Source: Octopus vulgaris (lineage: Eukaryota). From it: 64,000 nucleotides of DNA. The stretch covers positions 45,570,001 through 45,634,000 of the forward strand of contig OX597831.1 in assembly GCA_951406725.2 (NCBI GenBank). Reading direction: 5' to 3'. Positions 1 through 64,000 of the stretch are shown piece after piece. A program made the position numbers and the translations under genes. A model generated the notes under the pieces. That model saw only the letters and a list, made by a program, of their open reading frames with translations, was not told the origin of the DNA and did not search any database. The first letter of the stretch is position 1, and the number at the start of each line of letters is the position of its first letter.

Positions 1-1730
<1,730 letters not shown>

Positions 1731-2425
1731 TTTGATATTCTTTCCGAAGAATCCTCTGTGGAACATCATTATAAAACGCTTCCTAACAAACTCGCCAAGA
1801 ATCACACCTTCGAACGCAAGCGCAGCTGAGATCAGTCCCAGAAGGAGTTTGTCTTCACAGTAATATCATGAATTTCATGTTTTGCAATGCTGCAATGAAA
1901 AAGCAATGTCTTCAGGTATTAGTATTATTATTGAAAGGGGTGAAACAGAAAGTTACAATTACGAAGCAGAAAGCGAATTTTATAAAGCTCCATCCTTTTT
2001 TGAAAAATATTATTTTGAGCCTTTTATCACACACAGCAAGTCTGAGAAGACAACTTTAGCTCTTGGTGATTTAAAAGTAAACAAACTACGAATTTTTTTT
2101 TTTTTTTTTTTGAAATCAATAATTCCAGCTGAGTTGTCTTAAGATGTGGAAAACAGAGGTACAAAAACTGCTGTTAATAAACCAACGATAAACTACCGTG
2201 TGGTTGATGTATATAGGAAAGTTCATGACTTGCTAATAATATTTGGATGTTCATAAGATGTTCAAAATAAACGAGTAATGGCGTACAGTTTTACACTGGT
2301 TAATAAATATCGATTTCTTTTGACTGAACACTTAAAGACAATCGTGCAATGATAAAGAGCCGATTAAATCGACATATTATATAACTGGTACTTGTCGAGC
2401 CAATGAAGGAGACTTTACGTTAGAC

Positions 2426-2572
2426 AAGGCATGGGCAACCTTTTTCAAGAAGCGGGCCGCATGAGACATGAGCCATCATCAGGTGGGCCACACTACTAAA
2501 AATAATTTAAGGTAAATTTTTGTTAAGCGAGTCATTCAGAAAGTCCCGCGGGCCACACTTTGCCCATGACTG
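2426..2572. mobile_element. hAT (Charlie-like) MITE with 8-bp TSD
   Basis: Ends AAGGCATGGGCAA...TTGCCCATGACTG are inverted. Flanks CGTTAGAC (2418-2425) and CATTAGAC (2573-2580) form an 8-bp near-identical TSD, typical of hAT. Confidence 0.8.
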
Positions 2573-2608
2573 CATTAGACTCTTGACCTGCTAGAAACTC
2601 TCTCTTTA

Positions 2609-2705
<97 letters not shown>

Positions 2706-3521
2706 CAAATAACAGATTACTGCATTGACAATAAATGCATACATCCTCATTTTGATCCTCACTGCTCCGTGTGCTTACACTGAACTAATTCCAGTCTGGC
2801 TAACCTCTTTACACACCAGAAAATGTTTTGTTAGCTGTTTTCTATACAGAAACTGAAATTCTTGTCTAGGTCCATATGACCAAAGTGTTTCTATGACTGA
2901 GAAAGAGAAACCACACCGAAATACCGCGTCTGGTAGTCCGCTGCTGTTCTTTGCAGCTTTGTGTCCTTTATAATACAAAGTCTACGGGAAGAAATCTGCT
3001 TTCTGAGACAAAATCCCGCAGCGAATGCTATTGGGGCGCGTTTAAAAATAAATGTACAGAACATTTCACAGTTTTGTAGTTTTACGCTGAAATGTTTTTT
3101 ATATGATTTTTCTGGGGGGTTTTTTTCTTTTAGTTTTTCACATTAAATCAGTTTGTTTTAACTCTCCGCACAAAGGGCTCTGGTAATAATGTCTGTTTGA
3201 TCTTCGGCATAGCACGAAATCAAGTGAAAATATTTTGTAAAATTTAATCCAGGCTAAGCACAAGCATGGCTATATGGTTAGGAAGCTCGTGGCGCCATGG
3301 GAAAAATCGTTTCTAATATAGCCCCGTATCGACTAATGTTTTGTTGGTGAATTTGGTTGACGAAAAACTGTATCAAACTCAGAAGGTACTAGAGTCGATC
3401 TCTTCCATTAAAACCTGTCAAGGAGTTTCCTTTACATGACCGCATTCCAATGACTGAAGCAAGTAAAAGAGAAAGGATAAAAGAGAAGCAGATGAAGCAG
3501 CGAAGATCAAAATGTACTTGT

Positions 3522-3680
3522 GTGCATTGGCTGTGTGGTAAGTAGCTTTCTTACCAACCACATGGTTCCGGGTTCAGTCCCACTGCATGGCACCTTGAGC
3601 AAGTGTCTTCTACTCTAGCCTCGGGCCAACCTAAGCCTTGTGAGTGGATTTGGTAGACGGAAACTGAAAGAAGCCCGTCG

Positions 3681-3748
<68 letters not shown>

Positions 3749-3962
3749 GGTTTGTGTGTCTGTGTTTGACCCCCCAACATCGCTTGACAAATGATGCTGC
3801 CGTGTTTACGTCCCCGGTCACTTAGCGGTTCGGCAAGAGAGACCGATAGAATAAGTACTAGGCTTACAAAGAATAAGTCCTGGGGTCGATTTGCTCGACT
3901 AAAGGCGGTGCTCCAGCATGGCCGCAGTCAAATGACTGAAACAAATAAAAGAAAAGAAAAGA
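3522..3962 (+). mobile_element. tRNA-derived SINE family A with internal (TG)n
   Basis: A-box-like TGGCTGTGTGGTAAG, B-box-like GGTTCAGTCCC, CORE-like CACCTTG(A/G)GCAAGTG, internal microsatellite and 3' GACTGAAACAA...AAAAGA tail. More than 15 copies in the window. Confidence 0.9.
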
Positions 3963-4139
3963 AAAATATTTTTAACACGTTCCTTTACACTAGAATGTGA
4001 ATGGCATTCGCTGCGGGATTTTTTTTTTCGGAGAACAAATTTCTCCATTTAGAATCGGCTTCAACTGGAAATTAAAACCGCAATCCGTACTTGAAAGAGC
4101 ACGGCACTTATCACGTGGATATTAAATACAGATAGCATT

Positions 4140-4354
4140 TATCTTTTATCTTTTACTTGTTTCATTCATTTGACTGCGGCCATGCTGAGGCACCGCCTTG
4201 AAGGGTTTTAGTCGAATGAATCTACCCCAGGACTTAATATATTTTTTAAGGATTGCCCTCATTCTATCGGGCTCTTTCGCCGAACCGCTAAGTTACAGGG
4301 ACGTAAACACACCAACACCGGTTGTCAAGCGGTGGGGGGGGGGAAACACAGATA

Positions 4355-4397
<43 letters not shown>

Positions 4398-4560
4398 ATA
4401 CATATGACGGGCTTCTTTCAATTTCCGTCTACCAAATACACTTACAAGGTCCGAGGCTATAGTTGAAGACATTTGCCCAAGGTGCCACACAGCGGGACTG
4501 AACCCAAAACCATGTGACTGGGAAGCAAGCAAGCTTCTTACCACACAGCCACGCCTGCGC
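4140..4560 (-). mobile_element. SINE family A, tail-to-tail with the 3522 copy
   Basis: Reverse complement of the family A consensus, with internal (CA)n. Confidence 0.88.
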
Positions 4561-4818
4561 TGATAATTTTAATTTCTTTCCATCTTGTAGAAAGAGTAAT
4601 GGTGGAAGAAGATATTGAAACCGATTCAATTCTAATCTCAGAATATTACTGGTATGTATTGAGATGTATAAACAGCATCATGAAAACATAGCTTATGATC
4701 TTTTCCTTCAAAAGATATCCCCCAATGAAATATTTCAGCTACCTAAGTGCGAAACTGTGGTCTACATACATACATACATACATACATACATACATACATA
4801 CATACATACATACATACA

Positions 4819-5107
4819 CAGAGGCCGACTGACCAGGTTGCCAGCTTGCCCGATCGTGAGTGGGCCCCTGTGCCATTAGAATCCATATATGAGGGCCCGT
4901 GCTAATATCTAAGGGACCAATTCCGTCAAGTTTGAGAATTTTCTATTCACTCCTGGGAGAATGCATTAATTATTTCAGCCTGGCTGTGTTTGTAGACAGC
5001 TGAAAGAATACTCTTAACAACAAAAAAATTAAATGATAGCATTGTAGTTGCGGGTGGGCCTCCTTAGTCTCCTGGCAACCAATATTTTTAGATCCAGTCC
5101 GCCACTG
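4819..5107. mobile_element. Probable hAT-type MITE
   Basis: Terminal inverted CAGAGGCCGACTG...CAGTCCGCCACTG and subterminal GGGCC(C) motifs. Inserted in (CATA)n, so the TSD is ambiguous. Confidence 0.55.
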
Positions 5108-5399
5108 CATACATGTACATATATACATAGTGATACTATTAAAAGTGAAACAATATAAAAAGTGAAACAATATAAAAAGTGAAACAATATAAAAAGTGAA
5201 ACTACTTATAACTTATTCTTCGAGTTTTGAGACATTATACGGAACCAGCGTCATTGTTTTAATAAAAAAAATTACATGTTGACACTCACGAGGTCTCATA
5301 GTATTACCATATAAACTTTGATTTGATTTGGTTGAACCTTTTGAGAATGCTTTGGGAACAGTGATACAAAGGATTTTTCGTATATACAGATAAATATAT

Positions 5400-5735
5400 C
5401 TGAGACCCCCTTCGGTCACGACACTGACCATGGGATTGCACCTAGAAAGTTACCCCTCCAGGCACAAGTCCGGGCAAGGTTGTTTATGGAAGACCAGCAG
5501 TTGCCCATGCATACCGGCCTCCCCTCTCCACACCACTGATGTCATCCAAGGGAAAGGCAAAGGTCGATACAGCTTGGTACCTGTGATGTCACAACTCATT
5601 TCTACAGCTCAGTGAACTGGAGCAACGTGAAATAAAGTGTCTTACTTAAGAACAACGCACAGCCCAGTCCGGGATTCGAGCTCACAACCTCACGATCGTG
5701 AGCTCGATGCTCTAACCACTGACCCATGCGCTTTC
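5400..5735 (-). mobile_element. tRNA-derived SINE family C with 14-bp TSD
   Basis: Minus-strand head GCGCATGGGTCAGTGGTTAGAGC...CTCGAATCCC. TSD ACAGATAAATATAT at 5386-5399 and 5736-5749. Confidence 0.9.
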
Positions 5736-5759
5736 ACAGATAAATATATACAAATTATA

Positions 5760-5868
5760 AAAATAGTAAAAAAAATATACAGTACACTACAGTTTCTACT
5801 TCGCAGATTTTCATCTATGGCGGGAGGTTTTGGAACGTAATACCCGCGATAGTCGAGGGATTACTGTA
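5760..5868 (-). mobile_element. End of a Tigger/pogo-like MITE (same family as 22584-22846)
   Basis: Ends GCGATAGTCGAGGGATTACTG-TA. Its reverse complement aligns with the left end at 22584. Confidence 0.7.
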
Positions 5869-6217
5869 GATAAAATAGTAAAGGTATAAATGCATGCATG
5901 GTGATTGTTGCATTTTCATGGATGTTTGCCGTTTCTTTGTGCTTCATTGTCATTGGCATCTCTGACTTTCCATCCATGATCTCTCGGATAAATATTCAAT
6001 TCCGTTGCAGATCTGCATGGTTTGGGACATATATGAACGGCGTAAATTGTAATTTACCGTGCGCTTCCAGCTGCTTAGGTCTGCACACGTCGCCAATTTT
6101 CCATTACCTTGGGACATTCAGTAGATGGAATGACAAATAATATCACCATAAAGGGACATCTTCGTCATTAGATTATAGTGATAAACGTTTGTATAACACG
6201 AGTACCATTCTCTGAGT

Positions 6218-6985
6218 CAGTTGTTCTCATCCGGGGTCCATATGTTCCATGAAGGTCTATATAAGATTTTTGGAGACCCACGTAACAAAATAGTAAATTG
6301 GAGATTTAAGGGCCACTGAAAAAATTTTACTTTCTATGTAAGTATTCTGTTTCCTATATAGGAATTGCAGTTACTGTCAAGCTTCAAATGACCAAGGCTT
6401 TGCCTATCACTGAGAAGGCGAAATCACACTAAAACACTGTATCTGATAGTCCGCTGACATCCTTTGCAGCTTCGTCTATACTTTACACACAAAGGATTTT
6501 GTTTCCAGTGGTTAGAGCGTCGGGCTAGCAATCATGAGGTAGTAAGTTCGATTTCCGGACTGGGCTGTGTGTTGTGTTCTTGAGCAAGACACTTTATTTC
6601 ACGTTGCTCCAGTCCATTCAGTGGTAGAGAGGAATTGCGACATCACTGGTATCAAGCTGTATCAACCTTTGCCTTTCCCTTGGATAACATTAGGGGAGTA
6701 AAGAGGGGAGGCTGATATGTATGGTTGAATGTTGGTCTTCCACAAACAACCTTGCCCAGACATGTGTCTCGGAGGGTGGCTTTCTAGGTACAATTCCATG
6801 GTCATTCGTGGCCGAAGGAAGTTTTTACACCTCATTTTACAAAGTTCAGCCTACATAAGTTAGTGTGTGAAAAACAAAATAGAAACTTTGACAGAAGTTT
6901 CTATAAAACTAGTTTTTAAACATCGAATGGCTCTGGGGATCCACCAGAATAGAATGGTAATCAAAGAGAACCATAGATTCTGAGT
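6218..6985. mobile_element. Decayed hAT-type non-autonomous element containing a family C SINE (about 6505-6830, +)
   Basis: Starts CAGTTGTTCTCATCC. 6921-6975 is the reverse complement of the element beginning CAATGGTTCTCAACC at about 49241. Internal 6350-6475 resembles 2840-2965. Confidence 0.6.
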
Positions 6986-7351
6986 CCTTGTGATTAGTGC
7001 CTAGAGATAGACCGAAGCGAGATGATTAGTAATCATGTGAAACAGCGGGTTTTACATCACAGTGTCTTACGTTAGAAGAAGGCTGTAGCCACAGCTAGGC
7101 TCTCTCATTCCAGGTGATTGTACTGCGCGCCCTCACACAAACTAATAGTACTTCTGCATCCCTGCGCTCAGATGGATTCTCATTATATGTGCTAGTTAAC
7201 TCATAAGTGGGTCCTTAACAGGAGCTACTACTTTGGATGAGAGTAGGCTTGGGAACAATAATGTCAAAGAGATTGTTCCACATTTCTCAAAGCCCTGGAA
7301 CTCCTGTGCCAGATCTCCACAACCGGATGCAGTTTAAAGTTATACCCAGGG

Positions 7352-7880
7352 CATGCATGCATACATACATGCATAGATATTTGTTTGCATATATACATGT
7401 ACACATACATGCATGCATAGATACATACACACATGTGTACATGATGCATACATACATGCATACATACATACGTACATGCATACATACGTACATATATACA
7501 TGCATACATACGTGCATATATACATGCATACATACATATATGCATACATGTATATACATGCATGCATACATACATATATACATACGTACATACGTACATA
7601 CATGTTTGCATACACACATACATGTATGAATTCATACATACATACATACATACATACATACATACATACATACATACATACATACTTACATACATACATA
7701 CATCCATACATACACATACATATATACATACATACATACATACATACATACATACATACATACATACATACATACATGCATACAAACATACATACATACA
7801 TACATACATACATACATACATACATACATACATACATACATACATACATACATACATACATACATGCAATCATACATACT
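7352..7880. repeat. (CATA)n / (CATG)n tetranucleotide array
   Basis: Directly visible. Confidence 0.95.
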
Positions 7881-8039
7881 TATTACACAATTTTAAATAT
7901 AAAAATAATATCCGTGATGTACTGCGACCAGTGAAACACTCCTCTTCCTCGGCTTCAGTGTTGCACGAATAAAACAAGTGAACTGGAGTACATAAAAACA
8001 ATACAGAGGCAAAAACTCAAACAAAAGAGGAAAGCTTCA

Positions 8040-8520
8040 AGGAGCTCATCCTAGAAACACCTGAGATAGATAATCTGGTGAAAACATCGAAAGGTTCCTA
8101 CATGACTAAGGACGAATTTCCTCTCTAGCGGGGAATGTTCCAGAAACAGCAGCCAAAAAAGTTTTGGAGAAGTGTTTCAAGTAACCACTTGAAATTACTT
8201 CTAGGATGTTTGGATTACCAGTTCTTGCGGACAAGGCCAGCGATGTCTTCCACTTTTTTTGGTTCAACATGGCCATATTAAGAGTGGATTATATGAAGGC
8301 ACATATCTTTGCATCAATCTGGAAGCACAGCTACTTACTTAACGACCTCGAGTTATCAGATATACAAGTGGTAACCATTTGTGAGACCAGGATTTTGAAC
8401 ACACAATCACCGCTTCTTCTCCACGACTACAGACTTCCCACACGATCCGGACCAAACCATCTTTCGGTCGGCCCAGATCAAGTGTTATGGTTGTGCTGTT
8501 ACAGGAAGATACAGAAGAAT
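8040..8520 (+). pseudogene. Decayed N-terminus of a Tx1/L1 ORF2 endonuclease
   Basis: MAILRV...LLNDLELSDIQVVTICETRI resembles the APE-type endonuclease start of L1-like ORF2. 9900-10420 resembles the C-terminal part of the copy at 18040-18420. Confidence 0.55.
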
Positions 8521-9277
8521 CTTCCGCTCTGAGACTAAATGGCCAGTTATTTTCGAATCATACATTCGGTCTAAGAGGCCCTTCTCGGCATACGCGGACG
8601 AAGTTAGAGCTCTGTTGTCGAGTAGTACGGATAACTGAGGCGGTAGTAATAATTATGCTAAAGAAATACTGGGTGATATCAGGGTGATTCGGATATGGCT
8701 TGGGCCGAATCTCCAAATAAATAAGAACTGAGATGGGTTTACGAGTAGAGTGGCTTCTCACACTCAAAATTGGGTGAGCGGGAGCTCGTATTAAAATACT
8801 GGGCAGAGGAGGAAAATGCATAATATCGCTTCTATTGCTTTTTATTACCTAACCGTAGTGCGTTGCTCTTCTTTTCATCTGACCAAATTGGTTCATTTGT
8901 TCTTCTGCATCTTGTGGAAAGGAACTCTAATCAACTGTTCTCTATTAAAATTTTGCAATAACTTATCGATACTTCAGAGAGATCTGCCGCCGTTTTTACG
9001 ATTGTCCTGTTTAATTAATTCAATCTCGTTTAAATAATTCACAACGACTAAATTAGTGTATTAATTAAACACGAGTGAATCAGTTAATGAGGACAATCGT
9101 TTTTTTTTTCTCTCTCTTTTTTTTTTATGATTGTCCTGTTTAACTAATTCATTTCCACTTAACTAATTCACCAATTTAGTCGTTGCAGGTTCTCTACTAA
9201 TCGAGAAAAAAGCAATGATTGGTACTTCAGCGCTTGCATTCTATTGAGGGTTAGTAATGACCAAGAATAACGACATA

Positions 9278-9882
9278 AGGTGGCTAGCTGGCAGAATCGT
9301 TAGCACACCGGGAGAAATCCTTAGCGGTATTTCGTCTGCCGTTACGTTCTGAGTTCAAATTCCGCCGAGGTCGACTTTGCCTTTCATCCTTTCGGGGTCG
9401 ATAAATTAAGTACCAGTTACGCACTGGGGTCGATGTAATCGACTTAATACCTATGTCTGTCCTTGTTTGTCCCCTCTGTGTTTAGCCCCTTGTGGGTAAT
9501 AAAGAAATAGGTATTTCGTCTGCCGTTACGTTCTGAGTTCAAATTCCGCCGAGGTCGACTTTACCTTTCATCCTTTCGGGGTCGATAAATTAAGTACCAG
9601 TTACGCACTGGGGTCGATGTAATCGACTTAATACCTATGTCTGTCCTTGTTTGTCCTCTCTGTGTTTAGCCCCTTGTGGGTAGTAAAGAAATAGAAATAG
9701 GTATTTCGTCTGCCGTTACGTTCTGAGTTCAAATTCCGCCGAGGTCGACTTTGCCTTTCATCCTTTCGGGGTCGATAAATTAAGTACCAGTTACGCACTG
9801 GGGTCGTTGTAATCGACTTAATCCCTTTGTTTGTCCTTGTTTGTCCCCTCTATGTTTAGCCCCTTGTGGGCAATAAAGAAAT
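9278..9882 (+). mobile_element. SINE family B, head-to-tail trimer within one 15-bp TSD
   Basis: One full head plus two headless units starting GGTATTTCGTCTGCC. TSD AAGAATAACGACATA at 9263-9277 and 9883-9897. Confidence 0.93.
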
Positions 9883-10469
9883 AAGAATAACGACATATTC
9901 AAGAGCTTCTGGGCATCGACGACAATCAACTAAACAACTTGTGTAGGAACGCTTGCAGCCAGGAGCTTATGGATAATTCCAATAAATCCTTTGTCCGGCA
10001 CTGCTACCGGTAAGCATCACCGGTTCTACAAGTATGGTAGCCCTCTGAGAATCAGACGTGTTCAAGAAGTGTGTAGAACTAGAAAGCCATTCTGTTCGCA
10101 CTCGTTCGCTTATTGAGCATTACTGACTTTTGAAGCCTTGTTGGAATAGCTACTATAGTGTGCAAGACAAACTCGGTGATCACCCAAATTCACGGTGCTG
10201 TCTTCCATTGACAGGCAGTTTTCCTATGACTATGACGAACAAGACTGAAAGTACTTGAGAACAGACACTTTTCTTTTCCGCAAAGCTTACGTCAACTTCT
10301 TCACTTTCCGTTTGGAGAAGAAATGGGAAATAGAATGAGTGATACTTCTCTCCAGTAAATTTTTTGAAACGTGGGTGAGAGTGAGAGTATCGTCCAGAAG
10401 AATTGGTCTATTCTTAACAAGCATCTCTAGGCTAGCGGCTAGCAGTACAGCTTAGGCAAAAAGGTAAGG

Positions 10470-10715
10470 TTTCCTTCTCGTGTCATGCCCACACATAAGG
10501 GACGGTTTCCAGGTTTCCATGGCGTAAATATTCCTCACTTGGACGGAACGTCGGTCTGTAACAGGATTTCTCAATTTTGCCAGCTGGGTGGACTGGAGTA
10601 ATGTAAAATGAAGTGTTTTGCTCAAGAACATAACGCATCGCCTGGCCCAGGAATCGAAACCACAATCTTATGATCATGAGTCCAACACCCTAACCACTAA
10701 GCCACGCGTCTCCAC
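10470..10715 (-). mobile_element. tRNA-derived SINE family D
   Basis: Minus-strand head GGAGACGCGTGGCTTAGTGGTTAGGG...GTTTCGATTCC. Similar to the 10907 and 12575 copies. Confidence 0.85.
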
Positions 10716-10906
10716 AAGGAAAGCTTAGACAGAGTACCTACTCTTGGTAGTTAGGATAATCTTGGGTCATTTGGATTCTTTAATCTCATTTATGACTGTT
10801 TCAATAATGACTGTCATTTATTTCCTTCTGTATGATTCTTATTTCTTCAAACTAAGGAACACCACACCATGTTTGTTTTTGATTTGTTTAAAGTATATCT
10901 CCTCAT

Positions 10907-11169
10907 GTGGAGGCGCGTGGCTTAGTGGTTAGGGTGTCATCAACATGATCGTTAGATTGTGGTTTCGATTCCTGGACCGGGCGATGCGTTGTGTTCTTGA
11001 GCAAAACACTTCATTTCACGTTGTTCTAGTCCACTCAGCTGGCAAAAATGAGTAACGCTGCGATGGACTAGCGTCCCATCCAGCTGGGGAATATATACGC
11101 CATTGAAACCAGGAAACCGAGCCCATGAGCCTGGCTAGGCTTTAAAGGGGCGCATTTATTATTATTTAT
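10907..11169 (+). mobile_element. SINE family D with 13-bp TSD
   Basis: A and B boxes, GCGATGGACTAGCGTCCC domain, (TTTA)n tail. TSD TATATCTCCTCAT at 10894-10906 and 11170-11182. Confidence 0.9.
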
Positions 11170-11817
11170 TATATCTCCTCATAATTTCAGCAAATTAAGT
11201 AATATATTAACATTTGAAAAGAGACGATGCGAGTATTTTTGAAAATTCTGGTTGTTTCAAACGTTTATTCCTATACTTCGTTGAATTATATTTTTATAAG
11301 CTAGCTAACAAATTTTTATGAAATTAGCTTTGTTCAATTTTAGTTTTTCCGAATCTAAAATTGTTTTTTATTTTCAAATTGACATATTTGAAACAAATCA
11401 TGGCGTCGAATTCTTCGACGAACAACGAGGTAAAAGAAAACGAAATTGTTTATGCAGTTTTCCCGCCGCTGGCTCAACCAGCGCCATCAGTACCACCATT
11501 ACTGTCACAGCCAGTTACAACAACAAAACTAGCAACAGTAACAAGACAAATGAGAAACCTCACCGGAAATAACAAACATGGAAACTACATAAAAATTTTT
11601 AATCGTCCGACCAATACGCCAACATTTTCCACCTCCGCCGCCGCCACCACAACAGGCAACCCACTCGGCACTGCCTTTGCTAATAATGTCCGCCGAATGC
11701 AAAAAGAAATTACTATTCCAGCGGACAAGTTAAAACAGGCAAAACACATGTTGACGAAACAAGGAAGATATAAAGTTAACAATCCTGTTCTCTATCCAAC
11801 AGGAGTCAAACTTCAAG

Positions 11818-12255
11818 ATGATTACTTTCAATTTTTTCAATTCAGTTTTTATTGGCTCAAAAAGCAAAAGCAAGGCCATGTAGGGGGACAGGGAGTTATG
11901 TACAGGGAGGGTGGTCATACAAAGAGTTCAGGCCATTTCTGGTCAAGACAGACTTTGAACCGAGCGGTCGTCGGCATCTTCACTATCTCGTCCGGCAGCT
12001 TATTCCACGGATCTGCAACTCAGACGGAGAAAGCCCCTCTCCTTCGATTGAGATGAAATCGTCGTAGATAGAGCTTTTCGGAGTGACCCCGCAGCCCGCG
12101 ATCTGGAGCAGGAGTGAAGAACAGCTCTTTCGAGAGGTTACACTTTCCGCTTATGATGTTGTGAGCGAGAATGAGATCACCATGGCGTCGTCGTTTTTCG
12201 AGAGAATAAAAAGATCGAGCGTCTTCAGCCTTTCTTCATAAGACAAATGCTTACA
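11818..12255 (-). mobile_element. 5'-truncated CR1-clade LINE 3' end
   Basis: Minus frame reads LSYEERLKTLDL...RRRHGDLILAHNII...LRGHSEKL...FSV*VADPWNKLP...FKVCLD, the CR1/L2-group ORF2 C-terminus. Confidence 0.85.
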
Positions 12256-12574
12256 GAACAATTTGTATGAAAACAAGGAAATTAGAATAGGTGACACAAA
12301 ATGACAAAGGAAAATTTCTAAAACCAGTCTGGAATATTAAACGTTACGTCGCCAGGGGGTAGAAAGTATGGTACGGTAAATGTGAGATTCCCTACGAAAG
12401 ACGGAGGCAATAAGACATTCAACGACAATGCTGAAAAATGAAGAACTGGCGCTCATACCTCTCTACCTTGGCCGAAGAGTTGTCAAAATCGAAATAGTTG
12501 ACGTCTCCCCCAGAAATCAACAAGTTCTGGCTGATGGCGATAGTTGTCTTCGGTGTAGAAGTAAAGTAAAATCA

Positions 12575-12823
12575 AGTTTCCCTTCTCGGGTCATGCCACT
12601 TCATTAAGGGCCGGTTTCCCCGTTTCTGTAGCGTATATATTCCCCACCTGGACGGGACGCCGGTCCGTTGCAGGAGTACTTATATTTGCCAGCTGAGTGG
12701 GCTGGAGCAACATGAAATGAAGTGTTTTGCTCAAGAACACAACGCATCGTCTGGTCCAGGAATCGAAACCGCAATCTTACGATGATGAGGTCAACACCCT
12801 AACCATGAAGCCACGTGCCTCCG
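12575..12823 (-). mobile_element. SINE family D inserted in the Tx1 ORF1 region
   Basis: Matches the 10470-10715 copy. Confidence 0.85.
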
Positions 12824-13084
12824 CTTTGATTCAGAAATAAAGACCAGCATTCTGCGAATATAGAGGCTGCAGAAACAGAATTGGTCAGGTCAAGGCTTAG
12901 AAATGAATACTTATCCAGGCCGATAATCTGCTCATGACGATGGTACCAGACCCAATCAATCAATCAGTCAATCAGTCAATCAACCAATCAATCAATCAAT
13001 CAAGCAGACGGCTCACAACTATGTGACCGTTGAGGACAGAATGCCAAATTGCGACGTGTGTGGTGACTAAGAGTTTTACTCAAA

Positions 13085-13188
<104 letters not shown>

Positions 13189-15849
13189 ACACCACCCTCA
13201 TAGAAGCAGCAACACAAAGGAAATCAGGAGCAACATCAACGGCAGAATGAAGCTCTAACAAGATCAGCAACTGCAACGGCAATTTCTGTAGCTAGTAACC
13301 ACCAAAGCAACGGCAACAATGTCGCAAAAACATCAACGTTAGAAGCAACAACAAAAGAAACACTGACCTCAAGAACCAGCATATCACCAATATCATCTAA
13401 GTATTGACGTTGTGGCTATCAGTAAACTCAGACTTTCCGATCTATGAGCCATACTCATTTTTGGTGGGTACCAGATTTACTTATCTCCATGTCAACCGAG
13501 AAAGTGGGGGTAGAACTGCGATATTGTTCCGGAGAAGTCTGGATCTCAAGATAAGAGCCATCTTTCTGGATCCAGAGGGTAAGTTGGTGGTCCTGGATGT
13601 GAGCAGTAGCGACGGGTGTGCTTTCAGATAAATGGCTGTTTATGCACCGAAAGGAACAGGCCAGCAGGGTTTCTTCAGACATCTGGAGGTTTCCTGGGAA
13701 CATCTCAACTTTTTGTACTAGTGAGCAACTGGAACGCCATCTTGGATGCACGTTTAGATTGTGTGGCGGTAGCTGTTAGAAGAGGAGAGTACAAGAGCCT
13801 TGCAAATCTGCTCACAGACTTCCAGCTGTCTGACAAGGTACCGACAGGATATCTTGAATATACCAAACAGATGTGGACGAACCGCATTGGGTCATTTAGG
13901 TTGTATCTAGATAGAGTTTTTGTGGGCCAATAGATAAGGATAGCTTAATTTGTCCATTCTTCAAAATCGCCGGCGACACAGACCTCAAATTTGTGGTCTG
14001 TACGGTCGACCTAGATAGGCTTAGAAGGCAGGGAGTTTGTCACTCCCGATATGCCAAGCTTACAGAGACCAGAGTAACGAATTAGTTCAATGAGTGTTAA
14101 CCGAGTCAATCGTTAAGAATAAATGGTGGTTTGCACTAAAAAGGGCAATTAGAGTAGAATCAATTAGGTTTAGTAAAGCATTAGCGATAGAAAGAAATAG
14201 AATGGAAGGAAACTTAGTTGGGAACTTAGAAAAGGTGCTTAGGAAAGGTATCGTAATCGATGTACACGCAGCAGGATTAACCCTTGACTAATTCTTCAAC
14301 TCTAAACACGAAGGTTGCGTGGTCAGAGTTACAGCAACTGCTCTATGACACGTGGGTACGAAATCCTCTCGATGAGCCCGAGTTTCGGAGGCGCAGCGTG
14401 GCAACAAAGTCACAATACAATCTTTGGTAGACGAAATTGTGTTCATGTTACTCTCCCGAGCAGATGAGTGCGGCGTTTCAGCAATAATTCACTCAACTGT
14501 TTGGGACAAATAGTAGACCAGAACGAAATATGGACTTCAGTGCCTACCTTCGCAGCATGCCTCGAATTTCAGCAAGGGAAGCGAAACGCTGCGAAAAGGT
14601 AATAATAGCCGCAGAAATACTAGATGCAGTGATTAGCTGTATGGTGTTCAAATCGCCTGGTTTGGATGGTCTGCCTTAAAAGCTTTACTTTTATATGACG
14701 GACTTGTTTGGAAGCCACTTAGCAGATAGCTACTGCAACTGGCAGCGGAACAGGAGAATTCTAAGTTATTGGAGTCGAGGAGTGGTGGCACTGCTTGGAA
14801 AGAACCCAAACAAGGAGGATCAAATAGAAAATATTAATCCCATTATTCTACTAAACGCAAATTTCAAAATTTTAGCCATTGCTTCAGCAAAGAGGTTGGC
14901 GCTTGTTGTTGAGGAACTGATTGGTGATGCGTAAACGTGCGCCATCCCAAGTAGATCTATCCATGACAACTTCAACCTTATGCGATACATGAAACACAGG
15001 GTAGCTAAAGAACCTGGCATAGGTGGTGTCTTGATCAATTTGGATCTTAAAAAATCTTTTGATAGGGTCGACCCCCAGTACTTGGCGACCCTTCTCTCGG
15101 CGGCTAGTTTTGATCCCATTTTCCGTGGTTGGATTGCAGCAATGTACAGCAACATATGTTAGGTAGCTCGAGTAAATAATTACCTACAAGAACCATTCAG
15201 CATCATCCGCTCGGTCTGCCAAGTTTGTCTCGTCTTATCTCTTTTGTATGTACTGACTCCAGAGTCACTTCTGGGTAAATTGGAGACGTTGAGAGACATC
15301 CTGTGCGAGCTAGGACGTGGGAGATCTGAATCGATGCGGAGACTGTATCACCGTCATAGTGTCAGACATCAAGCACATAGACCTGATCGGCACTCCACTA
15401 AAAGAATGTGAGGTGGTGACAGAAGCAAGAATTAATCAAGAAAAGTCAATGGGCCTACAGCTCGGGACCTGGAGAGACAGATCCATGCCGTCCAATAACG
15501 TTGTGGAACACTGGGAGGAAGGACGGGCTGTTGTTGTTGTTGTTGTTGTTGTTAAGCAACAAGACGGGTAAGAGTGATTAGGTGATGGTCTAGGGCTTAG
15601 AGGCGGGAGACCCCAGTCCTTGGAAAAAAAAAACTTTGGTCGTCTTGTAGCCGAGGGCTCTTCGTTGACGCCCGACACCACTGGGAGGTGGCCCTCGAAG
15701 TTGCTGGAAATGGAGATCTCCAGGTCCAACTTCTTGAACGGCGGAAGGACGGGCTGAAATGCTTGGGGTTTGGCTTGGTCCAGTTCTCCGGTTGGAGAAG
15801 AACTGGGACGAGATAACGAGCAAGGTGGCTAATCTCAGCAAAAAAGCAT

Positions 15850-18690
15850 TGAAAATATACCCACCACAGTCACAGATATACCTTCAGCATCACCAACTCC
15901 CGAGCACCACAATCGTCAACACATCTATCTCTATCACAATAGATCCCCCAACACTACCACAACTTCCACAACTCAAAAGGAAAACGCTCCTAACAGCAAC
16001 AATCAACTACACAAGCGCAAAAACTTCGTGCGAGAGAGGAGGGCCAACAAAGAATTGATAACTCTCATAGCACGAAAGAAGGACATCGAGAGAAAAGGTG
16101 AGATCTTCGGCACCAGCGCCATTCAAGTGCCAGAAACACAGATGATGGTGCAAAAGCCTCTGGAAACGTATAAAAAGATTAGGGAAAGTTTCCCTCACGA
16201 TGTGGGATTCCCTATAGTAAAAGACACGATTAGGCTTTTAAGGAGGTTCCCAAAAGAACCACAACAAGTTATGGATGTTGAACACTCAGCGACACCCAGT
16301 GAGAAAGTAGACCTCCCCACCCCTTTGTTTCTTCTCCAAACTCTTTCTGGTCATCATAGTGGATTAAAGGATAGTTTGTATAAATATTCGTGTCCTGGGG
16401 TCGCTCTGGAAGCAAGGTCGCCGACTCAACTACATCCAGCTATGGATGTGACGGTCACCAGCGAAAACAGGATTTCCGATACACACGATCTAGGGCCTAT
16501 TTTTGATGATTTTGAGATCTATACATCTCTTAGTCGTCCCGCACGTCATTCTTTCAAAGACCAGGTTAGCAAGTTAGTCCATCGGAAGTTGTCGCGCAGT
16601 CATCAACAACCGATGGTGGATGACCAGGAAAAGGGCTATTAGAATAGATGCAATAGAGTTTAGTAAAGAAATAGTTTCAGAGAAATCTAGGATAGAGGTA
16701 GATTTAGTTAGAAAGCTATAAGAGGCGCTTAAAAGTGCCATAGCGACCGACGAGGTGGCGACCTTGCTTCCAGAGCGACCCCAGGCCACGGAGGTTGCAT
16801 TGTGAGATCTAGGGCACGTGCGCTTAGACACGAGAGAAAGAAAGCCGTTCGATGGACCCGGGTGGCAGAGGTGCATCGTGGCAACAAAGTCACGATTCGG
16901 TCTTTGACGGGACGGGACGGGGGCATGCTACTCGAATCCAAGCAAATAAATGCAGAATTTCAGCGACACTTTGCTGATCTCTCCGAAGCGCGCGTTGAAT
17001 CGGAGATGATGGTGGATTTTTACTTCTTACCTCGATGGCATGTCGCGCCTTTCGGCCAGGGATGCAGAATTCTGCGAAATGCCGATGACAGCTGAAGACA
17101 AACGGGATGCGATGACCAGATGCACAAGGGAGAAGTCTCTGGGGCTGAATAATCTGCTCTTTGAGCTTTATTTTCATATGTCAGTGTCGGATATTTCGGA
17201 AACTGAGTTGATAGGCACTGCCTTAAGGGAGTCCCGGAACGGCGACAAGAACAAAGGTTAACCAGAAGTCAGTGGTCCTGCAGTTCGGCACCTGGAGAGG
17301 TAAGTCCATGCCGCCCAACAGAGTCATAGGGCGCTGGACCGAAGCAAATGTTAAATTGTTAGGGATCTGTTTTGGTCCAGACTTCCAGGTGGACAAGAAC
17401 TGGGGACAGGTGACGAGAAGGTGGCCAATCTCACCCAGAAATGGGCAGAGCGAAAAGTGTCCCTGAAGGGTCGGGCGGAGGTGTAGAATGCGTACATCAC
17501 TCCCGACATTTATTACCGCCTGACAATCATCCCTTGCTCTGCTTTGTGGCTGGAGCGTTTGTTCTGTTTTCTGTTGAAAGGACGTGTTCCGCTCGGCAGA
17601 CGGTCCATCTCCTGCCGTGGATATTGGTTGCGTCGAGACTGTGGCATCACCAGCATTTCCTTGGTGGTGAGCAGCTGTGGTCGCAGGTTTGTCAGACAAG
17701 ATTTTCCGCAGCTCGTCGCATTGACGGAGCGACAGTCCTAGACCAAGCGAATACTGAGAAAGGGCACTTGGCGCCTGAAGTGTCAGTAACGTTCACAGCT
17801 CTCTGTCACTCGGGTAACGAATCAGTGGAAGTTCCACATTGGAGTTATATAGGAGATTAATGGCGGACACGATCGACGACATCGTCGGGGAAACTCTGGG
17901 TGTCGGGAAGGATCAATTAGCTGGTCTTTTTCGGAGGGCTTTCGAGCCAGGGTATACGGATAGTTTCCAGAAATCCCAGACCTGACAGTGTTATCAGGGA
18001 TCTCTCCCGGTTCAAGACAAGCTCGATAGGCTTGTGAGAAGGACATATCCGAGATGTTCGCTTCGCAGGGTGATGAAACCGTTCTGCATACACTCGTCCA
18101 GCGTCATAGCATTGCCGACTTGTGGAGCTCTGTCAAATAGCCGTTTACACGTGTAGGACTGGTCCAGTTATCAGCCGAATCCATCGTAAGGAATGCCCCG
18201 CCGCCTTCTTTTGGCCGAGAAGGGAAGGTAGTTTTCCTCTGTCTGGTGGCTATGGCGAAAGGGGGAGTGTGATAGGTGAGGTTGAAAGAACTGAAAACAA
18301 ATACTTTCAGCTTCGATCAAGCTCTCATCAACTTTTTCAAGATCCACTTGAAAAAAGAAAGTGAGGGTGGAGAAGGAAGTGCTTCCATCCTGTGTTTTTT
18401 TGTTGAAAGGTGCGTGAATATAGAAACGATGGCCTGTAGGCCGGAGAGAAGAGAGAGGAGAGGGGTCTCCGCCCGAGGTGTCTGTGGCGTTCGGGATGTC
18501 CGTGATGTGTGGGGTTCCTTGGTCGCCCCTGGCTGGAGCTTCCTGCTTTTGGGGAATTTTATTATTCGAATTGTTATTGTCAATTGTTATTGATTTTACT
18601 CCTTACACGCACTATATATAAATCCCCACTTTCTTTTGAGTTGAATCGGCCTTTGTTTCTGTGTGCGGCCCCTGTAGCCAATAAAGAGAG
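15850..18690 (+). mobile_element. Second decayed, internally deleted Tx1/L1-clade LINE with 3' UTR
   Basis: GCIVRSRARALR...GNKVTIRSL, EKSLGLNNLLFELY and LQFGTWRGKSMP parallel the first copy and the 62861 frame. The 3' end GTGTGCGGCCCCTGTAGCCAATAAAGA resembles 62805-62836. Confidence 0.85.
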
Positions 18691-18716
18691 GATTGTTGTT
18701 GTTGTTGTTGTTGTGA

Positions 18717-18860
18717 AGGTGGCGAGCTGGCAGAATCGTGGTGGCGGAAGTGGGGTAGCAAAATGGTTAACGCATCGGGCAAAACGCCTACAGATATTTC
18801 TTCCGATTCATTACGTTCTGAGTTCAAATTTTGCCGGGATCAACTTAACCTTTCATCCTC
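18717..18860 (+). mobile_element. SINE family B, diverged partial copy
   Basis: GGCGAGCTGGCAGAATCG head and TTACGTTCTGAGTTCAAAT. Confidence 0.75.
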
Positions 18861-19294
18861 TCACCCTCAAACCTAGTGGCTTTGTGCCAAAATTGTTATT
18901 ATTTGCTTTCGCGCAATCTTTGTTTCCGTTTCTGACTGATGACATTTATTTGTGTTGAAACAAATATGTATTTATTTACTCGTGGCATATCCTATTCACC
19001 ACAACTTTTCCCTATGTATATGCGTCCATTTCTAAAATGGCATGGTAAGTTATGAAGGCAATTTAGCTGCAAATTATAACAGGATACTCAACAATGTAGC
19101 GATTCGTTGGTTAGTTCATATTGTATACAAAAGCAACAGTTATACTTTTCCGAATAGTGTACAATAAGGATTCATTCTCTCACACCCCTCTTTTCAACTA
19201 ATGCCTACCCAATTTACCCCCACAACACAAGCAGATGACATCACACTCATATCATCTCACTAATATTGAAATGCAGCTACACAACTGCCCCAAT

Positions 19295-19829
19295 TCTTTT
19301 CATCCTTTTGGTAGGGATGCAAAAGGCATTGTGTTTATTGGCTATCTTCAAAAGATCAACCTCATCAATGGAGAGTAACTATGCCAACTTGCTGAGGTAG
19401 TTACGAAAGGCTAACAAAACCAGATGTCCAGGAAAACTAACGAAAGGAGCCTTGTTTCATCAGGACAATGCTCCAACATACATGCCCTTGGTTTTAATGG
19501 TTGCTGTGCGTGACTGTGACTCTGAACTGGTTGACCACCCATCGTATTCTCCTGATTTTACCCCATCTGACCATCATCTGTTTCCCCAACATGAAAAAGC
19601 ACTTGGCTGGGAACCAATACCGCAGTGATGATGACGTCATATCTGCTGCTGCTGCTACTGCAGATACCAATTACTTTTGAAGTTTTCTTTGAACAGTCAG
19701 ATGTCAGTTTACATGGAAAGATATAATGCATTTGTTAATAAGAAGAGTTGAAATTACTGCATGCACGATTTCACAGCTCTAGCATCTCTCCTTCATAGTC
19801 AGCGTAAGAACTTTTCACCACTCTCGTAT
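19295..19829 (+). pseudogene. Mariner transposase remnant (catalytic half)
   Basis: DAKGIVFIGYL, LFHQDNAP, DHPSYSPDFTPSDHHLFP with stops and frameshifts. TIR-like end ACTTTTCACCACTCTCG-TA. Confidence 0.85.
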
Positions 19830-19879
19830 GAAGTGGAATGAATTCAACAGCTTCAAATGCTTAACTGCTTACCTTTTTT

Positions 19880-20285
19880 TCTTTTTTACCATTTAATTGT
19901 TTCAGTCATATGACAGCGGCCATGCTGGGACACCGCCTTGAAGAATTTTTAGTACTTTTAGAATTTTTAGTACTTTTAAAAAAGAAAAAAAAACTGGTAC
20001 TTATTCTATCGGTCTCTTTTGTCAAACCGCTAGGTTACGGAAACATAAACACACCAAGCGGTGGTGAGGAGACAGACACAAACACAAGCACACACATACA
20101 CACACACATATATATATATATACACGACAGGCTTCTTGTAAGTTTCCGTCTATCAAATCCACTCACAAGGATTTGGTCAGCCCGAGGTTATAGTAGAAGC
20201 AGCTTACCCAAGGTGTCACGCAGTGAGACCGAACTGGAAACCATGTGGTTGGGAAGCAAACCTCATACATCACAACAACGCCTTT
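19880..20285 (-). mobile_element. SINE family A
   Basis: Reverse complement of the family A consensus. Confidence 0.85.
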
Positions 20286-20354
20286 TACTCACAAACAATC
20301 ATATACGCAAAGACTCGTAATATATTATAAATATTGATAAATAATAAATATATA

Positions 20355-20897
20355 TAGTATTGACTCTATATATGAGTAAATTTGTTCCCGGGGACCGCTT
20401 GTAAAGCAAAAACTCGTAAAGCAGAGCAATAATTTCTCATGCTAGCAATGTTATAAATCGTAATTCGCTCCCAGAACAATATTTTGCCTATAAGATTTAT
20501 AATACTCGTAAATAAATGACAATAAAACAACAGTAGAATGTAAAGAATATTTTATGTAAAGTAAAAAGAATGTCAAGATCATTTATTATTAAAAAAACAT
20601 TATTATTATAATCGTTTTCTGAATCACTTTCACTTGCTCTATACTCGCGAACACCATCACTTGTAGATATGATCACTGATTCACAAGCACTCGTAGACTT
20701 TTTTTTCTTTCGCTCTATAAATTTCTCTGTAACATGCAGAAGCATTTGTTATGGTAGTAGAAACTGTTGTACTTCACTTCGAAATTTGGATCTTGTGCTT
20801 GAAAAATTTCAGCTCACCATACAAAATTGAGCAGCAAAATAAAACTCGAAAACCCGGGGTATCGTTAAGCGGGACCCCGTAAAGTGAGGAATTACTG
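20355..20897. mobile_element. Decayed Tigger/pogo-like MITE
   Basis: Right end CGTAAAGTGAGGAATTACTG-TA and repeated CTCGTAAAGC motifs. Left boundary uncertain. Confidence 0.5.
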
Positions 20898-20926
20898 TAC
20901 TAGTTATATCCATACAAGACTAAATA

Positions 20927-21435
20927 CCATAAATCCTCGAGTATAGTCCGCCCTTGAGTATAATACGCAGGGGATTTTTAGGGGGCTGTACCTCTGAAAA
21001 GCCTAATACGCACCCCTTCTCTAACTTGAGTCATGCGTAATTAAGCCAGCAGCACCTAGTCGGACAAACGCTTCCGCGCATGCATAATATAATAATGGTG
21101 ATGTTCTTAACTGTTATATGGGAATGTAAATATGTTTGCAAATTGTTTTTATTACATGTTATTCAGTGTTCTGAATATTTTTATTTTAATAAATGTTGCT
21201 TACTGCAAGTTATGGATGATTCTTTTATGACTTCATTGCTTTCAGGCTTAGCTTAAGGTATTTTTGCGCCCGACATCACAAAATGCGTCTGAATAAACAT
21301 TGCCGGACAGCAAATAGAGACTCGGACATTGCTTAGAAACTATTTTTCATTTTTAACCTCGTATATAGTACGCACTAGGGATTTTGAACTTTAAATTTTG
21401 TAGAAAAAATGCGGATTTTACTCGAGAATTTACGG
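20927..21435. mobile_element. Tigger/pogo-like MITE with TA TSD
   Basis: Terminal inverted repeats TA-CCATAAATCCTCGAGTATAGTCCGC ... GCGGATTTTACTCGAGAATTTACGG-TA. Confidence 0.85.
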
Positions 21436-21850
21436 TACATGTGGATATAAATCAAAGTTGCTTATATATTTATTCATAATCCATGTTGTAATTAATGTTG
21501 GTGGTTTTCTAGGAAATATGATTTAATAATTTAATAAGCTCAACTGTACATTAAGGGGATAAGGAAACAAACAAAAAAAAAAGAATGAAAATGAAAACAA
21601 AAGACAGTAATGGTAACTTTTTAAGATTTACTTCCTAAAATCTGGCACGTAGACACGGACGTGAGAGGTTTTTGACATTTAGAAAAATACTGTAAAGTAA
21701 TTATTGTTGTATTACATACATACATACATACATGCATGCATGCATACATACATACATACATACATACATACATACATACATACGTACGTACGTACGTATA
21801 TGTGTGTGTGCCTATGTAAATTATGTGTGTAATGTATGTATGTATATGTA

Positions 21851-21899
<49 letters not shown>

Positions 21900-21917
21900 A
21901 TGCATGTATGTATGTAT

Positions 21918-22245
21918 GAAGGCGCATGGCTCAGTGGTTAGAGCGTCGAGCTTACGATCGTGAGGTTGTGAGCTCGAATCCCGGAGCAGCTGTGTATAGG
22001 CGCAGGAGTGGCTGTGTATAGGCGCAGGAGTGGCTGTGTATAGGCGCAGGAGTGGCTGTGTATAGGCGCAGGAGTGGCTGTATGGCAAGTAGATTGCTTA
22101 CCAACCACATGACTCCGGGTTCAGTCCCACTGTGTGACACATTGGGAAAGTGTCCTCTACTATAGCCTCGGGCCGACCAAAACCTTGTGAGTGGATTTGG
22201 TAGACGGAAACTGAAAGAAGCCCGTCGTATATATGTGTGTATGTG

Positions 22246-22329
<84 letters not shown>

Positions 22330-22485
22330 CCTTCACTTGTCAACCGAAGTTGGTGTGTTTACGTCCCCGTAACTTAGCGGCTCGGCAAAAGAGACCGATG
22401 GAATAAGTACTAGGCTTACAAAGAATAAGTCTTGGGGTCAATTTGTTCGACTAAAGTCGATGCTCCAACATAACCGCAGTCGACT
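21918..22485 (+). mobile_element. Family C head followed by a family A SINE whose first 22 bp are quadruplicated
   Basis: C head at 21918-21985. GGCGCAGGAGTGGCTGTGTATA starts at 21999, 22021, 22043 and 22065, followed by the family A body. Confidence 0.85.
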
Positions 22486-22583
22486 ATATTGTAGAGATAG
22501 AAATAGAAACTCCTTGGTACAGCATTATATATTGAAAGAAAATTAATAAAAATGGCTTTTCTGATAATTTTTCCATTATAATA

Positions 22584-22846
22584 CAGCAAACCCTCGACTA
22601 TTGTGGGTGTCACGTGCCTAAAGTCCCGGCGATAGTTGAAAATCAACGAAGTAGAAACAGTACTGTATTGTATATTTTTTTAATTACTTTTATGATTTGT
22701 ATATAATAATTTTATTATAAATGCAAAACAATATTGCGAGAACTCGGCGTAAGCTTAAAAAATATACCGCGATTGGTGAACCGCGATAGGTGAACCGCGA
22801 CTGGTGAACCGTGATAGGTGAACCGCGATATGACGTGAGATTACTG
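22584..22846. mobile_element. Tigger/pogo-like MITE with internal 14-bp tandem (CCGCGATAGGTGAA)
   Basis: TA-CAGCAAACCCTCG ... GTGAGATTACTG-TA, with more than 4 tandem 14-mers at about 22767-22830. Confidence 0.75.
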
Positions 22847-23372
22847 TACTTAGATGTTTATAAATCATTAAGCGTTTACAAATTGTGACTCTATTGTGAC
22901 TTCTTTCATTTAAAAGCGGTTTCCAAACTGATATTTTAGAGTTTGTTTTAATAGTCTTGAATTTCCATCTGTGTAGGTAGGGCTGTTGAACTACGGACGG
23001 ACACACACACACACACAACAAACACATACACACTCGCCTACAAACACATATAGGCATATTCCTACACACACAAACAGACACACATAAAAAATCCATGCAT
23101 ATACATACATATACTTAATGAAGTAGATTTAAAATAAAAAATAAAATTATAGGTTGGTCTGTTTCAAGTTGAAATGGTGACATAAAGTATATGTTAAGTA
23201 GAAGCACGTCTATCACATATAGTTACTCACACACACACACACACACACACACATGTATATATATATTTAGTATACGCATAGTATACACGCACACATGCAA
23301 CACACATATACACACACATACACATGCTCATATATACATACTCGCATGTATATGAATACACAGACCCATATA

Positions 23373-23411
<39 letters not shown>

Positions 23412-23439
23412 GTTATATTTCGGGATGGTCATTTGTTTT

Positions 23440-24600
23440 GGCAAATAAACACACGCCCTATATATTCGTCCTTCACTTCAGCTTTATTATTGCTCTTATT
23501 TCTGTGTCCTTTGTCTGAAATCTTTCGTCACACCTCCTGTGACCTCTTCAGCGACTCTCCATCCCACGTGTCTCCTATCCTGTTTAGTCCATTCTGTCTT
23601 TCTCTGTTGTGTATCCTTATCTGTGTGTGCGTTTGCGCTTGTATCTATGGGGGTGTGTGTGTACGTGTGTCGAGGGGGTCTATTTTGTCTGTGTCTGTTA
23701 TGGGGGTGTCTGTTTTGTGTGTGCGTGTATGGGTGTGCTTACTATACGGTTTGTACTCGTGTCCTTTACTGAAATTTATTTATTTATTTATTCATTTATT
23801 TCTCTATTTTGTTCTCATTCCGTCTAAAGTATGTGCATATGTGTGTATGTGTGTCGTGTGTGTCTAAATTATGTGTGTTTGTGTGTATGTATGTCTTGAG
23901 TTTATGTATTACGCTGTTTGTATTTGTGCCTTTTTTTATTCTGTCTTTAGTCATCATGTTGCGTAGTCTGGCTGAGTCGTGTTATTGTTTCATTCATGTT
24001 TTCTGTTGAGGCTCGATCTGTTTACTACTATGTGTGTGGCCGCTGTAATCTAAGTGTCGTGTCTGTTCTATGTGTTATAAATGCTATGTGTTGATAATGG
24101 CTTAATATTTATGTTGTTAACAGAGCCGCTATGTTTTAAATGAGTATGTTGGTAGAGCACCTACGAACTTTTCTCCTCTTTGAGCTCCCTCCAGTGTACA
24201 CCTCTCCGCTCCCCTATGTTACGCGCTGTCTCCCCAATGTATGTTGTTGCCTTTTTTCTGCAACTGCCTTCAGTTACACCGTAAGCTGTCGACTACTTTC
24301 CTAATCTTACAGTTAACCAATGGGTTCATCCTACATACTGTACAGTTGATATCCGTACATGTGGGGCTTTTGAATGGAATGGTTCTACAGGTCAGGGATT
24401 TGATGGGGCTTCCTAGCCTTTCTACCACTTTAATCTGTAGATCTGCCTTATCTAAAGTTTTCCTAAAAAGGTACGCTAGTTCACTGACTCTTGGTATTTT
24501 TGGTTGTTATACCATTATTTAGCCTTATCTATCTTCTTTTTGGTCCTTTCTATACTATATCAAGATTTACTTCTCTATAGCGGGCAGATCCCATTTGCAT
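23440..24600 (-). mobile_element. Penelope-like element remnant (GIY-YIG endonuclease and 3' region)
   Basis: Minus frames read CTDINCTVC...VNCKIRKVV...LRC and TYIGETARNIGER. A hammerhead-like motif lies downstream at 23513-23555. Confidence 0.85.
23513..23555 (-). ncRNA. Minimal hammerhead-ribozyme-like motif (Penelope-associated)
   Basis: GTCG CTGAAGA G GTCACA-GGAGG-TGTGAC GAAA GATT TC AGAC: core boxes and a 6-bp stem II are intact, stems I and III are imperfect. Confidence 0.65.
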
Positions 24601-24606
24601 CACTCT

Positions 24607-25024
24607 CAGAAGTTTTGTTTTACGAAACTAAAGAATATATTTAAATCGTCATCGCAAAAGTATTATACAATAATATACAAAAGATTTTTTTCTCTAATCG
24701 AATGACCGGTTTCGCTGCAGCTTTTCAAATTTTGAGTGTTAGAAGCAATTCGAAAGGAGAAATTTTGTTTGTTAGAGGAGGATAATTGGTAATCAAGATA
24801 TTTTTCAGACATCCCCTTCACTTAAAAATACCTTGGTTACCAGTCATCCTCCCCTAACAAACAAAATTTCCCCTTTCGAATGGCATCTAACACTCAAAAT
24901 TTGAAAAGCTTCAGCAAAACCGGTCATTCGATTAGAGAAAACATCTTACTTTGAATAATATTGTATAATAGTTTTGCGATGACGATTTAAATATATTCTT
25001 TAGTCTTGTAAAACAAATCTTCTG
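24607..25024. repeat. Long inverted repeat (about 200-bp arms, 18-bp spacer), each arm carrying a variant hammerhead motif
   Basis: 24607-24805 is the diverged reverse complement of 24824-25024. Confidence 0.92.
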
Positions 25025-25196
25025 GGTTTTTTTTCATCTTATTTCTTTCCTTGTATATTCAACTACGTATAATCACCAACCATACTTTCTCACTTATGTG
25101 TGTATGTGTGTGTGTGTGTGCATGCATACATACATACATACATACATACATACATACATACATACATACATACATACATACATACATACATACTTA

Positions 25197-25731
25197 CAGG
25201 GTGTCCCCCAAAAATTGACATCATTTCGTAATCTAATAACAGCTTAAATTATCTCAAATTTTTACTAAATATGTAAAAACTAAGTTTGAATCAGGCTTGC
25301 CAATAATAATGACAATGTGCTGTTGAAATGGCCTCCACGTTCGCCTGACTGGAGACTTTGAGATTTTTTTTGCTATTGGGCTATGTGAAAGGAGTGGTCT
25401 ATATCCCACCTCTTTCTATAAGCCTAGAGGAACTCAAGCAGAAAATCACTGAGGTGCTGGAGAATGTTACGCAAGACATGCTACTGTATGTCTGGCAGAA
25501 GCAGGACTACCGACTTGACGTGTGTCGTGTCACTGGCGGTGAGCAGATTGAACATTTGTGAAGTTTTGTGAAATCGGTTATAAAATCTACATCCCTCTGA
25601 ATATGTTATTCGAATTTTGATAAATAAATATTTTATTGTTCAACATGAAGCCCATAAAGATTTCGTTTGGCTCGGACATGTAATTATTCAGATATTCACA
25701 TTTCAAATGTCAATTGTTTGGGGACACCCCG
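25197..25731 (+). mobile_element. Internally deleted IS630-Tc1-mariner element
   Basis: TA-CAGGGTGTCCCCCAAAAATTGACAT ... ATGTCAATTGTTTGGGGACACCCCG-TA. Residual WPPRSPD...FFLLGYVKGVVY...LEELKQKI. Confidence 0.88.
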
Positions 25732-25824
25732 TATATACATATACACACACACATACACACATATATACACATACACACACACACATACATGCATACATAT
25801 ATACGCACACATTCATGCATGCAC

Positions 25825-25870
<46 letters not shown>

Positions 25871-25871
25871 T

Positions 25872-26170
25872 TAGAGGCATATGGCCTAGTGGGTAGAGCA
25901 GCGGACTCGTGGTCGAGGGATCGCGGGTTTGAATCTCAGACCAGGCGATGTGTGTGTTTATGACCGAAACACCTCAGCTCCACGCGGATCCGGCAGAAGG
26001 TAATGGCGAACTTCTGCTGACTCTTTCGCCACAACTTTCTCGCACTCTTTCCTCCTGCATCTTGCAGCTCACTTGCGACAGACCGGCGTCCCGTCCAGGT
26101 GGGGAACCTATACGCCAAGGAAACCGGGAAACCGGCCCTTATGAGCCAGGGATGGCTCAAGAAGGAACAT
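25872..26170 (+). mobile_element. tRNA-derived SINE (family D-related)
   Basis: TGGCCTAGTGGGTAGAGC...GGTTTGAATCTC head and GCGACAGACCGGCGTCCCGTCCAGG domain. A related head occurs at 57084-57385. Confidence 0.8.
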
Positions 26171-26341
26171 TGAGAATTTTTGGTAACTTGGCATCTGAAG
26201 CAGCTGGTGAAACGACATCTTGATCAAAAACCAGGCTATTGCAAGCAAAAGCAAATATTGAAAAAATGCATTTGGCCAAATTTGGACATACGACAGTTTA
26301 ACATAATAGCAACGATATATATATATATATAAGAGCGTATA

Positions 26342-26760
26342 CTCTCTTTTACTTGTTTTAGTCATTTGACTGCGGCCATGCTGGAGCACCGCCTTTAGTC
26401 GAGCAAATCGACCCCGGGACTTATTCTTTGTAAGCCCAGTACTTATTCTATCGGTCTGTTTTGCCGAACCGCTAAGTTACGGGAACGTAAACACACCAGC
26501 AGTTACGGGAACGTAAACACACCAGTTGTCAAGCAATGCTAGGGGGACAAACACAGACACACAGACATATACACGCACACTTATATATATACATATATAC
26601 GACAGGCTTCTTTCAGTTTCCGTCTACCAAATCCACTCACAAGGCATTGGTCGGCCCGGGGCTATAGCAGAAGACACTTGCCCAAGATGCCACGCAGTGG
26701 GACTGAACCCGGAACCATGTGGTTGGTTAGCAAGCTACTTACCACACAGCCACTCCTGCG
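26342..26760 (-). mobile_element. SINE family A (left member of a near-identical inverted pair)
   Basis: Full-length reverse complement of the consensus. Confidence 0.92.
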
Positions 26761-26973
26761 TATGTGTGAATGTATGTGTATATATCACCCAAGAAGATCT
26801 AAAACAATGCAAAGCCAGAAAGAAAAATGGCGCGATTAAGCTCAAACTTCGATCAAGTGACCACAATAGTACCAACAATAAGCTCGCATGCGCAGAAGGC
26901 AGTGTGAGAATAATAAAGAAATATCATGGCGAAATTGCGGGTCATTTTTGACTTCACCTCGTATATATATATA

Positions 26974-27135
26974 GGCGCAGGAGTGGCTGTGTGGTAAGTA
27001 GCTTCATTACCAACCACATGGTTCCGGGTTCAGTCCCACTGCGTGGCATCTTGGGCAAGTGTCTTCTGCTATAGCCTCGGGCCGACCAATGCCTTGTGAG
27101 TGGATTTGGTAGACGGAAACTGAAAGAAGCCTGTC

Positions 27136-27187
<52 letters not shown>

Positions 27188-27388
27188 CCGTATTTGTCCC
27201 CCTAGCATTGCTTGACAACCAATGCTGGTGTGTTTACGTCCCCGTAACTTAGCGGTTCGGCAACAGAGACCGATAGAATAAGTACTGGGCTTACAAAGAA
27301 CAAGTCCCGGGGTCGATTTGCTCGACTAAAGGCGGTGCTCCAGCATGGCCGCAGTCAAATGACTGAAACAAGTAAAAGAGTAAAGAGT
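26974..27388 (+). mobile_element. SINE family A (right member of the inverted pair)
   Basis: Full-length copy with internal (TA)n. Confidence 0.92.
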
Positions 27389-27426
27389 AATATATTAGAA
27401 GGTTTGGAGATGATGTACAGGTATTA

Positions 27427-27642
27427 TATATTAGAAGAAATGAGGTACTCAGAAATCTGGATGGTTTTATATTTACAGATATTTATTAGTATGTTACTAA
27501 CTAGTTCAATTTGAAGACTTCGCTAGAGTGGATGAAAGCGCTAATATATGTTATATGATTTATAAAAATATGTAACATACTAATAAATATCTGTAAATAT
27601 AAAACCATCCAGATTTCTGAGTACCTCATTTCTTCTAATATA
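27427..27642. repeat. Perfect 71-bp inverted repeat around a 74-bp spacer containing a hammerhead-like motif
   Basis: 27427-27497 is the exact reverse complement of 27572-27642. Confidence 0.92.
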
Positions 27643-27727
27643 CAGACACACACACACACACATGCACACACAGACACACACACACACACACACACACATG
27701 CACACACACACATGCACACACACACAT

Positions 27728-27787
<60 letters not shown>

Positions 27788-28247
27788 GTCCGCCGCTATA
27801 GGCATCGCCGATAAGGCTCCTTTCCTTGCGCCAGAGAGAAAAAATTTGTTTGCTTGTTATCAGTCGTAAGACACTTGTTGTTGTTTTCACCGTTAATGCT
27901 TCTGTATTTCATGTTTCTGTATTCCATTATTTTTTTGTTTTTTTATATTCGTCCCTTTTGCTGTCCTGGTGTCCGTATGCATTCGATCCTTCTTCCAGGA
28001 AATCTACGCTCCCAGCTTAGTTTTTCTAATGCTCGTTGCTTAGTTTTTCTTGGAGGGCTGGCCGTGATCTAGTAATCTCAAGATTAATCAGCCGAAATTA
28101 CTACGATGATCCGGTTCTTGACTGAAGACTGAGGGTTTCGAATGTCCTGTCCGTGTTTATTGTATCGTCTTCTAAGAGTTATACGTTCTTGTCCATGTTG
28201 TATTTTTCTACATACCTTAATATATATATATATGCATATAAACACAC

Positions 28248-28293
<46 letters not shown>

Positions 28294-28614
28294 GTGTATA
28301 TATACATACGAATACAAACATATACACATATACATATATACACATATATACCCACACATATATACACCTACACATAGGCGCACATACATATATGCACACA
28401 CATATACAATCATACATATATATACACACGCCTATACGTATTTTTTTTACGTTTTTACATATCTATATAAACATCTACATAGTACTGTGTGAATATATTC
28501 TTTTCTACTTGAGGCAAAAGGCCCGAAATTTTTGGAGAGGGAGCCAGTCGATTAAATCGACCCCAGTATGCAAACGGTACTTAATTTATCGACCCCGAAA
28601 GGATAAATTATATA

Positions 28615-29305
28615 CGTAACTTTGATTCTCCGGACAGTGTTTGGTTGGTGTTTTCATGTGGATTCAGAATTGTTGTAATAGTAAATTCCGGTAGCTTAAG
28701 TATCGTCTTTTTATGTTCAGTTTTGGTGAAAATATTCATTTTCTGTCTATATTTTTTTTTAAATGGGAATACTTTGAATTTTCTTTTGCCACATTCTTCA
28801 AAACGTTCTCTGCATGCTGTGCTTCTAATTGAGGGGTCATGTACCGTTACTCTCTCATATAATCTAATACCCGTTTTTCCAGTATAGTATTCTTTGCATT
28901 CTGAGAAAGTAGCGCATGAAAACAGGATTCTGCACTTACAATTCATATTTGCATTGATTTTTAAAATATTGTTGTTTTTAAAAGGGATTTGTTCTCCTTC
29001 GTCAATGTATTTGCATGTTCCGCAATGAGGGTCACAACATTTTTTAAACTCTCTTTGCTGCTTCTTTTGTTGTAAATCGTGCTTTTTAGGTTGAGTGCTT
29101 GGTGTTTGCCATATATTATTATTTCTGATTTTGTCATTAGGTTTGTTGAAGAATTAGGAGATATCTTCTTACAGTAATGAGAATGGCTTCTAAGGTCGCT
29201 GTTGATAACAAAGGGGATGTTTATAAGTTCATTTCTATTTTTATGTTCGTTTTCTTCTGGGTTATGTAGTTGGAATGTTATTCGCTTTGATAATAACTGA
29301 ATCAA
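28615..29305 (-). mobile_element. Penelope-like GIY-YIG remnant
   Basis: MNCKCRILFSCATFSECKEYYTGKTGIRLYERVTVH, preceded by a C..C..C..I zinc-linker-like segment in another frame. Confidence 0.85.
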
Positions 29306-29394
29306 TTAGTCTAGTAAAGTATTTTGGGTTTTCTAGAAATATTTTCAATTCTTGTAATACTTTATTCCTTAATGTTTTTTTTTTTCGATTACTA

Positions 29395-29662
29395 TAATGC
29401 AAACTTGTGTTACCAAAGTGAGTACATTGAAGAAGGAGAACAAATCACCTTTAAAAACACCAATGCAAATATGAATTGCAAATCCAGAAACCTGATTTAC
29501 TGTGCCACGTGCCCAGAATGCAAAAAGTACTACAGTGGAAAAACGGGTATTGGATTATATGAGAGAGAAAGGGTACACAAGCAACAAATTCATGACCCCT
29601 GCATTAGAAACACAACATGTGAACATTTTGAAGAATGTGGCAAAATAAAATTCAAGATAGTC
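29395..29662 (+). mobile_element. Penelope-like GIY-YIG remnant, inverted copy of 28770-29040
   Basis: MNCKSRNLIYCATCPECKKYYSGKTGIGLYERERVH, cut off by (AAT)n. Confidence 0.85.
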
Positions 29663-29664
29663 TC

Positions 29665-29732
<68 letters not shown>

Positions 29733-29733
<1 letters not shown>

Positions 29734-30005
29734 GCTTGGGAAGTTAAGCAGTTGTGGTCGATGAAAAAGATAGCAGTAGTACCAATAATTGTCGGAGCCC
29801 TGGCAACAGTGAGCAAAAATCTCCAGAAGTATGTGGAACAAATAGGGATTGCAATATGAGTGGAGCACTTGCAGAAAACAGCACTGCTTGGAACCGCTCG
29901 AATACTCCGGAAGGTGCTCGAAGAATAAGAGGTGTTACCTTAGTTCAATAGTAGTGAACAGCTGACACTGTAGTACATCTCCAGCGTTAGAAGCTGTGCA
30001 AAGGC
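29733..30005 (+). mobile_element. 5'-truncated R4/Dong-like non-LTR element in (AAT)n
   Basis: WEVKQLW...VVPIIVGALATV...LQKTALLGTARILRKVL matches the C-terminus of restriction-like-endonuclease elements. Both flanks are (AAT)n. Confidence 0.85.
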
Positions 30006-31516
<1,511 letters not shown>

Positions 31517-31850
31517 TATTATTATTATTATTATTATTATTGTAAGGTGTGCACAACCTCTTCCCGTTCCGTTACGTAATTAGAAGACACGTTTAAACCA
31601 ATATTAGCCAAAATTGTTTCTATAATTCTTTTAATGGTTGCAGTAATTGAACATTTAATGGCTTCAATCATTGGCACTGACATCACTGGTTTCAATTGAT
31701 CATATCGACCCGGTCTGTCTGCAACTTATTCTATTGAACTATATTTTATCAGGTGGATATATTACCTTTTTCACGCAACGTCATTTTCCTTGTTACCCAC
31801 TGTGCTGTATCAAACATATGGGAGCACACATGCACACACAATCACACACA

Positions 31851-31904
<54 letters not shown>

Positions 31905-32180
31905 GGAGTTCTGCACAGTTTTAACGATTGCCAACCAAAATTCCATTCACAAGATATCGCCGAACGATGCTTCGATAAGAGCAGCCTTTTTAGGTTTACT
32001 GTAAAGGCTTGTGTGCCCTGGCAAACTCAAGGTGTCCTGAGTGTCACACCCTCTATCTATGCCATTATATAATATATCGGGTGTGGCATGTGTATTTATC
32101 AATTATCAAAAAGATTTAGGTATTGGTTAATGAAAACTTTGAGGTTGACTTATATTCATTGACAATATTTAACACATATG

Positions 32181-32740
32181 GGGCGGCGAGTTGACAGAAT
32201 TGTTAGCACGCCGGGCGAAATACTTAGCGGTATTTCGTCTGCCGTTACGTTCTGAGTTCAATTTCCGCCGAGGTCGATTTTGCCTTTCATCCTTTCGGGG
32301 TCAATAAATTAAGTACCAGTTACGCACTGGGGTCGATATAATCGACTTAATCCGTTTGTATGTCTTTGTTTGTCCTCTCTGTGTTTAGCCCCATGGGGGT
32401 AGTAAAGAAATAGGTATTTCGTCTGCCGCTACGTTCTGAGTTCAAATTCTGCCGAGGTCGACTTTGCGTTTCATCCTTTCTGGGTCAATAAATTAAGTAC
32501 CAGTTACGCACTGGGGTCGATATAATCGACTTAATCCGTTTGTCTGTCCTTGTTTATCCCCTCTGTGTTTAGCTCCTTGTGGGCAGTAAAGAAATAGGTA
32601 TTTCATATGCTGTTACGTTCAAATTTCGCCGAGGTTGACTTTGTCTTTCATCTTTCGGGTCGATGTAATCGATTTAATCCCTTTGTTTGTCCTTGTTTGT
32701 CCCCTCTATGTTTAGACCCCTATGGACAATAAATAAATAA
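32181..32740 (+). mobile_element. SINE family B trimer
   Basis: Full head plus two headless units joined by AAAGAAATAGGTATTTC at about 32404 and 32588. Confidence 0.9.
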
Positions 32741-32759
32741 ATATTTAACACATATTTGC

Positions 32760-32964
32760 AGCAGATGTATTTGTGTGATAAGAAGCTTGCTTCCCAACCA
32801 CATAGTTCCGGGTTCAGTCCCACAGTGTGAAACCTTAGGCAAGTGGCTTCTACTATAGCCTCGGGCCTACCAAAGCCTTGTGAGTGGATTTGGTAGACGG
32901 TAAGAAGCCCGTCGTGTGTATATATATAAATATATATACATATGTGTGTGTGTCTTTGTGTGCA

Positions 32965-32995
<31 letters not shown>

Positions 32996-33235
32996 CTGTG
33001 TGTGTGTTTGTGTCTGTGTTTGTTCCCCATCAGCGTTTGACAACCGGTGTTGGTGTGTTTACGTCCCCGTAACAGAGCGGTTCGGCAAAAGAGCCCGATA
33101 GAATAAGTACTAGGCTTAAAACAAAATTAGCCCTGGGGTCGATTTCTTCGACTAAAACTCTTCAAGGCGGTGCTCCAGCATGGCCGTAGTCAAATGACTG
33201 AAACAGGTAAAAGAATAAAAGAATAAAAGAAAAGA
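32760..33235 (+). mobile_element. SINE family A
   Basis: Consensus match with internal (TA)/(TG)n. Confidence 0.88.
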
Positions 33236-33820
33236 ATATTTGCAATTCAAAACGGCCATCCTTTGTTTTCGCCATAGTCTTTAAATCTCTTCTCAATGCT
33301 TTATCACCTCACAATACTTTATAGCAGCCATTTTCAATGCTACAATTTGTTCACATTTTGTTTGGGCCATCATATTTAATTTAGGGTAAACAATCCTTTC
33401 TATTGGGACTTTGTTTACCCTTAATTAAATATGGCGACTGGAAGATTTATACAATATTTGCAACTACTTTTGCGAATAAGATGTTTCAATTTGTTTGAAT
33501 AATGGTTCAGTTGTTACGTTTAAAATAAGGGGTAAATGCACAAGCGGCAACCGGTTGTCCTAAATATCCTTAAATAAGGATGGCCATAACTGAAAGGACT
33601 TTGATTTTGTCTCTTCTTAATGAAGTGTTGACCTAGAGCTAAATAACAATAAATATAGATTGGCAAACTACAAAAATTCGAAGAATATCGAAATATGGAC
33701 TTACGAGTTTTCTTACATTCGGAGATGCAGCCATGTCCCATTTCTCATATCTTCATTGTTTTTGTATCTATTTATTTATTTTTTTATACAGCTATCTGTT
33801 TAAAAACAGCATTTTCACAA

Positions 33821-33860
<40 letters not shown>

Positions 33861-34329
33861 CATACACACACATACATACACAATTGAATTCTGCACAGTT
33901 TTAACGGTTGCCCGTGGTTATGATGATGATGATGATGGTGGTGGTGGTTTTGTTGTTGTTAGTGGTGGTGGTAGTGTGGTGGTGGTGGTGGTGGTGGTGG
34001 TGGTGGTGGTGGTGGTGGTGGTGGTGGTTATACGTGTGTATGTGTGCATGTGTGTGAGTGAGTGGCCCGAATGAATTTATGTATATATGTACGTATGTAT
34101 GCATATAGGAATGCCTGCATGCATGTATGTATGTATGTATGTATGTATGTATGTATGTATGTATGTATGTATGCATGTATGCATGTATGTATGTATGTAT
34201 GTATGTATGTATGTATGTATGTATGAATGAATGAACACGTGTCATATCCTCTTTACAGAATTCTCAGTAAACACTTGGAACAGTTATTTCTAAATCACAA
34301 TAGTTATTAGTCATCATCATTATTATTAT

Positions 34330-34381
<52 letters not shown>

Positions 34382-34500
34382 GGTGGTGGTGGTGGTGGTG
34401 GTGGTGGTGGTGGTGTTGTTGTTATTATTGAGTGAGAGAGCAGCGCATGCCATCAAAGTGGCACTATTATTATTACTATTATTATTATTATTATTATTAT

Positions 34501-34571
<71 letters not shown>

Positions 34572-34796
34572 TCATTATTATTATTACTTTCATTATTACT
34601 AAGGCGGTGAGCTGGCAGAACCGGTTAGTATGCCGGACAAAACGCTTAGCGGCATTTCGCCCGTCCTTACGTTCTGAATTCAAATTCCTCCGAGGTCGAC
34701 TTTGCCTTTCATCTTTTCCGGGCCGATAAATTAAGTTCCAGTGAAATAATGGGGTCGATGCAACCGACTAGTCCCCTCCCTCAGAAGGGATCATTA

Positions 34797-34841
<45 letters not shown>

Positions 34842-34843
<2 letters not shown>

Positions 34844-35210
34844 GAGTGAGAGAGCAGTACATGCCATCAAAATGACACTGGGGCACAAATATACGAAGCT
34901 CAGTATACCCATCATGACTACCCGTCTGATAAGGGTACACCAGGCACATGCATCACAACCATATGTGTGCGACATGGTGATCTCATAACAAGATAAACAG
35001 CGCATGACCTTGCAGGTGGGACCCAGTTAGAATTTTCTTCTGGTTGGGTAACCCATCCCACTCAAAAGGTCCCTGATTAAGGGTTGTTTAAGGATGTTGA
35101 ATGAAACACCCATGTTTCCAGAGGTGAATCATTCAAACCCCAAAGAATCCCTCTCAACACATGGTTATGATGCTCCCCCACTACTTCTACTCGTGATCAG
35201 AGATGCACGT
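34842..35210 (-). mobile_element. (AAT)n-tailed retroelement 3' end
   Basis: Same sequence as 31289-31516, adjoining (TTA)n. Confidence 0.8.
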
Positions 35211-35239
35211 CCTTACTCAAGAGGTGAGTTGGAGGCGCT

Positions 35240-35297
<58 letters not shown>

Positions 35298-35642
35298 GAC
35301 GGGCTTCCACACAACACAGTTCCCGTCTACCGAATCCATTTACATGGCATTGGTTCGGACTGGAGATATAGAAGACTAAACCCGAAACAGCGTGGTTGCA
35401 AAGGGAGCATCTTAATCACACAGCCGGGTCTGCGTGTACCTGCTTGCGTTGGTAAGCCGGTGTGGGTTGAAGTGAAGAGCGCTGTTGTGTATTCACAGTA
35501 GTTTGTCGCGGAGGGATCTCAACTCAGGTATTTTCTGACGGTATAACTATACCTTAGCTAGTGTAATGTACAATGGTCAGAAATTACAAAAATAAGAATT
35601 AACGAAGACTCTTGCCTCTCACAGTATAGAAACATTTTTCAT

Positions 35643-35874
35643 GGCGGCGAGCTGGCAGAAACGTTAGCACGCCGGGCGAAATGCTTAGCAGTATTTCGTC
35701 TGCCGTTACGTTCTGAGTTCAAAATTCCGCCGAGGTCGACTTTGCCTTTCATCCTTTCGGGGTCGATAAATTAAGTACCAGTTACGCACTGGGGTCGATG
35801 TAATCGACTTAATCCCTTTGTCTGTCCTTGTTTGTCCCCTCTATGCTTAGCCCCTTGTAGGCAATAAAGAAATG
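35643..35874 (+). mobile_element. SINE family B monomer with 15-bp TSD
   Basis: TSD AGAAACATTTTTCAT at 35628-35642 and 35875-35889. Confidence 0.93.
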
Positions 35875-35904
35875 AGAAACATTTTTCATGGCAACAACAG
35901 ACAA

Positions 35905-36130
35905 AATGGAAAAGGCATTGCTCCGGAGGAGAGCGAGCAAGATGCACGGGAACGGCTGCTCTGACTCGCGGGCCCTGCACTTGCTGACAGCAGTCTCCAC
36001 CCGGATGGCGTTGAGCAGGGATATGGTCCGAGAGCCAAGAACACCGGAGGTCTTAGCTGCCACAGGCTCGATCATGAACCTGTACCGGAGTTCTGCCGAT
36101 ACCTTGACAGTTTGGCAGTTTGTTTTTCTC
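35905..36130 (-). pseudogene. CRE-like non-LTR element C-terminal remnant
   Basis: RYRFMIEPVAAKTSGVLG...ARESE...LALLRSNAFSIL, similar to the 53600-53945 fragment. Confidence 0.6.
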
Positions 36131-38199
36131 AGCCTGACAAGCATCAGAGCCTGTGCTGGTAGCTGACAACCAGTGGAAAGGATTAGTCAATGAAGATAGA
36201 CAGGATCGGCATAACAACTAAATAAGTTATTTTTCATGTGAATATGAAAGGAATTGCAGCGAGAAGTCCCATGAAGATCTCTTAAAAGCCTTTCCGACAT
36301 CGAGTTTTTGATGACGAAACAGTTTGCTTCTATCTGTTAATAGACGTCTGGGTCGTTAAGAATCAGACACTGTTCCTGTTGTGCAGCTCCTTACATCTAT
36401 CATCCCAGAGACAGCAGACTGGGTGAGAACGATGAGATGAGATTTAAAGAAACGTTGCTCCAATTATACCGTCTCCCTTGTTACAGATCACGTTGGGCTC
36501 TCAGCAATGGTTTATCGTAACAACTATTCCTCCCCAATAATCTAAATTTGCAAACGACTGTGAACGAAATATTGCGCATGTGAGTATTCTTAAGGGGTTT
36601 GTTCATCGTTTTGCTTTCTTTCCTGTCTTTAGTTATGTGCTGCAAATCTTGTAGAGTCGACAATATTTCTTGTTTTCTTCGTGTACCTAGAGTACGATGG
36701 TTGATTATAGTTTAATGTTCTTTGATTTTGCTTGTAAGAAAAAACGTTGGGCATATTTGGTAGGTGCTACTTTTAAACTATTTCTTTGGGACCAGATTGT
36801 TTTGCTGGTTTCTGCAGGAAACGCAGTGGGAGGAGGAGGAGTAGCTGCAGGACTGATGCAGTTGTGTCAGAGCAATAGCGAGGGTGATAACATTGACGTC
36901 ATCTGTCTGTTTTGATCGTCTGTTTTGGGAAACTGATAACGTTGTACTTCCAAATAAAGTAAGAAAGATGACAGATTCTTGCAGTACTCTATTCAGGAAA
37001 CTACAGTTTCTAGCAGCTTTGTTTATTGTAACCTACTTAGGCTTGGCCACCTGAAAGATTTGTTTTCCAACCACTGTTTTGTGATTTTTATTTTTTAAGG
37101 AAGCGTTGAGTACTTAGTTTATAAGTAGGTATAAAAACTTTTCCAATGATGATGATGATAGGATCATACGTACAGGATTTTCGCTGTTGTGGTCATCATT
37201 GGCGTTGCAGTAGTTAAAGTTGTTGAAACTATTGCTATTTTTGAGGAGGATGAGGAAGAAGAAGAAAAGGAAGAAGAAGAGGATAAGGAGCAGCAGGTGG
37301 ATGAGATCATTGGCATATACTCTTTGTATGAGGTTCGTGAGTAATGCCGTGGTGACTATAGTGATCGAAATCCGCTCTGAACAGGAAACTTAAGGAATGT
37401 TTGCTTAATGCTATCATGGCTAAGTCCGTCTAAGATATGGCGAGGGCGTGAATAAGGGAGCTCTGTATCCTTGTAATGTTACTTCAGTATAAAGTTTTTG
37501 TAAAGATTTTTCAATAGTTATAACTTGACCCATTTTCCAGACTCTGATGGGTGATTACAATAATTTAGTCAAGCACCAGATTATTTTATGTGCGGCTCTT
37601 AGTCTTTTGGTTACTTCCCACATTCCCTTTTATTGCTCTTTTTGGTGTAAAGTAAGGAAAAAGAAGAAGAAAAAAAACTAGATCGAGTTGTTTGTCTGAT
37701 TGGAAGATGCTTAGCGTGGGTTGTTAGTTTGGAGACTAATTTTGAAAAGTTTGCTGTATGAAACGTATCCGTTGTTACCAGAGTTTAAGCCCCCCCCCTG
37801 CGTATGTGTGTGTGAGTAGGCCTGTATATCTGTATGTGAGTACGTGTGTGTGTGTGTATGTGTGCGTGTGTGTATGTATGTGTGCGTGCGTAAATGTGTG
37901 TGCAATTGCATGTGTGTGTGTGTGCGAGCAGGTCTTTATATCTGTGTGTAAGTGCGTGTGCGTGCGTATGTGTGCGTGCGTAAGTGTGTGTGCGTGTGTG
38001 TGTGTGTTCAGTATGCAGTGACAGTCTAATTTAGACACTTTTGTTCTTTTCCTCTCCATTAATTTCTCTCCTCATGCTTTGTAGAGGAGCGTACGCTCGA
38101 AACATAAAGATCTTTTCCTTCTATTTTTTCCTGATCGTAAACCTAATACACTCTATTTGTTTTGTTTTTTTTACTTTGATTTAATGTCCTATTCTTGTA

Positions 38200-38281
<82 letters not shown>

Positions 38282-39084
38282 ATATACATACATGCATATC
38301 AAGTCATTTTTGTTTTCTCTTGTAGTTCTGATAAAGTGTATAGTTCGCCGAGGAGGTCTACTAAAACCGAAACATGCCCTGAGTTATCACCCTACTATTA
38401 AAGATCTAATTAATACAATTTATTGAAATTTCGAGATTGTCTCCCCTAGCTTTCTTTCCCAAACCGAATATTTAGCTTATATTTTTCCCTCCTTATCACA
38501 TGAGTAATTTTGATTAATTAGAATTTTCTAATTAACTGATTAAGCCAACTTTTGTAGGCTCCCTTTCCGTATGGAGCAAGCAGTGTTGACCCTAAGAAAG
38601 GGGCTGCTTGGTTATCCAGGCTGCTGCCGAGTGATGCAGTCATCTCTAGGTCAACATCAGGCAACTAAAATCCCGTACCACCTGCATACAGGATTGGAGC
38701 TATGGCTCCCAGTGCCATCATCCATCAGCTGTTTCGCTCAGTTCCCATCGCTGCAGGACTGGAGAAGTGAGTGGGGGTAGGTTGTGGACATGGGCACGTT
38801 CTCAGGCCTTCCACAATGGAGTTACTTATTTTATCGAACCCGAAAGTCGACCCCTATGGTTTTTAAAAACCTGGAGTGCAGTGTGTGCAGTGCTGTATCC
38901 ACCTTTTACACCCGGAGTTCAGCTGCCATGACCTAGCGATCTGGAATGGCGACAGCAAGGTCCCCGAATCGAGATTTTAGAGCAGAGGATCTTCTTCAAG
39001 GCAGATTGCTGTAAAGAGCAGAAAAGGACTGCCTCTCTCCACCCTGCTACTACATGTTAATTAATTCATAGATTGGACCCTGGT

Positions 39085-39450
39085 AAGGGCTATTTTATGG
39101 CAGTGAAACATGGACACTGACAATGAAATTATCAAACGGGCTTGATGGCTACTACACAAAGATACCTAAATGTGAAATGGCAGCAACTTATGACAAATTA
39201 ATGCCGAAAGTTAACGAGATCAGGCAAAAACGACTGCGACAATCTGGTCACTACAAGCGCCACTCTGAACTGGAAGCACCCAAATTAGCCTTGTGGAACC
39301 CACCTCATGGTCATGTAAGAAGAGGTAAACATCGCCACACTTACATTGACAACTTGATCGCAGACACCAGTCTGGAATGTATCTAGGACCTCAAGGCAGT
39401 GATGTCGGGCCGAAAAGTGTGACGAGTAGATTTTGTTGCTGCAGCCTGAG
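39085..39450 (+). pseudogene. RTE-like LINE ORF C-terminal remnant
   Basis: ETWTLT...LDGYYTK...IRQKRLRQSGH..RH...LW.P..G...RG....TYID. Confidence 0.75.
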
Positions 39451-39924
39451 TTGGAACCCGGCCATTAAAACAAACAAAAAGGTGCTACAACTCTGAGTCA
39501 GAATAGAGCTGGTAATAATGGTTTCAAAATTTGGCACAAAGCCAGCAATTTGGGGTGAGGGTGTAAGTCGGTTACATCGACGCCATTGCTCAACTGTTAC
39601 TTATTTTATCGAACCCGAAAGTCGGCCCCTGTGGTTTTTAAAGACCTGGACATAATAGTGACCAAGAGGTAGCTTCGAACTCCTCAAGACCCTGGAACTC
39701 TTGAGCCTACCAGTGGCTTCAGTCTAAAGTCATGCCATAGACATTGATTAATTAAAAGATCTGATATACTACATTGTGTAAATTAGCAACAAGCTCACCA
39801 CTTTTAGGGTTATTGTTGCTAATTACTTTGTAAAATGATAATTTGATTGGGCCATCCATTTTACCAATTAATGAGGGAGACTCGTCCTTAGTTAATTCAA
39901 GGTTAGTAATCCTTTCTATTAAAG

Positions 39925-40120
39925 GCACAAGGCTTGACATTTTAGGGGAGGGGACTAGTCGATTATTTAACCCAGTGTTTCACTGGTACTTAATGTATCG
40001 ACTCCGAAAGGATAAAAAGCAAAGCCGACGGCGCGGAATTTGAACTCAGAATGTTAAGGAGGGCGAAATGCCGCTAAGTATTTTGCCCGGTGTGCTAACG
40101 ATTCTGCCAGCTCGCTGCCT
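39925..40120 (-). mobile_element. SINE family B-related copy
   Basis: GAATTTGAACTCAGAA...GCTAACGATTCTGCCAGCTCGC. Confidence 0.8.
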
Positions 40121-40619
40121 TATTCAAGGTTAATAATGATTAAAGTTAAAATGTGTTTAATCTAGAAAAGGAGAAAATCAAGGTTGTTCTTAATAAAACA
40201 AAAAACTTAAAATTCCAGTCGCATATACGTATTTTGATCTCGATGTGATCTCTTCAGTGTGGTATCGAATTCCAGATTATTTAAGAGAATAAAGACAGAT
40301 AAATATAGTTTTTAGAACCAAGAAGACGTAGTGAGAAATAAAACGTGAAAGGAGTAGGAGAGAGACTGAGGAATTATGTTAATTATGTTAATTATGTTAA
40401 TTATGACAAGGAATTATGTAAGGAAAGCAATAAATGTGCTTACAGGTTTTATTTTTTTTCTTCTTTTTTGTTCGTTTTTCAAATCAGAAAGTTGAAGAGG
40501 GCGAGGAAGAATGAGAGAGAGAGAGAGAGAGTTTATAAAAAGAAAGAATTATCTAGACAGGCAATGAATGATTTTTAGATTTTTTTCAAATTTGAAAGCT
40601 AAAGACGTGGGAGAGAGAT

Positions 40620-40660
<41 letters not shown>

Positions 40661-40671
40661 CAGAGAGAGAC

Positions 40672-40747
<76 letters not shown>

Positions 40748-41517
40748 GGGGCAAAAAGTGAACAGTCAAAGTAAAAATTTTAGAGCACTCAACTCATTTA
40801 TTTTCGCGCCAAAAGGTTTGATGGCGGCCTTTTTTTTGGAAATTGAAATATTTACTGACACTATTTTCGTCCGCCATTCAAACCGTCTTCTTTTTTCAAT
40901 TTCTCTCCCCACCTTTTTATTTTTTTATTTTTATCTTTTGTTAGATCCTATCCTAATCCGGTGCGTGCTTACGTATTATTTCGCTTATTAAAAATCAACA
41001 TAAGCACATTAGATTATGGGAGGAGCCAAAAAGAGTGGTGGATTGGTGAACTTAACTGGAGATAAACAGAACTACGTCCACCAACTCTTGAATTTCGTAT
41101 AGTGCTTGTGTAATCCTTAAACATTCCATTGTCATTTGTGTAAAAACGGGTACAATTTATCCAAATTTCAAACACGATAAACAAGAGTTGTAGGGGAAAA
41201 GCAGCGCTACAAAATAAAGAAAGAAAGAAAATATTTTAATAAATTTTAATTAAAGTAATTGAAAAAAAGTAACGAATTTCTCATAAAGCCCAATATTTTA
41301 CTGATTTTACGCTTTCGTTCAGTTTATTTATTTGTTACTTGTTAAATTTCAGCCGTGTCCAGTGCGTTCTGTTGAAAGTCGTTCATTGTTAGGCTGTCAT
41401 TTTTTTAAAAATTAGGCCACAATATTTTTTTGTAACTCAGTAGGGTATTTCATTTGGGATATTTCTACAATTATTCTGACATTTTTTTTTTATCGCAATC
41501 ACCAACGTAGACATTGC

Positions 41518-41805
41518 AGTGTCTTAAGGCATGGGCACACTGGGCAGTTGCCCGGGGGCCTCATAGTTTGAGGATTCCAATTCTAATCTATGTAAGCTGT
41601 GGTTTGCTGCCAATAAATAAATACCAGAGGGGCCAGTGCATTGGTTTACTCGGAGGTCAGACGGGCTTGGGGACCCACTTCTGATCGGGGGACCCATTTA
41701 TGATCTGGGGACCCACTAATGATGTGGTTTGCTGCTAATAAATAAATACTATAGGACCGGAGCATTGATTTACTCGGGAGCCTATAATGTTGCTAAGATG
41801 GCTCT
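41518..41805. mobile_element. Possible hAT-type MITE with internal direct repeats
   Basis: GTCTTAAGGC.../...CTAAGATGGCTCT ends. TGTGGTTTGCTGC.AATAAATAAATAC occurs twice. Confidence 0.45.
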
Positions 41806-42142
41806 ATAATGTCTACATTGGGGATTACGATTTTGCTAAATTCTGCGAAACAGGGCACGTCTCATACTAAAGCAACATACCTCACGATATATACATAGGA
41901 TGGATAAGAGAAATTTAAGCAATAGAATTTAAGAAGACTGCATAGTCTACAAGAGTAAAATTATCATTTCAGTAGGGTTTAAAAGGTGCATGATATTAAT
42001 GAGTATGTAATTTTTTGAAGATGAGTCTTGAGGGAAATGACAATCTTACCTGATACCGCTTCTTGTAATATGATTGAAAACTATCTATTTTTGAATGTTT
42101 TTTTTTAAATAGTTTTTTTTAAAATAGTCATTAAAATCATCA

Positions 42143-42302
42143 AAGGTGTGGGTACATGATTAAGAACCTTACTTCCCAACCAAATAGTCGTGGGTTCCGT
42201 TACACTGCTTGACTCCTTGGGCAAGAGTCTTTCACTCTAGCCCCAAGCCGACCAGAGCCTTGCGAATGGATTAGGTAGGCAGAAACTCAAAGAAGCCTGT
42301 TT

Positions 42303-42376
<74 letters not shown>

Positions 42377-42560
42377 TGTCCCTCACTCACCGCTTGGAAA
42401 ATGGTTTTGCTTTATGTCCCGAGAGCATGGCGGTTCAGCAAAAGACACCAACAGAATAAAAAAAAAGACTTTAAAATTAAGTACTGGGGTCGATTTGTTC
42501 GACTTCAAGGCAGTACTCCATCATGGCTACATTCCAATGACTGAAACCAGCAGAAGAAAT
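42143..42560 (+). mobile_element. SINE family A, old diverged copy
   Basis: Diverged consensus match with internal (TG)n. Confidence 0.8.
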
Positions 42561-43182
42561 AAGGCTTTATTTAAGAATCTCGAGGTAAGAAACTTTTGTT
42601 CGAAATATCAGCTTCAATATTAGTCTCTAAAATGGGCAACAAATCAAAAAGAAAAAAATTATTCGAAGATAAATCTATCTAATCGGCTTCTGTACTTGAA
42701 TGATGCTTTATTTACTCAACCCTTTAGCGATGAAAAGGCAAAGCTGGCCTTTGACGGATTAAAACCCAGAACAACAAAAATAAAATAGGAATCGCAATTG
42801 TGTCCGATGCTCTAACAATTCTATAATACAACCCAAATAACAGCTTAATTGTGAAAAACTCAGTGATTTTACTAAAATTTTCCCAATTCTTTATTAGTTT
42901 AAAAAATATGATTGATAGATTATTTTCTCTTTTTTATTTGATAAATACAATTGAAAAATAAGTATATGGACGGTGTATTTTTTTTAAACGCATCTCCCTC
43001 ACCATCCTCCGAGGTAACGTCTTTTTCATTTTCTCTGCTGGGGGCATGAGAAATATTTCTATATTGTGAGTGGATTTGGTGGGAAGTTGCTATTTATAGA
43101 TCAATATATTGTAGACTGATAAAACACGCTTCCACTATGTACATACATAGATCCGTACATACGCAAATATCTATATATTTTG

Positions 43183-43222
<40 letters not shown>

Positions 43223-45342
43223 TTGTGAAATCTTGTATCCCTGCTGTAAGGCTTCATCTCCACGCACGCCAACTTAATTTAATTCGTCCTTAGTCGAAAG
43301 ACGCCTGTTGTTATGTCCTGTTATTATTTTTATGGCATTTGTGTAACATTGTCCGTTTTTTTTCCGTCCTTGTTTTTGTATACTCACTGCTTTTTTTCCA
43401 ATGAAATAACGGTCAGTTGTGAAAAGTATTTTGTTGGTGGTGAATGCGATGCAAGGCTAAGAAAATTTGTGCGTATCAGGACAGAGAATCTTGAGAAGGT
43501 ATACGTGACAAGTATCTATTTGTGTGCGTCCGACTAGCGGTGTCGCTTTGCTTGCGCAGAATGCAAAATATGCCGGTCGGTGCGTGACTGAGGCAGAATG
43601 CACGAGTGTGCGCATGAGTACAGGATGCGCTAGTTGTTGCGTGACTGAGGCAGTGAGTGAGCGTGCAAGGGCGTATATATGAGTGCGAGAGAAAGTCCTG
43701 CAACTGTGGAATAAGCTGAGGCGAGTGAGTGTGTGCATTCTCTATCCATGATATCAGCAAAAGTTTTCTTTTAGGACTGCATTTTGTGTGAAAATGCCTT
43801 GAAAAAAGCGCAGATGTGAATTATGTCTGGCGTTGTTGTTGTGGGCATTTGCTAAGTTAGCAAGAACGACAGTGTAGCATACTGGAGTGATTCGCGAGAC
43901 AGATAATTTTCTCTATTAATTCCGTGACCAAACTGGGGTCGAAGAGAGACAAGTTGTGTCTGACAAGAGCGCAGAAAGCATGAGTTGACATCCGACGTAC
44001 ACGGTGAGGGCACAGACATGAGAACATCTCTAAAGGCATTATGCTTTGGTGCATGTGTGTGAGTGGGTGCAGTCATGCAGGTTTGTGTGTGAACGTTGAG
44101 AAAATATTTTGTTTTGTTTTACAAACAAAATACAGAGCAGGGGTCAGCATACGAAGAAAGAAATTGCAGACATTCAAAAGAACATTTAGCAGAAACCATG
44201 TAATAAAAACTGGTGAACAATGCGTGTGCAATGCAAACATAACAAAATTAGATAAGCTAAAATGACAAACTTGGTTAGAAAGTGTTCTGGTCCTAAAAAG
44301 TTAAAACGTAGCATTTGAAATGCAAAAATTGGTGCATGCAAAGTAAGTTTAAGACTATGGCTGTCGAAAACGTTACACGTGTGGACTCCCATATTTTCTT
44401 CCAGTTAGTTTCTGGGTACAAGGCTGTCGAAATGATGCATTTATTGGCTTCCATAGTCGGCAAATTCCTTGTGCGTCGGCAATGTTGCATTGTTGAGAAG
44501 TGCATCGTAGTGTGGATCACAGTATAGAGCTTTTTGTAGCAGGTCGAAGGAGGGTGCGTCTTGGTGGAGATGAAAGTTGTCATTATTTTTCCTTTGGTCA
44601 AGCGACTATTGATATGAAGACTGTAGTTCTTTTTTACGCTGAGGTAGTGAGGAAAAGATAGCAGCTAATGTAGCTTCAGAAGGCAGCAATTCATTTTAAA
44701 CGGAGTCACCAATTTGTAACGGTGGATATTTATTTTATCGCTACATTGTAAAATACGACGGGCTGGTGATTAAATCGTAAAGCATGCGAAGTAAAGATAG
44801 ATGTCGTAGATTTTCCTTGTATAGTTTGTGTTTGTGTTCTCGTCATTGTGTAGTAGTAATTACAGATAGAAATAGAGTGATGTTGTATGAGAAAATAAAG
44901 TGAGCTAGTGAGAGTAAGAGAGTGTGGTACGAAACAACTGCTTCCTTGGTGAGTTATCATAGTTGTTCATTGTGCCCTTTTCTTTTGCGACGGCGTTTTG
45001 TTCAGACTCCGTTCTCACTAACTGACTAACTGACTTTTGCTTGGGGGTTCTTGTTTTTATAACTATCCAGAATGATAGACATAGCGTTGAGAACAATGGA
45101 TTTCGTTGGTGGTACTTGTTATCTTAATTCAAGCTTTTGGTGGCTTATAAGAGGGTAGAAGGGTCAAGTGGCGAAGACATCATTTTGCTTAGCTAAGGCA
45201 TCTGGTAAATATAAACTGCTGTCACAGAAAAACTATATTGTTTTACTGTGAGAAAAGTGCTGTAGAAGTGTTAATTTAAATTTGGCCATCCAGGATCAAA
45301 TCCACTTCATGCCTGCAAGATCCACTACACACACACATACAG

Positions 45343-46779
<1,437 letters not shown>

Positions 46780-46945
46780 GGCGAGCTACTTTCAGTCTCC
46801 GTCTACCAAATCCGCTCTCAAGGCTTTGGTCGGTCCGAGCTTATAGGAGGAGACACTTGCCCAAGGTGCCATGCAGTGGGACTGAACTCGGAAGCATGTG
46901 GTTGGGAAGCAAGCTTCTTATCATACTACGCATTTTATTAAGAAA

Positions 46946-47808
46946 CTAGCGGTACCCGTGAATATTTCGTGGAATTAATAGTAAACCAATTGGATTATTT
47001 CTGAAAACTTTATCCCCAAAACCTGAAAGCGTAGCCTATGCTGTGTCTGTATAAAAAGTTTGTCGCTCATCTAGTACTCAACTGAAAAGTGAAAGAAAAT
47101 GGAATACGATGATTACTTAATGCACTTTATATATACGCTTTATATACTTTATGCACAATTTTATAGACGGAATACACAGCACTTATACGATAAATATTCA
47201 CTCCTATTTTTCCATTTCCCCCATTAAAAAAGTTAAATTGCATGCACCTGCCACTTAAATAAGCGTGAATATTTCACGGAATTGTACCAACTCCACCACC
47301 GACCCCTCCATCATCACCACCAGCATCATCTCTCTCTCTCTTTCTTTCTCTCTCCCTCTCTCTCTCTCTCTCCCCCTCTCTCTCCCTCTCTCTGCTTTCC
47401 TTTAACCTCACCATCAGAACATCACACCTCTGCTAAAATTATATTTTTAACTTTCCTCCTCTACCTTCAACCAACTTTTTCGACCACATAATAGATATTA
47501 CATTCCTTCTACCTCACATCATGGACGCTCTTCTGTCCGCTTTTTTCTTTCTCCCTCTTTCTGTCTCACTCTTCACCTTATCCTATTTTCTCTCCCCTTT
47601 TTCTTTCTCATCTCTTTCTCTTCAACTAATCGCGAGAAGGCGTTACAATTACATTCCCTCTACCTCATGTTATGGACGCTTCTCTCTCCATCTTTTTCCC
47701 CCCTTCCACTTTTTCTAGCTCCTTTTCTTTCTCCCTCTTTTTCTCTAATCACTTGAAAGCGTTACCGACAGGCTAAGTAACGCAATGACAAGCAGAATTA
47801 TTATAGGA
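46946..47808 (-). mobile_element. Probable non-autonomous Helitron
   Basis: Minus strand begins A|TCCTATAATAAT and ends with an imperfect subterminal hairpin followed by CTAG|T. No TSD. A second, better hairpin copy CGTGAATATTTCACG lies at about 47264. Confidence 0.6.
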
Positions 47809-49240
47809 TATTGCCGTGAAAGGGTTACAAGATACAATGCATTGACATAATCCACTTCTAAAAATTTGTAAACAGATAACAATGGAAGAAATGCTGCTTC
47901 AACAAACTAAGAAAAACAAAACACTTCATAGATATTTATCTGTCTTGATGGGCTTATGAGTTGTTTTTAAGACGTTCAGAACTAAGAAAGGTTACTTGTT
48001 AGAGAAACAATAGCCTTTTTTTCTTGGTATATATTGCCTCTCACTTGCCCTCCGAACGTCCTTGTCTTTATTCTATTGACTTCCCAGTAAGAAAGTAGCA
48101 TAGCCGATTTCCCAGTTATCATTGAACAGCATCTCTGCATTAATGGCGAAAAGGTCAAAATATATTTAGGAAGTTAATTTCATATAAATTAGGCGGTAAA
48201 GGGAAAACAATAAAGCAAAAGTGAAACAATATTTGTAAATAACTAACATTGTATTTATTTTCTCAGTTAGTTCAAGAGACAACTCTGGACATATTTCAGT
48301 ATTATCACTCGAAATAGTGATGAAATAGTTACTAAAAAATGATTTACTGAAGAAGGAAAACAGAATCGTTTAGACACCGTAAACTGCGCATATTTCTTTG
48401 GTTGCTTGTGAGGTATTTTTCCCTTTATGGAAAAAGAAAAGCATCAAGTGCCGAAAATGAACTTTCTTATCTTCCATTTTAAAGGGTTACAGAATTAACA
48501 TAGGTTATAGGAATATAAACCTTCTTCCATGAAAAGATAGCTTAAACTGTGCTCTAAATGGAGGTGTAGTCAAATCCTATTTTATGGACTGAACCATGTT
48601 CTAAAATAAGTCGAAAGGTAAGCTACTATAAATCGGCACGAACTTTCCGGACAACCCCATACAATGATTTCTTAACACATGAAGCGCGACGGACCACGGT
48701 ATTGGCCTTCAGGCACAGGTCGACAGGCCACGATCGTGGCCCAGATAGATGCATTTAACTTATGGACGTTTGTCGGGGTCTAATGTCATTCAAACGCTCC
48801 AATACACCCCAGAATACAAGAGGGCTAATAGTTCAACTAATGATTTTTCAGATTATGTAAAACTTACCACCATTATATACTAAGAATATATTTTAACTAT
48901 TTTTTTGTTTTTTATGTGTGCATGGTAGTCCCATTTTCATAAAATGTGCTCAGTAGTCCATGCTATGTAAGTGCAAATCCCAGCGCTTTATGGGTTAATA
49001 ATACACAAGGGTTATATTGGCCCTATTTTTTTATAATTTCTATTATAGTTCTGTTCACATCCAGGTTAAATAAAAAGCAATGCTTCTCATGGACAAGGGA
49101 CTAGTCCCTCTGAGGGACTGGTAGTACTAAGAGAATTGAAACAGGGCTGGTCAGCAAAATGCCATGTTTAACACATTTAATATGATGCTCACTTTTTTAA
49201 AATCTGTCCAATATAAGTGGTGACAACAGAAGAATTATAT

Positions 49241-49620
49241 CAATGGTTCTCAACCATTTTTTTTTTACCTATGGATCCCTTCGGCTACGATTTTATTTTG
49301 GTGGAGCCCCATAGCCATTCGATGTCTTTACACGTATTTTGTAGACACTTCTTTCGAAATTCCTATTTTACTTTTCGCACATTAGTCCGTGTAGTTTGAA
49401 CTGTTTCTTGCAATAGTCTTTACTCTTTCCTTGTTTCAGTCATTTAACTGCGGCCATGCTGGAGCACCGCCTTTAGTCGAATAAATCGACCCAGGACTTA
49501 TTCTTTTGCAGCCTAGTTCTTATTCTATCGATCTCTTTTGCCGAAACGCTAAGTTACAGGGACGTTCATCTAAAGCAAATTTTTTTCATAGACCCCTAAA
49601 ATAATATTGAACAGGAACCA
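49241..49620. mobile_element. hAT-type element remnant with nested family A fragment
   Basis: CAATGGTTCTCAACC terminus, homologous to 6921-6975. SINE A 3' half at 49420-49565 (-). Confidence 0.6.
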
Positions 49621-49877
49621 TACTAGTTGGGATGCAAGCTTCTTACCACACAGTCACGAACTCCAAGTATTTAGCTGGTACATCTTTCTTATCGACCCCG
49701 CAAGTTTAAAAGGCATATTTGACTTCGGTGGGATTTGAACTCGGAATATCAAAAACAGTAGCTAAATACGCCAAGGTATTTTGTCTAATGCTCCAGCAAC
49801 TCTGCCAAAACCACGTGTGAAATTAAAATCTTTTATTGGTATAATTCTGGTTTATCTTTTGTACATCCGTTCGTCAT

Positions 49878-50007
<130 letters not shown>

Positions 50008-50404
50008 CCTCACCTCTCTTATCTTTAAGCCACAATCTTTACCCTCCGCGTGTACTAGAAAAGCAGGTATCATGGAGTAACTATCTTTCTTATATCCTAT
50101 ATCTTTTACGTGTTTCATTCATTAGACTGCGGTCATGCTGGAGCACTGCCTTGAAGGCTTTAGTCGAACAAAGCAACCGCTGTACTTATGGTTTCCTTGG
50201 AAGATAGCAGTGAATGTATACGAAAACAAGGACGGAAGAAAACGGAAAAGATTACACAAAAATAACAGGACATAACAACAGGTGTCTTTCGACTAAGGAC
50301 GAATTAAATTAAGCTGGCGTGTGTGGAAGTAAAGCCTTACGTCAGGGATACAAGATTTCACAGGCACAGGGAAGAATATAGATGTTGCACGGACAGCGGC
50401 CGAA

Positions 50405-51205
50405 CCAAGAAAGAAAGGCCAAGCGGGGTCATGCCATTTTTGGTCAAAAACTGTCCCACACTCAAGGCGGTGTGCGAAGGAACATTGTTATGGTGAAACC
50501 ACCACTCTCCACTTTGCCACTGGTCAAGGCGTTTTCGTCTCACCACGTCTCACAAATGCTTCAGAACTGCCATGTACAATGTCTGGTTAACAATTTGATC
50601 AAGAGGAACAAATTCTGTGTGGACAATTCCTTTTTGTATTGATGAAACAAATCAGCGCTGTCTTGACACTAGACTTCACTTCACACGCTTTTGGTGGGCA
50701 TGGTGACATTGAATGCTTCCAGTGACTTGATTGCTGCTTCGTTTTCTGGTCGTAGCCGTAGCACCAGCTTTCGTCACCAGTTGTGACTTTCGAAAAAAGA
50801 TCCGGATCAACTTCACGACACGCATTCAGTCATGACTGCCTTTGATCTTCCATGAGCAAGCGAAGCACACATTTTGCTACAACTCCTTTCATTTGCATTT
50901 CCTCGTTCAAAATTCGTTGGCAGTCATATCAACAACTTCGTCAGTTGTTCGGTGACGATTCTCCAACATCAGTTCATGAATTTTCGTGATGTTTTCATTT
51001 GTTCGGAAGGTCGACGGTCGTCCTGAACGAGATTGGTTTCAAAGCGACAAGTGACCATCCCTAAAGCGTGAAAACCACTCGTAAATTTCTATTTTGCTCA
51101 TTGCAGTGTCCTTCTACGTTGTTTGAGGTATAGCAACATTTTCGACCGCCATTTTGCCCGGCAGAAAACAGCATTTGACGGAAGCACGCTCTTCTTTCGT
51201 TTCAG
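50405..51205 (-). pseudogene. Decayed mariner transposase
   Basis: VRRKR...WWFHHNNVPSHTALSVGQFL and, upstream, VTTGDESWCYGYD. Many disruptions. Confidence 0.8.
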
Positions 51206-51219
51206 CCATCGCAAAAATC

Positions 51220-51830
51220 GACGATCTCTCTATTGAGTTCCAGGTCAGAAATTTTTAGTGGTTGCCTGCATATATATAAATATATTTTGAAGAATTGGAA
51301 AATTCTGCCAATTCCTGACTGACTTGATATCTTTCCAGCCACATAGCCTCCTTCCGACAAAGGGACAAAAGTAAAGCTACTAAATTGGCTAGCTACGTAT
51401 GAACTTTGAAAGATAAAGAAACACTGCATGTGATTAAATGGAAAATAAGTGAGAAATCCATACCTCATGTGAATGGATCGAATAAATGTAGACTTTGGCT
51501 GAAAGATCGCAGATCCTGTTCAGATCTAAGATCCCCAACTCTCTATTGAATTCCAGGTCAGAAATATTCAGTCGTTTTGAAAAACTGGATAATTCCCCCT
51601 ATTCCCGACTGATTTGATATCTTTCCAGCCTTATCTTTTAAGGTCTAAAGAGGATAGCTCTTTTACCTTTTTACTTTTTATTTTTTACATTGTAATTTCT
51701 GTTTTTCTTTTTCCGTTGTTTATTGTCTGCTTTTTCTATATGCTGCCTTCTCAGTTTTTCGCGTTTCTTCTATTATTCATTTTCTTTAGTTCGTTATATG
51801 TGGTTGGCGCCTGAAGAATATGTTTGAGTT
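51220..51830 (+). mobile_element. Penelope-like 3' remnant with partial direct duplication
   Basis: KATKLASYV*TLKDK...IKWKI...KCRL...LLNSRSEIFS is a GIY-YIG C-terminal pattern. 51225-51340 repeats at 51541-51630. A lone CTGAAGA lies at about 51811. Confidence 0.65.
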
Positions 51831-51837
51831 TTGTCAA

Positions 51838-52275
51838 CTGGGACTTATTTTATCGACCCCGAAAGGATGAAAGGTAACGTTGACCACGGCGGAATTTCAA
51901 CTCAGATCGTAGCGGCGGGGGAAATACCTATTTCTTTATTACCCACAAGGGGCTAAGCATAGAGGAGACAAACAAGGACAGACAAACGGATTAAGTCGAT
52001 TATATCGACCCCGAAAGGATGAAAGGCAAAGTCGACCTCGGCGGAATTTGAACTCAGAACGTAGCGGCAGACGAAATACCTATTTCCTTACTACCCAACA
52101 GAGGCTAAACACAGAGAGGACAAACAAGGACAGACAAACGGATTAAGTCGATTACATCGACCCCAGGATGAAAAGCAAAGTCGACCTTGGCGGAATTTGA
52201 ACTCAGAACGTAACGGCAGACGAAATACCGCTAAGCATTTCGCCCGGCGTGCTAACGATTCTGCCAGCTCACCAC
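51838..52275 (-). mobile_element. SINE family B trimer (third unit truncated)
   Basis: Junction GAAATACCTATTTC, the reverse complement of the B junction, at about 51921 and 52073. Confidence 0.88.
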
Positions 52276-52506
52276 CTCTGATAAGTAATGCTGACAGATT
52301 TTGTTCTGACCCCGTCATACTACTAAATGTTTTGTCATCAGTCTTCAGAAGCGACTGACCCGCTGAGAGGTCGCTGACGGGGTCACTGCCTTTTCAAATA
52401 ACACAAGACGGATTAACATATTTTCCCTTTCTCAAATATACATTGGCAATGTAAATGATCAAGCATGTGTGAATGTATTTGGGTAAAGTCTTTCCCTGTG
52501 TACAAC

Positions 52507-52564
<58 letters not shown>

Positions 52565-52567
52565 CTC

Positions 52568-52614
<47 letters not shown>

Positions 52615-52676
52615 GTCTATCTCTCTGTCTGTCTATCTATCTATCTACCTACCTATCTAGCAATCTATCTATCTGG

Positions 52677-52747
<71 letters not shown>

Positions 52748-53145
52748 CCTAGCTATCTATCTATCTGTCTGTCTGTCTGTATGTTTGTCTGTCCTTCTGT
52801 CACTTTGTTTTAATTTCCACTTGACTTTCCCGATACAAATGAATGTGGGAAAGTGGAAGTGAGAAAAAGAAAGTGTATGTGTGGGTGTGTGGGTGTGTTT
52901 GTATGTATGTGTATGTGTGTGTGAGAGAGAGAGAATGTTTGTGTATATGTTTGTGCGTGTGTGTATGTATATATACGTATGTTTGTGTGTGTATATGCCT
53001 ATATGTTGGTGGGTACGTATGTGTGAGCATATATGTAGGTGTATGTGTGGGCGTATGTGTGTGTGTGTGCGGCATACGTGCGTGTGTATATGTCTATATG
53101 TAGGTGGGTCCGTATGTATAAGCATACACATAGGTGTATGTGTGG

Positions 53146-53179
<34 letters not shown>

Positions 53180-53599
53180 ATGTGTCTTAAAGAGAAAGCG
53201 GGGAGACTGAACAGATACTCGTTTTTACTCCTAGGTTAGCTCTGATCAAACACAGCCAAATCTATGAACAAAGACGTTCCAGCGTGACCATCCCATCTTT
53301 TTTTGTATATCAAGAACCACTTTGTTCAATGTGTTCATCCGTCTTTTTTTTTTTTTTTTCATGCTTTATTTATTTTTGTCTAATGCAGTAGGTGTGATCT
53401 GAGGGAGTTTGGTTGTTACTCCTAGCAATTAAAACGAGTGCGTTGACATACAGACCCCAACCTTTATCTGCTTTTTGGCAGAACTACTTATCCTCAACCA
53501 AAAAGCTAACTTTTAAATCTCTCAAAGAGAGCAGTTTTACGTGCAGCAGTTTTACTTGCAAGTAATGTTCGTTGCTACTTCAACATGGCTATTCCGTTC

Positions 53600-53945
53600 G
53601 AACGGACTTTACTGCGATTATTTTTTACCCCAAGAAGACATCAGCTCTGGCTGGTTGACGATGCACACCTGCATCCGATATATTGCGAGCAGGGGAGCGA
53701 ACTCCTAGCACCTTCTCAGCGACAAGACAAGCATACCAGTCTGGTTGTATCCAGCCTGATTATGTCTACTCGTGGACACCAATCAATTCTCGTACGACCG
53801 ATTTCCTCCGCAAAATAGGAATAGCGGCGGCCTGTCGGAGAAACAAGCGCCGCGAGGTGGAGTGGCTGCTACAGCAGCAAGTGTCGCTGGCCATTCTCCG
53901 TGGCAACGCCATCGCGATCATTACCGCAGGGCGCGGCTGAGCACC
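53600..53945 (+). pseudogene. CRE-like non-LTR element C-terminal remnant
   Basis: TDFLRKIG...RREVEWLLQQVSLAILRGNA.AI. Confidence 0.65.
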
Positions 53946-54384
53946 CCACTCGTTCTGAGATATGTGGCCCATCGCCCCTCCTCTTCCATCTCTCGCAGCT
54001 TTTCTTTCCTTTTCTTTATCCCCTTTTCTTTCTTTTACTTTCATCTTCTTCCGTTTCTTTGTACCTGTGTGAATCCTTCAAATTAAAATTTTTTTGTGGA
54101 TTAAAGGCAAAAAATATGCCTGAGGGAATGTTGTCCATTCCAGTAACGTTCAATGTTTAGTAAGGAGGGACCGGCGATAGGTGGGCTGCGGCCCCAAAAT
54201 AGGCGCCTGAGGTATTTATTTCTCCATGAGCGCCGGGCCCTTTCTAGAAAAACAATTCATATTTGCGAGCAATTGACAGCGTTTAGATAGTCTTTTTGTG
54301 TTAGCATTTGTTTGATTCTTGCTTTCATAAGCTTTGCCTGTGATGGAAATGGAAGGATCCACAGGAAATTATTTTTCTCTCTCT

Positions 54385-54740
54385 TCTTTTACTTGTTTCA
54401 GTCATTTGGCTGCGGTCAAATCGACCCCAGGACTTATTCTTTGTAAGGACTTATTCTATCGGTCTCTTTTGCCGAACCGCTAGGTTACGGGGACGTAAAC
54501 ACACCAGCATCGGTTGTCAAGCGATGTTGTGGGGACAAACACAGACACACACATACATACATATATACATATATACGACGGGCTTCTTTCAGTTTCCGTC
54601 TACCAAATCCGCTCACAAGGCTTTGGTCGGCCCGAGGCTATAGTAGAAGACATTTGCCCAAGGTGCCACGCAGTGGGACTGAACCCGAAACCATGTGGTT
54701 GGTAAGCAAGCTACTTACCACACAGCCACTCCTACGCCTA
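54385..54740 (-). mobile_element. SINE family A
   Basis: Consensus match. Confidence 0.88.
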
Positions 54741-55255
54741 TTTATTATTTATTACTTGTTTTATCTTTCTCTATTTTGTTTGTTTTAGTCAGCCACGCAG
54801 TCAGATCGAATCTGAGACCTCGTGATTGGAAAGTGAACTATTTATGACTTTTGCAAAGCTAGAACGATTGTTGAGATCTTATGGCCAACGGAGGAAGTCG
54901 AACCAATGAGGGCGTCTCTTCGCAATTTTTCGACCTGCTAGAAACACCAACCAAATCACTCCCTGCCGACTTTTTTTTCAAGAAGTTAAGATATTGAACA
55001 AGAACAACAACAACAACAATAACAACTTCAACAACAGCAGCAGCAAAAACAACAACAACTTGAACATCTGTAGGTTGACGTATGCGTGAAAGAATGTGGG
55101 AGAGGATATGTGCTGGTAAGGAATGACCTGTCTAACTCTTTACACATAGTACAGGTTCGGTCACGTGTGTCTAAGCGCTCTCACGCACGTTTGAGTGATT
55201 TATGCGTACATGTGAATGTAAGTGTACGTGTATGTGCGTGTGTGTTTGCGAGATT

Positions 55256-55342
55256 AAAAAAGAAAGAAAGAAAGAAAGAAAGAAAAAGAAAGAAAGAAAA
55301 GGAAAGAGAGAGAAAAAGAAAAAGAAAGGCAGAAGAAAGAAT

Positions 55343-55414
<72 letters not shown>

Positions 55415-55479
55415 ATGCAAGAAAGGAAGAAAGAAAAGGAAAAAGAGAAAGAAAGAGAAAGAAAGGCAGAAGAAAGAAT

Positions 55480-55527
<48 letters not shown>

Positions 55528-55608
55528 AATAGAAAGAAAAGGAAAGAAAGAGAGAAAGAAAGAAAAAGAAAGAAAAGGAAAGAAAGAAAGAAAGAAAGAA
55601 AGGAAAAA
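55256..55608. repeat. (GAAA)n polypurine tract with higher-order duplication
   Basis: About 350 bp of almost pure purine. GAAAGGCAGAAGAAAGAATAAG occurs twice. Confidence 0.92.
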
Positions 55609-55766
55609 GTTGTAAACACGGCCCGATCCCTCATTGACTAACTCAAATGCAACTGATGGTGATTTGCGACTGCAAAAATTATACCAGACGAAAGTTCAGC
55701 ACAAAAACATTGGATTCGCCTTTACGCCACCACATACGAACTTATCCAAATTCTTTTATTCATTTA

Positions 55767-55964
55767 TTCTTTTATTGGTTTCAGTCATTTGACTGCGGCC
55801 ATGCTAGGGCACCGCCTTTAGTCGAGCAAATCGACCCCAGTACTTATTCTTTGTAAGCCTAGTACTTATTCTATCGGCCTCTCTTGCCGAACCGCTAATT
55901 AACGGGGACGTAAACACACCAGCATCGGTTGTCAAGTGATGTTGCGGGGACAAACACAGACACA

Positions 55965-56036
<72 letters not shown>

Positions 56037-56195
56037 GGATGGGCTTCTTTCAGTTTCCGTCTACCAAATCCACTCACAAGGCTTTGGTCGGCCCGAGGCT
56101 ATAGTAGAAGACACTTGCCCAAGGTGCCACGCAGTGGGACTGAACCCGGAACCATGTGGTTGGTAAGCAAGCTACTTACCACACAGCCACTCCTA
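55767..56195 (-). mobile_element. SINE family A
   Basis: Consensus match. Head-to-head with the 56615 copy. Confidence 0.9.
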
Positions 56196-56563
56196 GGAAT
56201 CTCACCATAAATGTGTGAATACGCGCGCTTGTGTTTATATTAATATATTTAGTTGATCATATCGATCCGGCAGTGCTTATTCTATCGATCTCTGTTTATT
56301 ACGAGATACAACTGAAAACACAGCATCGATTTAAACGGGAATAAACGTAAAAGGAAACACACACATAAATGTACACACGCGCGGAGTGTGTCTATATTTC
56401 GGTGGGTCTCGTAATAAACATCGATTAAGTAGGTGTGTATATATAATAAATAACACACCAAATATATAGTGCGTGTGTTTTTATTGGCTAAACTGGCAAT
56501 ATGACCATTCCGTTTCAACACACGACTTCACATAAAAAATCTTGCACAACAAATATTTAAACG

Positions 56564-56614
<51 letters not shown>

Positions 56615-56616
<2 letters not shown>

Positions 56617-56755
56617 CGCAGGAGTGGCTGTGGGTTAAGTAGCTTGCTTACCAACCACATGGTTCCGGGTTCCGGGTTCAGTCCCACCACGTGGCACCTT
56701 GGGCAAGTGTCTTCTACTATAGCCTCGGGCCGACCAAAGCCTTGCGAGTGGTACA

Positions 56756-56804
<49 letters not shown>

Positions 56805-57033
56805 ATATATATGTGTGTATGTATGTATGTGTGTGTATATATGTTTGTGTGTCTGTTTTTGTCCCTCAGCAGATGCTGGCGTGGTTACGTCCCCGTAACC
56901 TTGCGGTTCGGCAAAAGAGACCGATAGAATAAGTACTAGGCTTACAAAGAATAAGTCCTGGGGTCGATTTGCTCGACTAAAAGGCGGTGCTCCAGCATGG
57001 CCACAATCAAATGACTGAAACAAGTAAAAGAGT
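56615..57033 (+). mobile_element. SINE family A
   Basis: Consensus match with a duplicated GGTTCCG. Confidence 0.9.
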
Positions 57034-57569
57034 ATGTGCGTGTATAATATAAATAATATATAAACATATATGCATACATATATGGAGGCGCAATGGCCTA
57101 ATGGTTAGGGCAGCGGACTCGCGGTCGCGGGATCGCGGTTTCGATTCTCAGACCGAGCGTTGTGTGTGTTTATTGAGCGAAAACACCTAAAAGCTCCACG
57201 AAGCTCCGGCAGGGGGTGGTGATCCCTGCTGTACTCTTTCACCACTCTTTCTCCCACTCTTTCTTCTGTTGGCCTGCTCACTTAGCCAGCGGGGTGGCGT
57301 CATTTGAAGGCTAAAACAATGCGAACGCATTGTGACCAGCGATGTGTAACAACATCTGATGGTCCTGTCGGTCACATGATCACGTGATATGCATACATAC
57401 ACATATGTACATACATATATATGTATATACACATGTATATATGGGCACAGGACACCACAGAACGTAAACAACGTGAAATACGAAAACCTGGAACACGAAC
57501 TTTTTTCGAACAACGAAAGAAACATGTCAACCAACATAAAAAAATGACCCTTCATCAGTTATCCGCTGT

Positions 57570-57669
<100 letters not shown>

Positions 57670-57782
57670 TACACATATATATATATATATATCTCGTCGT
57701 GTTTTTAGAAAAATATAAATCCGGAGAAGCACATTCTAAGAAGTAGAGGAGTCTATATTTATTACTGTTGAAGGCCAGTTTA

Positions 57783-57842
57783 TAGGGTTACTATGAGTTT
57801 CTCGCCATTGAGAGTACCTTTAAGGCGTATCTTCAGACCCTA
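57783..57842 (-). ncRNA. Type I hammerhead ribozyme candidate
   Basis: TAGGGT CTGAAGA TA CGCC...GGCG A GAAA CT-CAT-AG TA ACCCTA: 6-bp stem I, intact core, stems II and III, GUA cleavage triplet. Confidence 0.75.
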
Positions 57843-58626
57843 AGTCTGTTGTCCTATAGCCTCGTTAAAATATGGAGTGAGGAAACTATAGATATAAACA
57901 ATGGGGATTATCTCCCTTCGCTGCTGGTCATCAGCCTCCGACTGTGTCGCCCTCCTTCAGCTACGCCACCTGTTGGCTATGAAGGTAAAAGGTAGGGGGG
58001 TTATCTTCCACTCACATCAGCAATCAATTTCCAGTTGTAGTGTAATTATCGCTAATACTATTATCACTATTACGCGATGGTAGCCCTATAAACCGGCCTC
58101 CAGAAGTTATATATATACACCACACCACACTACACAATAGCACACGACACATCACATCACAACACACCACCACCCACACACCAGCACTAACCAGTTCCTA
58201 TCCCCACATTTTCACACCTACACATACATACACGCACACGTCAAAATCCGCAGCCCTCTTTTACACGCACATACGTACACTCTTACACACACGCACACCG
58301 TCGTTTTGGGATCACAACTACTTTGTTATCTCCCCTACTTCTTCGCTCTCCTGTGTGACCCTTCTGTCCGGCATTCGCCATGATAGATCGGTAGCCACTA
58401 CACACATTTTTTTTTCTCTCCTTGTTTCTTTCTGTGTTCCTTTCTGTGGAAGAGCGTAGGCACGAAACGTTAAAGACTTTTTCAATTCCCGAGCGTTATA
58501 CTAATACATATGTTTCTTTTCTACACCACCTGTCTTCGTTTTTTTTTGTGAATTCTCTCCCTATATTTATATGTGTGTGTGTGTGTGTATAAATATATAT
58601 ATATATAAAAATTAAATATATATGTA

Positions 58627-58668
<42 letters not shown>

Positions 58669-58673
<5 letters not shown>

Positions 58674-58796
58674 ATATAGAAGGAGCTTCTACAGGACTAG
58701 AACTGTTTCATTCAAGAGAAATCTTCAGGAAGCTTCCTGAAGATTTCTCTTGAATGAAACAGTTCTAGTCCTGTAGAAGCTCCTTCTATATAATAA
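58669..58796. repeat. Perfect 128-bp spacerless palindrome
   Basis: Centred on AAG|CTT (58732/58733). All 64 pairs match. Confidence 0.95.
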
Positions 58797-58861
58797 ATTA
58801 ATTTTACTCTGCTATGTATTGAGTACCTTATTTACTGTGGTTAACCCCGAATCAACCCGGG

Positions 58862-58943
<82 letters not shown>

Positions 58944-60090
58944 ACAATCTTACTTAGAAATGGATGCGTGCGTTCCGTCATATAATAAATTAATAAATAA
59001 AACATATGCATATATACATACATACATATATGTACGTACCTACCTCTACATGTATATATACACGCATATATGGGTACAGGACACCAAAAAAAAAACGTCG
59101 AACACAATGAAAAACGAAAACATAAACACAAAACCAAGAAACTGAACATTTTTCTTAAACAACAAAAAAATAGAGTACAAGACAAATAACACAAGGAAAA
59201 TTCCCCTTCTTCAGTCGCCATGGTTTCATCTACTCTGCGTTTCGAAGGTGAAGGCGATACGCATCTTCGATAGAAACTTTCCTTCCCGCGAAAAGCAAAT
59301 TAAATAAAATTTGAGATCTTTTTGCGGAGGGGTAAAAATGGTAACAAAAACAGGACAGTAACGACAATACAAAATATAAACAGTAAAAGACAGGACAAGG
59401 AGAATAACAAGACAAGAAGGGCTGTTAAGCCGAACGAGAAAAAGTATTACGAACGCTATTTTTGAGAACGGCGAAGGAGCAATAGAAAATGCCGTCCACA
59501 CTTTAAGGAAGTCAGGCCAGAAAGACAGTAGCAGAGCTCTCGTCGCGGGTCAACGACGGGAGGGAGGAGGAGGAGCAGGAGAAAGGGAGAGAAAATAAGA
59601 GAATGGTTGGTGAGGAAACCAGAAAGAATGAAGAATGAGAGAGAGGGGGAGACAGTAAGGTAGAAGAAAAAGAAACCAGAAAGAATGAAAGGGAGGGGAC
59701 AGAAAGGTCAAGAGTGCGCATCATTATTAATATCAAGAACAATCTTACTTAGAAATGGATGCGTGCGTTCCGTCATATAATAAATTAATAAATAAAACAT
59801 ATGCATATATACATACATATATGTACGTACCTACCTCTACGTGTATATATACACGCATATATGAGTACAGGACACCAAAAAAAACCGTCGAACACAATGA
59901 GAAACGAAAACATAAACACAAAACCAAGGAACTGGACATTTTTCTTAAACAACAAAAAAATAGAGTACAGGACAAATAACACCTCTCCCTTTCTCTTGCT
60001 CCTCCTCCTCCCTCCCGTCGTTGACCCGCGACGAGAGCTCTGCTACTGTCTTTCTGGCCTGACTTCCTTGAAGTGTGGACGGCATTTTCT
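58944..60090. mobile_element. Direct-plus-inverted repeat structure, probably Penelope pseudo-LTR derived
   Basis: 58944-59192 is repeated at 59739-59982. 59983-60090 is the reverse complement of 59484-59591. Confidence 0.7.
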
Positions 60091-60102
60091 GTTATCTTTC
60101 GC

Positions 60103-60447
60103 CTTTTATTCATTTCCAGTCATTGGACTGCGGCCATTCTGGGGCAGTCCCTTGAAGGATGTAGTCAAACATTAATCGACACCAGTTTTTAAGCTTAGGA
60201 TTTATTTTGTAGGTCGCTTTTGCCAAACTGCATAGTTATGGGGACGTAAATAAACCACCGGTGGTCGAGTGGTGGGGCCGGACAAATACACTCGCAAAGA
60301 CACAAACTGGGAGTGAACCCGGAAACATGTGGTTGAGAAGAAAATTCTTACTATACGGCCACACTCATGCATGTGTGCGTGTATATGTGTGTATGTGTGT
60401 GTGTGTGTACAAACATACATACATACATACATACATACATACATACA

Positions 60448-60481
<34 letters not shown>

Positions 60482-60874
60482 CAAACATACGTTGGAGTGG
60501 CTGTGTGGTAAGTAGCTCGCTCACCAACCACGTAGTTCCGGGTTCAGTCCCACTGCGTAGCACCTTGGGCAAGTGCCGTCTACTATAGCCTTGTGCCGAC
60601 AGAAGCCTTGTGAGTATATTTGGTAGACGGAAACTGGAAGAAGCCCGTCGTATATATGTATATATATGTATATGCGTGTGTGTGTGTGTATGTTTGTGTG
60701 TCTGTGTTTGTCCCCACAACATCACTTGACAACCGATGCTGGTGTGTTTACGTCCCCGATGGAATAAGCACTAGGCTTACAAAGAACAAGCCCTGGGATC
60801 GACTTGCTCAACTAAAGGTGGTGCTCCTGCATGGCCACAGTCAAATGACTGAAACAAGAAAAAGAGTAAAAGAG
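60103..60874. mobile_element. Head-to-head pair of family A SINEs (60103-60365 -, 60493-60874 +) around (CATA)n
   Basis: Consensus matches on opposite strands. Confidence 0.85.
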
Positions 60875-61939
60875 TATACATACATACAAACATACATACG
60901 TGCATACATACAGATTTACATATATGCATACGTACGTACGTACGTACTTACATATAAATATAGCTATATATATACACGCACTCAAGCATACGCACACACA
61001 CACACCACACGTGTGAGTCTGTATGTGTGTCTGTGTGTGTATGTGTGTGTGTGTGTGTGTGTGTGTCTGTCTGTCTGTGCAGTTTGATGGTGAATACATG
61101 TTTATCTAAGAGAATGTGTCTGTATATGTAAACATTATTGCCCACATTTCAAAGTTCACTTTCCAAAAATTAACAGCTGGAAGAAATTGAAAAACGGTTT
61201 GTGTTGAAATGATTTCACTTTTAACTCTACTAACAACAATTTCGCGCACGCACACATACATACACTCACAAATATTTACTCACATATACACACACTTTCA
61301 CACACATACATGCTTATGTTGCTCGTTTTACTTCTTGGTTTTGTGACATAGTATAAATGTTATATAGAGATAGATAAATGCAAATATATACGTGCTACAG
61401 TACATACATACATACATACATACATACATACATACATACATACATACATACATACATACATACATACATACATACATACATACATACATACATACATACA
61501 TACATACATGCATGTATACATACATACATACATGCATGTATACATACATACATACATGCATGTATACATACATACATACATACATACATACATACATACA
61601 CATGAGACGTTTGGCTAAACGAATCTGGTGATAAAGTAGAATTGACAAATCTTCGTCCTATCACGTATTAGATGTCGTTACTCGAACGAAGATTTTCAAT
61701 CAATCACTGCCTTGATTGTAATTATTAGGAAACTCTTAAATATATATCTAGTTAGATAGATAGATAGATAGATTGAGATAGTGAAGGAGTAATTCAGTAA
61801 AAGCGGGAGAAAGTTCTTATCAATTAACCTTATACTCACTCATTAACGACTATGTTCTCTCTTACATTGTGTGTTTTACCTAATTACATCATTTCTCCCA
61901 TCAACGTCGGTCCATCTATCCAGCTACCTACCGACTTGC

Positions 61940-61989
<50 letters not shown>

Positions 61990-62014
61990 GTCTGTCTGTC
62001 TGTCTATCAATATT

Positions 62015-62103
<89 letters not shown>

Positions 62104-62132
62104 ATCTTTCTATCTATCTATCTTTCTTTCTT

Positions 62133-62362
62133 ATTTCTTTATAACCCACAAGGGGCTAAACATAGAGGGGAGAAACAAGGACAGACAAACGGATTAAGTC
62201 GATTACATCGACCTCAGTGCGTAACTGCTACTTAATTTATCGACCCCGAAAGGATGAAAGGCAAAGTCGACCTCGGCGGAATTTGAACTCGGAACATAAC
62301 GGCAGTCGAAATATCGCTAAGCATTTCTCCCGGCGCGCTAACGCTTCTGCCAGCTCGCCGCC
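62133..62362 (-). mobile_element. SINE family B monomer in (CTAT)n
   Basis: Reverse complement of the 35643 copy. Confidence 0.9.
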
Positions 62363-62364
62363 TT

Positions 62365-62463
<99 letters not shown>

Positions 62464-62539
62464 ATGATTCTATGAACCGTAAAAATTAATACAGAGTTGC
62501 TTATTTGCAAAAAAAAAAAAATATATAACATGTGACTTC

Positions 62540-62838
62540 ATTGACCGAGGTTACCGTGGTCTTTTCCGTAGGCTTTTCTTTCCACGGGTAAACCTCACCT
62601 GTCCTCCTCTTTACACTTCATATTGACATTTCTGTGATAACGATCCCTATTGATCAATTTTTTTTCCTTTCCCCTTTTTTTTTAATTTTATCCCCCCCTT
62701 TTTTGTCCTCTTTCTTTCCTTTTACGATCCCTTTTGATCGAAAACCAAACCGCCTTTTTTTTTTTACCCCCAAAAGAAAAGCTCTACCTTGTAATTTGTC
62801 CTGTCTGTGTGCAGCCCTGTGTTGCTAATAAAGAAACA
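62540..62838 (+). mobile_element. Tx1-type 3' UTR fragment
   Basis: Ends CTGTGTGCAGCCCTGTGTTGCTAATAAAGAAA, similar to the 3' end at 18660-18688. Confidence 0.6.
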
Positions 62839-62860
62839 TATCTATCTATCTATCTATCTA

Positions 62861-64000
62861 TCTAACAAATGGTGGTTTGCCCTCAAGAGAGCAGTAAAAG
62901 CAGAAGCGATTAGGTACAGCAAAGCACTAGCCATAGATAGAAATAGAGTAGAGGGTGAGCTAGTTAAGAAGCTAGAAGAGGCAATTAGAAGCGGCATCGC
63001 ATCCGACGTTTTGGCGGCGAGGTTGGCCCTCGACCAACACTTCAACGCCAAACACGAAGGATGTGCTGTCAGAGCTAGGATGCGTGCTCTAAGGAACGAA
63101 GGTGTTGGAGCCGCGAGAGAGGCCCGGGTGGCAGAGGCGCAACAGGGCAACAAAGCCACCATTCGGTCACTGGTAGATGAACAGGGGCGCGAATTGCTCG
63201 AGCCAAGTAAAATGTGTGAAGCCTTTCAGCAGCATTTTGCCCGACTGTTCGGAACGAGTGGAGGGCAAGAACGTAGGGTGGACTTCAGTGCCTACCTACA
63301 TAGCCTACCACGACTCTCGACAAGAAAGGCAGGGTGCTGCGAAGGTGCCATCACGGCGGCGGAAGTGCGGGAAGCGATGGCAGAATGCTCGAGGGACAAA
63401 TCACCGGGTTTGGATGGTCTACCCTACGAGCTTTACAATTGTATGCCAGACTTGTTTGGAGATCTCTTGGCGGCGGTGTACTGCAACTGGCAGCAAAACG
63501 GGAGCATTCCTGGTTTTGTGAGCCGAGGAGCCGTAACACTGCTGAAGAAAGATCTAAACAAGGGAAATGTAATAGATAACTTTAGGCCCATCACTCTGCT
63601 TAATGCAGACTTGAAAATTTTGGCCAAGGTGCTAGCCAAGAGGTTGGCGCTTGTCATCGAGAAACTGGTCGACAAGGCGCAAACATGCGCCGTGCCAGGC
63701 CGGACCATCCATGACAACCTCCATCTGATGCGCTACATCATAGACAGGGTAGTTAACGAACCTGGCATGGGTGGGGCCCTGATCAACTTGGATCAATCGA
63801 AAGCCTTTGATAGGGTAGACCATCGATACTTGGGGGCAGTCCTGAGAGCGGCTGGTTTCGGTCCCGTTTTCCGCGGATGGATAGCTGCTTTGTACAGAGG
63901 CATCCGTTCGGTAATTCGCGTAAATGGACATCTATCGAGACCTTTCAACATTGCACGTTCGGTCCGTCAGGGATGCCCCCTCTCGGCGCTTCTATACGTA
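62861..64000 (+). CDS. Young 5'-truncated Tx1/L1-clade ORF2 (linker + reverse transcriptase), open to the window edge
   Basis: 380 uninterrupted codons by manual translation: NKWWFALK...KSPGLDGLPYELY...FRPITLLNADLKILAK...LDQSKAFDRVDH...SVRQGCPLSALLYV. Confidence 0.93.

Follow-up and report, generated by a model that had tools for sequence, protein, structure and literature searches.

Headless tandem units of a SINE from Octopus vulgaris are joined at the edge of a predicted head hairpin

A SINE present in a 64-kb stretch of Octopus vulgaris DNA (contig OX597831.1, positions 45,570,001 to 45,634,000, referred to below as the window) forms multimers at three loci, T1, T2 and T3, in which a head-bearing unit comes first and is followed by two units starting at unit position 49. 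All six junctions read GAAATA followed by GGTATTTC, and re-entry takes place at position 49, the base that immediately follows a predicted UAGC hairpin loop on its 3' side. Bivalves and squamates are known to have tandem SINEs whose heads are truncated at a single point; the octopus loci are a cephalopod variant with the junction at the hairpin edge. The explanation that we favor, and to which we give about an even chance, is that the junction goes back to one old fusion (or a few) and has been passed on among multimers that retrotranspose as complete chains and swap units by homology.

The loci were delineated by searching the window with the first unit. The unit of the SINE measures 232 bp and its positions 49-232 reappear as headless repeats of 184 bp (Table 1). 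A preliminary description of this DNA had placed three trimers, each with a head unit and two headless ones, at 9278, 32181 and 51838. This architecture stands, with the correction that T3 is an incomplete trimer: its third unit ends near position 142, the 3' end being lost, and stretches are deleted from within its units 1 and 2. A single fixed junction at the six joins had also been proposed, and the junction 14-mer GAAATAGGTATTTC is indeed present six times in the window (at 9504, 9694, 32407 and 32591 on the plus strand and at 52073 and 51921 on the minus strand) versus 0.001 expected by composition, the second junction of T1 displaying one additional GAAATA. These 14-mers are copies of one repeat and do not imply independent events. 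The enclosure of T1 in a single 15-bp TSD was likewise recovered, and T2 was found to have a perfect 16-bp TSD of its own (32164-32179 and 32740-32755), absent from the preliminary description; a TSD was looked for at the T3 locus and none was found. The multimers of the window have three units per locus (the end of T3 is missing), and a single TSD is observed in two of the three, an arrangement that expansion in place would produce as well. T1 holds no ORF of at least 120 aa. Three different deletions (32597-32739, 52081-52229 and 51929-52080) lie between two GGGGTCGAT repeats within the unit and show homology-driven, repeat-mediated slippage in this SINE family.

Table 1. Coordinates of the SINE loci and of the LINE-like piece in the window
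Feature	Coordinates	Strand	Remarks
T1 left TSD, 15 bp	9263..9277	+	identical to 9883-9897
T1 head, unit positions 1-48	9278..9325	+	5/47 differences vs other heads; hairpin weakened
T1 A-box-like motif	9289-9299	+	motif match in head
T1 unit 1 body and tail, positions 49-232	9326..9509	+	unit self-search
T1 B-box-like motif	9351-9362	+	motif match, unit 1 body
T1 unit 2, headless	9510..9699	+	AGTAAA-type tail; extra GAAATA ahead of junction 2
T1 unit 3, headless, terminal	9700..9883	+	tail monomer-type: A201, C220, AATAAA
T1 right TSD	9883..9897	+	identical to left copy
T2 trimer with 16-bp TSD	32164..32755	+	perfect repeat
T2 head and unit 1	32181-32412	+	
T2 unit 2	32413-32596	+	
T2 decayed terminal unit	32597-32739	+	
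T3 whole	51836..52277	-	no TSD
T3 head and unit 1	52277-52081	-	
T3 head hairpin	52217..52246	-	predicted: intact 13-pair stem, UAGC loop, -15.3 kcal/mol
T3 unit 2	52080-51929	-	
T3 third unit	51928-51836	-	truncated; sister-family states
Monomer M1	35642-35874	+	with 15-bp TSD, 35628..35889
Monomer M2	62132..62363	-	inside GATA/AAAG microsatellite
Sister copy	34602-34780	+	
Sister copy	40120-39900	-	
Sister copy	18717-18875	+	
Sister copy	28620-28500	-	
Sister copy	39630-39500	-	
Probable LINE 3'UTR end matching SINE tail	62786..62837	+	alignment; ends AATAAAGAAAC; then (TATC)n

The head carries an A-box-like motif and the body a B-box-like one, according to what we take to be the A/B-box consensus, and the headless units retain the B box only. 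No parent tRNA for the head was returned by ARAGORN (0) or by Rfam (0 at E<=10). TSDs surround T1 (15 bp), T2 (16 bp) and M1 (15 bp). Runs of four T are absent from T1, M1 and M2 and occur once each in T2 and T3, so that a chain could be transcribed from its single head. The last 47 nt of the SINE tail match 62786-62837 with an alignment score of 56, compared with 35 for the best of 2000 shuffles. This piece adjoins a (TATC)n tract followed by an open reverse-transcriptase frame of 379 aa at 62864-64000 (+), which matches Pfam RVT_1 (E 3e-18) and scores better as LINE-1 ORF2p (E 1e-27) than as R2 (E 2e-13); to judge from these matches, it is an L1-clade ORF2 fragment. The best named relative of a LINE protein in the window comes from Argonauta hians (56% identity). 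The candidate partner of the SINE is probably a LINE of the L1/Tx1 clade, the putative 3'UTR piece lying next to the ORF2 fragment, and such a partner would fit TSDs of 15-16 bp. The L1-clade element at 62864-64000, which starts in the (TATC)n tract, is possibly a microsatellite-targeting partner LINE. A decayed relative of this fragment is seen at 14118-15177.

Five loci of the window are of the 232-bp-unit type (T1-T3, M1 and M2), and seven more matches are partial or belong to sister families. These sister SINEs display the same head and central body with at least two other tails, mostly with ATT-type repeat ends, and such different tails on a common head and body appear to result from tail swapping inside one SINE lineage. 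One sister copy (18717-18770, +) has two head starts in succession, the first of ~23 bp and the second diverged. Public contigs matching the unit (9270-9509) numbered 97,725 and 536,434 in two sets, figures that include sister families and are not copy numbers; by these matches the SINE family is very abundant. A family-specific 26-nt pattern gave 0 matches in metagenome, viral and prokaryote collections. A central-domain pattern gave 0 in viral contigs and retrieved 121 metagenome loci (L001-L121), which were rejected as members of the same family, having only ~40 bp in common with the unit and belonging to the abundant tRNA-like SINE of another animal. An exact motif of 25 nt in this central region is common to both and can be considered a conserved SINE domain because it is also found in these 121 loci of an unrelated tRNA-like SINE. 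No headless tandem was found among the 121, and a self-repeat lies nearby in 1/121 (51 bp, 84%).

The junction was followed in public contigs using one unit (9270-9509, with the diverged T1 head) as reference and two contig sets, X3 and X9, coded as different organisms. Neither RNA ends nor circles are visible in contigs, one of the two sets is labeled as RNA by guess, and depth does not equal copy number. Seven of the 15 joints listed (there are at least 531 others) connect the tail end at 9506-9509 to 9326-9329, in at least 172 contigs of X3 and 68 or more of X9, and three of the 15 connect the tail end to 9342-9347. The tail-to-9326 junction is the best-supported joint among those listed; a joint from tail to head start is not present among the 15, the diverged reference head lowering sensitivity. 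The loose sequence ahead of 9326 has the consensus ...GGGTAGTAAAGAAATA in 544 contigs of X9 (agreement 0.84) and 1336 of X3 (0.63), and deviates from the reference, which reads AATAAA (A at the site). The majority tail variant before the junction in contigs is AGTAAA, which is absent from all four terminal or monomer tails in the window. The joints and this consensus together indicate a family-wide junction tied to one tail variant. Joints from 9444/9446 to 9342 (33 contigs, X3) were considered as sister-family multimers and rejected, the intervening sequence being unknown; the head-to-tail depth ratio was rejected as a unit count, as it depends on contig depth and a diverged reference head. 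A C at position 49 accounts for 14-20% of depth, and the junction with C49 has a depth of 386 versus 1006 in X9, unphased; the C49 reads are probably a head variant, and the C49 junction hints at a second origin. The two most distinctive bases of the T1 head are rare in contigs, where the common base makes up 81-97%; because this haplotype is rare, the T1 head does not qualify as a prolific master. In raw reads, 19 of 12,895,792 from run X22 matched the unit, one of them spanning the junction, too few to inform on depth or ends, and run X17 gave 3 records.

Eleven phased units were available for comparison, ten of which were used in trees, the third unit of T3 (T3u3; other units are designated likewise) being excluded as it has no tail. 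The ten-unit tree resolves only T1u1+T1u2 (93/93), the internal/terminal split appearing in only 10% of bootstrap trees, and a tail-only tree groups T1u3+T2u3 (88/77). Seven AU tests were performed on groups named after the first tree, and single-test p values are given. A T2 clade (0.010), T1u2+T1u3 (0.003), all first units (0.032) and all second units (0.022) were rejected; a T1 clade (0.098), T2u2+T2u3 (0.109) and terminal units plus monomers (0.306) were not rejected. All four gametes are found in 23/66 informative site pairs, a pattern that recurrent mutation can also give. The closest pair is T1u1 and T1u2, which differ at 3/184 sites (102, 196 and 222); since all three sites vary in other units, these differences probably predate the insertion. 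The two internal units of T2 differ at 14/184. Units within one locus have variants in common, and so do units of different loci: T2u2 and T3u2 both show C65 and A158, and the terminal units of T1 and T2 agree at five sites. The last-unit variants CCCTTTG, CTCTATG and CAATAAA pointed out in the preliminary description are indeed common to these two terminal units, with T180 as one further shared site. T3u2 has a partly monomer-like tail immediately ahead of the junction. In T3u3, C58 and C60 agree with two sister copies, while its A129 and G142 are those of a third, and sister-family states lie 9-11 nt past its junction. On the sequences compared, the units are mosaics, and trees ordered strictly by locus or strictly by position, the two outcomes envisaged beforehand, both fail to fit them; only T1u1+T1u2 and the terminal tails group.

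The tails themselves carry the main evidence for an inherited junction, because the AGTAAA variant is linked to that junction. G201 is present in 5/6 internal tails versus 0/4 terminal or monomer tails (p 0.024, non-independent) and G222 in 4/6 versus 0/4 (p 0.07). The LINE-like piece at 62786-62837 reads G201, T220 and A222, which suggests that those states are ancestral and that AGTAAA may have arisen in the junction lineage. The caveat of the preliminary description, descent from one old multimeric master, is strengthened as regards an inherited junction, the AGTAAA tail being tied to the junction in hundreds of contigs; strict clustering by position is rejected (p-AU 0.03 and 0.02), which makes a fixed trimer master too simple.

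Units of one locus are also of unequal age. The three bodies of T1 have 0, 0 and 1 private substitutions of 184, versus 5/47 differences in the head (p 1e-5), and the boundary between the two ages lies at most ~30 nt from the junction site. T2 displays 6, 5 and 14 private substitutions, with 14/143 in the terminal unit versus 11/368 in the internal ones (p 0.003); its head has 4/47 and does not differ significantly from the internal units (p 0.08). T3 displays 6, 1 and 9, with 9/82 in the terminal unit versus 7/301 (p 0.002). The head differences may be subfamily variants. These contrasts point to exchange with boundaries near position 49, which fit homologous exchange with junction-bearing donors, the homology ending there, and fit RNAs beginning there equally. 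Mosaic units of unequal age are poorly accounted for by a single rolling circle as well as by a fixed trimeric master.

In the inheritance scenario that we favor, a founding fusion guided by the hairpin and the tail complement would have created the tail-to-49 junction once or a few times. The whole chain would be transcribed by Pol III from its single head, and an L1/Tx1-clade reverse transcriptase would bring about its insertion in one piece on recognizing the last tail. Later changes, in which units of 184 bp are added, removed or exchanged, could come from unequal crossover, from gene conversion or from template switches guided by homology while the RNA is reverse-transcribed. Because headless units have no homology upstream of position 49, such exchange would always remake the same junction and would need no new RNA cleavage. 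The loss of AATAAA from most internal tails may favor read-through of internal ends. The main evidence against inheritance is provided by T1, where an old head precedes young bodies within a perfect TSD, together with the sister-like T3u3.

The structural claims of the preliminary description were evaluated by folding prediction. Re-entry at a hairpin loop had been proposed; the junction lies exactly at the loop edge, and folding of the initial 97 nt is more stable than that of shuffled sequences in T2 (z -3.5), T3 (z -3.2) and M1 (z -2.5), but not in T1 (z -0.5), M2 (z +0.3) or a sister copy. Whole-unit folding was not better than shuffles either (z -0.4 and -0.2). The hexamer TATTTC, complement of the tail GAAATA, does occur once per unit and beside the junction as claimed, with a chance of ~0.004 (+-3 window, post hoc). 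Docking of the tail by replacement of a stem strand found no support: in full-length units the predicted probability of pairing between tail and head-stem site was 0.0 in 3/3, the head stem being paired at 1.0 in both full units with an intact head, and predicted docking in headless units (n=4) was 0.02, 0.03, 0.22-0.23 and 0.99, that is, weak in three of four. The hairpin-edge junction and the adjacent tail complement make it plausible that the original fusion was structure-guided, and a single founding event suffices for the tail-complement coincidence. Any guidance by the hairpin and the GAAATA/TATTTC complement was probably limited to the founding fusion.

A serious if unlikely competitor assumes that SINE RNAs cut at the loop (or stalled there during reverse transcription) and starting at position 49 are joined to tails afresh at each insertion. 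Joining would be achieved through RNA ligation by a host ligase or through end-to-end jumps of an L1-clade reverse transcriptase, the head coming from another transcript, a route that we consider doubtful. The head hairpin would then act as a programmed break point giving ribozyme-free concatemers from several transcripts, even of sister families, which is rather improbable. Such repeated joining would explain a re-entry point placed precisely on the loop edge and next to the tail complement, the unequal unit ages within all three loci, the perfect TSD of T1 despite its diverged head, the sister-like T3u3 with the hint given by the C49 junction, and the rejection of T2 as a clade. It leaves unexplained why tails ahead of junctions have a majority variant of their own when terminal tails are monomer-like. 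Pol III transcripts should extend beyond the tail to a T-run, and a precise GAAAUA 3' end would therefore require extra processing. In addition, a cDNA end cannot anneal to an acceptor tail of the same sense, and the predicted docking is weak. A precedent for repeated joining is nevertheless available, as RtcB-ligated U6/L1 chimeric RNAs are reported to retrotranspose (PMC6789731) and L1 chimeras to contain tRNA halves (bioRxiv 10.1101/2025.02.02.635956).

It is also improbable, in our estimation, that gene conversion or gap repair from junction-bearing donors added headless units to monomers already in place. TSD, head and terminal tail would then stem from the original monomer, and whole-chain retrotransposition would be unnecessary, a simplification to which we likewise give a low probability. 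The monomer-type terminal tails agree with such an expansion in place, as do the older-looking head and terminal unit of T2 and the older, sister-like terminal unit of T3. T1 does not, since its last unit has hardly changed (1/184) and a perfect TSD goes together with a diverged head; the T2 argument is itself reduced by the non-significant contrast between head and internal units and by head differences that are maybe subfamily variants.

Circle amplification, put forward in the preliminary description, found little support. Rolling-circle reverse transcription of a ribozyme-free circular RNA of ~184 nt would account for a unit that is a clean circular permutation with a fixed closure point, and for the closeness of T1u1 and T1u2, as from a circle entered via a linear RNA. 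We consider it very improbable, as the sister relationship of T1u2 and T1u3 is rejected, the few differences between T1u1 and T1u2 fall at sites variable elsewhere and the T2 internal units are too unlike. The predicted circular fold is 5-6 kcal/mol less stable than the linear one, with docking below 0.02 in 3/4 units. No hammerhead or HDV-like core was found in the units (Rfam 0 hits, no exact CUGANGA core on either strand); CUGANGA with 1 mismatch has one site per unit, on the minus strand. Least credible of all is a fixed trimeric master without later exchange, which would give three units at all three loci and the sites common to the T1 and T2 terminal units and to T2u2 and T3u2, but is opposed by the rejected unit-1 and unit-2 clades, by variants common to units within a locus, by the sister-like T3u3 and by T3 itself, which lacks its end and need not have been a trimer.

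The octopus SINEs OK, OR1 and OR2 were reportedly described by Ohshima and Okada in 1994, and the present family is similarly a SINE of the octopus group with a tRNA-like head; OR1 and OR2 are cited as CORE-SINEs. The closest known arrangement is that of the blood clam S. broughtonii, where TSD1-(SINE)n-TSD1 arrays reach up to 15 units and ~3% of SINE copies lie in tandem or palindromic structures (PMC11481361). As far as the accessible account goes, both cases involve a mollusc tRNA-related SINE with a full head first, the same later head truncation and one TSD pair. The first and internal units of the clam are 3'-truncated, whereas octopus internal tails run to GAAATA like the terminal ones, and the octopus junction lies at a hairpin loop edge, whereas the accessible clam account reports no junction structure. 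Squamate SINE-derived satellites (sSat) comprise up to 1000 units with a subtelomeric lean, a rare variant has both SINE termini, and unit number varies at orthologous loci in snakes (PMC10702118). They resemble the octopus loci in that a portion of a SINE is tandemly repeated and the terminal unit is longer; in contrast, the octopus multimers are short, interspersed and TSD-flanked, with three units per locus in the window. Bivalve and squamate tandem SINEs are attributed to unequal recombination.

Complex SINEs such as Alu or the Dip/B1 multimers of jerboa (PMC3531059) are comparable in that several units are probably transcribed and inserted together. They are built from complete or nearly complete monomers, whereas the units added in octopus are mosaic and devoid of the A-box half of the head; unlike a complex SINE ordered by position, octopus first and second units do not form clades and only two terminal tails group. 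Metazoan non-LTR retrozymes, which share short tandem units with the octopus loci, are summarized as having hammerhead ribozymes, abundant circRNA and a Penelope-like link (PMC7761336; bioRxiv 10.64898/2026.07.22.740005). They differ from the octopus SINE, in which no ribozyme was found and whose features include a head of Pol III type, a tail resembling that of a LINE, and TSDs. No cephalopod description of such a multimer was found in the literature searched, most subscription papers and repeat databases being outside its scope.

With a dominant junction on a hairpin loop edge, in an abundant family with loci of mixed age, inherited multimers, conversion in place and RNA-level joining are directly separable in a public assembly, and a SINE could be observed in the course of becoming a tandem repeat. 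If joining is recurrent, a structured SINE RNA would steer its own assembly into chimeras with no ribozyme involved; if the junction is inherited, the matter is mainly one of repeat annotation, as libraries of monomer consensus sequences miscount multimer loci.

Several other features were observed in the window. A second repeat family, more abundant and ~445 bp long, contains a dinucleotide microsatellite and is found at ~3528-3972 and in ~13 other places. Open frames of 242 and 269 aa at 11328-12056 (+) and 15833-16642 (+) have no Pfam match. A short open frame at 30139-30402 (+), located between (AAT)n tracts, received no supporting match from Pfam and is presumably similar to the C terminus of a non-LTR element of R4/Dong type. 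Finally, an open frame of 351 aa at 45539-46594 (-) contains Mos1-type HTH and mariner transposase domains.

Follow-up and report, generated by a model that had tools for sequence, protein, structure and literature searches.

A fold-back beside a Penelope-like remnant

The window (the whole 64-kb stretch of Octopus vulgaris DNA analysed here) is animal sequence rich in microsatellites. Within it lies a fold-back whose two arms are inverted copies of one dispersed repeat, hereafter family F. The remnant of a Penelope-like open reading frame (ORF) of another family adjoins it on the left, and hammerhead motifs occur in both arms as well as downstream of the remnant. The features are:

23511-23556, minus strand: minimal hammerhead motif with canonical core; the remnant's stop lies about 440 nt upstream
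23990-24607, minus strand: 5'-truncated Penelope-like ORF remnant of another family (RT thumb end, cysteine-rich linker, GIY-YIG), with stops and frameshifts
24607-24808, minus strand: left arm, a family F copy that likely represents a Penelope-like element's 3' end, cut short at 24607 against the ORF remnant
24693-24743, minus strand: type I hammerhead motif with U3:A8 core, from a descriptor and reading of the left arm
24761-24811, minus strand: weak match to the GIY-YIG C-terminal block, E-x3-I-x4-P-x-L-N, from a profile of relatives
24809-24820, no strand: 12-nt spacer at the fold, from alignment and folding
24821-25024, plus strand: right arm, an inverted family F copy head to head with the left arm
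24886-24936, plus strand: the motif's second copy, in which A replaces G12
25025-25095, plus strand: T-rich continuation of the right arm that leads into (TG)n/(CATA)n microsatellites (right limit approximate)

Local alignment of the arms of the 418-nt fold-back gives 183 matches in 201 columns, with 18 mismatches and 2 gaps. The minimum free energy (MFE) of the 418-nt strand is -249.1 kcal/mol, and none of 100 shuffles was equally stable. Inverted arms and folding energy thus bear out the fold-back of the preliminary description. Blastn and alignment detected no third copy of the arm in the 64-kb window, which holds two inverted copies only, and no target-site duplication was seen at 24607/25024. 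RNA editing between the arms was considered; nine of the 18 mismatches are transitions, five of them in one direction, which is too few to support it.

The ORF remnant combines an RT thumb, a cysteine-rich linker plus, at the C-terminus, GIY-YIG, as expected of EN+ Penelope-like elements (PLEs). A 78-residue piece of it (24273-24506, minus strand) has 71 relatives among 1.84 billion representatives by HMMER; in a word-index protein search with the linker, 0 of 71 candidates reached E <= 0.001. When six relatives were scanned with Pfam, three matched GIY-YIG and one RVT_1, mostly at or below cut-offs. A frameshift-aware alignment to the relatives' profile runs from 24619 to 24089 with a score of 183, and the C-terminal GIY-YIG block follows at 24049-23999, ahead of a stop at about 23990. 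This alignment and the relatives' Pfam matches confirm the earlier statement that the fold-back adjoins a Penelope GIY-YIG remnant. A Pfam search of six translated frames gave a sole match, to CAP_GLY at E 0.11.

The motif at 23511-23556 was absent from the earlier reading of the window. It comprises CUGAAGA, a bulged G, a 6-bp helix II, GAAA, a near-palindromic AGAUUU and C17, with a helix I of 3 bp behind a G.A mismatch at the first pair. None of 200 shuffles matched its descriptor, and Rfam returned no hammerhead match for it. It fits the pattern of the minimal hammerhead ribozymes (min-HHRs) of PLEs given in PMC4209133, and its position suggests that it is probably the remnant's own 3' ribozyme. 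Two unrelated hammerhead motifs from two families thus lie within 1.2 kb.

Elsewhere in the window, a third Penelope-like remnant can be recognised by eye at 28608-29153 (minus strand) by its cysteine-rich linker and degenerate GIY-YIG motif; it gave no Pfam match at E 0.05 and no hammerhead descriptor match nearby. An open frame of 351 codons at 45539-46594 (minus strand) may encode a mariner-type transposase, which it resembles. Between microsatellites at 25200-25733, a segment with short inverted ends CAGGGTGTCCCC ... GGGGACACCC resembles a small Tc1/mariner-type DNA transposon remnant. A dispersed SINE-like repeat of about 240 nt adjoins CA/TA microsatellites in many copies of both orientations, including 4346-4449, 22070-22314, 26551-26783, 55950-56194 and 60467-60711.

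The U3:A8 hammerhead motif and its family

The left-arm motif (minus strand, 24693-24743) reads exactly as quoted in the preliminary description: a UUGAAAA core, GCUGCAGC, GAAA, ACCGGU, C17 and a bulged stem I. U3 falls at 24728, A8 at 24723, G12 at 24713 and C17 at 24704. Helix II has 2-3 bp. Helix III (ACCGGU) is self-complementary and consists of one pair, or forms as a dimer. Helix I, as it stands in the window, has 3 bp, three mismatches in register, a 4-nt bulge and five more bp. The left-arm sequence thereby confirms that the motif is of hammerhead type, carries the U3:A8 swap and has a helix III complementary to itself; the left copy has the complete core (3:8 Watson-Crick pair, G12-A13-A14, A15.1-U16.1 and H17). 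The right copy fails at G12, the loss of which had already been pointed out; it has A there, and its loop II differs too.

A full descriptor, which was written after the motif had been seen and asks for the U3:A8 core, the G10.1-C11.1 pair, a stem II no shorter than 2 bp, a helix III that is palindromic and a stem I no shorter than 3 bp, matched the left motif as its sole site in the window and none of 200 locally shuffled windows. A looser descriptor without stem I matched three sites, versus 0.67 per shuffle (30 shuffles). The hammerhead fold of the monomer is not thermodynamically favoured (+9.7 kcal/mol versus an MFE of -3.8), the folding energy of the 51-mer was equalled by 171 of 200 shuffles, and Rfam hammerhead models gave no match up to E 10. 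The exact motif had no match in viral contigs. A gapped core pattern matched four times in metagenomes and three times in prokaryote genomes, two of these matches being duplicated between the collections. They were rejected as relatives and treated as chance, as they share no likeness beyond about 40 nt around the pattern.

We aligned contigs from 4 of 24 listed runs, from four organisms, to 24300-24815 at 80% likeness. This placed 247, 343, 199 and 305 contigs per run, most of them less than 90% alike, and every bin of the arm was covered in all four runs. The arm is a member of a dispersed multi-copy repeat family in four organisms. Arm-side contigs (at least 5 in run X8 and at least 9 in run X10) continue past the arm end like the right flank of the window. 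Thus, the right arm with its T-rich tail is the longer copy of the two, family F sequence takes up at least the first ~25 nt of 25025-25095, and this copy ends at the microsatellites. The alignment of many family contigs breaks off at 24770-24775, possibly at an indel. The fold joint itself was not found in other copies among 15 of the 29 joints listed.

Stem I is better in other copies than in the window. A C>A change at 24699 occurs in 9, 11, 6 and 9 contigs of the four runs (depth shares 345/560, 434/674, 36/46 and 474/534) and makes an A-U pair; so does G>A at 24700, found in 8, 13, 7 and 7 contigs. A C at 24698, present in a loose-end line of eight contigs in one run (X5), gives a C-G pair. 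These family letters turn all three in-register mismatches into pairs and yield a perfect 6-bp helix I. Since two majority letters and a third from one run perfect the helix, a real ancestral hammerhead is favoured, and this support is independent of the earlier parse of the motif. Among the substitution rows listed, stem changes are one-sided, with no two-sided compensatory change in any pair. None of 40 listed rows out of 164 falls in 24701-24717 or 24719-24743; it is from this absence, rather than from a count, that we infer conservation of the core across family F. At 24718, most copies of ordinary depth (18, 24, 8 and 9 contigs) carry the right-arm letter. The palindromic stem II described earlier therefore holds for the left arm as read, but not as the state of the family.

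The letters that break helix I are common to both arms, which means that they were already present in the template from which the pair was copied. This fits a divergent subfamily, and also a later DNA-level duplication of a decayed copy.

In runs X5 and X8, some contigs of very great depth align over about 24701-24731 alone and have one base more in loop II. Their depth is 13,720 over three contigs in X5 (long pieces, ~23-59) and 1,158 in one contig in X8 (versus 5-8); such contigs are absent from X1 (80% read) and X10. From sequence, they may derive from a relative that is young and highly amplified and survives in two other species, or have no relation to the family, as a match of ~30 nt can arise from unrelated DNA, which the prokaryotic core-pattern matches illustrate.

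Origin of the arms

The earlier reading linked the fold-back to the abutting GIY-YIG remnant by pointing to the inverted pseudo-LTRs of Penelope elements. The contigs contradict the arm as the pLTR of that remnant. At 24607, 20, 21, 17 and 27 ORF-side contigs per run depart from the window, and by hand translation their line reads GARAKYKAII in frame before the window's ESDANG, resembling the thumb of the relatives. Because contigs of the ORF family continue into RT-thumb code at this point, the arm is foreign to the ORF family there; the adjoining family is a separate one, probably with its own motif at 23511-23556. We also rejected the idea that the arm is decayed sequence coding for the neighbouring ORF's RT thumb, since the scores are 14.8 and 15.7 versus 16.3 +/- 2.4 in 100 shuffles. 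The same repeat does not recur at the 3' end of the remnant ORF, the window having no further match to the arm. The junction shares one base and is spanned by a contig from organism B that shows 11 differences over 357 nt; it is thus older than the split from that organism. What survives of the earlier claim is that a Penelope-type inverted end is the best reading of the arms; what does not is the tie to the remnant, since the arm is not its pLTR.

A possible trace of coding sequence lies within the arm. Seventeen codons (24811-24761), a segment chosen after inspection, score 10.4 against the GIY-YIG C-terminal block of 18 relatives, a value that 3 of 2000 shuffled versions of the 76-nt segment attain, as do 23 of 2000 when the whole arm is shuffled. 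The corresponding score is 6.3 for the right-arm copy, which 70 of 2000 shuffles attain, and 20.4 for the true block in the neighbouring remnant. We regard a GIY-YIG-like block in the family F arm as suggestive only. Together, this 17-codon match and the architecture make a PLE assignment of family F likely; the contigs of the four runs showed neither a full-length element nor an ORF of family F. The frames 24725-24811 (minus strand) and 24818-24904 (plus strand) remain open until a UGA inside the hammerhead core. It is conceivable, if quite improbable, that family F is a Penelope-like lineage whose ORF stop is U4-G5-A6 of its own U3:A8 core. If true, a terminating ribosome would melt the ribozyme, coupling cleavage to translation.

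The architecture is that of head-to-head inverted copies, one with a tail. In PLEs, a head-to-head inverted pLTR with an optional tail is described in PMC3846280 and PMC8557442, and the former treats head-to-head inversion as a common PLE junction explained by self-priming. Like the EN+ PLE units of Arkhipova et al. 2013 (PMC3846280; PMC8557442), the family F arms are ~200 bp long and head to head, one of them tailed, and they lie next to microsatellites and another PLE (PMC3846280). Unlike those units, they show no target-site duplication, and the ORF beside the direct arm appears to be of another family (PMC3846280).

The motif has close counterparts as well. The U3-A8 variant is not new: Schistosoma PLEs carry this core with ~1,300 hits (PMC4209133), and U3/A8 is reported as a natural covariation with earlier in vitro activity in PMC3088659. 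The core swap and the G10.1-C11.1 pair are those of the S. mansoni U3-A8 min-HHRs (Cervera and de la Pena 2014, PMC4209133). Other likenesses to the PLE min-HHRs of that paper are a palindromic helix III predicted to need a dimer and the occurrence mostly as single truncated copies, with pairs on opposite strands 100-700 bp apart. Helix II differs, being 2-3 bp without a bulged base here and 7-8 bp with a bulge in Schistosoma (PMC4209133), though helices II of 2 bp are common among hammerheads (PMC3088659). Helix I in family letters (6 bp, 4-nt bulge and 5 bp) is longer than in PLE min-HHRs (PMC4209133). The host differs from that of the Schistosoma PLEs (PMC4209133), and family F is known here without a full element. 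Penelope-like families of Octopus vulgaris are given in PMC13282606, the main text of which lacks the word 'hammerhead'. Family F was not found described in our literature search, although supplementary alignments may contain it, and a text search for C3U/G8A wording of the core swap gave no match.

On this evidence, we think it probable that a dispersed repeat, likely a truncated PLE 3' end (pLTR), makes up the fold-back as two copies placed head to head and likely deposited together at insertion, and that the U3:A8 motif was likely functional once as a type I hammerhead and is now probably inactive. Self-priming, as proposed for Penelope elements, would account for the inverted copy. The 5'-truncated ORF copy could have joined the left arm at 24607 via nested insertion, deletion or template jump.

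An unlikely alternative is that family F is a non-autonomous, retrozyme-like or SINE-like hammerhead repeat, one copy of which underwent a local inverted duplication. The family letters give an architecture (6-bp helix I with a bulge, one-pair helix III, palindromic tetraloop) that resembles the classical retrozyme type I HHR of PMC7229834. In the axolotl retrozyme HHR_Amex1 in particular, a palindromic tetraloop caps a one-pair helix III, and helix I has 6 bp with a distal bulge (PMC7229834); this likeness is one of DNA sequence. Locus-specific letters common to both arms and the many family contigs that stop at 24770-24775 also suit such an origin. Retrozymes are, however, typically tandem direct repeats (170-400 bp, each with a type I HHR), and the window holds inverted copies, with no third. 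Unlike the HHR_Amex1 retrozymes (PMC7229834), family F has a U3:A8 core, a shorter helix II and no tandem direct repeats here, and the GIY-YIG-like block upstream of the motif speaks for a PLE. The two origins overlap in any case, as animal retrozymes are traced back to the pLTRs of PLEs in a preprint of 2026 (bioRxiv 10.64898/2026.07.22.740005).

We consider it very unlikely that family F is the 5' pLTR region of the neighbouring remnant's own family, with the RT core lost by an internal deletion at 24607. A direct and an inverted pLTR ahead of the ORF would be the textbook layout, microhomology-mediated internal deletions are described (PMC3846280), and the single base shared at the junction would agree with one. 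Against it, blastn detected family F nowhere downstream of the remnant's stop; the motif in the 3' region of the remnant, with C3:G8, is unrelated, and family F has a putative ORF end of its own.

Activity and significance

A transcript of an active ancestor would have held two copies in tandem, which would swap their ACCGGU halves to form helix III, and the dimer would cut after GUC, following the dimer model of PMC4209133; hammerhead dimer work is reviewed in PMC6765202. In the predicted homodimer of the left motif the ACCGGU and GCUGCAGC palindromes pair (-20.1 kcal/mol) and helix I is left broken; the ACCGGU homoduplex has -8.3 kcal/mol.

Dimer-dependent activity at this locus, as first proposed, appears unlikely from the predicted folding. 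Each strand has one copy. A heterodimer with the motif at 23511 was rejected, since its helix III halves, ACCGGU and AGAUUU, do not pair (+1.2 kcal/mol). Read-through RNA is predicted to fold into a duplex of ~200 bp that would bury the motif, the mean pairing of which to the opposite arm is 0.96-0.97. With one copy per strand, a second motif that cannot pair and 96-97% of the motif sequestered, the locus is probably inactive, likely an ordinary relic.

That the left-arm motif still cuts here as an intermolecular dimer is, accordingly, very improbable. All core positions of the left copy are intact, its palindromes pair in the predicted homodimer and U3:A8 cores are active in vitro (PMC3088659). 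Nevertheless, helix I is broken in that dimer and has three in-register mismatches, and a cis partner is lacking; the opposite arm is upstream on the strand that carries the motif, so that the motif would be sequestered in a transcript coming in from the right. PLE min-HHRs are moreover weak even as dimers (PMC4209133). Very improbable too is a hammerhead look due to chance inside an AT-rich repeat or MITE-like fold-back, for which speak the unfavoured fold, the silence of Rfam, the 0.67 chance matches per window of the loose descriptor and the core pattern's seven occurrences in prokaryote and metagenome collections without wider similarity, but against which stand the full descriptor's absence from 200 shuffles, the family letters that restore all three stem I mismatches and the departure from a MITE (inverted termini, target-site duplication and discrete ends), there being neither a target-site duplication nor an empty-site joint and the copies extending past the arm end, unlike a MITE terminus.

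The finding overturns nothing. The known set of Penelope-associated hammerhead motifs gains one more U3:A8 family, whose helix II is very short. An old, decayed fold-back copy offers no test of what PLE hammerheads do in vivo; an intact family F member, if one exists, would be a useful substrate.
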